From Mantamonas sphyraenae STR306 (taxonomy: Eukaryota > Protista > CRuMs): a stretch of DNA of 64,000 bases. Positions 1 through 64,000 of this stretch are shown here, one piece after another. The translations under genes and the position numbers were made by a program. Positions within the stretch are counted from its first letter, which is position 1; each line of letters opens with the position of its first letter. A model generated the notes under the pieces. That model saw only the letters and a program-made list of their open reading frames with translations, ran no database searches and was not told the DNA's origin. The stretch spans positions 240,456 through 304,455 of the forward strand of contig JAPMXV010000017.1 in NCBI GenBank assembly GCA_026936335.1. Reading direction: 5' to 3'.

Positions 1-918
1 GCTCGTCTGATGCACGCCTCCCTTTTGGACTTTTCTGGCTGCGAGTTTGTCACCGACGACGGGTTGTCGGCAATGGCATACTTGCCACGTCTGAAACACC
101 TCAGCCTGGCCGGGATGGCACATTTGACTGGAGAATGTCTGCGTGCCCTCCTACTGGCTTCGCATCGCACACTGCAAACTCTGGACTTGAGCAACTGCAA
201 CGGAATCACGCCCGTACGGCTGCTGGATGCGCTCCAGGGCGACGGCGGTGGACCAGCCCTTCGTTTGGAGGCTCTGGATTGCCTCAATGTGAGCGGCGTG
301 TCTCGCATTGACGACGACAGCTTGGCCATCTTGGCAGCGTGCACGCCGAATCTGCGTACGGTGGACCTGTCTGGCGTCGCGGCGGTGACGCCAGAAGGCC
401 TCTGTGCAGCGGCTGAACACTGGCAACACTTGCAGCAGGTGGACATGAGCACCATGGCCAACCTAAATGCAGTCGGTGTGGGCACCCTCCTGGCTGCCAA
501 TCCACACATTCACAGCCTCAGCTTGGCTTGCTGCTCCGACGTCGACGACGAGTTTCTCTCTGCCTGTGCACCCTACATGTGCACTCTGGCCTCACTGGAC
601 GTTTCTATGGACTATTCGGTGACATCTACGGGATTGTTGCAGCTTTTCCGCCACGCAGACGCGCTGCAATCGCTGGACGTCAGCATGTGCGCGCAGGTCG
701 ACGACCTGCTCCTCGCTGGCATCGCCAAACTGGGCTCGATGGAAACCCTGCGCCTCTACCGCTGCACGGGTATCACTGGAGAAGGTGTGCGTGCCCTGCT
801 GGAGAGCCATGCTGGGGAGCGCCTGGTCTCGCTGGATTTGTCGCACACAGGCCTGGAAACCCAGCTGCTGGAGTGGATTGCCTTGGAACACAGCCACATC
901 GAGCTGCTGGTCAGCTGA
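1..918 (+). CDS. F-box/LRR (FBXL/AMN1-type) leucine-rich repeat protein, 5'-partial
   Basis: Frame is open from base 1. Repeated LxxLDLSxCxxI(T/D) cysteine-containing LRRs (LQTLDLSNCNGIT, LQSLDVSMCAQVDD, LRLYRCTGITG). Confidence 0.8.
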   Translation, partial: ARLMHASLLDFSGCEFVTDDGLSAMAYLPRLKHLSLAGMAHLTGECLRALLLASHRTLQTLDLSNCNGITPVRLLDALQGDGGGPALRLEALDCLNVSGVSRIDDDSLAILAACTPNLRTVDLSGVAAVTPEGLCAAAEHWQHLQQVDMSTMANLNAVGVGTLLAANPHIHSLSLACCSDVDDEFLSACAPYMCTLASLDVSMDYSVTSTGLLQLFRHADALQSLDVSMCAQVDDLLLAGIAKLGSMETLRLYRCTGITGEGVRALLESHAGERLVSLDLSHTGLETQLLEWIALEHSHIELLVS

Positions 919-1259
919 GCACCTGCCCAAGTCGTACTGTATATACATATTTGTGAGGATGTTGGACGCGTATCTGTACGTGTGGCGTTGGGTTCACACC
1001 GCACGCTCAATGAACGTCGCTTTTGCTCTCTGCGCACAGACTTGGATCAGGGCTGCCAACAGCCGCGGTGTCATTCGCAATCCGTCCTAGCCACGAGGGC
1101 TTGTACAGCACGTCCACCCGTGTTGCCCTTGCACGCATGCATGCAATGCATGCAATCTCACTCGTCCAACGTCAACAACATCTTTCAAGACGCCACCATC
1201 ATCCTCATCATCATCATTATCATCATCATCATCATTTGTGTGTCAACATGGTACTCTGC

Positions 1260-3561
1260 TCACATGCTGAATTGCCTGTCGTCGTCTTGACGCTTGCCGT
1301 AGGGGTTAGAGGCAGAGAATCGGCCAGCTTGCTTGTGGTACTTTTGCTCGCCTGCTCCGCTGCTGCTTGACCCACCACGACGGCGGGACTTTGTGGCGCC
1401 AGTGATGTTCAAGTTGACCTTGGGGGGCACGGTGAACCCGAAGCTCTTGGCCACCTTGAGGAGATCGAGGGCCTGCACGTCAAAGATGTTTTTGTGCGAG
1501 TGGCTCGCGTAGGCCTGGAGGTAGGAGCGGTAGCCATCGCGGGCGCTCTTGTGAAGGTAGTAGTTCTTTGCAATGAGCTTCTCCAACTGCGACTGCACGT
1601 TTGCAATCTTCTTCTTGGGAAAGTCGTACTCGTTGAGGTTGGCCTTGGCCTGGCGCAGGTAGCGCAGGAAACCCAGCTCGGATGGGAGAAGGAAGAGCAA
1701 CGCCTTGCCCGATGCACCTGCACGTGCTGTACGTCCCACACGGTGAATGTACTCCTTGGGGTCGTCGGGCGGGTCAAACTGAATGATCCAGTCGACGAGC
1801 GGGATGTCCAACCCACGCGCGGCAACGTCGGTGCACAAAAGAATGCCCTTTTCGGCGTTGCAAAACTCGAAAAAGGTGTTTGTGCGCTTCTGCTGCTTGT
1901 GCTTGCCGTGCAGCTCGAGGCAGGGGACGTCGATGTAGTTCAACAGCTCGGCGTGGAACTTGACCGAGTTGCGCGATGACATAAAAACAATGATCTTGCG
2001 GTGTGGGTTCTTCTTGAGAAAGGTAAACAGGAGGAGGAAGCGAGCGTCTGACTCGCAGACGACGTAGCCCTGCTCCAGCGTGTCCACGGTGGCGTTTTCG
2101 CGGTCGTCGTGCACACCCACATACTTGGGCGAGCGCTTGAGACTGAGCTTGGCCAGATCCTGCACGTTGCGCGTCTGGGTGGCGCTGAACAGCATGGTCT
2201 GCCTGTTTTCAGGCAGCAACTTGATGATCTGTGTCATTTCCTCCTCAAAGCCAATCTCCAGGCATCGGTCGGCTTCATCAATGACCAGTGCCTGCAGGTT
2301 CTTGACCAAAAAGCCGCGTGTGTTCTGCAGGTGGTCCAGCAGGCGACCCGGAGTGGCCACAAGCAGGTTGACGCCCTTGAGCAGCTTCTGTTCCTCAGAT
2401 CGGCGGTTGGCTCCGCCCATGACAATGCCAAACGTCTGCGAATGGTACTGCATGAGCACACTTGCCTCTGCGTAGATCTGAAGCGCCAACTCGCGTGTGG
2501 GCGAGATGACAATGACGCCTGTGCCGTTGCGCGGCTTGAATTGCGTCTTGTGCAGGAGCTCGATGGCCGGGATGAGGAACGACATGGTCTTGCCGCTGCC
2601 TGTGCGTGCTGCAGCGAGGATATCGTAGCCTGCCAGCCCCAACGGGATGCTCTTGGCCTGGATTTCTGTCATTTCGGTGAAGCCCTTGTCGGCGATGCCC
2701 TTTCGCGTCGCCTCACTCAGTTCCAGGGACTCAAATGCGGTGTCGTACTCTATGGAATGACAACGTAGGCGGGGTGGTGGGGCGATTCCGTGTGTGAATG
2801 TGTGTCATGAACAGGCGGTGTGCGTGTGTGTGTGTGTGTGTCAGCTACGGGGCGACGAGCGGAGAAAGAACGACGGCCGGGTCCGGTGTCCGGCCAACGG
2901 ATTTTCCTCGGCTGGCCCTTTGCATGCATGCAGGAGCCACACGCAGGGTTCCATGGAAGCATGTGGTCGCGGGGACGTGCATGTGCCCACTGGCTGGTTG
3001 CGTCCGAGGGTGTGTGTACGAGGACGGGCTCGGCCAGGGACAACTTCCGCATTCGCACCTGGAAAACTCACCCTGGACGTCCTCCTCCTCGGCCTTGAGC
3101 TGCTTTGCGGCAGAAGCTCCCTTGCTCTTGGTCTTCTTGCTGGATGAGGACGACGATTTGTTGGTGTCGTCTTCGTCATCGCTGCTGCTGCTGCTGCTGC
3201 TCTTGCTGCTGCTCTTTTTGTGCTTGCGTCGCTTCTTCGACGAGGCGGATTCGTCAGCCTGTTCCTCCCAGCTAATCGACTGCTCCCCAGCATCCGAGTC
3301 GTCGTCGTCTTCATCCTCGTCCACTTGCTTGCCCCTCTTGGCCTCCTTGCGCTCGTCCTGCTCGCTGCGTGCCTCTTCCATGCTCTGGCGGTCCCGCTTC
3401 TTCTGCTTCTTCTTCTTGCTGCTGCTCTTCTTGGCCGATTTCGTCTCTGAACGCGTCGTCTCCTCCTCCTCAGCCTCCACAACCACCTCTTGCTCCTCCT
3501 CCTCGACGTCTTTGGACGACGTACGCTTCTTGCGGCTGCGCTTCTTGTCGCTCTTGGCCAT
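1260..3561 (-). CDS. HAS1: DEAD-box RNA helicase HAS1/DDX18 (60S biogenesis)
   Basis: Exons 3561-3072 (K/E/S-rich, MAKSDKK) and 2749-1260; intron 2750-3071 (GTGAGT..CATAG) joins in frame ([11 protein letters not shown]). Motifs [32 protein letters not shown] and the HAS1-type FKPRNGTG. Confidence 0.96.
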
Positions 3562-3621
3562 GGTTGGGGTTTTTGGTGGCAGCGCAGGCGTCGCCAAACT
3601 CTCGTGCACATCAACCCCGCC

Positions 3622-6600
3622 ATGACCGAGCCGCTGGGGGAAACTACGTCCAGTGAGGATGTCGACAGCTGGGATCTCATGCCAGAAGATTCGGTGAAGC
3701 TGATGTCCAGCGCAAAGCTGAACGTGTGGAGTGAAAGCCAAGGAGCCTTGCTGGGGGCTTCCACCAACGACGACGACGACGACGACAGGCAGAACAAGGA
3801 GGACGGAGAAGAAGAGGAAGAAGAGGAAGAGGACGACGATTCGGACGACGACGGCTTCATGGTGCGGCGACGCGTGCCGAAGCGGAAGAACCCGCACGAT
3901 GTTGGGCACGTGTTTGTGATGCTGGGCGATTTGCAAACGCTGGCTTGCGACGCGTGGCTGTTCCCCACCGACGCCACATTCAACTTTAGCTATGCGTGGT
4001 CATGGGTAGGTGGCCAAGGAAGGGGCGTGTGCACACCGGTGAACGATAAAAAGGGCCACAACAAGCTGTGGAAGGCTGACCCACCACCCAAAAACACACA
4101 AACACACAGCCCTACGACACCGTGAACGTACCGACGCGCAAGTCGTACCCGGAGTGGGGATACAGCAAACACGTGCTCCGCATCGACACTTGGTTCCCGG
4201 ACAAGGTGAACCCGTACATGGTAAACACAAACGTGCCTCTGGATGAGATGCTGCAGCACGTGGCCGACTTTCTGGACGTGGTGGCGTCCGATCTGAAGGA
4301 CAAGGAACCTGCGTACCGCAGACACAAGCACTTGGTGGGCATGCCTGTGGTGGGTACAGGGTACGGAGGCCATCAGGAATGGTCTGGCTCGGTGCTGCAG
4401 CAATTGTTTCCCGTCCTCTACGCCAAGAGCGAGGAGCACAACATGGACGTTGTCCTGGTTGCGTACGAGCGTGAAATGTTCTCTGCTGCCCAGGTTGCTC
4501 GCAAGCAGGCGTCGTTCCGCAGCCAACAGTGGCAGGTGCTGGACGAAAAGGCTCAGGATCTTGCGCAGCGAATGGCCAACCATGCCCTGGACGAGTCTCT
4601 TGTGCTGTTTGTGGGCGCCGGTGTGTCCATGGGTGCCGGTCTGCCATCATGGTGGGGGCTGCTGCACAAGCTGGCCAAGCAGGCCGGATTCACGGACAAA
4701 GAGTGTGAGGCGTTCTGGCCACCCATGTCGCCGCTGGACTGTGCACGCATTGTCGAGACACGGTTGGGTCAGAGTCTGGGTCCTTTGATTGCCAAGGAGT
4801 TGCGTGTGCCTCTGTGCTCGCCGCAGCATCTGATGCTTGCCTCGTTGCCCGTGCGTGAGGTGATCACCACCAACTACGACGAGTGCTTTGAGCGTGCCTC
4901 GCGCAACGCACGTGTGTCCACCGTCGTCCTTCCCTACGAGCCTGAAATGGACGTCGACCGCTGGGTGCTCAAGATGCACGGATGCGTCAACCACCCGGAG
5001 GACATTGTGCTGACGCGCTCGCACTACATCCGCTACGCCCAGCGCCGCGGCGCCTTGGCCGGCATTGCCCAGGCCCTGCTCATCACCAAGCACATGCTCT
5101 TTGCCGGCTTCTCTCTCAACGACGACAACTTTCTCAAGATCATCGACACGGTGAAGCAGGCAAAGGGCGACCTGGCCGTTGCTGACGCCAGTGCAGGTCA
5201 AGGAAGCAAAGCGAACGAGGGGGAGGAAGAAGCAGGCAGCAGCAGCAGCAGCAGCAGCACGGTGCCCAGGGTCAAGTTTGAATTGCCTGAAGGAGTGGTG
5301 GACAGCTCGGAGGACGACGACAGCTACGGCAACGTGTTTGGCTCGACGGTGACACTGGACAACGATCCTGTGTTTGAAAACCTGTGGCAAAACGACCTGC
5401 ACATTGTTTGCACGCAGGAGCAGGGTGGACCTTTCTCGCTGGGCATTTGGCGCTTGGAAATCTTTTACGATCTGCTCAACTCGCACATTTACAGCCACAG
5501 CACGCAGTACGTGCTGGACCCGCGGTACGACGCCATGTTGAGCTCGGGTGAGGAACGCATTGTGGGCAGCATCCACAAGTTTGTACGTTGTGTGGAGAAG
5601 CAGTTTCCGGAGGCTGTGAACAGCAGCCAATGGCCGCTGGTGGTCAACTTTCTGTACGAACTGGGCGGAGAGACCCTGTTGAAGTTCCTGCCACTTCCCA
5701 AGGGTCAAGTTGCACAGCAGACGCGTCGCATGTCGTCTGTACCCTCGCTGCTGGAAAGCGTGAGCACGACCGACTCTTGCGATGCGGGGGACATCATCCA
5801 GCACAAGGCAGGCAGTGGCACAGTGTTCCTGGTGCAGTCGGACATCCGAGTGATGAGCGCAGACGCAACGTTGATCCCATTCAGCGAGAACCAAGTGTGC
5901 ATGGCGTTCTTCCATGCGGAGAGCCGACTTGCGGAACTGATTGCAGAAGGCAAGGGTGAGGTGGCGGCGGATTCCTTGAAGGACGGAACGGTTCAACTGG
6001 AAGAGAGTACGCCAGGGCAGCTGCATCGCCTGTTTAAGCATTGTCACGAGGACAAGACGGCCATTGTCTACGCGGTGGACATTGGGAGCGAGTTTGCAGG
6101 AGTGGAGTTTCTGGCGTCGTGTGCAAACACGTTCCTGGCCCAGGTGCACGCAGACGTGGTAGAGCACGAGTTGGTGCCTCACAACGGACGAGCACGCCAT
6201 TTGGTGACGTTGCCAATCATTGGGACGGGCTGGGGCGAAGGCGCAAACCACACCGGGGCTGTGCTTGCTGCACTGCTGCCGGAGCTGTACACAGGGGCAC
6301 AGCAGTATGGTCTGGATGTGGTGTTGGTCACCAACGACCCAAACGCATACTTGGCAGCGCAGATGCAGCGCAACGCCATGGTGGAGAACCCGTGGCCAGA
6401 CCTGACCATGTCGCAGCGAGCGGAGGGGCGTCGGTTGGCTAAACTGGCAGCCAAGGGCCATTTGGCAGCCATGGTGGGAGCCGGAGTGGCAGCAGACGCA
6501 GGCATTGCGTCGTGGCGTGTGTTTCTGTGCGACTTTGCGGTGGAGCATGGCTTGGACGAATCGTATGTGCACAACCTGCTTGAACGCTTCGACGTGCTGG

Positions 6601-7529
6601 ACACAGCCAGGCTGGTTGCTCAGAGGTGTGGAGGACGCGAGGCACTTGCGGCTGCGCTTGTGGAACGTGTGCAGCAGGCACGGCGGTTTACGATGAAACA
6701 CGCCCTGCTGGCGTCGCTGCCCATCGACCAGTGGATCAGCACCAACTATGACGATCTGTTGCAAAAGGCATGTGCAGCAGCACACAGGGACATTGCTGTG
6801 CTGTTGCGCGAACCCGTGCACAGCACGCGTTGGCTGTTGAACATGTACGGCAGCGTGAGCGCGCCCGAGAGCCTCATCCTGCGTTCGCGCGACGACATCG
6901 AGGCGTCGAACCACCAGGGAATGGCACTATCGGGTGTGTTGCAGACACAGCTGATCACGAAGCATCTTTTGTGTGTGGGCTTTGGTCTGGACAACGACAA
7001 GTTCTTTTCGCTGGCGTATGCCGTGCGCCAGGCAATCAGCGACGCTCGGGAGAACTTTGGCACGGCACTGACGACGTTTGAGGACCAGCTGTTGGAGGAT
7101 GTGTGGGCAGGCAGCCTGCATCTGGTGCCCATGGTGTACACGGACGACCACCAGGTGCCACAGGACGAGGAAGAGCGCGACACGCCAGGCAAGATGCACA
7201 GCGGCTCCAAGTCGGTGGCACATGCTGCACGTGTCATGGATATCTTCCTGGACTGCCTGGCTCAGCAGACGCTGATGGAGCAGGGCGATCGCTCGTTCTT
7301 GCTGGACGACTGGTTCGAGTCGCTGCTTAGCCCAGAGGACAAACAGCTCAAGAAGGCACTTCTGGTGCTCAAGCACGACCTCCCCGACACGGGTGTCACT
7401 GTGCCAGTCATCAAAAACGTCGAGCGGCTGCTCAAGATGTTTGGCGACGTGGCCAAGTCGCGCTTCCGATACCGCAAAAAGGCAGGGCGCAAGATGAGCG
7501 AGTTGTCATTCAGTGAAATGGCGTTCTGA
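3622..7529 (+). CDS. Tandem [Macro-like domain + SIR2-like (SIR2_2) NADase] x2 protein, about 1267 aa
   Basis: Exons 3622-4005 and 4110-7529; intron 4006-4109 (GTAGGT..GCTGAC..CACAG). Macro-like GHVFVMLGDLQTLACDAWLFPTD...MPVVGTGYGG. SIR2-like FVGAGVSMGAGLPSW...ITTNYD...LKMHG. Second unit FLVQSDIRVMSADA...LPIIGTGWG, then VGAGVAADAGIASW...ISTNYD...LNMYG. Confidence 0.85.
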
Positions 7530-7701
7530 TGGAGAGAGTGTGTCGTGTCCTGATGCCGTTTTGGTTGTGCGCATCGATGGTTCTGGCGATGACGCGAAAC
7601 GTGTCGGGAGGCCCGACGACAACAAAAAAAAGCAAACCGCGGGCTTTGCGCCGTCGACACCAGCAAATCCAACAGAGGAGCAATTCACACAAACGAACAA
7701 A

Positions 7702-8781
7702 ATGTCGTCTGCCAAGGCTATTGTCAAGACTTTCCACGAGACCAACACACACACGGGCTCGCACGTCGTGTCGTGCGCAGCCACCAAGGAGGCTGCCATC
7801 GTTGATGCCGTGCTGGTGTACGCCAGCAACAGCGGACGCACAAGGTAGGTACAGGGAACAAGGGGGGAGGTGTGCTGCACACAGGACACAGGACACGGCA
7901 AACACAAGGCGTTGAGCGTGCACGTGAGGTGTGCACGTACCTGGACACAGCTGGACGTGTGTCTGGAGCGTGTCCGGAGAACGGCTGGAGGGTTCTGACG
8001 GAATTTTGCCGAAACTGACGCGCTGTTCCTTGCCGTCCACAGCAACGACATGATCGACGAGATTGTGGCGTATGTGAAGGAAGAGAACCTGGATGTGAAG
8101 TACCTGATCGATTCGCACGTGCATGCCGACCACCTGACGGCTCTGGCAGTGCTGAAGGAGCACTTTCCCGAAGCCAAGACGGTGTGCAACCACAACATCA
8201 CGCAGGTGCAGGACACGTTCAAACCCATCTTCAATCTGGGCGACGAAGTGCCCGCCGACGGTTCCCAGTTTGACGTGCTGGTCAAGGAGGGCGACGTGGT
8301 GAAGCTGGGCGAGCTGGACGGCCTGCACGTGATGGAGACGCCGGGCCACACGCCGGCATGCACCACCTACTACATTGACGGCGACTGTGCCTTTGTGGGT
8401 GACACCATCTTTATGCCGGACATGGGCACGGCACGCTGCGACTTTCCGGGAGGAAGCGCAGACACGCTGTGGGAGAGTGTGCAGCGCATCCTGGCGCTCA
8501 AGGACGAGACGCGTCTGTTTGTGGGCCACGACTACGCTCCGGGAGACCGAGAGACGTTTGAGTTTGAGAGCACAGTGGCCGATGAGAAGGCCAGCAACAA
8601 GCACGTGAAGGAGGGCACGACCAAGGAGGAGTTTCTGGAGTTTCGCACCACACGCGACCTGCAACTGTCCCACCCTGGACTCATCCTGCCTTCCCTGCAG
8701 GTCAACATCCGTGGTGGTGAGCTGCCCGAGCCCGAGAGCAACGGCACACGCTACCTGAAGATCCCGCTCAACACGATCTGA
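7702..8781 (+). CDS. Metallo-beta-lactamase-fold hydrolase, persulfide dioxygenase/Blh (ETHE1-related, bacterial type)
   Basis: Exons 7702-7844 and 8043-8781; intron 7845-8042 (GTAGGT..ACTGAC..CACAG). Motifs SHVHADH, TPGHTPAC, FVGDTIFMPD, ARCDFPGG, GHDY and C-terminal YLKIPLN. Confidence 0.88.
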
Positions 8782-8811
8782 GCAACGAGGCGCTGCCAAT
8801 GTATCTATGTC

Positions 8812-8812
<1 letters not shown>

Positions 8813-8857
<45 letters not shown>
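8813..8857. repeat. (AC)n microsatellite
   Basis: About 22 perfect AC units between convergent genes. Confidence 0.95.
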
Positions 8858-8862
<5 letters not shown>

Positions 8863-9066
8863 CCCTCTCTTCCATTCCATTCCATGTCATGCCACGCCTC
8901 GCTCAAACCACTCGCTCCCGCACTGCCTCGAGCTGCAGCTGAAGGAAGCGCAGACGACGGCTGTCGATCAGGGCATCGTGCAAACTCTGGCCGATGGCAT
9001 CGGCGGCAGTCTTGAGCCTGCTGCCCTGCAGCTGTTGTTCAGAGCACCGTCGTGTCCACGCACTCG

Positions 9067-10605
9067 TCACCACGTTGTGTCATCCTGTGAAGCAATCCAC
9101 TGGAACAGGCGCTGCACAAGTTCGTCGGGGAGTGTGGTCCACAGCTCTGTCGGCTGGTACTCATCCATCCCACCCGCCTCAAACATCACTTCTCGCTCCT
9201 CACTGTTCATGATGAGGACCGTTTCCATCTGCTCATCCGTGCGTCCCGTGTAAACGCCGTGCAGTTGCCGACTCCACGGCAATTCGCAGAGTAACCTGGC
9301 TGCCGACTTTGCCCCACACTCCACATGTGTGTCTGCACCTGCGTTGACCAGCTCCACGGCCACTTGCAGATGGCACTGTTCCGCAGCTCGCTGCAGCGCC
9401 GTGACGCCGTCTTGTTCCAAAGTGGCGTGTGGCGACACCCCTTGTGCAAGCAGTGCTCGCACGGCATCCAAGTCTCCGTCTGCTGAAGCCATGTGCAATT
9501 CTTCCAGCAAGGACACGTTTGCTTTGGGTCCCGGGTAGCGCACCAGTGTGCTCCTGACAAGCGTGTGGTTCTCCTCCGGGAACGGGTGCATTTCCTCCAG
9601 AAACAGAGCGTCCGGCAATCGCAGCGTGTGCAACGACGAATTGGCCAAGAGCATGGCTTTGAAGGATTCCCACCAATGGACCTCCCCGCGCTCCAGGTCG
9701 ACGCCCTTGAGAGTCAGCGACCCCAGCGTCCTGTTCTCTTTCAATGCATCCAACACGGCCTCCAGTGCCTCAAGATTCACCGCACGCCTCTGCCCCGACC
9801 ATTCCAGGGACAACAAAGAGGCGTTGGATCGGAGCATGGCGGCCATCGCCTTGGTGCCTTCCACGTCGCCCACATGTCGTTTGACCACAAGGTTTTTCAC
9901 GGCACGGTTGCCTTTGAATGCATCCGCGAGCACTGACAAGGCCACGTCGTCCAGTTGGCACAGCTGCAACGTCACGTCGTGCAGGTGTGTGGCCTGCGCC
10001 AACGCCTGGAGGAACGCTTCAGGGTCCCCGTGCTCGTCCACTTCCACACGCAAGCGGTGGATGCACGTGTTTCCCAGCACAATGTCACCCAAGATCTCCA
10101 TGCCCCTTTTGTCCAGTGCACCGGCATACACGGTGAGTGTGTGGACCGGCACCGTGGCCAGACCCGTTGCCACGGACGCCAGCTCCTCTGTGTTCTCCAA
10201 TGGACCAATGGTCAGCTTGCGCAACCCCGTGTTCAGACACAACATACGGTCGAGCACCTGTGATTTCTCAGTGCTCAGCATTGGGCCACGGTTGGACCAC
10301 GGCGCCGGCGCCCCTCTCAGCTGCCCAGTCACCGACAGCGCCGTCACGGTGGGGTGCTGCGCCAAGGAGCCGGCAATGGCCTCGAAGGATGTGTCTAGCA
10401 TGGCGACGATCAAGGTCACACTCGTCACGGTGCGGTTGTCGTACAGTGCGTCCGAGATGGTCACTGCGTCGTCGACGCTGATGCTTCCATGAGAATTGCG
10501 TGGACGAAGCAACAGAGCAGTGGCCTCGCTCATGCGTTCAGCCAAGGCATGTGAGTCACCGTCGGGCACACCATTCCACAGCGAATCTGCAGAGTTGAGG
10601 AGCAT
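9067..10605 (-). CDS. RNI-like LRR + ankyrin repeat protein with a C-terminal F-box-like motif
   Basis: Likely start MLLNSAD at 10605. LRR units NRTVTSVTL, NTGLRKLTI, NRTLGSLTL, NSSLHTLRL. Ankyrin repeats LHMASADGDLDAVRALLAQG and TALQRAAEQCHLQVAVELVNAGAD. Terminal LPDELVQRLFQW. Confidence 0.75.
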   Translation of the reverse strand: MLLNSADSLWNGVPDGDSHALAERMSEATALLLRPRNSHGSISVDDAVTISDALYDNRTVTSVTLIVAMLDTSFEAIAGSLAQHPTVTALSVTGQLRGAPAPWSNRGPMLSTEKSQVLDRMLCLNTGLRKLTIGPLENTEELASVATGLATVPVHTLTVYAGALDKRGMEILGDIVLGNTCIHRLRVEVDEHGDPEAFLQALAQATHLHDVTLQLCQLDDVALSVLADAFKGNRAVKNLVVKRHVGDVEGTKAMAAMLRSNASLLSLEWSGQRRAVNLEALEAVLDALKENRTLGSLTLKGVDLERGEVHWWESFKAMLLANSSLHTLRLPDALFLEEMHPFPEENHTLVRSTLVRYPGPKANVSLLEELHMASADGDLDAVRALLAQGVSPHATLEQDGVTALQRAAEQCHLQVAVELVNAGADTHVECGAKSAARLLCELPWSRQLHGVYTGRTDEQMETVLIMNSEEREVMFEAGGMDEYQPTELWTTLPDELVQRLFQWIASQDDTTW

Positions 10606-10652
10606 GGACGCGTTCTTGGGTCGTCGTGCGCAGGGCAGCACAACCCGCACGC

Positions 10653-11234
10653 ATGTCCAGTCGAGGCAAAGGCAAAACCAAGCAGAAGGGTTCGTCGCGT
10701 TCGGAACGGCGCAAGGCAGCTCGTGCAGCGGCCAGGCAAGCCCAGCAAAAGACAAAGGTGGACATTGCGGACTCGCTCGGGGACGACACAGACTCGGAGG
10801 CCAAAGAAGGCACCGACACAGACACACAGACACATCAGCAGGAGGAAGTGGCCAAGGTGGACAACGACACAAAGGAATGGTGCACCAACATGGTCCAGAA
10901 GGAGATTGAGCGCGTGCAGAGCGAGGGCGGCAAGGCAATCACGCTCCCTGTCGTCTCGTTTGCTACTGTGTGGCACGACGACGTGCTGGTCAACCATCTG
11001 CTTGTTGATTCCAACTATGACTTTGAGAACGTGTCCCAAGTCATGCTCAGCGACCCGCAAGAGGGCCCCAAACCAAACCACAACTTTTGCTTTGTCGTCC
11101 TCGTCCAACCTGGCGCAGATGTGGCCATTCTGCTGCCGTACGTGTTTACAGACAACAGCGAGAACACGCTGAGCGAGTGGCAGTTTACCAACGCCAAAGG
11201 GGACGTCGCACGCACGCGCGTCGATTTTGCTTGA
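10653..11234 (+). CDS. Hypothetical protein (basic N-terminus, globular C-terminal half)
   Basis: 193-codon ORF from MSSRGKGK with host-like codon use. It fills the gap between two minus-strand genes. Confidence 0.7.
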   Translation: MSSRGKGKTKQKGSSRSERRKAARAAARQAQQKTKVDIADSLGDDTDSEAKEGTDTDTQTHQQEEVAKVDNDTKEWCTNMVQKEIERVQSEGGKAITLPVVSFATVWHDDVLVNHLLVDSNYDFENVSQVMLSDPQEGPKPNHNFCFVVLVQPGADVAILLPYVFTDNSENTLSEWQFTNAKGDVARTRVDFA

Positions 11235-11302
11235 CGAGCAGAGACGCAGAGGTTGTGACCCCAATGAAAACATGTTTCTTCCCTTCCCACCATTCCAGCC
11301 TC

Positions 11303-13044
11303 TCAAGTGTAGTACGCCTTGACGACCACAGGGTCGCTGTCGCTGCGCATTCTCCTCACATTGGCCACCGTCGACTTGTGCAGGCTCGAGCTCAGAGCCT
11401 TGTCTCCTGAACTCGACGCAAGCTGCACACCTGCGTCCTTGTCACCCTCACGTGCTCCCAGCACACTCCAGTCACTCTTGATGAAGCTGAGGTCGCGTTC
11501 ACGCAACAAGCCACTCAGCTGCACCTCGTTCTCATCCTCCGCGTCTCCATGCCTGCCGTTCTCCGTGTCATGTCCCGTTTCCTGTTGAGCATCGTCCTCA
11601 AGTGTGCTTTCCTTTGCTTCTTCCTCCTCCCCCTGTGGTTCTGTCTGCTGTGCGGCCGCCGTGCCCGAGTCTCCACTTGCCTGCGCTTCGTTTGCCTCCT
11701 CGTCTGCGCCTGCACTGCTTCCGCTGCCTGCGCTGCTGCCGCTGCCACTTCGATTCTGTCTCTGCACAGCTGCCTCCCATTCCGAGTCCATGATGGCCAG
11801 CTTGGCCTTGTACGACCTGTTTTCTGCCCCTGCCATTTGCACGAAGCAGCGTTCCAGCTGCGCATAGTCGGGTGCGTCGCTGAAGCCCAGCGCACTCACT
11901 GCTTCCATGTACGTGCGCATTGTAGGCGGACACGCCGCGCACACGTCGTCCAGGCTGACCTGCAGCTTGATCTCCGTCAGCTGGTCGTAGCTTGGGCCCT
12001 TGCTGCTGCTGTACACGTAGTCGCCCTGGTCCAACCATGGCAGCCCTGCCAACATGTAGATGAGCACGTATCCCAGCGCCTCCATGTCGTCCCTTCGGCT
12101 CAACACTTTGCCCTCGTGAGCACGCCGCGACGCAAAAATTGGTGTTCCAGCCGTGAAGCGCTTCCCGTTTCGCTCTCGCTCCCCTGAGCTCTCTGTGCTG
12201 CCGTCCGCCTCCTCTGCCACATGCCGCCCTTCTGTGTCTCTAAAGCGTCGGCTCAGGCCGAAATCAATCATGTAAAGCTGTGCGACGCAGGCAGGAAGCC
12301 ACTGTAAGTGCAACTGCGCTGCAACGGTTCCTCCTCCCTCTGCCTGGCTTACCTTGTTGCTCGTCGGCGATAGGTCCATCAGAAAGTTGGCAGGTTTGAT
12401 GTCACAGTGGATAAACGACTTTTCGTGCAAATGCTGCAGCGTGCGCACGGCGTGCATCCCAATCACCGCCACTGTGGCCGGTGAAAGACGACGCTTGAAA
12501 CTGGGAACGCTGGGGTTCACAAGATCCAGCACGTCGTCCAGTGACGGCCCCAGCAGCTCCATCACGATCGCAGTCACCTCCCCGTTTTCAGAGTACGTGT
12601 ACATGTCTGGAAACATGTCCAGCTGTGTGGTGTGCTCACTACGTCAGAGTGTGCGTTCCGTTTCACTCTTTTCCCAGCGCCTCTGGAAGCATTCCCCTCC
12701 ATTCTTCCTTCACCGCTTGCCTCCTCACAGCCATCCACCCTCCTGTCCACCCACCTCCCCTCCCCTCTCCTTCAAAAACGCACACGCTTGCAACTCACAT
12801 TGTGAATGGCCTGCAACACCGTCCTCTCCTGTTCCAGCCGTCTTGTCTGTTTGGATGTCGTGGCAATCTTGATGCACACTTTCCGGTCGGTGAATGTGTC
12901 CTTGCCTTCATACGCAGTGCCAAAACGCCCACGTCCCAGGGGCGTTCCCCCCACAACCACGTAGCGTCGATTCAGCACCGGGAAGCCAGAGCCGCGTCCT
13001 CCATTTCGCGACGACGATCGCGATGTGGACGAGCCGCAACCCAT
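11303..13044 (-). CDS. Divergent casein kinase 1 family kinase with N-terminal MGCGSS acylation motif
   Basis: Exons 13044-12799, 12622-12353 and 12277-11303; introns 12623-12798 and 12278-12352. Motifs LGRGRFG, VCIK, VMELLGPSL, FIHCDIKPANFL, IDFGLS, SRRDDMEALGY. Confidence 0.88.
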
Positions 13045-13141
13045 GGTGTCGGCTTCTGTTGCGTTGGCCTCACTGACGCAAACGATTTCTCGATTCATCC
13101 GATTCATCCATCTCCATTGTTGTCATCTCTCTCCACCATCA

Positions 13142-16100
13142 TCACACTCGCCCCACTTGGTTGGTGTTCCACGAAACGTTTTCCTCGTCGCCAGCACTCG
13201 TCGACGCGAAATCGCGTCCCATCTCCTCCAACATCAGCACCTTTTTGCGCAGGATGTCCACCTCGGCCTCACGTTCGCCAATCTCGCGTTCGCGCTGCTC
13301 CACTCGCTTCACCAGCGTTTCCACGGCCGTGACCACGCTTCCGCTTTCCGCGCCGGCCATCGCCAGCACCTGCTCCGTCACACGCTGGTACTCGCCTGCA
13401 ATCGCTGCCTTTTCCTCCGCCCCACGCTCAATCTCTTGCTGCAGCACACTCTCGCGTTCCATCTGCTGCAGCACGTCGCCCTGGGACACACCGCTGCTCG
13501 ACTCAAGTCGCTCCAGAGCCGCCTCCTTTCGCTCCAGCTCCTTGGCCACCTTTTTCAACTGTGCCTTCAGCTCGTTGTTCTCCTCCTTGATCTTCACGTG
13601 GTGTTGGATCTTTTGCTTCAGGTTCTGGTGACCCGTCAGTTTGTCCACCTCTGCCTGCAGCTCTGCCAGCTTCTTGCCGTCTTCCCGCGCTGCCTTCTTC
13701 AGCCTGCCAACCTGCTCGTTCAGCTCCTCGTTGCGCTCTGCAAACGATTCCGCCTTGTCAAACGCAAGCTTCTCCTCCTCGCGCAGACGCTCCATCATCT
13801 CCACGCACTCCTGGCGCTCTCGCATCGACGCCTCGTACGACTTGCGCATTGCTGCCAGACGCTTCTCCAGCTCGCCAGCCTTGTCCTCGGCTGCGCTCTT
13901 GGCTGCGTCCAGCTCCACCATGCGCTGTTGTGCCTCGGCCATTGCCGTTGTCTTGTCCGCCAGGCTGGTCTCCAGCGACGCCTTGCTCTGTCGCAGTGCC
14001 TTGACCTCTTGCTCCAGACCCTTCATGGCCTCCACACGTGCCTTCAGTCCCTTGATCTCTTCGTTCTTCTCCTCTCGTGTGCTCTCCCAGCGCTCGCTCA
14101 TGTCTGCAAACGCCTCCAGCTGAGCTTCAAGCTCGCCGATGCGCTCGCTGTTTGCCGCTTCGCTCTGCTCCAGCTCGCCGCTGCTCACCATGTGCTTCAT
14201 CTTTGCGCGCAGTTCGCGCTCACTGCGCTGCGCACTCATCAGCTGGCCCATCAGCGTTTCGTTTTCCGCCGTCGTCTTGCTGGCCTCCTCCTCCACCTTG
14301 TCGATGGCTGCACACAGCTCCCGCTCCTTCTCTTCCAGAAGCTCCACCTCGGTTGCGCTGTCCTTCAGTTTGATGGTCAGCGATTGCACCTCTTCCATCA
14401 TCTCCTCCTGCTTGCGGTTCATCATGGCCTCAAACTCTTCGCGGTCGTTCACCAGTGCTGCGAGCTCTGCACGTGCTGTCTCCTCGCTCGCACGCACAGC
14501 TTCCAGCTGTTCCTTTGCGCCGCTCAGCTCCTGAAGCTGCTTGCGCATCTCCCGAATCACGCTCTGCGCGTTGCTTTCGTTCTTGTCTGCAGCTGCAACC
14601 TGTGCCATCAGCTCTTCCACCTGTGCACGCAGCCTGACCTGCTCCTTCCCTGCCGCTTCCAGCGACGCAATGCTTGCCTCCAGCTCGCTTTCGTACATGC
14701 CCAGCTGCTCCTTGAGCTGATCCTGCGTCTGGTCGGTCTGTGCTGCTTCCAGCTTGCTCTCGGCCTTTGCCAGCGCGCTCTGCATCTCATGGCTCATCAC
14801 CTCCAGTTGCGACACAACCTCGTTGCGCTCTTCCAGCTGGTCTCGCATCATTTCGCTCTCTGCACTCAGCGTGTCAAGCTGCTCTCGCAGCGCCTCGATT
14901 TCGGCGCTCTTTTCGTCCACAGCCTCGCGATGCTCGGCCGCAACGCGTTCGATGGCCACCAGTTCGCTTTCGTTGCTCGTGCGCAGCTCCTCCATGGCCT
15001 TGTGCAGCTTGCGCACCTCTGCCTCGGCTCCCTCCTTGGCTGCCTGCATCTCGGCCAACTGCGTCTCCAGCGCCACCACCTGTGCTCGCTCTGCCTTGCG
15101 TTCACTTTCTGCTGCCTGGCTCTTTGTCTCCACCTCCTTTACCTTTGCTTTCCAAGTCTTGATCTCTTCCTCGGCCGCGTTCACCTTGGCCTTCCACAGC
15201 TCCTTGTCCTGCTCCGCCACCGAGGCCTGGCTCTTCCACACCTCCACCTCCTGTTGCGCCAGGGTCAGGGCCTCGCGTGCGCCTGTGTCCTCCTGTGCCT
15301 CGGCCTGTGCAGCTGCCGCTTTGATGTTCTCCATGGCCACGTGGTGTGCCATCTCACGGCTTTCCAGCGCCGTTTGCAGTTCGTCAATCATGCCCGAAGC
15401 CTGTGCCAGCGCACCCAGCAGCTCGCCTTCCTTGGCAGCCCACTCGGCACCCGCCGCACTCAGCTCCTCTTCGCTCTTTTCCAGAGCATCACTCAGCACC
15501 TTCATCTGCGACTCAAACGCCTGCTCGAGCTTCCACTTTTCGAGCTCCATGTTTTCGTACGCACGCTTCTGCGGGCTCAGCAAAGGCGAATGAGTGGCCA
15601 GTGCACCGTTGCTGCTGCTACTGCCTCCCTGGGCTTGCAGCTTGTCCAGCTTGCGTTGCAGCTCCTGCAGCGCATCCTGCACCTCGTGCTTGTCGGCCAC
15701 CGTGTTGCGCATCTGCTCCTCCAGACTTGCGGCGTATGCTTCGCTCTCGGCAAGCTTCTCCATGTTCATCTCGTAGTTCTCGTCCATGTGCGCCTCGTAC
15801 TCTTCAAGCACATCGCGCAGCTCGAGGTTTTCCATGGCAAAGCGCACCACCTCCGGGTGATGTTCGATCTGCTTGAGGAGCGTCTCGTTCTCTGCGCGCA
15901 AGTCGGTCATGGCTGCCTGCAGCATGTCCTCGTAGCTGGCCAGCTGCTCGCTGCTGTCGCGCTGGATGCGATCCTCACGCAGACGCAGGATGAAGCGCAG
16001 GCACATGATGGTGTGCTCGCGGCGTGCTGCCAGTTCTTGCAGCGCCTCGTTCTTCTGATACATCAGGTGCTGCTTGTCCTCTGCCTCACGCTGCTTGTCC

Positions 16101-17767
16101 AGAGCAGTGCAAAGGATGGTTTCCAGCTCGCGCGTGCGGTCACCAAGCCCTGCGTGGCTGCTGCTGCCTCCGGCTTCGATGGTGCTAAAGTCGCTGATGA
16201 ACGAACTGGCCGCGTTGGGTCCGGGCGACCCAGGCATGTGCAGTGCCACGCGTCCAGGGCCATTCTTGGCCACCACGGCCAGCTGCTCGCGCAGGCGGGC
16301 AATCTCCAGCTGCATAGCGTGCACGTTGCCCGAGGTGTCCTCGTTGACCACGGCGTTGTTGCGGATCAGCTTGGCGCGCTGGGCAAACTTGAGTGTGGAC
16401 AAGGACTCGCCAAAATTCATCTCTGAGGGCGAGATGTTGGCCACGACGCAGGTCTTTGCGTTGCCGCCCAGCGAATCCTTGAGCAGAAACGTCATGGTCG
16501 AGTCACGGTAGTGGATGTGACGCGTCTTGCCACGTGCAACCTCGCTCAGGGCCATGATCACCTTTCCCAGGGCACTCAGAGACTGGTTGATCTTGGAGGC
16601 CTCGTGGAGACGTTCGCCCGTGGTGTCTGTGCTCTTTTGGCGTTCGGAACCGGCCAGATCGATGAGGTTGAGACGAGACTGGCGCACCTGGGTCAAGCCA
16701 CTGCTGGCTTGCACCTTGCGAGTCTCGATGGTGAGAGTAAACACAGAGTGCGAACGCGACGACTCGCTGTTCATCTTTGTGGACGCGACGTGTCGGTTGC
16801 GCGCACCTTCGTTGAGAATGTTGTACGCATGCGTGGCACTCTCTACGCTCTCTTCAATCACATTCTGGATGTACACGCCACTCTTGCGCGACTCGCGCAG
16901 CTGCAGCGCAGGCGGCGGGTTAAAGTCGTCGCTGTGATCCGCAAGCAGATCGCTCAGCTGCTCGTTGTAGATCTCCACAAAGGAGCAGCGGCACGAAAAG
17001 GTGGTGTCCGGGTTCTGTGCAAGGCAGGGACAGGTAAACACAGGCGTGTGCAATGCATGTGGTGTGTGGTGTGAGCAAACCGGGATGACGGCTGATGCGC
17101 GCGCGCAGATTTTCAAAGCGCGGCTTTTGGCGCGCAAACGGCACGTCCACTCACCATGCGCTTCTCTCGGGCCATCAGGCCAAAGATGTGGTCAAGCACA
17201 CGTGGAATGAGACCACGGTCTTCGTGTTGGGAGGGACCTGCAATGCATGTGACCGGTGTGCGAGTGTGAGCGTGGCACGTCAGAAAACGGGACGGTGGAG
17301 CGCGCGGAAATCCGGCACGGACCTTGCATGGTGTACGTCTTGCCCGAGCCGGTTTGGCCGTAGGCAAACACCGTGGCATTGTAGCCACCCAAGCAGGCGT
17401 CGGCAACAGGGCGCCCAACCGAGCGAAAGACTTCGCTTTGGGTGGTGTTGGCGTCGAGAACCGAATCAAACGTGAACTGCTTCTGCTCGCGACGCGTGGA
17501 CAGCATAACTGTGCGGCCCTCTGCGTCGACGGTGACAATGTTGCGCGAGGCACTCTCGCGATCGTTCATGGGACGCACTCGTACCACGACACGCACGTTG
17601 TCGCTGTCATGGGAGGCGAGCGAAGTGTCGAATTCTGGCGCCAGCCTAGCGTGTCAGTGGATGGGCAGCAGCAGCAACAGGGGGGCAAGAGCAGATGGGC
17701 CATGAGGTGATGTGTGTGTGTGGACGGGCTGGGAAACGAGTGCTGGTGTTGAGGTACCGTCGTCCAT
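13142..17767 (-). CDS. KIF15: Kinesin-12 family motor (KIF15-like) with long coiled coil
   Basis: Probable exons 17767-17758, 17634-17323, 17237-17155 and 17014-13142. Motifs VRVRP, AYGQTGSGKTYTM, NSESSRSH, DLAGSER, LKDSLGGN, and the KIF15/HMMR C-terminal motif LTGHQNLKQKIQHHVKIKEEN. The first micro-exon is less certain. Confidence 0.9.
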
Positions 17768-17805
17768 TGTGTTTGGGTTGCCGGCGCCAGGGCAACTGCG
17801 AGCCA

Positions 17806-18601
17806 TCATCGGATGCCCTGCTGTGTGGACTTGCCCAGATCTCGCACGAGATCGCGTGCATAAATGTCCTTGTCGTCGTCAAACTCGCCCTGGATGATCA
17901 TTTCCTGGCAAAAGAGAAGAAAGACTTCGTTGGCTCGCAGGAGATCCTGTTGTCTGCCGGCCTCCCAGGAGCGCAGAAAGGCCTCAGGCAACAGCATGTA
18001 GGCAGCACCACCTGCCACGCCAGTATGGAAGAGGCTGCGTGCGACGTATTCGGCGACACCACGCATGGATGACCTGTTTGGAAAGCTTGTAAACAACAAC
18101 GCCACGGGAAAGGCCACTTGCGCAACCGCTGCAGTGGTGCGGCCTGCAATGTACGAGTCACGCAGCGCGGGTACAAACTCGCTCAGCTCTCGTCCAAACG
18201 TCATGCGCTCCACGTTGGCCTTGGCCACGGAAACACGGTGGACAATGCTTCCGCGGCTCGTCTGCTTTGTGGTGTCCTCCTCTGCACCTTTGCTGTTGCT
18301 GGCTGTGTTTGAGGTGACGGGGAGCTCCTTGAGTGCGGGGATATCGCTGCAAAACATCTGCGTGTGTGTGTTGCAGGGTCAGCGGAAAATGCACCGACCC
18401 CCCCGGCCTCACAAACGACCACACTGGCAAATCACACACTCCTACCTCGTAGTAGTCTACCAGCCAGGGAGGCTCGGTCAATGGCCTGTTCCACAGAGCG
18501 ATGCGTTTGTCTTGGAAGGTCGTGTAGTACGCTGCAGCCAAAGTGCCAGCGGTGACCACCACAGGCATAAACACACCCGTTCCAGCCTTGGCGCTTGACA
18601 T
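17806..18601 (-). CDS. Hypothetical membrane-associated protein, about 235 aa
   Basis: Exons 18601-18446 and 18357-17806; phase-0 intron 18358-18445 (GTAGGA..GCTGAC..CGCAG). Contains hydrophobic segments. Confidence 0.65.
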
Positions 18602-18746
18602 GTGTGCAATTGGGTGGTGGAAGAGGAGCTTTTCTAAAGTGAGGGAGGGTGAGACGGGATGTATGCAGCCGGGAACGGGACAAAGGGCGATTGCGCTGCG
18701 TCACCCAGCGCCATCGGATCCTCACGCGCAGACGTGTGGACATGAC

Positions 18747-19256
18747 ATGGAGCAGTTGCCGGCAGAGGTGCAGGCGCTGATATTGCAGCACCCGGTGCTG
18801 TTGCACGACGTGCGGTCTCTGTGTGCGCTGGCGTGCTCTTGTTCCTCCTTTGCCAATCTGAGCACAGACTCGCTGCTGTGGGCTCAGGTGGCACACGCAA
18901 ACGGATTTCGTCCTCATCAGTGGCGTGGTGTGGACGAACGGCACCCGGACAAACACACCAGGGCACACGCCGCTGCGCTTCGTCGCTGGGTCTTGCGACG
19001 TGTGCGCCAGAATGCCAGGCCCCTCGTGCTTTCCACATCCTCTGTCTCCATCAGTGTGGATTCTTCCACTGCGTCGCATGACTCACCACGTCCCGATCCC
19101 GCTTCTGCCTCGTCTGCGGGCTCGTTTGCGAATCCCGTTCGCCATCTTCAACCGACCAACGCGTCGCGCACACGCACTCGTCTGTTTCTGCTGTTTCTCA
19201 TTCTCGCCGCGTGTGTGTTTGTAGTCATTGCTGTCACTGAGGGCGGATGGTCGTGA
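18747..19256 (+). CDS. Small F-box protein with C-terminal transmembrane anchor
   Basis: F-box pattern MEQLPAEVQALIL...SLCALACSCSSF...DSLLW. Terminal hydrophobic stretch LFLLFLILAACVFVVIAV. Confidence 0.7.
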   Translation: MEQLPAEVQALILQHPVLLHDVRSLCALACSCSSFANLSTDSLLWAQVAHANGFRPHQWRGVDERHPDKHTRAHAAALRRWVLRRVRQNARPLVLSTSSVSISVDSSTASHDSPRPDPASASSAGSFANPVRHLQPTNASRTRTRLFLLFLILAACVFVVIAVTEGGWS

Positions 19257-19330
19257 TCGGGCAATGGCGTGTGCGGTGGCGGGGACTTTTTCCATGAATC
19301 TCCAAGGGTTTTTCATTGCCGTCACGTTGT

Positions 19331-19696
19331 TCAGTTCTTGGCCTTCCACCAGTCGAGGAACTCGGCCTGGGCAGCACCGACGTCGACATCCTTGTCGTTG
19401 GTGGCCAGAGCGGTGGTTGTGTAGGCAACGGCAGCGGCGCCGAGGCCGACCATGACGGCTCCGTGCGGCGAGCGGCTGTTGACGGCAGCAAAGGCAGCCG
19501 ACGCCACACCAGCGACAGCGGCCACGTTGACCGACGTGTTGTGACGCTCCTGGGCGCGCTGGATAACGGCGCCAGCCTGTGTGTTCTGCGAGGCAAACTC
19601 GTCAACATCGCTCTGCTTCCACTCCGGCAGCAGTTCCTCGCCCTTGCTGAACCCGCTCACGGGGCCTTGGTAGAATCGCGACTCGGAAGAACCCAT
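19331..19696 (-). CDS. SDH6: Homologue of plant succinate dehydrogenase subunit 6 (complex II)
   Basis: 121 aa. LPEWKQSDVDEF, AAFAAVNSRSPHGA and DVGAAQAEFLDWW match, in order, the plant SDH6 motifs as I recall them (LPxWSxSDVEEF, AFAWKYSKSPHGA, DTMAAQVKFMEWW). Confidence 0.8.
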   Translation of the reverse strand: MGSSESRFYQGPVSGFSKGEELLPEWKQSDVDEFASQNTQAGAVIQRAQERHNTSVNVAAVAGVASAAFAAVNSRSPHGAVMVGLGAAAVAYTTTALATNDKDVDVGAAQAEFLDWWKAKN

Positions 19697-20274
19697 AGTG
19701 TGTCTGCGGCGGTGGCGGGTGCGTCAGTCGCGTGTGCGTGCGCGTAGGGACATGGGGCCGGAGGACAACAATCCACACAAGCGGCGCCCGAGAGGGAACA
19801 TTCGAGGAGCGGAAGGCCGTTCCACCAAGCTGCCTCTGGCACGACGTTTGCCACAGACAAGCACCCTGTCCATGCAAACGCCTGCGCAGCAACAACGCAG
19901 TGACGAAACGGCACTCTCCTTTGTCTATGGCGGCTGGTGTGCGTGCACAAGCAAGGCGTGGACAACCATGCGAAGGCGCGCGGCTCGTTTGGCGGCGGCG
20001 ACGACGTTGATCCCAGACGGGCACAAAGGGCGTGCTGGCTCGAGTGCAGCCACACCTGCGTGTTTCTATGCAGGGGACACGTGCACAGGTACGCAGGATC
20101 CACCCTTGTCGCGCATTGGTCGCCGCAAGCGACTCGGGGGCCGGATTGCGCATGATGTCGCTGACAATCCTCAGGATGCAACACACACAGTACACACCTG
20201 TGGGCACACGCATGGCACCACGTAGGGAATGTATTTGCAAGGCACCAAACTCACAGCAGAGATTTGCTTTGCCC

Positions 20275-23094
20275 TCACAGGCGCGTGGAGGCAAACGACG
20301 CGTCGTGGTCAGCGCCCACCTCATCCATCCAGGCCTGAGAGATGGCTGCATCTGCCTCGGGATGGTCTCGAAGCTGGCGTGTCTTCTTGCGCAGGCGGCG
20401 GTGCAGAAGGATCCAGCAGACGGTTGCGAGCATGCCGCACAAGATAGTCAACCCGAGGCCAACGGGTGTGCCTTCACGAAGGACCATGACGGCAAACTGC
20501 ATGGCAGCAAGCATCATCACGGCAAAGAGGACTGCTGTGGAGGCATCAACGCCAATGAGGGCGTCGCTGCGTTCGCAACGCGCACCTTGACTGAGGCTGA
20601 TGCGGTCGCTCAGGTAGATGGTGGCCAGGGCCAGGCATCCACAGGGCATAACCATGGGAATGGATGTGCTAAGAGCCATGGACACGGCGACGATGAGGTT
20701 GACCTGGGACATGCGCGCAACAGCATCGATGGTGGGCACCTGCAGCTCCACCTGCTGGCCATCCTGCAGTGTGACCTTCTTGTTGGCTGTGGCTCGCATT
20801 TCACCCTCCACATGCATGTCTTCCACAAACTGCAGCACCTCGGGATCGTCTTCGTCTTCGGCCACCAGCACGCGGCGTTCATCGCGCAACTGTTTCTTTT
20901 GGCCGTGGAGCAGACTCTGACCTTCTCCCGCAGAGTCCATGAGCGAAATAGGTGCGCCTGGGTAGCGCCATGCATTCCAGCGACGCTTGAGGACACGGGA
21001 CAGCGGGACGACAACCAAGGTGACCACCATGGTCGTCATGGCTGTGGAAATCATCAAGTTGATGTAGAAGGCTGTGATGATGCGAAACAGCAGACTGAGT
21101 CCGTCGACGGCAATGCACTGGCGGGACACCGCCTTGTGGCAGCTCAGCTTGTCTTCAAGGCTGCTCACGGCCACGCCATAGGAAACAATGGGCAGCACGA
21201 GCGTGTTGATCACCTTGGCCAGGTACATGCGGCGCACGGTGAGTCGTTTGAGGCTGGTGTAGTCTGTGATGGACACCCATCGCGCGGTGACAGACCATCG
21301 CACAACCGCCGGGGTCACAGCGTTGATGACACTCAAGGCCACGGTGGGCAGCATGGTGTTGAGCAGCACGCCGGAAAAGTCACTCAGTCCCGGGTTGATG
21401 ATCTGGGCACTCTTGCCAGCCAGTACCTGACCGTTGAGCCAGACGGCTCCACCCGCGGCAGCAGCCGGGATGAACACACCCGCCAGCATGACGAGTACGT
21501 TGCGGATCCAACCCCAGGCCGTGTTTGGACGACTGCGGTTTTCCCAGTAGACAGCCCAGGCACGGTTGGAGCGATGGCAGCGGACGCGCAGATGAACGAG
21601 AATGTTGCTGTTGGGCCTCAGCACCTCTGTGAGCGGGTTCATGCGCACCGAGATGCCGCTGTTGTGTTGCAGCACTTCGTTGGCTGCCTCTGCATCGCGC
21701 ATAAAGAGAAAGCAGGTGCCCACGGGTTTGGGCGGCTCGCCGTCGATTCGGTCGATGGCGTCCAGGATCTCCATGCGCCGAGTGGCGTCTGGTTCGTACA
21801 GCCATTGTTTGCGCAGCTGGGCTCGCTCGTCGTTGCTGTTCAGCAGGCACACACGCTTGATCTTGTCTGGGTACAGGGTGTCCAGCTTGTCGCGAACCTG
21901 CTGTTCGTCCAGAGATCGGGGAACATTGACCAGACGCAGGACGGTGTTGAGGTGCGTCTGGACAGGGTAGCGCACGTAGTGGAGATTGTAGATGCGCCAG
22001 GCACATGCCAGGGCCAGGAGAAGCTCGGTCATGGCAACAATGCCCACCCACATGTACTCGGGTGCGCCGGGTTCCAAGTTGATCACCGTGACGCCGGCCA
22101 GGTCCGGGTTGTTCTCTGTGTTGATGCCCGAAAGGTACATGTAGAGGAGGATGATGGGTGGCAGAGACATGGTGGCGGTGAAGAGAAGCAGCGTGCGTTG
22201 GGTGTGCATGAGGGGCAGCGCCTGCGGAGCTTCGCGGCACAATTCCTTGTCCTTTGCCACAAAGACAAGGCGGAGAAACTCAACAGGCTGTGAAAGGACG
22301 CGATATGCATCCTTGTCGGGGCTGATGAGGTAGCGGACAACCATAAAGGCGGCAAGGGAGGCCAGGACGAGGGAAAAGTTGATACCGGCGGCTTCAGGGA
22401 CGTTTCCCGTGTTGACCTCCACGGCGAACGGACGTGACTTTTGCACGTCGCAGGTGTCGCTGTCCACGTACGCAAACTGATAGTTGCCGCGTTCGCCAGA
22501 GACGGTGAGGCCAGAGAACTGGCCGCGCAAGCCAGCTTCACGGGTGTAGTCCACGTAGTAGACCTGGGGACGGAACACAACGCCGGGCACCTTGACGAGG
22601 ACGACGTCGACGTAGCCCTGGGAGTCATCGGCACATTGGACCTGCGGTTGGCTCTGGAAGGGCTTGCCACTGACGGTTTGTGTGGACACGTCGGTGAGGA
22701 TCTTCAACAGGGCGCGGTTTGCGCCGACGCCAAATACAGGCAGAGGATCAAATTTGCGTACGCTGCCATCGGAGAATTCGATGTGCACTGTGTAGTTGCC
22801 CGTGTCTTCGCGGGTCATGCAGCGGAAAAAGATGCCTGTGGAGTTGGTGGCGATGCGTCGTGACGGGTACATCAGGAGGTGGTTGCGCGTGACTGTGATG
22901 TTGCCCTGGTTGAACGACGACCTGCTGTTGATGACCATACGCATCGGGGTTCCGGTGCGCACGACAGCAGCCTTGGCTGTGCGCACGAGATTGTACTCGG
23001 CCGAGGTGAAGTCGCCCGGGGCATTCTGTGCACAGATGCACAGCGACAATGTCAACCAGACCAGGCAGGCCACGAGTGCTGTGCGTCGCAGCAT
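20275..23094 (-). CDS. Divergent OSCA/TMEM63 (CSC1)-like channel with signal peptide and large extracellular N-terminal domain
   Basis: Start MLRRTALVAC (signal peptide), followed by many TM segments. Cytosolic-domain motifs TVLRLVNVPRSL..LDTLYPDKI, GTCFLFM..AEAA and VYWEN resemble OSCA/RSN1 conserved blocks. Confidence 0.6.
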   Translation of the reverse strand: MLRRTALVACLVWLTLSLCICAQNAPGDFTSAEYNLVRTAKAAVVRTGTPMRMVINSRSSFNQGNITVTRNHLLMYPSRRIATNSTGIFFRCMTREDTGNYTVHIEFSDGSVRKFDPLPVFGVGANRALLKILTDVSTQTVSGKPFQSQPQVQCADDSQGYVDVVLVKVPGVVFRPQVYYVDYTREAGLRGQFSGLTVSGERGNYQFAYVDSDTCDVQKSRPFAVEVNTGNVPEAAGINFSLVLASLAAFMVVRYLISPDKDAYRVLSQPVEFLRLVFVAKDKELCREAPQALPLMHTQRTLLLFTATMSLPPIILLYMYLSGINTENNPDLAGVTVINLEPGAPEYMWVGIVAMTELLLALACAWRIYNLHYVRYPVQTHLNTVLRLVNVPRSLDEQQVRDKLDTLYPDKIKRVCLLNSNDERAQLRKQWLYEPDATRRMEILDAIDRIDGEPPKPVGTCFLFMRDAEAANEVLQHNSGISVRMNPLTEVLRPNSNILVHLRVRCHRSNRAWAVYWENRSRPNTAWGWIRNVLVMLAGVFIPAAAAGGAVWLNGQVLAGKSAQIINPGLSDFSGVLLNTMLPTVALSVINAVTPAVVRWSVTARWVSITDYTSLKRLTVRRMYLAKVINTLVLPIVSYGVAVSSLEDKLSCHKAVSRQCIAVDGLSLLFRIITAFYINLMISTAMTTMVVTLVVVPLSRVLKRRWNAWRYPGAPISLMDSAGEGQSLLHGQKKQLRDERRVLVAEDEDDPEVLQFVEDMHVEGEMRATANKKVTLQDGQQVELQVPTIDAVARMSQVNLIVAVSMALSTSIPMVMPCGCLALATIYLSDRISLSQGARCERSDALIGVDASTAVLFAVMMLAAMQFAVMVLREGTPVGLGLTILCGMLATVCWILLHRRLRKKTRQLRDHPEADAAISQAWMDEVGADHDASFASTRL

Positions 23095-23146
23095 GTGGTC
23101 GTTTGTAGACACGGATGGGCTTTGCTTGGGTGCGGCGACGCACCCA

Positions 23147-23827
23147 ATGAGGTTGACGCGTGTACTGGCCCCACTTTTCGTGGTGTTGGTGCTGGGCCTC
23201 GCTGTCACGGCTCAGCAGGACATCCTGTACGAGGACGTGCCTGAGGAGTACCGTCCGAGGTGTGTGACGGAAAACTGGGTGTATCCGACACAGCGGAAAG
23301 ATGGGTACTGCGACATGTTCCACGGAGGTGTGTGTTGCAGCAACAGCAGCAGCAGCGAGACACTGTTCAGTCGAATGACTTTTAGCAACGACAGCGACGG
23401 AGCACTGTGCCGTGTGTGGGCCAAGGACATGTCCTGCTGGCTGTGCTCGCCGGAGCAGCGCGTGTTTGTGACGCAGAACCTGACGTGCTCCAACCGTGGC
23501 GCCCAATGCGGGCAGGGTCTGTTCCAGCGCGTGGTCCATGGCAAAGTATACACACCAGTCATGTGCATGGATGCCTACGGAGCCGCAGTCCACTACTGCG
23601 GCAAATCGACCCTCGACGACAAACCCTTCAAAGACTTTCTCCCCTACGACATCGAGAATCCAGAGGACGGATGTCGGGAGAACAGCCGCGACGGTGTGTG
23701 TGTGGCATCGATGGAGTGCTACCTGACCACAGTGACGTACAAGAAGGGAGCTGGAGCCTTGGTGAGCGCATCGCCGCTGCTGGTGGCTCTGGTGGCGCTG
23801 GCAGCGAGTGTGAGCATGGCGTCATGA
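23147..23827 (+). CDS. Secreted, probably GPI-anchored cysteine-rich protein (folate-receptor-like fold)
   Basis: Signal peptide MRLTRVLAPLFVVLVLGLAVTA. Cys pattern YC..GVCC..LC...MSCWLCSP..PVMC..HYC. Hydrophobic C-terminal tail typical of GPI signals. Confidence 0.7.
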   Translation: MRLTRVLAPLFVVLVLGLAVTAQQDILYEDVPEEYRPRCVTENWVYPTQRKDGYCDMFHGGVCCSNSSSSETLFSRMTFSNDSDGALCRVWAKDMSCWLCSPEQRVFVTQNLTCSNRGAQCGQGLFQRVVHGKVYTPVMCMDAYGAAVHYCGKSTLDDKPFKDFLPYDIENPEDGCRENSRDGVCVASMECYLTTVTYKKGAGALVSASPLLVALVALAASVSMAS

Positions 23828-23849
23828 TGATGGTAGAGATGTATCGATA

Positions 23850-24944
23850 ATGAAATCATCTGCGAGGTGCGGACCATCCCATCGCATGTGGAAGGAGAAC
23901 ACGGCGAGTGGCAAGCGGGCACAGACATTCCGCGAGGCTGTGGCTGGAGGCAAGATGCCGCCACGAAGCAGCAGCCGAGGAAAGAGAGAGGGGGCAGCGA
24001 GTGTGGGCCACGCAAGTGGGGCGCCCGTGTCGCCGGCAAAGAGCGGGAGCAGCAGTGCGATCCAGCGGGAATACGCAAAGCGCAAGGCGCACAGCAGCAC
24101 ATCGAGGCATCTTCAGCGCAAGGTAAAGAGTGATTCCCTGGGAGTGCCTTTGGGCAAAGGCGGTGGGGACCTGGACGCGCTGCTGGAGGGTCTGGAGGGA
24201 TCCGGAGTGGCCGGGGAGGACGGGTTTGTGTCCGGGGAGCTGCAGGCGCCACCGAGCTCGGGCAAGAGGAGAATGAGTTTGTATGGAAGCGTGGAGGTGG
24301 GCGAAGGTGGCACACGGGCGAACGAAGAGTTTGTGTACTCGCACGGTGGGCGTGGGAGTGTGCAGAGCGGGGAAAGCACCCTGGGCGGGCTGCAGGCGCA
24401 GAATCCACTGTTGAGCCACAAGGCACACGGAATTGCTTTAAAGGCGCGTGCACGACGCAGGCGCAACGGAATCGCCTGTTTGGTGCTTGTCCTGCTTGTC
24501 GTGTTGACTGTACTGTTTGTGTCGCTGTTCCTGCACTCGATCGAGGCGACGGTGACGGAAATCCGCTGGTTGCCACTGGCGGGACACAACGACACGATGC
24601 ATGTGATGGTCGATGTGCAAGTGGACAATCCCAATGTGGAGGAAGTGCAACTGAACAACATCAACCTTGCATTCTGGGTGCAGGCGGGCGCGTCGGGCAC
24701 ACGATACGACCTTGGGGCACACGTGTGGCAAAACAAGGCACTGAGCAGCACAGGCAATCCTGTAGTGGTCAAACACACTCGTGTGCTGCACCTGAGCTGC
24801 AACTTGATTGTGTTGCCGCACAAAACGTTTGTCCACGTGGTCAATCTGCTCAACACAGACGCGTCTGCGCAGCTGCACGTCGATGGCGGCATCTCCTATG
24901 CATCCAGCATGTTTGCGCGTGAGGACATTGTGCAGGGTGTGTAG
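23850..24944 (+). CDS. Type II membrane protein with luminal LEA_2-like domain (Vac7/TMEM106-like architecture)
   Basis: Disordered N-terminus, basic RRRR then a single TM (IACLVLVLLVVLTVLFVSLFL), then VDVQVDNPN..VQLNNINL. Alternative start at 23955. Confidence 0.6.
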   Translation: MKSSARCGPSHRMWKENTASGKRAQTFREAVAGGKMPPRSSSRGKREGAASVGHASGAPVSPAKSGSSSAIQREYAKRKAHSSTSRHLQRKVKSDSLGVPLGKGGGDLDALLEGLEGSGVAGEDGFVSGELQAPPSSGKRRMSLYGSVEVGEGGTRANEEFVYSHGGRGSVQSGESTLGGLQAQNPLLSHKAHGIALKARARRRRNGIACLVLVLLVVLTVLFVSLFLHSIEATVTEIRWLPLAGHNDTMHVMVDVQVDNPNVEEVQLNNINLAFWVQAGASGTRYDLGAHVWQNKALSSTGNPVVVKHTRVLHLSCNLIVLPHKTFVHVVNLLNTDASAQLHVDGGISYASSMFAREDIVQGV

Positions 24945-24982
24945 GGGTGGGAGGAGGAGAGGGGGAGACGCAGGCAAACCTT

Positions 24983-25693
24983 TCATTCGCGCCGGGTCCC
25001 GTCCAGCAGAGGGACCACGACTCGCCGAACAATGGAGAGCATGCTGATGCCAGTAAGGACCATGGCCATCAGGGCGGCACTTCCCAGAACGCCCCAGATT
25101 TGGTGGAGACCAAAGGCGTCGCCACTGTGGATGGCCATCAGCCAGCCGATTGATGTCTTGTCGACGGAAAACACATTGCGCAGGACGCGGTAGAGTGCGC
25201 CTGTGAGGCCCTGTACCAGAAGTAGGACGACAGAGGCTTTGGAGAGCAGCGTGTGGAAGCTGCGGAGGGAGAGCAGGAGCGATTTGCGACGTTGTTTGCG
25301 TTTGAGCTTGGCCTGAGCACTCTCTGGATCGTCGTTGCCCTGTGTGTGTGTGCCATCGTTGCCATCGTCGCTGTGGTGCGTCTCTAGCGGGGCGGTGGTG
25401 TCTTTGGGACGTGTTCGTGCAGGCGGACCCCACCAACGCAGCATCCGGGTGCCGCTCAGAGCCAGGAAAAGCAACCCTGATCCCAGAAGAAATGTATACA
25501 ATGCCTGGGGCCAGGTTGCACCTTGGATGAATGCACCCTGGTGGAGGCGGAGGAGAAACTTGGTGCTTACGCGTGGCACGCCCATCCAAAGCGTCAGCGT
25601 GTGCCACAGCCAGATGGACACTGCAGAAAGACTGAGCGGAACTACGGCGGCCGTGGCCACAAGATTGTGTAGCCGCCTCCAGCGCACAGCCAT
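24983..25693 (-). CDS. PepSY-associated TM-helix-like membrane protein, two fused units
   Basis: Two repeats: RRLHNL..PLSL..LLRLHQG..LALSG and RSFHTL..LVQGLTG..WLMAIHSG..VLTGISM. Resembles small bacterial PepSY_TM proteins. Confidence 0.6.
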   Translation of the reverse strand: MAVRWRRLHNLVATAAVVPLSLSAVSIWLWHTLTLWMGVPRVSTKFLLRLHQGAFIQGATWPQALYTFLLGSGLLFLALSGTRMLRWWGPPARTRPKDTTAPLETHHSDDGNDGTHTQGNDDPESAQAKLKRKQRRKSLLLSLRSFHTLLSKASVVLLLVQGLTGALYRVLRNVFSVDKTSIGWLMAIHSGDAFGLHQIWGVLGSAALMAMVLTGISMLSIVRRVVVPLLDGTRRE

Positions 25694-25757
25694 GTGTGAA
25701 AGTGAGTTTGTGTGGGCTGCGGGGGGGTCGGGGTTCAGCGGTTCATTTGGCACCGCA

Positions 25758-27841
25758 TCACCGCTCCTGAGCCTCCTCTATCTGTCGGATAAGCTGCACA
25801 GCGCGACGCACATACGTGACGCTTTCTGTGAGGCTTTTGACACTGTACAGTTCGGGAAAGAGGCCAATGCGGCGGAGGGGGAATTTGGCGGCGACATCAA
25901 ACTGGCTGTCGTCGTCGGCGTCTTCAACCATGAGCGCATTGTCGTCCATGAGGAAGAGACTCTTGGCTTTGCGCCAGTTGCTCATGCTTTGTGCCATGCG
26001 TACGTTGCACTTGTGCACAAAGTTGACTTCTTTGCGCAGTTTGGGATGGTCTTCCAGCTGCCAGGAGTCTTCGCCCTTGGTCCGGATGGCTGCGTCCATC
26101 GTGTTGAGGGCTCGCTTGTAGGCGTTGACCCACAGGACGTGGACGGAAAAGTAGTGGAGGACGGCAATGCAGCGGTAGACCAGCGCCTCTCGTCGCGGAT
26201 GGTCGACCCCACACACCTCTGCGTCGAGGAAGCGACGCTGGGTGTCGTGCAGCAACTCGGCCGTTTTGCTGCAGTACCGCACACACTCTGTGCGCTTCTG
26301 CTCAAACTTGACTTTGTCGTGGATTTTGGACAGGGATTCGGCGCGCAGCTGGCATGCCTCCATAAACTCTAGACAGGCGTCGATGCGCATGTCGGCAGCC
26401 TTGAGCATATCCTCTGCGTTTCCGCTGCTCTCGGCCACTTCTCGGATCTTGTCTGCCCATCGTTTGCGATCCGTGCCCTCCTTGATCACCTTGGCCACAC
26501 TGCGCTTGTCCTTGGCACGCCGTGAGTGTTGCGAAACCTTTTTCAACCCGGAAAGCGACATCATCTTTGACTTTTTGCGTGTGGGCGGGTTCTCGGAGGA
26601 CGCCGCAGCCTCTGTGCTGCTGCTGGACGCGGCCTTTGTCTCGGCCGGCGCTTTCGCGGAAGAAAAGTCCTGCGTTGCTGATCCCCCCACACGGCTGGCC
26701 TTGACATGCGGACCGGGCGCTGTGAACCCGTCATCGCTTGCGAGGCGGATCTCGCCGTCTTCAGGCTCCTCTTCTTCTCGCTTGCGCTTGTTCGTCTCGG
26801 GCGGTGTCTGCGACGACTGGCTGCTTCGCTCGTCGTCGTCCACGGAGATGCGGACGCGTTGCTTGACTCGGATGCTGTTCAGGGGCATTTTGTTGTTGGT
26901 GGGTGATTCCAGCTTGGCAGGCTCGACGACCATGGCAGCCGTGGATGCAGTTTGGTTGTCCGTAGCGGTTTCGGCAGACTCGCCGTCGTCCTCCTCTTCT
27001 TCGCTGTCGCTGCTCAGGCTGCTGTCGTCCGAGTCGAACCAGCTTGCATCGCTGTCGATGGACACAGCGTCGTCTTCCCGCGTTGTGCTGCTGCTGCTGC
27101 TGCTGCTGCTGCTGGCCGTCGACGTGCTCTGCGACGAGGCGACTGCGACGGCAGCCGCCAGAGCTCGTTCCTTGGCCGCCATGATCTGCTGGTGCACCTG
27201 TGCCAGGGTACGCTGAACGGTCTCGTTCCGCAGTTCCTCGACGGGACGGAAGCGCATACGCTGCACACGCGCGTTGTGACCACGAAACAGGGTCAGTGTC
27301 AGTGTCGATGCACACAGGGCGCGTCGGTGAAAACTTCACCCACCTTCACCAGCCTTTCGACCTCTCGCTGCTGCTTTTCCATCTGTTGCTTCATGTTCAG
27401 CTGTGGCTTTTGCTGTATAGGCCGAGAGCGCTGCTGCGACTGCTGTGGCTGTTGGTACTGCTGCTGCGGTGCGTGTTGCTTGGGTGCAGGTGCAGGGTGT
27501 TGGGGCTGCTGCGTAGTCGTCGTCGTCATGGGTCGGCTGCGCTGCGTGTCCACGCGTCCACGGGCAGGCTTGAACCGATTCACCAGCACCTGTGCGGCAT
27601 TCCGCGTCTGCGCACGGTTCAGTGCAATGGCCTCGTCGTCTGGCAGGGTCTGCGAGTCGCTGCCAGCCATCATCACGCGTTCCTGCAGCTCGTCCACCTC
27701 GGGGTCCAGCAGGTTGTCCAGCATTGGGTCGTCTTCATACCCAAACATGGATGTCTCTCCCTGGCCCAGGCGGTTGCGCATGGCCTCATTGATGGCTTCC
27801 ATTTGCTGGTCGCCCAGAGCAAATTCCTGCTCAAGATCCAT
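25758..27841 (-). CDS. Low-complexity nuclear protein with AF4/FMR2 (AFF)-like C-terminal helical domain
   Basis: Exons 27841-27344 and 27260-25758; intron 27261-27343 (GTGGGT..CTGAC..TGCAG). S/E/K-rich region, then EGTDRKRWAD, IDACLEFME, KTAELL, LVYRCIAVLHY, WRKAKSL and SLTESVTYVRRAVQLI. Confidence 0.6.
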
Positions 27842-27905
27842 TCACGTGCCGTTGCTTTGTCTCTGCAAGCGCTTTCACTTTCATTCTGGCTCTTCCATCA
27901 TGTGC

Positions 27906-30469
27906 TCATTCGGATTCCTGTGCCTGTTTCCTCGCCTGTCGTGCGTCCAGCCGCTGGTTGGCCGCTGCGTAGAGCCTGTGGTGCGGATGCTGCGCACGCG
28001 CAATGCCCACTCCCTCGTTTGTGTTGATGCCTGGCTTCTTGCCGTGTTTGGCAGCCTTGCGCTGCTTTGTCTTTTTGTTGCCCTTGCGTTCGCGCCTGTC
28101 CATCTTCTTGGCCCCTGGCAGTTTGCCAGTTTCACGCACAAACTTTTCTTCAAACGTCTCCTCAGCCTTGAGGGTCGGCGCCTTTTCCACGCTGTGGCCA
28201 CGGATGGCGTCTCGTGCAGCAATTTTCTCCTTCTTCTGGCGAATCAGCTCCAGCGCAGCCTCGTTCAGTTCCGGCTCCTCCTCGTCGTCGTCATCTTCGT
28301 CCACAAAGTCCAGCTGTGCTTGTTGTTCGCTGCTTGTGCTGCTGCTCGTTGTGCTACTGCTGCTGCTACTGCTGCTGGAGGAACCCCCCTCCAGCGCAGG
28401 CGGCCTGTGCGTGTACAGCAGCACGCCGTTGATGTAGTCCTTCAGGATTTCGCGTGCTCCTCGCGATTCGTCCGGCACTCCGTGACCGCTCATGTATCCA
28501 CGCTCTGTGGAATACGCCTGCAGGAGTTCACGTGCTGTCGGTGGCCGCTTGGGATCCTCGTCCAAGCTTGGCTTGGGCAAAACAATGCCGTAGAGCGCCT
28601 CCAGCGTCCGCCTGCTGATACGATGGCACACAAGCGTGATGGGTCCGTAGTGATCACGCATCTGGTCGATGGGAAGCACACCCGCAGTGATCATCTCGCT
28701 CTTGTTTGCCATGAACGAGGGGAACACCAGTCCTGGGCAATCGCAAAGCATCAGGTCGTCGGACAGCACATGTGTCTGGAAGTGCTTCGTCTTGCCCGGC
28801 GTCGAGCTCACCGTCACCTTTTTGTCGTGGCACAGCACGTTGATCGTGGACGACTTGCCCACATTCGGGTAGCCTACCATCCCCACCACGGCGCGCACGG
28901 CTTCGTCGTGCTGCTCCGAGCTTGTCCCTGCGTTTTGCGATTCGTTGGCCGCTGCGGCTTCACGCTTCTCCTTCAGCATTTCCTCGCACATGTCATCAAA
29001 CAACGCCAACAACTGCTCGCGTGTGTAGATGTGTTCCGGCGGCAGCTGGTCCAGATCGACCTCCTGCTCTTCCTCTTCCTCCTCGTCGTCCAGTTCGTCC
29101 TCGTCTTGTTCCTCGTCCTCCTCCTCGTCCTCATCCTGTGTGTTGTGTGTATCCATCTCCTGTTCACGTGCGACATCGCCTTGTTCGTCCGCCTCGATGC
29201 GTGAACTTCCTCCATCTTCGCTGTCCTCGTGCACCTGCCACAGAAACGCGCTGTCTTGCGCGGTTTCGTCGTCTGCCAGCTTTCCCTTGCTCTGCGAATC
29301 GTCCAGCATGCTCAGCAAACCGAAAGCATTCACCACACCGGCGTCATCGTCGTCGTCGTCGCGTGCGTCGCCTCCAGCTTGGCCGACGCCATAGCCCCCC
29401 TCCATCAACAGATCATTGTCCAAGATTTCCTGTTCCAGCCGGTCCATCTCGGCCACTTCTTCCATGTGCCGCAGCATCTCCTCCTGCTTCTCTTCCTGCG
29501 TCATCTTTTCGTAGTTTGCGGACCAGAAGCACGTGCGCACACCCTTGGCCGCAAAGTAGGCAGCCCAGCGGCGCCGAGCACGCACAGACAAGAGATCGGC
29601 CTTGTTCAACAGCAGCATCAGCTTCTTGGGGCGGCCTTGACGTGCTGCCACTTCGTCCACGTACAGCTCCAAATCTTGGCAGCGATACATCAGCGGGTTG
29701 CGCCCGTCCACAATCTGCACCACCACGTCACTGCGCTCAATGACACGCCACAACTGACGCCACACGTCCAAGTTCTTTTCGAACGGTGACACCAGCAGGT
29801 TCTCGTGGCGCTCCAAAGCGGCCAGAGACCGCCTCCACTCCAAGAAATCCGCCTTTTCGTTGGCCGCCAGTTCTTCCGCGGTGGTGGACGAGTCCCACTT
29901 GGGCCGCCTCGGGATGCGCAGTTTGTGTTCGTTTTCAACCTCTGCCGCCTCGCGCTTTCTGTGTGCCGTGCGCAGTGTGCCATGGTCAGCACATGCGCGC
30001 CGCCTTGCTCCATTCCGCCACTCGCCTCACTTACTCTTGATTGTCACCGCGCAGGTAATTGGTCAGCTCGCTCACCACGCCTTCGTTGGCATCGACGATC
30101 TGGGCATTGCGCTGTGTGCGTGTGTGTGTGCGCGCGTGGGGCCTCGGCAAGGGGTGAGCCAGCGCACAGGCCGGAATTTCGACGCGTTTCCGCCCCCTTA
30201 CTGGGCGCCCAGCTCGAGGAGCGCTCGGCAGTGGTCGGTCAACCCACCTTGTGTGCAGCAAAGTCCTTTTCAGCCAGAATGGCGTTGTTCAAAAACTCCT
30301 CCAGAGCGTTGGTCTCCAGAACGGACACGGGAGCGCTCTTCTTGCCCAGCTCCTGGTTGACCCACACGTTGTTCTGGTCGTTGCTCAGCGCATTCTTGAA
30401 CCGCATCTTGTCGCGGTTGCGCTGCTTGTTGAGCGTCGACCCCAGGCCTGTTTTCTTCTTGCTTGGCAT
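27906..30469 (-). CDS. LSG1: Large-subunit GTPase 1 (circularly permuted GTPase)
   Basis: Exons 30469-30248, 30111-30035 and 29958-27906. Motifs LRIPRRPKW, PFEKNLDVWRQLWRVIERSD, NKADLL, GYPNVGKSS, TPGKTKHFQT, DCPGLVFP. Confidence 0.96.
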
Positions 30470-30573
30470 TTTGGGGGGAAGGAGTCGGGTTTGGATGGGT
30501 GGCAAGGGGAGGGAAGGGCAAGGTGCATTGGTTGTGTGGGTGCCCAAGCAAACCCTGTGACTCTCTCTCTCTC

Positions 30574-33500
30574 TCAGTCTTCATCGTCCATGCGCTTGTA
30601 GGAGAGGGAATCGCCTTCGGCCACGCTGGCGCTGCGAGAGCCCATCGTGCCGGATTGGAAGCCGCCACCCATTCGTTTGTACAGCTTGAGGAACTGGGTG
30701 TTCTTGCGGGTGACCTGTGAGCGCAGAATGACAAGGAGGATGCAGCAGGGGATGATCTCGGTGATAATGTAGATGAGGAGGGCGTAGAAAGGGCTGAGAA
30801 ATTGGCCAAGCAGAGTGGTGAGGAGGTTAAAGACACAGTGGGCCAGGAAGCTGACGGCACAGATCATGGCAATGACAGTGATCTTGTTTGTGCGGCGACG
30901 CACGTTGCTCTGCGTGTTTACGAGCATGGAGGAACTGAGCATGTGCAGGCGCTTGCCATACACCACGTAGGCAAGGGCGAGTACCAGCGACATGGAGGCT
31001 ACAAAGATGCTGTAGGCACGCTTGATATCCTCTTGACCCGAGGGAATGGTGTGGAAGAGCGCCACCATGATGATCCAGATGGTGTACATGACGATGTTTG
31101 CCGTCCAGCTGACCTTGGACAAACGGCCCATGACGGCCATCTTGCTGTTCTGGCTGGTGGAGAAGCCTCCACGTGCAAAGTGCAGTGTCTCTGCCCAGAA
31201 GAACACCAGACAATTGTAGGTGGAAAAGAGCAGAAAGGTGGAAAACTCAAACAGAATGTACAGGGCAAACTCAGAGACGTTTTCCGCGTCGACAAGGGGC
31301 AGAAACGTCATGTAGAAGCCGCGACACATGCAAAATGCAAAACAGAGCAGATGAAAGGTCTTTTGCAGCCTGTTCTCCTCGGGGCGGCTGGTGTTGCACA
31401 TGAAGAGGAGCTTGCCGACAGCGGCAAGTGCCACGAGGTAGTACAGCGCGGCGGTGACGTACAGGGAAACGATGTCGAGCTCTGAAAACACGCTCGAGTG
31501 TACGTTGCGCGCGGTGCGCCAGTTTTGGATGCGGTTGACGACAAAAGTAGGTGTTGCCGCTTTCATGCACATCCATGCAGAACTGGCCTGGCCTGCTGGT
31601 TGTATCCACCTTGACGCTGAGAGGGGTAAATGTGGCAAAGTTGTTGCTAGCTTGCGCAATGTCGAGCACGGGAAAGGTGGTTGCGTCGACGTTGATGTCG
31701 GAACGCCTGGCCACACAGACAGTGAGCGACTGGTTGAGAGGCACGCTGAACTTGAGTTGGAAGCCATCCGAGTCGAGCTGGCCGACCACGGTGCCGTACT
31801 GGTTCTTGATGACGCCGTATGGGTTGTAGGCCTGTGAAAAGGACGGGAGGAGGCCCGAGGACAGGTACTCTGTGTTTGTGACGGCAAAGTTGCTTGCACT
31901 GATGACAGAGACAAAGATGTCTGTGCAGTCGACGTTGCGTTGGATGGTGTAGGTGTTGGTTATGATTTCGACGGGTCCCGTGCGCTGAGCCACGGAAATG
32001 CCGTAGCACGCTTTGATGACGCCGACCGGCACGAGCGCATTTGTGCCGTAGCAGCGCCTGCTTGCAGCATCATGGCCACCTGAGCAGTCGCAGGAGAGCT
32101 TGAGGAGGGTGTCGTAGAGACGAGAGGAGCTGCAGAGAGATTCGGTTTCAAAGCTGGTTGCAAAGGAGTGTGCGACGGCCTTGCTGACGAGTTCGTTGAG
32201 CAAGGTGTGGTTGATGGTGTTGTTCCACTGGTTGACCGAGTTCCACGCACGCGGGATCCAATCGAGCGGGCGCATTTCGCCGCGCACCCATTGGCCAGCC
32301 TCCCAGTTGTACAGCTGGTCGACCGAGCCGCCACAGTCTTTGCAGCGCGCAGTCTGATCAGCGAGAGGCACAGACGGGTTTGCAAACTGAGGCAGTTTGC
32401 AGCCGGAGCCGAGGCGCTCGCAGGAGGACTTGTTGTAGGCACGGTAGGCCCAGCGATAGGGAGCACCACGGGCGATGCATGCAGCCTCGGTGAGTACCCC
32501 TGTGTCGACACAGCCAAGGAGGGCTTGATAGAGGTGGGCTGGGCATTCTGGAGACCCTGTGTTTGGGTCGAGGTCGTGGGGCCTGTAGCATGCGCCTGGA
32601 GAGGTTGCGTTGGGGTGCATCTTGCCATCCTCGCAATCGCCACCGCGAGAGAGGCAGGTTGCCTCGTCGATACACAGGGCGGAGTTTTGCCAGGAGCAGC
32701 CAAAGTAGCGCATGTACTCGGGGCACTTGTTGGGATCGGCTGCGCAGGCGGCGCACTGGTTGTAATCCATGTCGTGGCAGGTCTGCCAGTGCATGGACGA
32801 GTCGATGGCGAGACACTCGTTGCGAGGCAACTGGAGGTTGTAGCAGGTGTAGATGGTGGTGCCATTCTTGAGCGGAAGGCGGAGGCCGTAGAAGCGGTTT
32901 GAGCTGACCTGGAGGTTGGTTTTGCACAGGAGTTCGTTGGCGGTCCAGCAAGCGCTGAAATACTGAGTGGAGGCACACGATTGGCAGGGCTTTGTGCACA
33001 GCTGCGTGCGGTCGCATTCGGCCTCGTACTTGTTGAGGCCGTCTTTGCAGTAGCCCGTGCGGCACTGTGACTCGTTTGTGTAGCGGCCTTCGTGCCAGCG
33101 GTTGCCATAGATGTACTTGTAGCCGAGGACGCGTGTGCACTGCTGGTCGACGTCGACGTTGACGATGCAGCGCTGGGTGTGGTTTGCCCAGAAGCGGACA
33201 AGGCCCTTGACGGAGGGAAAGACACAGGTGCCCTGGCCACAGCCTAGGGTGTTGACGGCCTGTGCACAGGCAAAGGTCCAGGGGCCCGTGCAGCACTCTG
33301 GCTTGGACTTGCAGACGCACTGGGAAATGGTGCTGTTTGTGTCGCAAGTGCTTTGGTTGCGGGGCACGGAGGAGGAATCTGGGCAGCAGCAAGGGGAGCA
33401 ACACTGCTTGTAGGAGGTGACGCCCGGGGCAACACACTCGCCGCGGCAATAGATGATGGGCCTGCCGAGGCTGTCGTATCGGCGTTCGTAGATGTTGCAG

Positions 33501-35556
33501 CGGCGGGCGTCGTTGGCAAAGCACTGTTCCTGTGTGTAGTTGGCCATGCAGCGGTACGTCATGGTGTCGTAGTAAATGTTTGGGTTTTTCGCTGCGGCAG
33601 CGGTGCATTGGGAGTAGGTCGGCGAGGAGGCGATTTCGCAGCCTGGCCAGTCGCTCATTTCGAGGCAGCGTTGGCCCGAACGAGTGCAGTACCCGCAGAA
33701 ATGCGGGTGTTGGTTGATTTTGCGCTGGCAGGTTGCCTTGCAGTCCTTGTCGACGGAACTGCAGGCGCCCGAGTTGCAGCCCAGAACGGCGAGGCATCCG
33801 GTACGGTTTGCCTCGTGGTAGACCTTGATGAGGTTGCAGTTGGAAGTGCAATTCTTGTCTGCCTTTTCGGTGGTGATGCGGAATTTGTATGGGGCAGACT
33901 CTGGGCCGATGCAGTCTTCGGCGAGGACGCGCTCGGCAAACTCGGCCTGGAACTGCTGGTCGGTGGCACGCGTGCCGAGTCCCCAGTCAATGAGGAGGGC
34001 TCGTTTGACACGTGGGTCCATGCGCTCGATGTAGCAACGTGTATAGACAGGCACGGCGTCGACGCCCTGCGGGACGACGCAACGGTTGCGTTCGATGTCG
34101 CATGTGGTGTAGCAGTCATCATCGTCCACACAATGGGGCCCAAACACATCGTTGCCGCTGATGAGATCGTGACATTGGTCGCTAAACGCGAGGAGGGTTT
34201 TGTAGAGCTCGGGGTTGACCTGCTGCTGGGCAACTGCGGCACAGCCTGTGTTTGCGTCTTCGATTTGGTTGCTGGAGCGGACAAAGTCTTGGATGGTGGC
34301 CTTGGAGCGGAAGGGAATGAGGCAGAGGAGGTCGACGCACTTGTCGACGTTGTCTGCGAGGCGGTGGTTGTAGACGGTGGTTTGGATGTCACGCGGGGCG
34401 CAGCACATGCTCCACTTGAGGGTTGCATTGCAACAGGGGTCTTTGGCAAAGTCTGCGGTGCCGTAGGTGGCAAAGCAGGCGGTTGTGTGCTTGGACTGGG
34501 CGGCAACGGGGCTGTGCTTTGTGAAGGAGGTTGCGAGACTTGCGCAGCCGACCCAGACGTCAGAGGCGGTGAGGGAGGAGACCAGGTAGCGACCTTGGGA
34601 GAGAGCCTTCCAGGAGGTTGCGTTGAGCATGGTGTTTTGGGTACGCGCGAGTTCGTCACCGATGAGAGAAAACAAGTCGTAGTTGCAATGCGGGTGGCGC
34701 TGGTGGAACCCAGAGAAGGTCTCATGGATGTAGGAGCCGTCTGCGTAGCGGAGATTTGCGTTGCGTCCGTCGACAGAGACGACGCAGGAGGAAAAGGCGT
34801 CGACGGGCTTGCCGAGGAAGGAGTCTTTGCCGAGAGGGCTGTTTGCAAACTGCATGAAGACGAGGGTGAGGTGGTTGTTGACAGGAGTGCTGAAGCGATG
34901 GTGGTCGAGGTCGGCCTGGTTTGGATCGCGTCCTAGGGCAGAAAACATGCTGTGGAGTGGATCGGTTTGGGCGGGCCCCGGCCAGAGGACGGTGGAAGAG
35001 GTGATTTGGACGATGGGAGGGAGGTTTGTGTCGTATGTGACTCCACCGCAGGTGAGGTTGAAGGCGCCTGTGGATGGGGTGGGTCAGTGAGTGTGTTGAG
35101 AAGGGAGATGTGAAAAAGGGAGAGGGGATTCACGCGCGGCGGAAAGGGCAGTAGGGAGGCCGTGGGGGGGGAAGGGGGGTGGGGACGGGGAAGGGTGGGG
35201 GTGGACGTACCGCGCAGACTCTGAACAACATTGGGCAAGTAGATGCAGTTTGTGTCGTCAAAGACCTGGGAGTCGCAGACCTTTGTGCCCTGGGAGAGTT
35301 CGGCGATGTCGAGGGAGGCAGAGCCGATGGGGGTGCCGTCCAAGGTTGCGTCCTGGGGCAGTTGGATGTCAAAGGTGAGGGAGGTGAAGTAGAGAGAGAG
35401 TTTTCCCGTCTTGACGACAAAGGTATTGTCCAGTTTCTGAGCGTATGCTGGGCTGGGCAGGGTGGAGAGGAGGAGGAAGGAGAGAAGGAGGAGGAGGAGG
35501 AGGAGCGGGGTGGGTTTACGGCCCGGGGAGGTGCGTGAATGTAGAGAAGAGCGCAT
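30574..35556 (-). CDS. Giant cysteine-rich ectodomain + 7TM (GPR137/TOM1-THH1-like) receptor; one frame break at about 31545
   Basis: Signal-peptide exon 35556-35211; intron 35068-35210. A Cys-rich frame runs to ...GNTYF, then the reading shifts frame into VVNRIQNW... and seven TM helices (QKTFHLL, FEFSTFLLFSTYNCLVFFWAE, TEIIP). Stop at 30574. Confidence 0.7.
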
Positions 35557-35673
35557 GTTTGGGGACTATGCGCGATGTGCGTGTGTAGAGGGGATGGGGG
35601 CGAAGTGGGGAGTGTGTTTGTGTGTGCGTGGGAGCGCGGGGAAGGGCACTGCAAGTGTGCCGAAGCTGAGAGC

Positions 35674-37707
35674 ATGAGCAAGAGAACGCGTGAGGATGCA
35701 GAGCTGGATGGAACAAGGGAAGGCGGGATGGAGGTGGAGGTGGGCAGGGAGGGCGACGGGGAGAGGGAGGAGAAACGGGGAGCGGGCGGACGGGAAGGTG
35801 GTGCGTCAGCGTCATCATCATCATCATCCTCGTCTTCTTCTTCTTCATCATCATCATCATCTTCGTCGTCGTCATCGTCATCCAGTGTGCACAGTAGCGT
35901 GGACGGAGAGGGTGTGGGAGAGGAAGAGGGAGGAGAGTTGGGCTCGGAAGGCGCGCACGGCCATGCGGCGAAGCGGGCGCGGCATTCAGCGCTGGACATG
36001 ATTGCTCTGGGGCAGCTTCCGAGCGCAGACATGTACGAGCGGTCATACATGCATCGGGACACAGTGTGCGACATCAAGGTGGCACGGTACACCGACTTTG
36101 TGGTGACGGCGAGTGTGGACGGACAGCTGAAGTTTTGGAAGAAGCAGCCAGAAGGGATTGAGTTTGTGAAGCACTTTCGGTCGCATTTGGGAGCGATTGT
36201 GTCGATGAGCGTGTCACCGGATGGCCTGTGGCTGTGCACGGCGTCGACGGACAAGACGCTGAAGTTTTACGACGTGGTGAACTTTGACATGGTGAACATG
36301 GTGGAACTGGAGTACGAACCGGTGGTGGTGGAGTGGGCGTACGGAGCGAACGAGGTGGCCAAGGTTGCAGTTGCAGAACGGGACAGTGGGACAGTGCGTT
36401 TGTACAGCTCGCAAGGGAGTGGAGAGGCGGTGGCGACGTACGAGGGCCTCCACGGGGCAGCGGTGACGCTGATGGCGTACAACCGAGTGGCAAACACTGT
36501 GGTGAGCATTGACGAGAAGGGTGGAATCGAGTACTGGCGGCCGGAGGACGGGCAGTTTCCGGAGGAGGCGACGCAGTTTGCGTACAAGAGCGAGACACAC
36601 CTGTACGACCTGATGGCGAATGGGTGTCATGCAGTGTCGCTGGAGGTGAGCCGTGACGGACGGCTGTTTGCCCTGATGGATAGCGCGGACAGGGTGCGTG
36701 TGTTTCAGTTTGCGACGGGCAAGCGGTACCGCGTGTACGACGAGAGCCTTGAAACGGCGCAGGCGGCGCAACGGAGTGGTGAGAGCGGGCTGGGCGAGTA
36801 TGCACTGGACAACATTGAGTTTGGAAAGCGAGTGGCTGTGGAGAAGGAGCTGAAGCGGAGCGAGGGGACGCCTGCGTGCAACGTGACGTTTGACGAAACG
36901 GGAGGATATGTGGTGTACGCCACGATGGTGGGGATCAAGGTTGTGCACCTGGCGAGTAACCGTGTGGCGCGTGTGCTGGGGGTGGTGGAGGGCCAGCGGT
37001 ACCTGGGGCTGGCACTGTACCAGGGCAAGGTGAAGCTGACGGCACAGCACATGACAGCGGGCCAGGTGTACAAGAAGGAGGAGGAGGATCCGACGGTGTT
37101 TGTGTGTGCGTACAAGCAACGGCGGTTCTACATGTTTACGAAGCGGGAGCCCGAGGAGGAGCGGGACGTGTTCAACGAGAAGCCGTCGCTGGAGGAGCAA
37201 ACGGTGGCGTTGGGATCGAGCAAGCATGCCGTTTTGGCGTCGCGAGCGACGATTCATACGAGCAAGGGAGACATCGGGCTGGAGCTGTATCCGGAGGAGA
37301 CGCCAAAGGCGGTGGAGAACTTTGTGACGCACGCACGCAACCAGTACTACAACAACGTGATCTTCCACAGGGTGATCAAGAAGTTTATGATCCAGACAGG
37401 CGACCCGCTGGGAGACGGAACAGGGGGAGAGGCGATCTTCAAGGGTGGGCGGTTCGACGACGAGATTGTGGATTCACTGCGTCACGACGGAGCAGGAGTG
37501 TTGTCGATGGCCAACTCGGGCCCCAACACGAACGGCAGTCAGTTTTTCATCACGACAGCACCGGCGCGGCACCTGGACGGAGTGCACACGATTTTCGGCA
37601 AAGTGGTGAGTGGGATGGACGTGGTGAAGGCGATCGAGCGTGTGCGGACAGACAGTGCGGACAAGCCGTTGGAGGACATCAAGATCATGAATGTGAGTGT
37701 GGGGTAG
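35674..37707 (+). CDS. PPWD1: WD40-repeat cyclophilin (spliceosomal peptidyl-prolyl isomerase)
   Basis: Motifs LPSADMYERSYMHRD, GIEFVKHFRSH, ERDVFNEKP, FHRVIKKFMIQTGDP, SMANSGPNTNGSQFFIT. Confidence 0.96.
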   Translation: MSKRTREDAELDGTREGGMEVEVGREGDGEREEKRGAGGREGGASASSSSSSSSSSSSSSSSSSSSSSSSSVHSSVDGEGVGEEEGGELGSEGAHGHAAKRARHSALDMIALGQLPSADMYERSYMHRDTVCDIKVARYTDFVVTASVDGQLKFWKKQPEGIEFVKHFRSHLGAIVSMSVSPDGLWLCTASTDKTLKFYDVVNFDMVNMVELEYEPVVVEWAYGANEVAKVAVAERDSGTVRLYSSQGSGEAVATYEGLHGAAVTLMAYNRVANTVVSIDEKGGIEYWRPEDGQFPEEATQFAYKSETHLYDLMANGCHAVSLEVSRDGRLFALMDSADRVRVFQFATGKRYRVYDESLETAQAAQRSGESGLGEYALDNIEFGKRVAVEKELKRSEGTPACNVTFDETGGYVVYATMVGIKVVHLASNRVARVLGVVEGQRYLGLALYQGKVKLTAQHMTAGQVYKKEEEDPTVFVCAYKQRRFYMFTKREPEEERDVFNEKPSLEEQTVALGSSKHAVLASRATIHTSKGDIGLELYPEETPKAVENFVTHARNQYYNNVIFHRVIKKFMIQTGDPLGDGTGGEAIFKGGRFDDEIVDSLRHDGAGVLSMANSGPNTNGSQFFITTAPARHLDGVHTIFGKVVSGMDVVKAIERVRTDSADKPLEDIKIMNVSVG

Positions 37708-37737
37708 GGTGGGTTTGTGCGGCGGGTGGAGCAAGGA

Positions 37738-38503
37738 ATGGAAAACGAAAACGAGTTGAGGCATCGTCGGCGAGGGGAGGGAGACGGAGGGGAGGGGGAG
37801 GAAGGGGTGGTGGTGGTGGATGAGGTGGTGAATGGGGAGGGGAGTGAACGGCAGGGTGGGGAGAGCAGCAGTAGCAGTAGGAGTGAGGGCGGAGGGAGCA
37901 AGTTTGAGTGCAATATTTGCTTGGAGGAGGCCACAGAGCCCGTGGTGAGCATGTGCGGGCATTTGTATTGTTGGGGGTGTATTCGAAGGGTACGTTTGGG
38001 AGAGGGGGAGGGAGAGGAGGGGGAGGTTAGGGGGGGGGGGGGGGGACGGGGGGGCAGGCAATGGCTGACATGGGAGGGTGGGTGGGCGTGGCGTGGCTGA
38101 CGTGGCGCAGTGGATGCAAACAAATGTGGAGCGACCGTTGTGTCCAGTTTGCAAGAGCGAGATCAGCAAGGAGAAGCTGATTCCGCTGTACGGAGGGGGC
38201 GCAAACGAGGAGGATCCGAGAGAGAAGGAGGAGGAACCGAGGCCGGCAGGTCAACGTACGGAACCGCCTGCAGGAGCGCCAAGCAGCAACCCGAATGACT
38301 ACAACGAGGCGCCGTGGCAGACACAGTGGGGAGGCGTGCAGATTTCAGCGGGAGCGTTTCCGTCGCTGTTTGGGTTGCAGGTGAACATGAGCACGCCACC
38401 AAGGAACCGGCCGTTGACAGCTCAAGAGCAGCAGCAACTGTTTCTGTCACGGCTGTTGTTCATGCTGGGAGTGATGGTTTTCGTGGTGCTGGCGCACTTT
38501 TGA
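37738..38503 (+). CDS. RNF5/RNF185 (RMA1-like) tail-anchored ERAD E3 ligase
   Basis: Exons 37738-37989 and 38111-38503; intron 37990-38110. C3HC4 [42 protein letters not shown] and a C-terminal TM. Confidence 0.9.
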
Positions 38504-38532
38504 GGAGAAGTGGGGAAGAAGAAAAGCAGGAT

Positions 38533-39062
38533 TTATGAGGATGAGGAGGTGGATGCATCTTGGGTGTCGTGGGTGTCGTGGTGTCGTGGGTGTCGAGAGA
38601 GTCGAACGAGTCGAGCCCCATGGCGTTCTTGAGGCAAGCGAGGATGGTGCGGAATCGAGCGCGTGCGGCCTTTTGGTCGTCGAGGCGGGCAAGGCCCAGT
38701 CCCATGATGAGAGGGAGGGTGGAAGCAACGCTGAGGTGCTGGATGAGCATGCGTGGGTAGACCTCGAGCTCGGCGACGTCGCGTGTGCCGAGGAGAGTGG
38801 CGACGGTGTAGGGATCGACTGCGTCTGCATCCATGGAAAGTGTGCTGGCGTCCTTGGAGGCAGAGTACCAGGCGCCCACCTTGCCCGTTTGGGTGACAAC
38901 GACGAGGTGTCTGTCGGAGAAGGACTGGATGAGGAAATCGGTGCGGATGGATTGGATCTCGGCGCTAAAGTGCTTTGTGGGCACGGGGAAGGAGGATTTG
39001 GCAGAGGAGGAGGAAGTGGATGGAGATGAAGATGGTTGTGAAGAGTCGAGCAGGGTTGACAT
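38533..39062 (-). CDS. PSMG3: Proteasome assembly chaperone 3 (PAC3)
   Basis: Motifs FPVPTK, FSDRHLVVVTQTGKVG, VATLLG, LIMGLGL. The natural stop is probably the TAA at 38533-38535 once a 1-nt deletion in a 9-bp repeat (38580) is restored. As assembled, the ORF runs to 38460. Confidence 0.8.
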
Positions 39063-39152
39063 GGTGGTGAAAGGGGAGGAGCGGTTGGATCGGGAGCTGG
39101 GAGGGCCGGCGCATCGGCAGGCAAGCGAAAGTGAACGAGTTGAAGGGACAAC

Positions 39153-41931
39153 ATGAATCAACGAACGAGTCACTTACTGTTTGCAAGTGTTTTGTTGTGC
39201 GCGTGCATGTGCACAGCAGCGAGCGGGAGCGCGGCGGAAGCAAGCGCAAACTACGAAAATTTGCGTGAACCTGGAGCGCCGAACCGACCGGATGCGCCAG
39301 AGGCCTTTTCGGCGACGTTGGAGCTCGGCACGTCAGGCCACGGAACGTTGCCGGGCAAGATGTACTACGACGCGACGGGCAACCGCATGCGCATCGACGT
39401 GACGGTGCAAGGAGTGACGGCGGAAACGCTGTTGCTTTACGGGTCCAACACACAGTACTCCGTGGCAGCGGGACAGTGCACAAAGGGATCCGTGAACGGA
39501 AGCGCAAGCGATCTGTTCCGTGCGCTGCAGTACACTGTGTACAACGGGACTGGTGGTGAACGGGCAGACGCTGGACAAGTGGCTTTTTGAGGCCGGCAAC
39601 TTGTTTTACCTTTTCGCCGGGGAGACACCTGTGCAGTTCAGTGTAGCCGACGCAGTGTCGTACACATGGAGTGCATACACGTCCGGGGAGCCCGATGACA
39701 GCGTGTTTGCGGTGCCAGCGTCATGCTCGAGCAGCGGGGGAAGCGCAGGGGGGGAGTCGCTGAAAAAGTTGGTGCTGGAGCATGTGAAAGGCATGCATGA
39801 GATGGTGGAGGCAGGGTGGGAGACACCGGCACGTCCGCAGGAGCCCGTGGCGTTTAGCGCGGACGTAAAGTTCCTGAGCGGCGGGCAGCTGGCGCACGGG
39901 AAGGAGTACTACGACGCCAAGGGAGACCGAGTGCGGGTGAGCTTGGCGCTGGGCAACGTGAGTGTGGTGTACCTGTTCCACTTTGTGGACGAGGTGCTGT
40001 ACATTCTGGAAGACGGAAAGTGCGGGACGATGAAGATGACAGGGCACGCGGCGGAGCTGTTTGACCGACTGCGCACAGCAGTGTACAACGGCACGTTTGT
40101 GTACGAAGGGCAAACAGTGACTCAATGGGTGGACAGCGCTGACAACACGTCGTTCCTGTTCCATGGGAACACGCCGGTGGTGATGAAGCTGCCGTACGGC
40201 CAGGAGTACGAATGGAGCAACGTGGATCTGGAGGAGCCGGACGCGAGTGTGTTTGCGGTCCCTTCAATCTGCAAGAAGAGTGTCCAGCACGAGGCAGAAG
40301 ATGTGCTGGGTCTGCTGGGGGGCAAGCGCTCGCCGGCCAAGCCGCAGGTGCCGAAGCAGTGGACGTCGTATATGTCGTTTGCGCCGACGGGAAGCGCGGC
40401 TATTACGGGCCATTTTGCGTACGACGCCGAGGATAATCGCGCGCGCATCACGCTGAGCAACGCAACGCTGACGTTGGACGACCTGTACCTGTTCAAGGAA
40501 GACGTGGGCTACATGGTGCTGCAGGGTGATTGCAGCAAGCTGAGCATTTCGGGCTCTGTGCAAAACATGTTCCCGGTGGAGTCGTTTGTGTACAATGGTA
40601 CGGAAACGTACAAGGGCCGGCATGTGACGCGCTGGTACGCGGCCAGCTTCGGAGGCGTGTTTCTGTTTGCCGGGAACGAGCCCGTTGCGCTGCTGTCGGA
40701 CATCGGCACGTACGAATGGGATGATGTGCAGGTAGGCAAGGTGCCAGCTAGCGCGTGGGTGGTGCCAAAGGAGTGCAGCAAAGGCAGGGTGGCGTCGGTG
40801 CGCGGGCGCGTGACTGGTTGGAGCGTGCTGGATTCGGTGGTGGGCGCGTTGGAGTCTGTGGAGGGCGGACCGCCGGCCAAGCCGCAGGTGCCGAAGGAGT
40901 GGACGTCGTCGTTCCAGTTGACGGCAGGTGACACGCAGCTGGGCAAGGGCGAGTTTGCGTTTGACGCAACGGGCAACCGGGTGTGGTTCACGTTGTCTGG
41001 AGAAGAGACGAGCACGTCGCTGACGCTGTACAACGAGGGCGTCCAGTACGAGGTTGCGAGTGGATCGTGCTCGCAGCTGACGGTGGAGGGAAGCGCGATG
41101 GGCGCGTTTGACGTCGAGTCGTACGAGTACAACGGCACACGTACGTTCAACGGCGTTGAGGTGGACGTGTGGTACTCGACGGACAGCGGTTACACGTACC
41201 TCTTTGACGGCAACACGCCAGTGGCTCAGCTGGACGATTCGGTGGTGGTCGAGTGGATCGACGTCGCAGTTGGACCCGCAGCAAGCAGCACATGGGAGGT
41301 GCCCAAGGAGTGCGCAAACGCAACGGTCGGCCGCAGTACTTGGACGGGACGCAAGTCGGCGTCGTGGATGCATGTGAGTGTGGCTGCGCCGACGCCGCAG
41401 CGGCCTGCGACGCCCCACGCTTTCCAGGCTGGATTGACGCTGTCGTTCAACAATTCGGTTGCTCTGACTGGCAAGTTTTACCTTGACGACAAGGCCAACT
41501 GCATGCGCCTGGACGGGACGTACGATGGAGTGACGTCAGAGGAGCTGTTTGTGTACGACAAGAAGATTCTGTTCACGATTCGCCCTGCAACTTCTTCGTG
41601 CAGCAACCAGAGCACGTATGGAGGATCGGCAAGCGATATGTTTGCTGCACTGCCGACGACTGTGTACGGTGGCAAGAAGAATGTGAACGGTCAGGAGGCG
41701 GACATCTGGGTGTCACGCGAAGGCTTTCTGAAGTACGCGTTTGTAGGCAACACACCGGTCGCACTGACGCTTGGCGACAACGTGGCCGAGTACGGGTGGT
41801 CGGATGTGAAGCTGGGTGCGCCGGATGCGAGTGTGTGGAGTGTGCCGAGCTTCTGCGACGCAGCATCGGATTCGACGGAGATGCACGACGTGCGCCGCAT
41901 GGCCTACATGCAGTTTGTGAAGCGGGATTGA
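39153..41931 (+). CDS. Secreted protein of five tandem ependymin-related (EPDR/LolA-fold-like) domains; frame break at 39552
   Basis: Signal peptide. Five units with P.(F/W)SA..., G..YYD..GNR.R, YNGT....G...W, G.TPV and (F/W).VP..C. ORFs 39153-39590 and 39520-41931 join at YNGT/VVNG. Confidence 0.75.
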
Positions 41932-41990
41932 GTGGTGGGGTGTGGAGAATGAATGGAGATGCGGTGGAAGAGCCAACACTGAAGCAAGTG

Positions 41991-43342
41991 ATGACGTCGA
42001 CGCGCTTGCGAGTGACGCTGGCATCTGTGTGTTTGCTGGCGTGCATGTTGGGGTGTGTGGAGGGACAGATCGGGTCTGCGGTGAAGCGACCGGATGTGGA
42101 GCGTGTGCGACTGTTGAAGGCGCAGACGCAGCAGCAGGGGGTGCTGGTGCAGACAAACACGCAGACGTATCTGGGTTTTGTGACACCCGAACAGCGGTCG
42201 TACGCGTCGGTGCTGTTTTTTACGGCAAACAGGGCGGAGCGGGGGTGCCAGATGTGCAGGTAGGTGGAGCGTGCGGTGTGGGAGCGAGGAAGGACGAGGT
42301 GTGGGTTGTGGGCGGGCGATGATGCACTGACACCGCGTGTGGCGCAGGCAATTGCGGCCCATTGTGTCGCTGATGGCCCACCACTTTTCCACGGTGGCGC
42401 ATGAGCACAACAAGCCGATTTACTTTTTCGAGGTGGACGTGGACGCGGCGCGGGAGGTGTTTGGGTTTGTAGGTTGGCAGCGAGAGGGAGGTGTGCATTT
42501 CCAAAGCGGCGTGGGGAAGAAAAGGGCAGGATGCAGGGGGTTGAACTGACGCAGAAGCGTATGGATACACACAGCACAACATGAACCGGGTGCCGCAGCT
42601 TGTGTATGTTCCTGCGGGGCGGTCTGCACCGTGGCCGCAGGGGGTGCGCAGTTTCCCGTTCCCGGCGAGCATGACGTTTTCGATGCAGGGGGTGCGTGAC
42701 TTTCAGGGGAGCTTGGTGCGTTGGATGGCGGAGAAGCACGGCATGGATCTGCGGGACACAGCGACAGCGATGAACAGGAACATGCGAGGAAGCAGTTATG
42801 ATCTGACGACGGGACTGATGTACTTTGTGGGCCTTGTGGGTGCTGTGGTGTTTATGTGGCGTGCTGTGGTGGCCCTTGCAAACCTGCGGGCCACCTTGCG
42901 CAACCCACTGTTCTGGACGGCGGTGAGCTTCCTTGTGTTTTTCTGGATGATGAGTGGTGTTGTGTGGAACGCAATCCGAGGCGCCATGTTCTCGTACCGC
43001 AACCCATACGACGGGAGCGTGATGTACATCAGCCCGCACCATGGCCACCAGTTTGCGGCGGAAGGGATGATCATTGCCGGCCTGATGCTGGGCGCCGGGA
43101 TCAGCGTGATCCTGATGGAGGCGGTTGTGCCCAAGGTGCCGTACCGAGGCTTGCGTCTGGTGGTGCTTCTCCTGCTGATGCTCGGGTTCTACTTGTGCTT
43201 TGCCAACGTCAACTGGATCTATCAGCGCAAGAACCGTGGGTATCCGTTTGCGCCGGAGCTGCGGTGGTTTGTGCACTTTCTGGGCAGGCTGGCGAACCCG
43301 CCGTTTGGTGTGCGATGGATTTGGACGTCGTTCTGGTCGTGA
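41991..43342 (+). CDS. OST3: Oligosaccharyltransferase subunit OST3/OST6 (MAGT1/TUSC3 family)
   Basis: Exons 41991-42259, 42348-42468 and 42575-43342. Thioredoxin-like FFTA..GCQMC; motifs SGVVWNAIRG, QFAAEG, KNRGYP. Confidence 0.9.
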
Positions 43343-43373
43343 GGCGTGTGAGTAGGAGGGAGGAGGGAGGAAG

Positions 43374-45923
43374 ATGGCATGGGAGTTGCGCGGGAGAAAG
43401 GAACAAAACCCGGTGCCGGCGATGCATTCCAGTGGGAGAGCGAGAGTGCAGACGATGCAAACGGTGGCAATGCTGGTTGGGCTGGCGTGTGTGGGGCTGG
43501 TGGTGAACGGGTGTGCAGGGATGGAGGTGGAAGAGCGGCGGAGATATCGGGACGAGGCAGAGGCGCTGTTTGACTTTGGGTTCGAGTCGTACATGAAGCA
43601 CGCGTACCCCGCAGACGAATTGAAGCCTGTGAGCTGTGCGGGGAGGTACCGGGAGGCTGGGAATGGGCGAGGGTCGCTGGACGACGCGCTGGGCAACTAC
43701 TCGATGACGCTTGTGGACAGCATGGACACGCTGCTGGTGATGGGCAAAGGTGAGGCGTTTGTAGAGGCGGCGCAGAGGGTGGTAAAGGAGGTGCGGGTGG
43801 ATACGGCTGTGGCAGTGTCTGTGTTTGAGAGCAACATCCGCGTGCTGGGCGGGCTCTTGGCTGCACACGTGGCACTGCAGCCGGAGGACGGGCAGGCGAG
43901 CCGTGTGGACGCGTCGTGGTACAAGGGAGAGCTTCTGGAAATGGCGCAGTATCTGGGAGACCGGTTTGCAGGGGTGTTTGACACGCGTACGGGTCTGCCA
44001 CACTCGCGAGTGAATTTGGCGACGGGCCAAGTGCCTGGCGGGGACCAGCCGCTGACATGCACGGCGGGGGCAGGGACCCTTGTGTTGGAGATGGGGATGT
44101 TGTCACGACTGACGGGCAACACGACGTACTACGCGCTGGCGCGTCGTGCGCTTCTGCAGCTGTGGGCGATGCGGTCACCGGTGGGGCTGGTGGGCAACGA
44201 GCTGCACGTGACACAAGGACAATGGGTGCGACCAGAAGCGAGCATTGGGGCTGGAATCGACTCGTTCTACGAGTATCTGTTGAAAGGGGCGCTGTTGTTT
44301 GACGACTTGGAGCTGATGGAGACGTTTGCGGCGGCGTACGCGAGCGCAGAGGTGCACCTGCGGCGTGACGATGGGTGGTACAGCAAGGCCAACGCAGTGG
44401 ACGGATCTGCAATTCATGCAGGCACAGACTCGTTGAGTGCGTTTTGGCCAGGGATGCAGGTGCTGCATGGAGATGTGGCCAAAGCGGTGGTGTCGCACCT
44501 TCCGTATGCACGCGTGTGGAAGAGGTACGGCATGCTGCCCGAGACATTCCTTCCGCCCGCGGGAGACGTGATGGGTGGTGCGATGGGCTATCCGCTGCGG
44601 CCGGAGCTGGCCGAGTCGACGTGGCTGCTGTACGCGGCGACGCACGACCCGGTGTATCTGGAGGTGGGACGATGGATGCTGGACACGCTGGCGAATGTGA
44701 GCCGTGTGAAATGTGGGTTTGCGTCGTTCAACAATGTCAACACGCCGAGCAACAGAGACGACCGCATGGACTCGTTTGTGCTGAGCGAGACGTTGAAGTA
44801 TCTGTACCTGCTGTTTGACATGGACGTGCACGGTAGACAAGAGTGCGGCAGGCAGGGCAAGTGTCTGGTGGACATGGACGATGTAATACTGACGACAGAG
44901 GGCCACGTGTTTCCGATGAGCGAGGCACATGTGGACACAGAAGGGGAGCTGGGATGGGAAGAGTATGCGTGCGAGGCGCTGAACCAGCCGCTGCAGTGGA
45001 GTGATGTGGTGGAGCCACTGGTAGCAGACGATGAGGATGAGGATGTGGATGATGAGGAGGAGGAAGAGGACGAGGAGGCTGAGAAAAGGGTGGAGGAGGC
45101 GCAAGATCCAAGTGGGCAGGTGGTGCGCGGGCGGATGCTGGAACTGCGTGTGGGCAGGAGTGGAGTGAGCCTGAGGCGTCTGGGAGACTTGGATGACAGT
45201 GGGATGGTGTTGTACCTTCGGCCCAAGGGTCTCGGGGACGACGGGACGCCGAGCAGCATGGCGTTGTTTTCGAAAGACGGGCGGCAGATTGTAGAGGCGG
45301 AGGAAGCGATGGTGGACACGGCAACGCTGCGTGCGTATGATCCTGTGAATGTGAGGGTGATGTCGGGTGGAGAGCGGTCGTTTGAAGGGGTGCTGGCGAT
45401 GTTTGGGCGTGCGTTGGAAGAGAACCTGCCCGTGGAAGGATGGGCGGCGATGGCATCGCCTGGGCTGGCGTGCGAGGAGCTGGAGAATGGAGAGGCGCTG
45501 AAGGGTCGGGTGGCAGTGGTGGATCGTGGCGTGTGTACATTCCAGGAAAAGGCGAGGCAGGTGGAGAAACATGGGGCTGTGGCGATGCTTGTGTTGGACA
45601 ACGACGAAAGCAACGGGGTGCTGTTTACGCCAAGTGGAGACGATTTGGAAGATGATGTGTCGATTGCAGTGGTGATGGTGCAGCACCGTGCCGGGGTGGT
45701 GGTGAAGCAGCTGTTGCAGGAGGCGGCGGAGCGGAGGGTATCGTTGCGACTGGAAGGACAGGGAAGGAGGGCGCATCTGGATGTGAGCGCGGTGCAGTTG
45801 ACGCTGATTGCACAGGGAGAGCCAAGCGCGTACGTGTTTAGCATGCCGGTGGTGAACAAGGCGTTTGATGCGCTGATTGGGGACGGGGTGCCCGAGGAGA
45901 GCGAGCTGGAGGACGCGGAGTGA
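43374..45923 (+). CDS. EDEM-type GH47 alpha-1,2-mannosidase with PA domain (EDEM3-like)
   Basis: Motifs AYPADELKPVSC, VFESNIRVLGGLL, GAGIDSFYEYLLK, YPLRPELAES, MDSFVLSETLKYLYLLF, TTEGH; PA domain VDRGVCTFQEKA. The start may instead be 43422 or 43455. Confidence 0.93.
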   Translation: MAWELRGRKEQNPVPAMHSSGRARVQTMQTVAMLVGLACVGLVVNGCAGMEVEERRRYRDEAEALFDFGFESYMKHAYPADELKPVSCAGRYREAGNGRGSLDDALGNYSMTLVDSMDTLLVMGKGEAFVEAAQRVVKEVRVDTAVAVSVFESNIRVLGGLLAAHVALQPEDGQASRVDASWYKGELLEMAQYLGDRFAGVFDTRTGLPHSRVNLATGQVPGGDQPLTCTAGAGTLVLEMGMLSRLTGNTTYYALARRALLQLWAMRSPVGLVGNELHVTQGQWVRPEASIGAGIDSFYEYLLKGALLFDDLELMETFAAAYASAEVHLRRDDGWYSKANAVDGSAIHAGTDSLSAFWPGMQVLHGDVAKAVVSHLPYARVWKRYGMLPETFLPPAGDVMGGAMGYPLRPELAESTWLLYAATHDPVYLEVGRWMLDTLANVSRVKCGFASFNNVNTPSNRDDRMDSFVLSETLKYLYLLFDMDVHGRQECGRQGKCLVDMDDVILTTEGHVFPMSEAHVDTEGELGWEEYACEALNQPLQWSDVVEPLVADDEDEDVDDEEEEEDEEAEKRVEEAQDPSGQVVRGRMLELRVGRSGVSLRRLGDLDDSGMVLYLRPKGLGDDGTPSSMALFSKDGRQIVEAEEAMVDTATLRAYDPVNVRVMSGGERSFEGVLAMFGRALEENLPVEGWAAMASPGLACEELENGEALKGRVAVVDRGVCTFQEKARQVEKHGAVAMLVLDNDESNGVLFTPSGDDLEDDVSIAVVMVQHRAGVVVKQLLQEAAERRVSLRLEGQGRRAHLDVSAVQLTLIAQGEPSAYVFSMPVVNKAFDALIGDGVPEESELEDAE

Positions 45924-45970
45924 GGCAAATCAAACACGCAGTTTGTGTCAAGAGACGTAGAGTGCACGGG

Positions 45971-47254
45971 ATGTCGGAGAGTGTTGCATCGTCGCATTCT
46001 CATGTGGGCAGTGTGGCAAGCGCGGCGACAAAGGACGGAGACGTGCTGAGTTCGTACAGCGTGCCTCTGAGCGCCATGAGCATTTCGGGAGGATATACAC
46101 AGCCTCCGGAGAAGTACAAGGAGGAGTTTGAGCTGAACCACATCCGGGATACGCCGCTGTGGATGCGGTGGAACCCGAACGTGCATACGCACTATCGCGT
46201 GCACTTTTCGTGGTGGCTGAGCTTCAAGAGCATCTTTCGGCTGCACAACGAGACGCTGAACATCTGGACGGCGCTGCCGGGTAGGTTGTGGGAGGGTGTG
46301 TAGGGCGGTGAGGAAGGGGACGGGTGGGGCGCGTCGGAGGGTTTGTTTTCGGCGTTTTGACACGTGGGCGAGCGGGGTGTCGCGCGGCACGCAGGGATCT
46401 TTGTGTTTGTGTACGCGGCAGTGGACTTGATCATGGCGTGTGAGGCACAGGAGGACTGTCCGACAAGCCTGAAGGTGTACTTTGTGCTGTTCCCCGGCGG
46501 GGCGGCGGTGTGCATGCTTGCGTCGACGTACTACCACACGGTGCTGTGCCGTGACCACCACACGTACCACGCGGGACTGTTTTGCGACTTTATGGGTATC
46601 ACGACCGTGATTGTGGGATGCTTCTTCCCTCCGATTGCCATGTCGTACGTGTGCCTGCCGTTCTGGCGGAACGTGTACCTGGGCATGATCACGGCGCTGG
46701 GCAGCGTGGCTGTGGTAGGCCCTTGGTTTGCGTGGTTCCATAGCCCACGCACAAAGTGGTTCCGCAACGGCCTGTTTGTGCTGATGGGCGGGAGCGGGAT
46801 GGCGCCGATTCTGCACTCTGTGCTGTGGTTCCCGGACGAGCCGCTGGTGGACTACATCGAGATGCTGCTGTTGCTGCAGTATGTGGCGTTTGGCGTGGGT
46901 CTGTTCTTTTACCTGACGCAGTATCCGGAAAGCAAGTACGCGGGCGAGTACGACGTGTTTGGCGCGTCGCATCAGTGGTGGCATTTGTTTGTGCTGATGG
47001 GCCTGTACATGCACACGACGACATGTCGCAACATGTTTCTGCGCTGGGTGGAAATGCACGACAGCTGTGATGCATTTACGGCAGCGTACGAAAGCGGGGC
47101 GCCGATGCCGGACCCGAAGGGCACGGACGGGGTCGTGGGATACCACGGGACCGTGGCTTGCGTGGCGGTGATGGTGGTGACGGTTGTGTTTTGGGTGTGT
47201 GTGGAGCTGTGGAAGCGTGGGCGTGGAAAGAAGCAGGAGGAGAAGGCGGAGTGA
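45971..47254 (+). CDS. PAQR/adiponectin-receptor (haemolysin-III) family membrane protein
   Basis: Exons 45971-46280 and 46395-47254. Motifs SIFRLHNETLNIWT, STYYH, DFMGI, PES..G.YD.FGASHQWWH. Confidence 0.9.
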
Positions 47255-47273
47255 AAGCCAAGAAAACATCATC

Positions 47274-47684
47274 ATGGTGAGTGCGTTGGTGCTGTTGTCG
47301 CGTTCGGTGCACATTGGGTCGATGGCGGTGCTGGCAGGATCGTCGTTTGTGAGCGTGTTTCAGGAGCTTGCGCTGCCGAAGCACACGTACACGGTCGCAG
47401 CTGTGCTCTCGCTGCTCTCTGGGCTGTTCAACGCGCATGCAGCGCAGCCGAAGCGTATGGAGGAGCGTGCGCGGACGTGGCGCATGGTGATTTATGGGCT
47501 CAAGGTGTTGTTGTGGCTGGGGATGTCGCCGCTGCTGGACGTCGTTTTGGCAAAGGCGGGTCTGACGGGGAAGAAGGCGGAGATCCGGACCGGGTTGTGT
47601 GGCGTGTTGATTGTGGTGTCTGGGTATGCGCGTTACTTCCGTGAGGAGGCTGTGGCGGCTGTGGAGGCGGGGAAGGAGAAATGA
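47274..47684 (+). CDS. Small four-TM hypothetical membrane protein
   Basis: 136-codon ORF (MVSALVLLSRSVHIG...) with four hydrophobic segments. Confidence 0.6.
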   Translation: MVSALVLLSRSVHIGSMAVLAGSSFVSVFQELALPKHTYTVAAVLSLLSGLFNAHAAQPKRMEERARTWRMVIYGLKVLLWLGMSPLLDVVLAKAGLTGKKAEIRTGLCGVLIVVSGYARYFREEAVAAVEAGKEK

Positions 47685-47699
47685 AGAGAGGGTTGACGT

Positions 47700-47729
47700 T
47701 GGAAGGAGGGGGGGTGGAGGGGTGTGGGT

Positions 47730-47760
<31 letters not shown>

Positions 47761-47780
47761 AGGAGGAGGGGAGAGAGGGA
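47700..47780. repeat. Poly-G tract (29 G at 47732-47760) in a G-rich convergent intergenic region; G-quadruplex-capable
   Basis: Seen directly. A 16-G run also lies in the RNF intron at 38030-38045. Confidence 0.85.
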
Positions 47781-47785
47781 ACGGT

Positions 47786-48740
47786 TTACTGCTCGCTGTG
47801 CTGGAGCATCCACTCAAAGTGGTCGCGCAGAAAGGTGCCAACAAACATGAAGCCGTGGTCGTAGCCGTCTTCCTCACGGATCTCGACAGAGATGTTGTCG
47901 TTCTGGTTGACGGCGTCGCGGTAGTGGGCGAGGCGGAGTTCGTCCTCGTCGCGGTTGGCCCACTCGTCGGCAGTGCCCTGGGAAACGAGAAAGTGGAGAT
48001 CGGGCCCGGCGTAGGTGCGGGTGATCTCGGTGGCGTCGTAGGCATCGGCTTCGTTCTCTGGGTCTGCAAGGTAGCCTGCAATGGCCTTGCGGCCCCAGGG
48101 GCCCTTGAGGGAGCTGATGGGAGAGAAGGCGGTGCAGACGCGGAAAAGCTCTGGGTTGCGCATGGCGATCATCAGCGAGCCGTGGCCGCCCATGGAGTGG
48201 CCGGAGATGAAAAGGCGAGAGTCGTCGAGGAGAGGCTCTGCGCGGATGACGTCGATGATGTCCTTGGTGATGAAGGAGTACATGTTGAAGTGCTTCTTGT
48301 AGGTGTCGGAGGTGGCGTCCATGTAGAAGCCAGCGCCCTGGGCAAAGTCCCAGTCGTCGCTGTCGGGGACGTCTTCACCGCCTGTGCGTGGGTGCGGGGA
48401 CGGGTCGGAAGGGTGAGGGAAAGGGGGGTGGGAAGGGGGACGGGTGTGGAGAGAGGGCAAACTTACGCGGGCTGGTGTCTGGGTTGACGACAGCAAGGCC
48501 GAGCTCGGCTGCGTAGCGTTGGAAGCCGCTCTTGACCATAAAGTTCTGCTCGGTGCAGGTGAGGCCCGAGAGAAAGAGGAGGGTGGGGACGGGCTTGCCC
48601 TCTTCGGCGGCGGGCGGAAGGTAGAGGCCGTACTTCATGTAGCACTGGGTGGTGTCACTCCAGATCTTGTAGACGTACTGGTAGCCGCCGAAGCACTTGT
48701 GCTTCTCAACTTGTTCGGGCTGGGTGGACTTTTCAGACAT
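47786..48740 (-). CDS. ESD: S-formylglutathione hydrolase / esterase D
   Basis: Exons 48740-48467 and 48381-47786. Motifs KCFGG, LSGLTCTEQNF, PDTSPRG, GAGFYMDAT, GHSMGGHG, GYDH. Confidence 0.95.
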
Positions 48741-48840
48741 GTGGGGTTTTCGTGTGGCCCGCAGCGGGAGGCATAGAAAAGGGCCTCCAGGAAACCTCGT
48801 GGAGAGGGTGTGTTTGCGGAAAGGGACAGTGTGTGTGGCA

Positions 48841-49857
48841 ATGAGCGAACGCAGCCATAGCCTGTCCTGGTTGGAGCTGTTGCCGACGCGAGTGCTGCTG
48901 CGGCACGTTTTGCCGAAACTGCGGCTTGCGGACGCGTGCGCACTTGCACAGGTGTCGCATGCGCTGCACGAGGTGTGCATGATGGCAAGTTCGCCGTTGT
49001 ACCGGTCTATTGACCTGAGTGCGTCGTTTGGGAGGCTGAGCATCGACTGCGTGCGGAGGCTGGGGCCGCGGCTGCAGGAGACGCAACGGCTGCGGATATC
49101 GGGCAACAACAGGGTGACGGACAACACCATGCGCGACGTGGCGGCGTATTGTCCGTCGCTGACGGAGTTGGATGTGTCGACGTGCATCTTTGTGACGGAG
49201 GAGGGAATCCGAGCGGTTGCAGAGGCGCTTGGCACACGGCTGGTGTCGCTGGACATCAGCAGCAGCGTGCAGGTGCGTGCAAGCGTGGCAGAGGCGCTGG
49301 ACGGGTGCAGTGAGATGCACACGCTGATTGCAGGAGGATGCGGGTTCAACGACGCGGCGGTGGATCGGTTTGCGATCTTTCACAGCGATTTGCAGGTGCT
49401 GGATCTGTCTGGGTGCAGGGGCATTACGGACAGAAGCATGCAGTCGCTGCACGAGCGTGGGACGCCCGGGGCTGTGCGGAAGCTGATTCTGGCGGGCTGT
49501 TCGTCGCTTTCGAACAAGACGGCGCGGGTGCTGGCCAGCGGCAAGTGGGAGTCGCTGGAGGAGCTGAATCTGTTGGATTGTGTGCGGATGGACTTTGAGG
49601 AACTGGAGGCCGTTCCCGTGGCGTGTCCGGCGCTGCAAAAGATGCACTTTCCAGAAGGGTTTGTGTGGCCGTTTGCGGTGGAGGATGGAGGAGAGGAGGA
49701 GGGAGAGGAGGAGAGGAGTAGCAGTGGCGGAGAGCGTGTTCAGGAGAAGAGGAAGAGAAAGGGAGGTGGCGGGGCGGCGTTTTCGGCGCGGTTGGCCAAG
49801 AAGACTGGGTTTGGGAAGGGAAGGAGTGTGCGAAAGGGGGGGCGCAAGAGGGAGTGA
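48841..49857 (+). CDS. F-box/LRR-repeat protein with basic C-terminal tail
   Basis: F-box LELLPTRVLL..LPKL..CALAQVS; LRRs LTELDVSTCIFVT and LQVLDLSGCRGIT; KRKRK tail. Confidence 0.82.
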   Translation: MSERSHSLSWLELLPTRVLLRHVLPKLRLADACALAQVSHALHEVCMMASSPLYRSIDLSASFGRLSIDCVRRLGPRLQETQRLRISGNNRVTDNTMRDVAAYCPSLTELDVSTCIFVTEEGIRAVAEALGTRLVSLDISSSVQVRASVAEALDGCSEMHTLIAGGCGFNDAAVDRFAIFHSDLQVLDLSGCRGITDRSMQSLHERGTPGAVRKLILAGCSSLSNKTARVLASGKWESLEELNLLDCVRMDFEELEAVPVACPALQKMHFPEGFVWPFAVEDGGEEEGEEERSSSGGERVQEKRKRKGGGGAAFSARLAKKTGFGKGRSVRKGGRKRE

Positions 49858-49883
49858 AGGAAGGATTGTTGATGATGAGTAGT

Positions 49884-51834
49884 TTATGTGTCGTCGGGGA
49901 TCCACTTCCACATGGGGCCGCGGGTGTACTTGACTTTTTGGATGATGCCTTCGGCGAGGGCGAGGTTGAAGAGGTCGCGGTAGCGGCGGGTTAGGGTGGA
50001 CAAGGTGGACAGGGGTAGTGCCCTGCGTTTGCCAAAGACGGCGACCTTGAGCTCGCGGCGAGTCTGCGGGGTGAGGGTTTGGGAGGGGGAGGGGGAGGTG
50101 GTGGTGCTGGTGGTGGTGGTGGTGGATGATACAGTGGGAGAAGGGGTGGGTGTCTCGTCGCGGCCTTGGAGTTTCTTGACAGCGCGGAGGAGCTCGAGAG
50201 GGGTCATGTTGGAGACGTCGAGGGTGGATTTGATGTCGTCGGGAGTGGGTCGGTCTTTGACGATGGAGAGGGGCTTGGGACGGAGGAGAGCCTCTGCAGC
50301 AGCTGTGGATGTGATGGTGGTGGTGGTGGTGCTGGTTTGGGGTCGCGGGACGACGATTGTCTTTTCAGAGGGCGCAGGCTCGACATAGCCTGTGGAGAGG
50401 CGCTTGGCGAGCTTGGTGCGCAGGAGCTTGTTCTGGGCAGGGGTGTTGGGTACGAGGTGGAGGAGGATGTCTGCGCCGAGGGCACGGCGGATCATGGCAA
50501 GCTCGTCGGCGTCCTTGCGGGGCATGGAGATGGGCGCAGTGCTCTTGCGTGCGCGGAGGACATTGGCAGCAGCAAGGCATTTGTCAAAGACGGCCAGGGC
50601 ACGCTGGTGCGCCGAGGTGAGGGTGGAGGAGAGGTCGGACGAGGAGGACGAAGAGGAGACAGCTGCGCGGCGCTTGCTCTGGGCGACGAGGGCCTTGGCC
50701 TGGTCGAGCGTGGTGCGGGGGCGCGGAAGGTGTTCACGGACGCCCTTGTGGAGGAGGCGCTTTGCAGCATCGCGGCGTTCGGCAAAGCCAAAGAGATCGA
50801 CAGTTTTGGGCTGGTCGAGGACGAGAAAGTCATGGTCGTCGGTGTCGTTGTCGCAGGGGTCGTCTTGGTCGTCGTCGATGTCGCCGTGGGAGTCGGAGGG
50901 GGGCGGGTTGTCGTCGGCGTCGGCGTCAAGATCGTCGTCGTCAAATGTGAGGCGTCGGCCTAAATGCGAGCCAGGGAGGCCTGGCTTGAGGCGCTGGCGC
51001 TTGTCGAGATTGTCCGTGTTGTTGGGACTGATGTGTTTGTGGCTGCTGAGGACGGGCGGTTGGTTGTTTTGCAGCTTGACGAGGTGGGGCTGGCCGCGGA
51101 CGGGGCTGGCCTTTGTTGCCTGGGACCGAGCATCGATAAGCGGGTCGAGGAGGAGGGTGCGGCTGCGTGCAGCGTCAAAGGCGTTGCGTGCTTGCTCGGT
51201 GGCGTTGGCGGCGGTGCTGTGGAGGAGGATTTCCTGTGCATGGAGGCGGCTGGGGCGGAGAGGGGAAGAGGAGGAGGAATCGACACGTTGACGCTTGGTG
51301 TCCGGGGAGGGCCGTGTTGCTTGGCAGTTTGTGGAAAGGTGGTGCGGGCGCGGAGGACGGGCTGGTTGAGGATGGGAGGGGTCACGCTCCATTGTGCGGA
51401 GAGAGCATCGTCGCGGGAAGGTGCTGGTGGGGTGTGGAAGGGTGAGGTCGTTCATGAGGTTGTTGTTGATGTTGGTGTGACGTGGGACGCACGACTGTGG
51501 TAGCCTATGGTAAGCCGACATCAGTAATCAACTTCGCCTTAGGGCTGGACTTGGACGGTTTGGATGGGCTCAAGGTGTACAACTACAGCTCCAACGCCAG
51601 TATCTTCAAGGACAACGAAGCAGCTCTTGTGGAGTTATCCCGCGTCGTCCCAGACGTCAGAATTGGAAGGAATTCTTGGTGCTGTGGAGTTTCAGAAAGT
51701 TACAACACGCATTTTGGCAGTTTGTGCGAGCAAGTTGTGGTGCGGGCGACGGCAGGGGATGGGGCGGATTTTGCTTTTTGCAGGGACGTGGCCGCGCGCT
51801 TGGATCGGGTCACGTAGCGGTCCATGCTGCTCAT
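49884..51834 (-). CDS. Low-complexity nuclear protein, possibly a divergent CDT1 licensing factor
   Basis: The main ORF 49884-51521 is clearly coding. A proposed exon 1 (51834-51704, MSSMDRYVTRSKR, PIP-degron-like) joins in frame through intron 51505-51703. CDT1-like segments LAVFDKCL..VLRARK and VFGKRRALPL are weak. Confidence 0.45.
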
Positions 51835-52054
51835 TGGGGTGTCGCCAGGAGGAGAGAGTGACAAAACGTGCGGGCTTCGGTGGTGGTGGACTTGGCAATC
51901 GTGGTGGTGGTGGTGTGTGGTGGTGGAGATTGCAGCTGAACTCGGCCAGGTTGGGTTGGAGGGTGCGTGGGCGAGCCCGCAAGAGTGTCCCACGTGCCGC
52001 ACAGCAGTGATGGGGCGACTGCCGTTGTATTGAATGAAGCCAGATTCACCGCCG

Positions 52055-52525
52055 TCACTGTGGATCCTTGGGCAGAGTCTGCTTACGCGCCTGGACGGCC
52101 GCATACTCGTCTGCGAAAGCATCGGCGGCCGCAAGCTCCGCCTCGAGGGCCACCTTGAGCTGGTTGAGGGCATTGACGCGCCCACTCTGCTGCTCGCTCT
52201 TGCGCGCCACCTGCAAAAGCATGTCTTTTGTGTACAAGTCCGGGTTCATGCCTGCGTCGACGACGCCGACCAGGTCAGTGGGCACCTTCATACCGTCCGC
52301 AAGCGTGTCACGCTGGGCATCGAGAGAGGCGTAAGCATCCACCAAATCCTTGAGTTTGGCCTCGTAGGTGCGTGTGGTCTCGTCGTCGTCCTTGTAGTCC
52401 TCGACAATGACGCTCAGGCTGTACAGGTTGTTGATGATTGCGTCGAGACTCTGCTCGAGGTCCAGCGGGGCATCCGCAGAGGACGAGGAAGAAGCAGCAG
52501 GCGCCGACGATGAAGACAATGACAT
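52055..52525 (-). CDS. MED10: Mediator subunit 10
   Basis: Med10 signature LEQSLDAIINNLYSLSVIVEDY...VPTDLVGVVDAGMNPDLYT. Confidence 0.88.
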   Translation of the reverse strand: MSLSSSSAPAASSSSSADAPLDLEQSLDAIINNLYSLSVIVEDYKDDDETTRTYEAKLKDLVDAYASLDAQRDTLADGMKVPTDLVGVVDAGMNPDLYTKDMLLQVARKSEQQSGRVNALNQLKVALEAELAAADAFADEYAAVQARKQTLPKDPQ

Positions 52526-52547
52526 GGGCGCGCACTCCGAGGCAACT

Positions 52548-53996
52548 ATGTGGTCGATGCGGGCGTGGCTGGTGGGGTTTGTGCTGGCTGCGTTGGCGGC
52601 TTTCGCTCACGCGTCCGCAGTGGTCCCACACGACGGCATGGCCATCAACACAGACACTGTGTTTGTGCCGGGCGTCTATACGCTGCCGCAAGGCATCTGG
52701 ATCAACGCCAGCGGGGTCACCGTGGACTTTGGCGGCGCCACGCTTGTGGGCAGCGGAGGGAACGGCGTCGGCGTCACTGTGCGCACAAAGAGCGGCGTGA
52801 CCATACGCAACGCCGTGCTCAGAGGCTACTACTACGCAGTGGGCGCGTGGACCAACGAGGCCCTGCAGGTCGTGGACAGCATCCTCGCGGACAACCACCG
52901 CGTGCAGGACGGGAAGGACGCACAGCCAATCAGCATCAACGTAAACGAAACGAGCTTTGGCGACCGTCAAGTGCTCGGTGGAGGGGTGTTTATGTACGAG
53001 TGCAGCAACTGCCTGCTGCGCAACCTGACGCTGGAGAGGCAGAACTGCGGCCTGACGCTGTTTGGAGCGCCCAAGACGCAGGTGGTGAACAACCACGTGC
53101 GCAACGTCAGTGCATTTGGCATCATGATTAGTCGTGCCAACGGCCTGACGGTGCAGGGCAACGATGTGCGCGACGTAGTGCGAGGCGGCGCGGGTTTTGT
53201 GTGCGCCGGCAACACATCGTGCAACAGCGCCGGCGTGGCGCTCCTGTGCACAGCCATCGCCAACGCCGTGCTGGGCAACACAGTGCAAGGGTGCGAACGT
53301 GGCATCTGGCTCACGGGAAACAGCGAGGACTGCTGTCCGCCCAACGACAACGCAGTGACAAGCAACGTCGTCCAGCAGAGCACGCGTGCAGGCATCCAGG
53401 TGGATTTCAGCCTGGAAGACCGCGTCGAATCCAATGTAATCAGCGGCGTGAGCGCAGGCAGCGGGCTCGTGGTGGACTATGCTCAGCGTGGGGTCGAGGT
53501 GCGCGGGAATCAGGTGTCCGGTTGTCTGCGCGCAGGGATTGCTTCAAGCCACGGCAAGAGCCTGGTGATCGAAAACAACGAGGTGCACAACAACGCATAC
53601 GGCGTGCTGCTCGACACAGACCTGCAGCAACACCTGAACACGGTGTCGGGCGGCTGCTTCTCGTTGCCAGCGCAGCGGTGGTCGCAGGGACACGCCGTGC
53701 ACGGGAACAAGCTGGTGGCCAACACGTTATACGCCGTACTTCTCGAAAACACCACCGACAGCGTCGTGTACGACAACGTCATGCAGGGACCGGCAGGCGA
53801 CACGACGTCGCCACGCGCCGCGGATCTGCAGCTCAACAGCAACAACAGGTGGTTTGTCACACCACGCCCAGGCACAAATGTCCTTGGAGGCAACATGATC
53901 TCGGGCAACTGGTGGGACAAGAGGTCAGAGAAGGGACGGTGGAGTGAGGTGGGCTCGCTCAGCTTTGGCGGCGACGAGTTTCCCCTTGACGGGTGA
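52548..53996 (+). CDS. Secreted right-handed parallel beta-helix protein (NosD/CASH-like, prokaryote-type)
   Basis: Signal peptide; IWINASGVTVDFGGATLVG and GVTIRN; repeated N.(V/I)..N..GI units; terminal GTNVLGG..GNWW..DEFPL resembles prokaryotic NosD-domain proteins. Confidence 0.75.
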   Translation: MWSMRAWLVGFVLAALAAFAHASAVVPHDGMAINTDTVFVPGVYTLPQGIWINASGVTVDFGGATLVGSGGNGVGVTVRTKSGVTIRNAVLRGYYYAVGAWTNEALQVVDSILADNHRVQDGKDAQPISINVNETSFGDRQVLGGGVFMYECSNCLLRNLTLERQNCGLTLFGAPKTQVVNNHVRNVSAFGIMISRANGLTVQGNDVRDVVRGGAGFVCAGNTSCNSAGVALLCTAIANAVLGNTVQGCERGIWLTGNSEDCCPPNDNAVTSNVVQQSTRAGIQVDFSLEDRVESNVISGVSAGSGLVVDYAQRGVEVRGNQVSGCLRAGIASSHGKSLVIENNEVHNNAYGVLLDTDLQQHLNTVSGGCFSLPAQRWSQGHAVHGNKLVANTLYAVLLENTTDSVVYDNVMQGPAGDTTSPRAADLQLNSNNRWFVTPRPGTNVLGGNMISGNWWDKRSEKGRWSEVGSLSFGGDEFPLDG

Positions 53997-54013
53997 GGCT
54001 CAATGAACCATTT

Positions 54014-56041
54014 TCATTGGCTGTTCCACGCATACCCATAGTCTGACACGCGTTGACGCTTGTACGACGGGTACTCGTCCTCGGCAGGCGGCTCAAACTC
54101 GCGTTTCGAGGGGAACCTTGAGGCGATGGGCGACGCAAGCTCAAGCTCGTCCACCTGGTCGTATGTGATCGGCCTGTACGGCAAGGACGAAAACAGCTCC
54201 ATGAGCAGGTGAAGCAGCTCATAGTATGCAGGCTGCCTCCTTCGTTTCCCTCCCAGGTAGCACACGCGCAGATCCGTGTCGGTGACCTTGCGCTCGACCA
54301 CCGCGCGCAGGCCCTCGCGAATGCGACTGCACCCCAGGCCCGGTTGCAGTAGACGCGCAAACAGGCAAAACTCGACGGGAGGGATGGGAGTGCAGTCCAG
54401 CGCAAGCGAAATGTTGGTCAGAAACCCGCACAGGTTTGAGCTGACGAGCACGTGGTAGGCATCGGTGCGAAAGTAGCGCGGGTCGGGCACATCTGTACAT
54501 GGGTGTTGTGCAGCCACGCCCACAAGCTGGTTGTAGAGCGCCGTGAATTCGCGCCTGGTGCACGTGCTGCGCTGATCGGTGCTAGATCTCCACGTCAGCG
54601 TCGTGATCACAGGCTCCCACACGTACATGGGAGGCAGTTTCGCGTCGAAATCCATCTCATCCAAAAGGTACCGGTCGCAGGGGTGCACGTTTTTCTCATT
54701 GAACTCGTTCTGCAGGCGGGCCTGCTCGGACAGGCTGAGAGGTCGCTTGGGAATCGCTTGCAGGGCCTCGAAGAGGAGGTGCAGGATAAACATGTTGGGC
54801 TGCGGATGGTTCTCTGGGTCCGGGATCCAGCAGACCCGTAGGCTGTCGTATGAGACGCCCTTGGAAAAGACGGTGCGGAAGACAATGCGCGTGGTTTCCA
54901 GCCGTACGGTCTTGCGGATCAGCCAGGAGAAGAAATGCATCTCCCCTTGTCCAATGGGCAAGTTGCCTATCGACAGAGCAACTGCAGCCATGAGCTTGCC
55001 CGCGCTGGCGTATTGCACAAGGCGCAGGGCCTCTGCCTCTTCATACACAGAGATGCCACGGCGAGGATACATATCCACGCGAGCTTGAATAAGCTGCATC
55101 AGCTGGTTGTACTCCATGTCGTTCGAATAGATGCGTTGCGTGGTATGACCAGCGTGCCAGCCAAGGCTTTCCACGCCAGCGGGCAAAGTTTGGGGTTGCG
55201 CCACTTTTGGAGACCGCTTGGAATCTTTGGGGGACGACACAGAAGAAGATGAGGACGCCTTGGAGGCGGAGGAAGATGTGGAGAGTGAGCGGGGCCGGGG
55301 GCGGCGTTGATACGGGTTGGAATAGTCGGTGACGGGCCGGGATCGCAAGTTGAATCGGTCGCCTCCGCGGTCGACGGTGGGCAGAGAGACGGGCGAATCG
55401 GTGCCCGATGTCGAACGTGGACCTGTGCGTACTGGCGACGCGGAGGGCGAACGCGTACGCGAGCGGGTTGACAAATTGGGAGGGGAGGGAGGGGGCGATT
55501 GCGACCGCGAAGGGGACGGGGAGCGCATACGCGACGTGGACGTGGCGTAGCCGGTTGTGTACTTTGCTTCCTGCTCGGAAGACTCGAGGGTGGGTGCGTC
55601 CATCCAGTCGGAGCCGTTGAGACTGAAGAGCGGGCCGGTATCGCCGTCCTTGATCCAGACGGTTGCGCCAGGATCGAAGTTTGAAGAAATCAGGGAGCGC
55701 CTGCTGGCTGTGGAAGTGCCTTGGAAGGCAATGGACTTGTCCTTGCGACGTGCAGGTTCGCGCTGGGTGGTGGAGTACGGCAGATTGGCGTTCCCGGCTG
55801 GGATGGTTGGTGTGGCGGGCACGGAAGAGAAAGCTACACTCGACGAGGTTGGGACGCCTTGGGGAAAGTCGGCCGAGGGCAGGGGAGGAGGAAGTTTGAC
55901 CGATTTCAAGTCGGCAGACGAGAGGACGGCGGCAGAACTGTAGGAGGATTGTGGGGGCTGCCAGAGCGTTGGGCTGCGGGAGACGAATTGCGCTGACGAG
56001 GTGACAGGGACGGATGGAGATGAGGAGGACGGGTACGACAT
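54014..56041 (-). CDS. Uncharacterised nuclear protein: S/P/R-rich N-terminus plus two copies of an unrecognised helical domain
   Basis: 675-aa ORF. Its C-terminal half aligns by eye with the repeats of the 59947-63507 gene. KRQR near the C-terminus. Confidence 0.75.
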   Translation of the reverse strand: MSYPSSSSPSVPVTSSAQFVSRSPTLWQPPQSSYSSAAVLSSADLKSVKLPPPLPSADFPQGVPTSSSVAFSSVPATPTIPAGNANLPYSTTQREPARRKDKSIAFQGTSTASRRSLISSNFDPGATVWIKDGDTGPLFSLNGSDWMDAPTLESSEQEAKYTTGYATSTSRMRSPSPSRSQSPPPSPPNLSTRSRTRSPSASPVRTGPRSTSGTDSPVSLPTVDRGGDRFNLRSRPVTDYSNPYQRRPRPRSLSTSSSASKASSSSSVSSPKDSKRSPKVAQPQTLPAGVESLGWHAGHTTQRIYSNDMEYNQLMQLIQARVDMYPRRGISVYEEAEALRLVQYASAGKLMAAVALSIGNLPIGQGEMHFFSWLIRKTVRLETTRIVFRTVFSKGVSYDSLRVCWIPDPENHPQPNMFILHLLFEALQAIPKRPLSLSEQARLQNEFNEKNVHPCDRYLLDEMDFDAKLPPMYVWEPVITTLTWRSSTDQRSTCTRREFTALYNQLVGVAAQHPCTDVPDPRYFRTDAYHVLVSSNLCGFLTNISLALDCTPIPPVEFCLFARLLQPGLGCSRIREGLRAVVERKVTDTDLRVCYLGGKRRRQPAYYELLHLLMELFSSLPYRPITYDQVDELELASPIASRFPSKREFEPPAEDEYPSYKRQRVSDYGYAWNSQ

Positions 56042-56301
56042 GTATGGGGATGTGGTCGGTGCGTATGCCGATGTGGAGGTGTGTTTCGTGTCGTTGTGGA
56101 AGAGGAAGCTGTGCGGGGAGACGGGGAGGAAGGTCGAGGCGGCGGAATCCGTGTCAGAGTGTAAGTTCTGGGAGGAGGGAGTGGGGAGTGGAAAAGGGTG
56201 GGTGGGTACCTTTGTATTGCGCTGTTGTGTCGTGAGGAGCCTTTTTGTTGTTGGCTCATGATGGATGGGTGGGGATTTTTGTTTGGTTTCGAGCGCGCGA
56301 C

Positions 56302-56492
56302 TCAGGAGCTGCGCTGGCGTTTGGAGGAGGAGGAGGAGGAGGGAGGAGGAGGAAGTGTCTTTGCGCTTGGTGAGGGTGAAGGACGGGATGGGGTAGGCGT
56401 TGACGAGTGCGGTGGTGGTGGGGCGGGTGGTGATGTGGGGTGTGATGCGGTCGATGAGGGTGTGGAGGAGGGTGTGCAGGAAGGCGTCGCTG
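56302..56492 (-). pseudogene. 3'-terminal remnant of a paralogue of the 59947-63507 repeat-domain gene
   Basis: Near-identical to 59955-60128. Encodes SDAFLHTLLHTLIDRITPHITTRPT..LVNAYPIPSFTL.KRKD. An in-frame TGA lies just upstream, and there is a frameshift in the TCC run. Confidence 0.85.
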
Positions 56493-56571
56493 CCGTCGGA
56501 TCAATGTGCCATTGGGAAGGAATGCAACCAAGGGTGTGCAATGCGTGTGTTGCATTGATGCCTGCACACTG

Positions 56572-59422
56572 TCACTTGTCCGAGGTTTCTTGGCCTTTCT
56601 GCACTTTGGACTCGTCGTTGTCATCATTGATCATCATCATCGATTCCAAGAGACCACCGTAGTACTCAGTGTGGTTCTGACCATGCACCACATACACCTG
56701 TTTCTCTCCTTCCGTCGTCCACTCCTCCAGCTGCTCTTCCAGTTCGGGAGTCGGGCCCTTGACGCTCGTGAAGCCAAACACAATGTGTACCTTGCCATTC
56801 TCGCCTGCCAGCGGCTGAAACTTCTCACGGACAACCTCCTGATGCTGCATCACTTTCTCGTACTCGCGTTTGATCAGTGTAAGGCTCACCTTGTCCTTTG
56901 CGTGAATCCCATGCTCGCTGAACTTGCACTGGATGCACTCGACCACCACCCCGTCGGCTGCGGGATGGACAACTATGACATCTGCAAACGGTGCGTTGGT
57001 CCCATTCATCATCTGCATGCTTGTCTGCAGGCCATCCGGATTCGCCTGGACCAACTTTGCCACCTCCTCCTCCACAGTCTTTGCGTTTGCGGGGAAGCGT
57101 TCCCTCAGGTCCACGGTCATCCTGGCTTTCAGGTTTGTGGAGTACTGAATGTGGTCCAGGTTGAAGCGCAATGATCCTCTGTGCCACCGAAACCCGTCCA
57201 GCAATGCGTAGTCCGGTGGGCTCTCGATCAGTGCGAGAGATCGCAACACGTGAAAGTATTGTGATTGCTTCTCGTAGTGTTGCCACACTCCAACCTCGTT
57301 GAAGTCGGTGATGCGTCGGAGCAGTTCACTCTTGCTTGCCGCTTCACTCCCTTGCAGACCGAGGGGAATCGGCATCACCTGGCCTGCGTGGTGGACCAGC
57401 AGGCCACAACTCATGTGCTCTTGCACAGTGTTTCCACCAACCTTGTCACTAATTTGAATTGTCTCCTTGAACAGGTGCATCCGCGTGAGCGTTTTGGCCA
57501 GATCTGCCGGGAAGTCTGCTGTGTACGTGTCATGCCTGATTTCTTGAACAGCGCGTTGAAGTTCACATTGAATGGTATCCGGCGATTGGGAATGAATCTC
57601 CTCGTATCGCCTTGCAATCCGATCAACCGCTCTCGGCAAACCGTACAGCTGCCGCAGATTGTGCAACAGCAGAGTGCGATGATCTTCATCTGGCGTCAAG
57701 TTTACAAAACCGAGCACAGCATCCAGGGATTCCTTGAGACTGAGTGTGGGCACAGCCAGCGGACAGTCGCTGTACCCGTAATCGTAAGCAAGGGCACCCA
57801 TCAGGTACAGGTCCCGTGTACCCGCAACGGCAACCACGGCACGACACGGATGTTCTTGGTCGTTGTACACACCACTGATCCTGCTGACGCTGTTGACAAT
57901 GCCAGCGGCTGATTGGATCACCTCTTGCATCCTGACCCTGCCATCCGGCTTGTATGGATCAGCCAGCTTCTGCACTTCGTCGTACCCAAGATACAGAAGC
58001 ACAGGGGCACCTCCGTTCTGACTCTGTGCGTGCTTAACGATCAACTTGGCTGCTTCAACGGGTGTTGGCAGCCATTTCAGCAACTGCTCAAGTTGCACCA
58101 CGTGTTTCTCACGGAGACGAGCGTCGGCGCCCCGGTCAACGGCGTAGTCGTACAGCATGCGCACACCGAGGCCTTGGGCACCCCATCTCCTCTCAATATC
58201 TGGCTCGTTCTGATTGTTCAGCGTCAAAAGCAGTGGCAGCACCTGCAGATGCGGCAGTTTTTCCTGTGTGACTTGTCGCAGAGCATCCGTCAGCTCCATC
58301 AGCATGCGCGTCTTGCCAGTTCCAGGCATGCCAGTCACTGAGTACAGAAGCGAGCCGGTTCGGTTCTGAGCATTTCTGGTCAGTTGAGACTCAACACGCA
58401 AACGAAAGCTGTCCAGTGCATCCTGCCGATTCTGAAGTGGGATTTGCATGGCCAAGTTCGTGCCGGTGACGTTTCCCAAAGGCGTGTTCTTCTTGCTGGG
58501 ATCAAAGCAGGGCTCCATCTCCAACAATTCGGCAAACTGCTCCACGGACGTCAGCTCCACCCGCTCCACTGCGTGTTTGTCAGTGCACAGAGTGTCAGCG
58601 ACGTCATGGACGGCTTCTGGGAACGTTGGAACCTACCAAGGGGTGAAATGTTTGCAGCTGCTTCCCACAAGCCTGTGGGGAGTGGGTGTGTGTCAGCGAA
58701 AAACGGTGTCGGGATGGAGTGGGCGTCAGGAACTCACGATCTCGGTACGCCCGGGCCTTGTGCAACTCGGAGTTCGCGTTTTCTACCCGACGTTGGTACA
58801 GCGCAGCTGCAAACTCATCTCCCTTTCTCTTTGCATCCAGCAGCAACGCTTGGGCTTCATGGACGTCCGCTTCGGCTTTTTCGACCTTTGCTTCCAGTGC
58901 TTCGACCGCCACTTTCGCCTTTGCAATGGCCACTTTCCCCTTTGCCTTTGCCACTTCAGCCTTTGCCTCAGCCTCATCCTTCTCCTTCTCATCCACGAGA
59001 CTCTGCAAGGCCTCCTTCTTTCCTTGTGGGCTCAGTCGCAGCTGTTTGCGAGCTTGGCCCAGTTCTGCGGACAACGACTCTACACGGTCGCGCAACCTCT
59101 CCAGGCGCTCCTCACGCTTGTTCAGCTTCCTTCTGGCCTCCAAGAACAACTCCTCAGCACTGACAGTGACTGTAGACTTGCTACAGCGCTGCACGACAGC
59201 GGCTGTGCCGTTGAGCCATGGTGATGATGAGGACAACGTGTTCCTGCCCTGCCACGACCGGGCCGCATGCAAACTGGCACCCACAGCCACGTCGTGTCGA
59301 GGATGCATCGTGTTATGATGGGCAGTGACGTGCATCAACGTGGTTCGCACTCGTGGAGTGCCTCTACGAAGGGTTCGGCCAAGCAAGGAGCCTCCTCGTT
59401 TGGACACCCTGCGTGCGAACAT
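56572..59422 (-). CDS. Crinkler/RHS-type effector: coiled coil + P-loop NTPase + PD-(D/E)xK restriction-endonuclease-like domain
   Basis: Exons 59422-58738, 58672-58637 and 58568-56572; introns 58673-58737 and 58569-58636 are both canonical and in frame. Walker A GMPGTGKT, Walker B LYLGYDEVQ, GLPRA, nuclease motif FADVIV...IQCK. The start codon is uncertain. Confidence 0.75.
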
Positions 59423-59946
59423 TTGGCTGCGATGGGGCAGCATGCATCGCACATCCACATAATTCAACCGTGCGTGTCGTGTGGGAGACCATGGCTTCTG
59501 CGTAATGCATTGCTTGTCCCATGCGCCAGGGTCGACTTGGCGCGCCCTGTGGCACAACAAGGCACACACATTCCAGAATGGGGGCATTCGTCAGGTGATA
59601 AGCGTGATTGGGACGTGAGGGTATCATTTGCAAGGTGGCAGTGCATGGACAAATGCGCCGGATGACCACGACGAGGACCAGGAGTGCAGGATGGACACAC
59701 ACACCAACAACAACGTTGCGACGGTGATGAGCAACAGCGGAAACAATACCAACACCAGCAACACCGCCAATGTGACGGCGATGTCGATGCTGAGCAGGGC
59801 ACAATCCAAGATGAACACCTCGGTGTCTGTGGGGTCGGCAAAAGGGCTTCGGAGCGGCGGAGCGAGGCCCTGTGCCAAGAAGGGGAACGAAATGTGATGT
59901 GTGAAGGGCAGCAAATGATGGAGTGGATCGGAAGGAAGGAGGGGAT

Positions 59947-62900
59947 TCATTCGAGGCGTTGGCGTTTGGAGGAGGAGGAGGAGGAGGAAAGGTCTTTGCG
60001 CTTGGGCAGGGTGAAGGAGGGGATGGGGTAGGCGTTGACGAGTGCAGGGGCGGTGGGACGGGTGGTGATGTGGGGTGTGATGCGGTCGATGAGGGTGTGG
60101 AGGAGGGTGTGCAGTGTGGCGTCGCTGGGTTTGGGGTTGTCGAGCCAGGCGATCTTGAGGGAGAGGGAGGTGACGCCGCGGGTGAGGGTGTGGCTGATGG
60201 CACCTTGCACCTGCAGGCTGGTAATTCGTGGTCTGAGTAGGCGGAGAAAGAAGGCCAGGTCGACAGGCGGCACGCCAACGTTGCCCAGCGCCAGGATGAC
60301 GTGTCGAAGCAGGGACTGCTTGCTGCCGTTGTTGATCAGCTCACGCAGTGCCTGGTGCTCGTATGTGTGCTGATGGCGAGGGTACTTGGCTGCGCGTGCC
60401 TTCATGTGTCCCAGCAGCGTCTGGAACTCCCGCGCCGTGCAGCTGCCACGCTCATCGCTGAGACGGCTGCTCCAGCCACTGCGTACAGGCTCAGGATGCC
60501 ACTTTTCCACGTTGGTGGTGGCGAGGTGGTGGTCGTAGTCGCATTGTGTCCAGTGTGGGTCGCTGTCGTTGTCAGCAGGGCGTCGTGCTTTCTGCAGCAA
60601 CAGCTGGGTCTGCTCGTGCTCCTCCCAGGTGCTGGGATGGGGCCTGTCGCCAAGAGTGTCCATCTCTGTCATGAGCAGGTGGAGGAGGGCGTAGTTGGGG
60701 TCGCCGTGGTCGTGTGGTTCCTCCAGCCAGCACACCTTCAACTCAGACTTTGTCACACCCATGGCCAGACCAGCGTCGTGGATGGCAAGGCTGCATGCAT
60801 GTCGATCCACATCACGGCCGAGAAGGGTGAGGCAGAGGGCCATGTCACCCTGGGAGAGGGGAATGTTGCCCAGAGCGAGCTGAATCTGTCGGATCAGCGT
60901 GTTCAGGGTGCCATGGCAGACCACAACACGCGCCTGCAGGATCATGAGATCCGAGATGTCGTCGATGGGATGCTCGTTCGCCAGGGTGTACATGTGATTC
61001 AGCAGCGCCGTGTGCTCCTTCTTGTTGCTGTGCATGCGCTCGCTCTTGCGCCAGTTTGTCCAGCCACTGCGCACAACGCCATCTGGCAGCCCATCCTCCA
61101 TGGCCATCATCTCCTCCTCTGATGGCTCGGGCAGAACGAGCTCTGGGATGCGGAGGGCGTTGAAGGCATCGATGGTGGTTGGTCGGGTGGTGGTGTGGGA
61201 TGTGATGCGGTCGATGAGAGTGTGCAGGAGGGTGTGCAGTGTGGCGTCGCTGGGTTTGGGGTTGTCGATCCAGGCGATCTTGAGGGAGAGGGCGGTGACG
61301 CCGCGGCTGAGGGTGTGGCTGATGGCACTGGAGGCATCCTTGTAGTTGAGGTGTGGCCTAAGGAGGCGGACAAAGAAGGCCAGGTCGACGGGCGGCACGC
61401 CAACGTTGCCCAGCGCCAGGATGATGTGTCGCAGCAGGGACATCAAGCTGCCGTTGTTGATCAGCTCACGCAGTGCCTGTTGCTCGTGTGCGTGCTGATG
61501 GCGAGGGTGCTTGGCTGCGCGTGCCTTCATGTGTGCCAGCAGCGTCTGGAACTCCCTTGCCGTGCAGCTGCCACGCTCGTCGCTGGTGGGTGCACAGTTC
61601 CAACCACTGCGCACAGACTCAGGATGCCACTTGTCCTCCTTGGTAGTGGTCAGGTGGTGGTCGAAGTCGCATTGTGTCCAGTGTGGGTCGCTGTTGTTGT
61701 CAGCAGGCCATCGTGATTTCTGCAGCCGCAGTTGGGTCTGCTCGTGCTCCTTCCAGCTGGTGGGATGGGGAGTGTTGCCGAGGGCATCCATCTCTGTCAT
61801 GAGCAGGTGGAGGAGGGCGTAGTTGGGGTCACCGTGGTCGTGTGGCTCCTCCAGCCAGCACACCTTCAACCCAGCCTTTGTGATACCCACGGCCAGACCA
61901 GCGTGGAGGATGGCACGGCTGCACGCGTGTTGATCCATGCCACGGCCGAGTAGGGTGAGGCAGAGGGCCATGTCGCTCTGGGAGACGGGAATGTTGCCCA
62001 GAGCGAGCTGAATCTGTCGGACCAGCGTGCTCAGGGTGCCATGGCAAACCACAACACGCGCCTGCAGGGTCATGAGGTCGGGGATGTCGTCGATAGGATG
62101 CTCGTTGGCCAGGGTGTGCATGTGCTTCAGCAGTGCCGTGTGCTCCTTCTTGTCGCTGCGGCTGCGCTCGTCGCTGATTCCCGCTGTCCACCCTTTGCGC
62201 ACAACACCATCTGGCAACTTGTTCGTCTTGTTCACGCCTGATTTCTTCCCTGCGCTGTTGTCTCCATTCTTGGCCCTTCTTGCCCGTGTGCTCGACGTTC
62301 CTGTCTCCGTGCCACTGCCAGCCGTGACCTTAAGCCTGCGCTGTCCGCTGCCTTTCATCTTCTGTGGACCAGTACTGGTGAGGCCTCTGCGTCGTCGTGT
62401 GCGGACTCTACTTGTGCGTCTCGGCTGCCATTCGTCCGTGTGCTCCTGCTCCATGTCATCTGCGTCGTCGTCGCTGTCATCTTGCGGCATGTACTCCTCA
62501 TCCATGGCATCACCAGTGTCTGCAAAGCTGAGTGTGTCCTGAGTTACCATCTCGTCGTCCACGTGCTGCTGGGGTGTGTCGTTTGCCTCGCCGTCTTCTT
62601 CGTACGCCTCCATCCATGAGCTGGTCATCCAATCTGAGTTGCTGGACGTTGACCGTGGTTCACGGTGGCCAAAGTTCAGGAACATCAGGTCCTCCACGTC
62701 GCCGGTGTCATGTGTGCGTGTGTCCTGGTATGCGTCGTCGTCGTCGCTGTCTCCAGTCTGCCGTGTGGCCTGGTGGGAGGAGGAGGACGATGTGGTGGTC
62801 GATGTGGTCCGTGTGATGCCGACAAAGGCAGGGCTGATGCGTTTGGGGACGCGGTTGTGGTTTGTGGTGGGTTGAGCAGGCGGAGGGTGCAACGGAGGCT

Positions 62901-63507
62901 GAGCGAAGTGCATCTGGGCGGTTTGTCGCGGCTGAGGAGGCGGCAGAGGAGGATAGGCGTAGTATGGGTGGCCCTGATGAGCATATGCGTGGTTTTGCTG
63001 CGGGTAGGTGTTGACAGGGACCCAGATGATGGGTGGTTGTGGGTGCTGGTACGGGTTTTGTACGCCAGAGACGGGCATGTTCGGAAACGGCTGGGCAGCC
63101 ATGGGAGGGACCATGTACCCGTAGCTGTGGGGGGAGACGGGGAGGGGCAGGGCGGGGTGGAACGGTGAGCGGAAGGCGGCATGGACGCCGTCAGGGCAGG
63201 AGCGGGGGTGAAGGGAGGCAGAAACGAGCAAAGAGGGAAAACGGACGAGATTGGCAGACCGGGAAACTGGCAACGGGGAGGGCAGTGACAGGGGAGAGGG
63301 GATCGGAAAAGGGCGGAGAAGGCAGCAACGGTGGTGATGGGGAAGTGGAGATGCAGGCGAGGAGTGCAGGGAAGCAACGGAGGCATGGAGGAGGCAAGGA
63401 AGCGGGAGAAGCGAGCAGTCAGAAAACGGAGTGGAAGGCAGAACGCACGCTGGGTAGGTGGTGGGTGAGTGTTGTTGCTTCGGAGTGTTTGAGTAGTCTT
63501 TGTCCAT
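59947..63507 (-). CDS. Telomere-adjacent protein: P/Q/D-rich N-terminus plus four copies (A-B-A-B) of the unrecognised domain
   Basis: Likely start MDKDYSN at 63507; intron 63125-63448 (GTGCGT..CTGAC..CACAG). About 1.1 kb tandem DNA duplication. C-terminal KRQR. Confidence 0.8.
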   Translation of the reverse strand: MDKDYSNTPKQQHSPTTYPACVLPSTPFSDCSLLPLPCLLHASVASLHSSPASPLPHHHRCCLLRPFPIPSPLSLPSPLPVSRSANLVRFPSLLVSASLHPRSCPDGVHAAFRSPFHPALPLPVSPHSYGYMVPPMAAQPFPNMPVSGVQNPYQHPQPPIIWVPVNTYPQQNHAYAHQGHPYYAYPPLPPPQPRQTAQMHFAQPPLHPPPAQPTTNHNRVPKRISPAFVGITRTTSTTTSSSSSHQATRQTGDSDDDDAYQDTRTHDTGDVEDLMFLNFGHREPRSTSSNSDWMTSSWMEAYEEDGEANDTPQQHVDDEMVTQDTLSFADTGDAMDEEYMPQDDSDDDADDMEQEHTDEWQPRRTSRVRTRRRRGLTSTGPQKMKGSGQRRLKVTAGSGTETGTSSTRARRAKNGDNSAGKKSGVNKTNKLPDGVVRKGWTAGISDERSRSDKKEHTALLKHMHTLANEHPIDDIPDLMTLQARVVVCHGTLSTLVRQIQLALGNIPVSQSDMALCLTLLGRGMDQHACSRAILHAGLAVGITKAGLKVCWLEEPHDHGDPNYALLHLLMTEMDALGNTPHPTSWKEHEQTQLRLQKSRWPADNNSDPHWTQCDFDHHLTTTKEDKWHPESVRSGWNCAPTSDERGSCTAREFQTLLAHMKARAAKHPRHQHAHEQQALRELINNGSLMSLLRHIILALGNVGVPPVDLAFFVRLLRPHLNYKDASSAISHTLSRGVTALSLKIAWIDNPKPSDATLHTLLHTLIDRITSHTTTRPTTIDAFNALRIPELVLPEPSEEEMMAMEDGLPDGVVRSGWTNWRKSERMHSNKKEHTALLNHMYTLANEHPIDDISDLMILQARVVVCHGTLNTLIRQIQLALGNIPLSQGDMALCLTLLGRDVDRHACSLAIHDAGLAMGVTKSELKVCWLEEPHDHGDPNYALLHLLMTEMDTLGDRPHPSTWEEHEQTQLLLQKARRPADNDSDPHWTQCDYDHHLATTNVEKWHPEPVRSGWSSRLSDERGSCTAREFQTLLGHMKARAAKYPRHQHTYEHQALRELINNGSKQSLLRHVILALGNVGVPPVDLAFFLRLLRPRITSLQVQGAISHTLTRGVTSLSLKIAWLDNPKPSDATLHTLLHTLIDRITPHITTRPTAPALVNAYPIPSFTLPKRKDLSSSSSSSKRQRLE
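59990..62220. repeat. Intragenic tandem duplication, two copies of about 1.1 kb
   Basis: About 59990-61090 vs 61090-62220. Long identical stretches; both copies start LPDGVVRxGW. Confidence 0.9.
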
Positions 63508-63782
63508 GGTGGCGGTGGTGGTGGTACTGGAGTGTATGTGGATTGTGTTGGGCAGGTGGAGGGTGTTGTGGGTGTTGGAGATGTTTTGGTTGAAGGCGGA
63601 TGGGCAGTGCTGACTGCGCGGCGTTGCAGGACGACGGCAACTCGCAAGCGACATTTCCACTCCCACCCATTGCCCACTGCGCCATGTCACCATCCAACTC
63701 AGCCATCCCGCCAGACAACACAAGCACAACTCACCTGACATAAACCGGACCCACCACAACAAGGGCGGAAACTCCCATATTG

Positions 63783-64000
63783 AGGGTTAGGGTAGGGTTA
63801 GGGTTAGGGTTAGGGTTAGGGTTAGGGTTAGGGTTAGGGTTAGGGTTAGGGTTAGGGTTAGGGTTAGGGTTAGGGTTAGGGTTAGGGTTAGGGTTAGGGT
63901 TAGGGTTAGGGTTAGGTTAGGGTTAGGGTTAGGGTTAGGGTTAGGGTTAGGGTTAGGGTTAGGGTTAGGGTTAGGGTTAGGGTTAGGGTTAGGGTTAGGG
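63783..64000 (+). repeat. Telomere (TTAGGG)n, right chromosome end
   Basis: About 36 TTAGGG units to the end of the window, with the G-rich strand running toward the end. Two 5-nt variants at 63793 and 63912. Confidence 0.99.

What the first reader, a model, noticed from the sequence alone, without database searches (positions are those of the whole stretch)
3622..7529. Eukaryotic [Macro-SIR2]x2 protein with one active and one pseudo-NADase unit: candidate NAD-depleting immune system
Seen: the protein is a duplicated two-domain module. Each unit has a Macro-like domain (G/S-D-L/I...DA...P, then P-V/I-V/I-GTG.G) followed by a SIR2-like domain lacking the zinc-binding Cys pairs of sirtuin deacetylases. 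Unit 1 has TTNYD (about 4866) and KMHG (about 4971). Unit 2 keeps STNYD but has NMYG (about 6840), a His-to-Tyr change. The gene carries a spliceosomal intron, so it is a real nuclear gene. Established: GAG.S / TxNYD / HG SIR2 domains are the NADase effectors of bacterial anti-phage systems (Thoeris ThsA, DSR, SIR2-pAgo, Sir2-HerA) and are related to animal FAM118. The Asn and His are catalytic, and these effectors are activated by oligomerisation. Macro domains bind ADP-ribose derivatives and act as the signal sensor in type II Thoeris. Inference: a sensor-effector in which the Macro domains detect an ADPR-like signal and the dead SIR2 copy works as a built-in scaffold or inhibitor, causing NAD collapse on infection. 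I recall single Macro-SIR2 units in bacteria, but not this intramolecular active/pseudo pair in a eukaryote.
Basis: partly seen in the sequence, partly recalled or inferred. Interest (0 to 1): 0.88.

Follow-up and report, generated by a model that had tools for sequence, protein, structure and literature searches.

The report
Tandem Macro-SIR2 NADase with dead copy
A protist nuclear gene encodes two back-to-back copies of an ADP-ribose-sensor (Macro) plus NAD-destroying (SIR2) module. Only the first copy keeps its catalytic residues. The family is already catalogued as a bacterial-type immune relic in eukaryotes, but the conserved live/dead pairing has not been described.

Summary
The gene has exon 1 at 3622-4005, a 104-nt GT-AG intron, and exon 2 at 4110-7529. 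It encodes a 1,267-aa [Macro-SIR2_2]x2 protein.

- **Catalytic motifs.** Unit 1 keeps GAG/TTNYD/KMHG. Unit 2 keeps GAG/STNYD but reads NMYG (His to Tyr).
- **Macro fold.** The N-terminal domains are true Macro folds (AF2 pLDDT 82; Z 15.9 to solved macrodomains).
- **SIR2 type.** The SIR2 domains are ThsA-like.
- **Organism.** Assembly statistics match Mantamonas sphyraenae.

Eukaryotic Macro+SIR2 ("SIRim clade C", 83 species) was described by Bonhomme et al. 2024. Their table lists the Mantamonas plastica orthologue and a tandem Thecamonas protein.

What the searchable literature does not describe:
- About 11 eukaryotic representatives share the tandem layout. All keep unit 1 active, and all have lost the unit-2 His.
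- The unit-2 Macro stays intact, while the unit-1 Macro decays in some lineages.
- The two SIR2 halves are predicted to pack as a pseudo-twofold dimer (ipSAE 0.68 against 0.15 for the best control).

Single-unit forms are common in bacteria and have no fixed partner gene. The genome has no TIR domain but has six PARP hits.

An immune NAD-depletion role is inferred, not shown. I rate this a new variant of a known kind, of moderate interest.

The parts
3622..4005 (+). Exon 1 (128 aa). It holds an acidic low-complexity N-terminus, then the first ~40 residues of Macro domain 1 (GHVF...GDL...CDAWLFPTD), from about 3886.
   Evidence: ORF and translation. Residues 89-128 match Macro profile positions 5-39, E 4e-13.
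4006..4109 (+). Spliceosomal intron, 104 nt, GTAGGT...CACAG, phase 0. It splits Macro domain 1.
   Evidence: Sequence. The two exons cover complementary profile ranges. The M. plastica orthologue is continuous across the junction. There is no RNA read evidence.
4110..7529 (+). Exon 2 (1,139 aa plus stop). It holds the rest of unit 1 and all of unit 2.
4116..4550 (+). Macro domain 1, C-terminal part, including the PVVGTGYGG loop at about 4329.
   Evidence: Profile positions 55-192, E 1.2e-34. Motif coordinates.
4530..5669 (+). SIR2_2 domain 1, ThsA-like and predicted active. GAG is at 4608-4634, TTNYD at 4866-4880 (Asn, exon-2 residue 255) and KMHG at 4971-4982 (His, exon-2 residue 290). A Ser/Glu-rich insert lies at about 5172-5309. 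The C-terminal helical part contributes to the predicted interface.
   Evidence: Pfam PF13289. PDB ThsA 6lhx E 4.4e-17 and 7uxt E 1.1e-17. PADLOC ThsA1 5e-55. Motifs. Interface.
5799..6413 (+). Macro domain 2 (complete). Its motifs are SDI...DATLIP and LPIIGTGWGEG.
   Evidence: AF2 model pLDDT 82. Foldseek top hits are all macrodomains. VIA-align Z 15.9 to 5fud and 15.8 to PARP9 macro 2. The family profile matches macroH2A 7ny6 at E 1.2e-6.
6393..7442 (+). SIR2_2 domain 2, a pseudo-enzyme. GAG is at 6471-6497 and STNYD at 6738-6752 (Asn kept). NMYG at 6840-6851 carries Tyr in place of the catalytic His. The C-terminal helical part lies in the predicted interface.
   Evidence: 55.5 bits to PF13289. 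H290 aligns with Y913. The His is lost in unit 2 of every tandem homologue.

Best explanation
This is a real, single-copy nuclear gene. The organism is most likely Mantamonas sphyraenae (CRuMs), judged from assembly statistics. The product is a tandem [Macro-SIR2_2]x2 protein of the eukaryotic 'SIRim clade C' family, whose SIR2 is of the bacterial ThsA type.

Shown here:
- Unit 1 keeps the full NAD+-glycohydrolase site (GAG, Asn, His).
- Unit 2 is a conserved pseudo-SIR2 with His replaced by Tyr. From my own knowledge, this is the same change used to make catalytically dead sirtuin mutants.
- Both N-terminal domains have the Macro fold and are of a macroH2A-like, probably non-hydrolytic, binder type.

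Inferred:
- One old internal duplication turned a homodimer-forming single-unit enzyme, the common bacterial form, into a hard-wired pseudo-heterodimer.
- The SIR2 halves of units 1 and 2 pack against each other through the same surfaces.
- Labour is divided. Unit 1 catalyses. Unit 2 mainly supplies a ligand-binding Macro domain and a structural partner.
- Binding of an ADP-ribose-containing ligand to the Macro domain(s) gates NAD+ hydrolysis, possibly with higher-order assembly as in ThsA or FAM118.
- The biological role is most likely a stress or infection-triggered NAD+-depletion switch. It is not driven by TIR in this organism. Possible ligand sources are PARP products or the enzyme's own ADPR product.
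For: Gene model.

SIR2 identity and catalytic residues.

Macro fold: plus the profile match to macroH2A.

Family size and architecture: 1,163 profile hits. Most are single ~520-aa Macro-SIR2 proteins, and about 11 are tandem.

Unit 1 against unit 2: every tandem member has unit 1 with TTNYD/K[ML]HG and unit 2 without the His.

Macro conservation: the unit-2 Macro is strongly kept (E 1e-34 to 1e-53). The unit-1 Macro is degenerate in P0008, P0009, P0029 and P0060.

Phylogeny: unit-1 and unit-2 SIR2s form parallel, congruent groups, and unit-2 branches are 2-3 times longer. Monophyly of each set is not rejected (AU p 0.55 and 0.61).

Eukaryotic origin of tandem members: Thecamonas, Amorphochlora, and contigs carrying eukaryote-type genes.

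Predicted unit1-unit2 binding: ipSAE 0.68 against a best control of 0.15. That mark was reached by 51 of 78 solved complexes and 2 of 108 mismatched pairs. The runs agree in at least 76% of contacts, and partner pLDDT is at least 78. The interface is pseudo-twofold: 18 of 23 alignable unit-1 interface residues map onto unit-2 interface residues.

Literature: clade C is SIRim+Macro and branches with ThsA-like bacterial proteins. FAM118A and FAM118B need each other for NADase activity.

Genome context: the genome has PARP domains but no TIR.
Against: - There are no biochemical or expression data for this protein, and no RNA run was listed.
- Pfam Macro models do not hit any of 71 family members at E<=0.01, and the first glycine-rich phosphate loop typical of hydrolytic macrodomains is not evident. 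Ligand binding is therefore unproven.
- The complex prediction may score from memory of solved SIR2 oligomers or from paralogy. It was run on two cut chains, not on the intact spliced protein.
- Bacterial homologues have no conserved partner or defence-island signature in 64 loci, so an immune role is not established even in bacteria.
- Grouping of the unit-2 sequences could partly reflect long-branch attraction.
Confidence: 0.55

Rival explanations
1. It is a housekeeping or regulatory NAD/ADP-ribose enzyme rather than an immune effector. In this reading the SIR2 transfers ADP-ribose to a substrate, or makes an ADPR derivative, and the Macro domains read or reverse that mark. This would resemble macrodomain-linked sirtuins (SirTM/Mfs1).
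For: Macro-sirtuin linkage is known for SirTM. The fungal Mfs1 macrodomain matches structurally at Z 13.1, and the FAM118 paper describes SirTM. The gene is single-copy and kept across distant protists. Many bacterial homologues sit among ordinary metabolic genes such as SDR and P450.
Against: By sequence the SIR2 is ThsA/DSR2/KomC-like. No SirTM or canonical sirtuin chain appears among the PDB hits. PADLOC's best hit is ThsA1. The Macro is closest to the non-hydrolytic macroH2A type. The eukaryotic distribution is patchy, which is typical of conflict genes.
Confidence: 0.2
2. The whole protein is non-catalytic. It would act as an NAD+/ADPR-binding sensor or scaffold, with unit 1 keeping its motifs only for ligand binding.
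For: Unit 2 shows that the fold tolerates loss of catalysis. Individual FAM118 proteins have very weak activity on their own.
Against: GAG/TTNYD/K[ML]HG is strictly kept in unit 1 of every tandem member, while unit 2 drifts. That pattern points to selection for catalysis in unit 1.
Confidence: 0.1
3. Unit 2 in this species is still an active or partly active NADase, because it keeps GAG and Asn and changes only His to Tyr. The protein would then have two working sites.
For: The window's unit 2 is the least degenerate of all unit-2 copies.
Against: The His is essential in ThsA-type enzymes. PDB entries include His mutants used as dead controls, such as DSR2 H171A and KomC H146N. All other lineages have lost the His, and often the Asn and GAG as well.
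Confidence: 0.05
4. The feature is a gene-model artefact. Units 1 and 2, or exons 1 and 2, would be separate genes, or the locus would be a bacterial contaminant.
For: There is no RNA evidence from this genome.
Against: Units 1 and 2 lie in one uninterrupted 1,139-codon frame. The exons carry complementary halves of one domain. The M. plastica protein spans the junction. The same tandem layout is annotated in Thecamonas and Amorphochlora. The GC content matches the surrounding sequence.
Confidence: 0.02

Closest known systems
Eukaryotic SIRim clade C (Bonhomme et al., bioRxiv 10.1101/2024.09.18.613514)
   Same: [quoted passage not shown] Their Table S4 lists the M. plastica orthologue and the tandem Thecamonas protein as clade C.
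   Different: [quoted passage not shown] The words tandem and pseudo do not occur. The duplicated active/dead layout and its conservation are not described there, and no clade C protein has been tested experimentally.
Type I Thoeris effector ThsA (SIR2-SLOG), e.g. B. cereus 6lhx / 8bto
   Same: It is the closest solved SIR2 by sequence (E 4e-17) and shares the GAG, TNYD and HG motifs. It is a ligand-gated NADase that works as an oligomer or filament.
   Different: The sensor here is an N-terminal Macro domain, not a C-terminal SLOG. There is no TIR partner in the genome. The protein is an internal tandem with one dead site.
Type II Thoeris effector (Macro + transmembrane), EcThsA 8v6q
   Same: A Macro domain acts as sensor of an ADPR-derived signal (literature). 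Structural similarity is Z 9.8.
   Different: The effector here is SIR2, not a membrane pore. Other macrodomains (PARP9, PARP14, O. iheyensis) match better. Pfam Macro models, including ThsA_Macro, give no hit.
Vertebrate FAM118A/FAM118B (SIRim clade A)
   Same: They are eukaryotic SIR2_2 NADases of bacterial defence ancestry. Two paralogous SIR2 proteins must interact for strong activity, which is functionally analogous to the unit1/unit2 pair.
   Different: They belong to a separate clade and acquisition, have no Macro domain, are two separate polypeptides, and both keep their catalytic residues.
Macrodomain-linked sirtuins (SirTM; fungal Mfs1, 8rsn)
   Same: Macro and sirtuin are fused in one protein. 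The macro fold matches at Z 13.1.
   Different: SirTM is a different sirtuin subfamily that ADP-ribosylates proteins. The SIR2 here is of the SIR2_2/ThsA type.
Bacterial single-unit Macro-SIR2 proteins (~520 aa; Myxococcota, Planctomycetota, Actinomycetota and others)
   Same: They have the same Macro + SIR2 + C-terminal helical unit, are 30-50% identical, and keep Asn and His in 95 of the 101 copies where both positions could be aligned.
   Different: They are single units. They are uncharacterised, and PADLOC 2023 has no model covering their Macro part. They have no universal neighbouring gene.

Membership tests
SIR2_2 / SIRim (Pfam PF13289) | Match to the family model above the curated cut-off | tested here: met
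   The whole protein scores 145.9 bits against a cut-off of 24.5. Unit 1 scores 96.8 bits and unit 2 scores 55.5 bits.
SIR2_2 / SIRim (Pfam PF13289) | Catalytic Asn (TNYD) and His (HG) plus the GAG NAD-binding loop | tested here: met
   Unit 1 has GAGVSMG, TTNYD and KMHG. Unit 2 fails at the His (NMYG), so only one of the two domains meets this feature.
SIR2_2 / SIRim (Pfam PF13289) | Absence of the zinc-binding Cys tetrad of canonical sirtuins | tested here: met
   The exon-2 protein contains no CxxC motif.
Eukaryotic SIRim clade C (Bonhomme et al. 2024) | [quoted passage not shown] | tested here: met
   Macro fold by AF2, Foldseek and VIA-align, next to SIR2_2. The gene has an intron and a eukaryotic genomic setting.
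Eukaryotic SIRim clade C (Bonhomme et al. 2024) | Placement in the authors' clade C in their tree | tested here: inconclusive
   The M. plastica orthologue and Thecamonas P0005 are labelled clade C in Table S4.
Macro domain superfamily | Macro fold: mixed beta-sheet flanked by helices, with the GD...DA strand pair and the G-x-G loop | tested here: met
   Z 15.9 (rmsd 3.3 A, 168 residues aligned) to 5fud. 40 chains score Z>=8, and nearly all of them are macrodomains or macro-like aminopeptidase N-domains. TM is up to 0.66 by query and 0.75 by target.
Macro domain superfamily | Match to the Pfam Macro models (PF01661, PF20016) | tested here: not met
   None of 71 family members hits any Macro model at E<=0.01. 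The family profile reaches only macroH2A, at E 1.2e-6, in the PDB sequence search.
Macro domain superfamily | Binding of ADP-ribose or a derivative | not testable with these tools
   This needs ITC, a thermal-shift assay or a co-structure.
Type I Thoeris (ThsA SIR2-SLOG + ThsB TIR) | SLOG sensor domain and an associated TIR protein | tested here: not met
   The PDB and PADLOC alignments to ThsA cover only the SIR2 part. The genome has no TIR_2 or TIR match.
Type II Thoeris (Macro-TM effector + TIR) | Macro sensor joined to a membrane effector, with an adjacent TIR | tested here: not met
   The effector is SIR2. The genome has no TIR. The Macro matches EcThsA only at Z 9.8.
SirTM (macrodomain-linked sirtuins) | Sirtuin of the SirTM subfamily | tested here: not met
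   All PDB sequence hits are ThsA, DSR2, KomC or SIR2_2-type proteins. None is a SirTM.

The most novel reading that the evidence does not exclude
The tandem clade would be an ancient, eukaryote-specific, TIR-independent NAD+-depletion switch. One duplication fixed a former homodimer as an intramolecular heterodimer, and complementary decay followed: catalysis was kept only in SIR2-1, and sensing mainly in Macro-2. The switch would be triggered by PARP-derived ADP-ribose, self-produced ADP-ribose or virus-derived ADP-ribose species. This would be a built-in active/pseudo-enzyme immune effector found across several eukaryotic supergroups (CRuMs, Apusomonadida, Rhizaria).
Probability: 0.3. Interest if true: 0.7.

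Novelty: new variant of a known kind. Interest (0 to 1): 0.5.

Why it matters
SIR2_2 NADases are a main example of immune modules shared between bacteria and eukaryotes. So far only the vertebrate FAM118 branch has been studied experimentally. Clade C (Macro+SIR2) is the branch closest to Thoeris ThsA and is untested.

The tandem form offers a natural experiment. It has one live site and one dead site, and two Macro sensors with unequal conservation. It could show how ligand sensing, dimerisation and catalysis are coupled in this enzyme class. It could also show how such a switch works in an organism with no TIR signal generator.

It also adds a clear case of pseudo-enzyme evolution by internal duplication that has been kept across deep eukaryotic lineages. 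The basic family is already catalogued, however, so the finding refines known work rather than opening a new category.

Tried and rejected
- **RNA evidence.** The look-up of sequencing runs listed no run, so read laying was not used and the intron rests on indirect evidence.
- **Joined exons.** The spliced full-length protein was never searched or folded. Macro domain 1 was analysed as two pieces, and the fold test was done on Macro domain 2 only.
- **Pfam.** The whole protein and 71 Macro-domain homologues gave no Macro family hit.
- **First AF2 model.** The model built from 4 sequences was poor (pLDDT 57). It was replaced by a 71-sequence model.
- **The search for homologous proteins.** This word-indexed search found only 2 true relatives. 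The exhaustive profile search was needed.
- **The search for related loci.** The Macro-only alignment failed because it had no conserved stretch. The search was repeated with full-length single-unit proteins.
- **Bacterial partner gene.** No neighbour family occurs in more than 10 of 64 loci. The recurrent ones are lineage synteny (SDR, P450, DUF1206) or a Polyangium-specific kinase-AAA_16 and patatin pair. Small upstream ORFs have no Pfam or PADLOC hit. I did not scan the bacterial flanks directly for TIR domains.
- **AU test.** The test on the 78-row mixture-model tree did not finish in two 300-s runs. A 39-row LG+G4 version was used instead.
- **Literature.** Phrases such as 'Macro-SIR2' returned nothing. 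No later paper on clade C was found.
- **Atlas feature search.** It gave only sub-threshold leads (0.89) to ThsA_Macro and Macro clusters.
- **Contamination or HGT-remnant idea.** Rejected because of the intron, matching GC content, the M. plastica orthologue and the eukaryotic homologues.
Full report
**1. What is in the sequence**

On the + strand an ATG at 3622 opens a 128-codon exon that ends at 4005. A 104-nt segment follows (4006-4109, GTAGGT...CACAG). A second frame then runs without a stop from 4110 to the stop codon at 7527-7529, giving 1,139 codons. Both frames are closed by stops inside the 104-nt segment, so neither can be read through.

The intron model has two independent supports:
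- Exon 1 residues 89-128 match positions 5-39 of a profile built from 71 homologous N-terminal domains. Exon 2 residues 3-147 match positions 55-192 of the same profile. The two exons therefore carry the two halves of one domain, in order.
- The Mantamonas plastica orthologue, printed in a published supplementary table, is continuous across this point with the same spacing. It has 26 residues between the conserved AW.W and WFPD landmarks, against 27 here.

No RNA run was listed for this genome, so there is no direct read evidence. The full spliced protein (1,267 aa by arithmetic) was neither searched nor folded, and Macro domain 1 was handled as two pieces.

**2.

- Pfam SIR2_2 matches twice (E 1.1e-42). 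Both copies exceed the curated cut-off in the six-frame genome search, at 96.8 and 55.5 bits.
- TTNYD starts at 4866, KMHG at 4971, STNYD at 6738 and NMYG at 6840.
- The two units align at 34% identity over 307 residues (E 6e-43). The catalytic His of unit 1 pairs with Tyr in unit 2, and the Asn pairs with Asn.
- There is no CxxC motif, so the sirtuin zinc site is absent.
- The closest solved proteins are Thoeris ThsA (7uxt E 1.1e-17; 6lhx E 4.4e-17), followed by DSR2 and KomC. The best PADLOC model is ThsA1 (5e-55).

**3. The N-terminal domains are Macro domains**

Pfam does not say so: there is no Macro hit for this protein or for any of 71 homologues. The evidence comes from structure prediction and a profile search.

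- An AlphaFold2 model of the complete unit-2 domain (window 5787-6404) built on 4 sequences was poor (pLDDT 57). It already drew macrodomains as its top matches.
- With 71 sequences the model reached pLDDT 82 and pTM 0.81.
- Foldseek returned 134 PDB matches at E<=0.001. The listed matches are almost all macrodomains or proteins built on them, including TTHA0132, PARP9, PARP14, macroH2A, viral nsP3 and O. iheyensis.
- An independent all-against-representatives search gave Z 15.9 (5fud) and 15.8 (PARP9 macro 2). It gave Z 13.1 to the macrodomain of the fungal SirTM fusion Mfs1 and Z 9.8 to the type II Thoeris Macro effector EcThsA.
- The ESM Atlas structure search puts a bacterial 541-aa 'SIR2 family protein' first and Macro families next.
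- At sequence level, the family profile reaches the Capsaspora macroH2A macrodomain at E 1.2e-6.

The family keeps the GD(L/I)...DA.L.P strand pair and the LP(V/I)(V/I)GTG.GG loop. I could not recognise the first glycine-rich loop of hydrolytic macrodomains. Together with the macroH2A affinity, this suggests a binder rather than a hydrolase. That last step is an inference.

**4. Which organism**

The tool reports the window's assembly as 25,061,354 bases in 78 contigs, and local GC is about 59%. The Mantamonas sphyraenae genome paper gives 25.06 Mb, 78 primary contigs and 59.19% GC (PMC10492846). The M. plastica clade C protein is visibly the closest relative of unit 1. I therefore take the genome to be M. 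sphyraenae (CRuMs). This is an inference from statistics, not from a label.

**5. The family**

A profile of the Macro domain, searched against 1.84 billion representatives, found 1,163 proteins at E<=0.001.

Single-unit form:
- Among the best 150 hits, about 120 are single Macro-SIR2 proteins of roughly 520 aa.
- A scan of one genome per prokaryotic species found at least 454 such loci in Myxococcota, Planctomycetota, Actinomycetota, Rokubacteria and others.
- A eukaryotic single-unit form with an N-terminal B-box exists in Capsaspora.

Tandem form:
- About 11 representatives are tandem.
- They include Thecamonas trahens XP_013761649.1 and Amorphochlora amoebiformis GAB5356659.1.
- The rest are metagenomic or SRA contigs whose neighbours are eukaryote-type genes, such as DENN, UBA, Pkinase, U3, WH1-PBD, RhoGAP, XPA and Alg6.
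- No bacterial tandem was seen.

**6. The live/dead pairing is the rule, not a quirk of this gene**

- In every tandem protein, unit 1 reads G(A/S)G / TTNYD / K(M/L)HG. In every unit 2 the His is gone, replaced by Y, N, A, F, Q or P. The Asn and the GAG loop are often gone as well.
- The Mantamonas copy is the least decayed unit 2. It keeps GAG and Asn, and only the His has become Tyr.
- The Macro domains show the reverse trend. Macro-2 is well kept in all of them (E 1e-34 to 1e-53). Macro-1 is degenerate in four lineages, where the GTG.GG loop is lost in P0008, P0009 and P0029 and only a fragment remains in P0060.
- In a SIR2 tree, unit-1 and unit-2 sequences form parallel groups with the same internal pairs: P0002 with P0005, P0001 with P0007 and P0006, and P0029 with P0060. 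Unit-2 branches are two to three times longer.
- Trees constrained to hold all unit-2 sequences, or all unit-1 sequences, together are not rejected (AU p 0.61 and 0.55). Long-branch attraction could contribute to this result.

The simplest reading is one old duplication followed by complementary decay.

**7. Do the two halves touch?**

I ran one complex prediction: the unit-1 SIR2 plus its C-terminal helices (exon-2 residues 141-545) against the whole of unit 2 (residues 560-1139).

- The score was ipSAE 0.68, against 0.15 for the best of three controls.
- That mark was reached by 51 of 78 solved complexes and by 2 of 108 mismatched pairs.
- The runs agree in at least 76% of contacts, and partner pLDDT is at least 78.
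- Both chains contribute equivalent elements to the interface. Of the 23 unit-1 interface residues that can be aligned to unit 2, 18 map onto unit-2 interface residues and all 23 fall within two positions of one.
- The C-terminal helices (463-518 against 1060-1111) form the core of the interface.

This is the picture expected if a homodimer became an intramolecular pseudo-dimer. The caveats are real: solved SIR2 oligomers exist, the two units are paralogues, and the model may score from likeness. This is support, not proof.

**8. What might trigger it**

- The genome has no TIR_2 or TIR match in six frames, so a Thoeris-type TIR signal is unlikely here.
- It has six PARP-domain matches and several ordinary Macro proteins.
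- The gene is the only SIR2_2, and the only carrier of this Macro type, in the genome.
- In bacteria no neighbour is shared by more than 10 of 64 loci.
- In Polyangium the gene is preceded at -3 nt by a 1,318-aa Ser/Thr-kinase-AAA_16 protein and followed at +28 nt by a patatin-like protein. That arrangement looks like a conflict module.
- In Geodermatophilaceae the neighbours are ordinary metabolic genes.
- PADLOC 2023 covers only the SIR2 part of the bacterial proteins.

The ligand, the trigger and an immune role therefore all remain inferred.

**9. Comparison with what is known**

- Bonhomme et al. (bioRxiv 10.1101/2024.09.18.613514) define five eukaryotic SIRim clades. They state that clade C (83 species, branching with ThsA-like proteins) 'typically' fuses SIRim to a Macro domain, mirroring type II Thoeris.
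- Their Table S4 labels the M. plastica orthologue and the tandem Thecamonas protein as clade C.
- The FAM118 paper also marks Macro-bearing SIR2_2 proteins in its tree legend.
- The words 'tandem' and 'pseudo' do not occur in the Bonhomme text. Phrase searches found no description of the duplicated architecture, and I found no later work on clade C. I could not see their figure 4c.
- The nearest functional analogy is FAM118A/FAM118B, two paralogous SIR2 proteins that must interact for strong NADase activity. Here the partnership would be built into one chain, with one partner dead.

**10. Verdict**

The domain calls and the active/pseudo asymmetry are right. The immune, ADPR-sensing and NAD-collapse parts are untested, and the novelty was overstated.
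- The gene is a member of a catalogued family.
- The new elements are the conserved tandem with one dead site, the complementary decay of the Macro and SIR2 domains, the predicted pseudo-dimer, and the absence of TIR.
- I rate it a new variant of a known kind, with interest about 0.5.

Noticed in passing
window 2845-3562 (- strand): A Lys/Glu-rich ORF on the minus strand starts at an ATG at 3562, only about 60 bp from the Macro-SIR2 ATG at 3622. The two genes are head to head with a very short shared upstream region.
   Followed up: no
L017:4042-11888 (also L018, L019, L071; Polyangium spp.): The bacterial single-unit Macro-SIR2 gene is preceded at -3 nt by a 1,318-aa Ser/Thr-kinase + AAA_16 (STAND-like) protein. 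It is followed at +28 nt by a 754-aa patatin-like phospholipase. This may be a three-gene conflict module.
   Followed up: partly
L012:1506-9567 and L013 (soil metagenome contigs): A single-unit Macro-SIR2 gene sits beside NERD, ADP-ribosylglycohydrolase and WYL-domain genes. A 179-aa upstream ORF overlaps its start and has no Pfam or PADLOC hit.
   Followed up: partly
P0015 (Capsaspora owczarzaki XP_004365796.1): This is a eukaryotic single-unit member with a long N-terminal extension; its source (UniRef) names it a B box-type domain-containing protein. It shows that clade C also recruits eukaryote-type domains.
   Followed up: no
window 8050-8781 (+): A metallo-beta-lactamase-fold ORF lies directly downstream. 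Earlier scan notes call it a bacterial-type persulfide dioxygenase. I found no sign of a functional link to the Macro-SIR2 gene.
   Followed up: no
window ~2800-2860 and ~8830-8880; intron 4078-4109: GT/CA dinucleotide microsatellites flank the locus, visible as runs of CVCV in the translations. The 3' end of the intron is CA-rich rather than pyrimidine-rich.
   Followed up: no
window 3760-3900: The N-terminus has an Asp/Glu-rich tract followed by a short basic cluster (RRRVPKRK). M. plastica shares the acidic tract (a poly-Asp run) but not the basic cluster. The function of this region is unknown.
   Followed up: no
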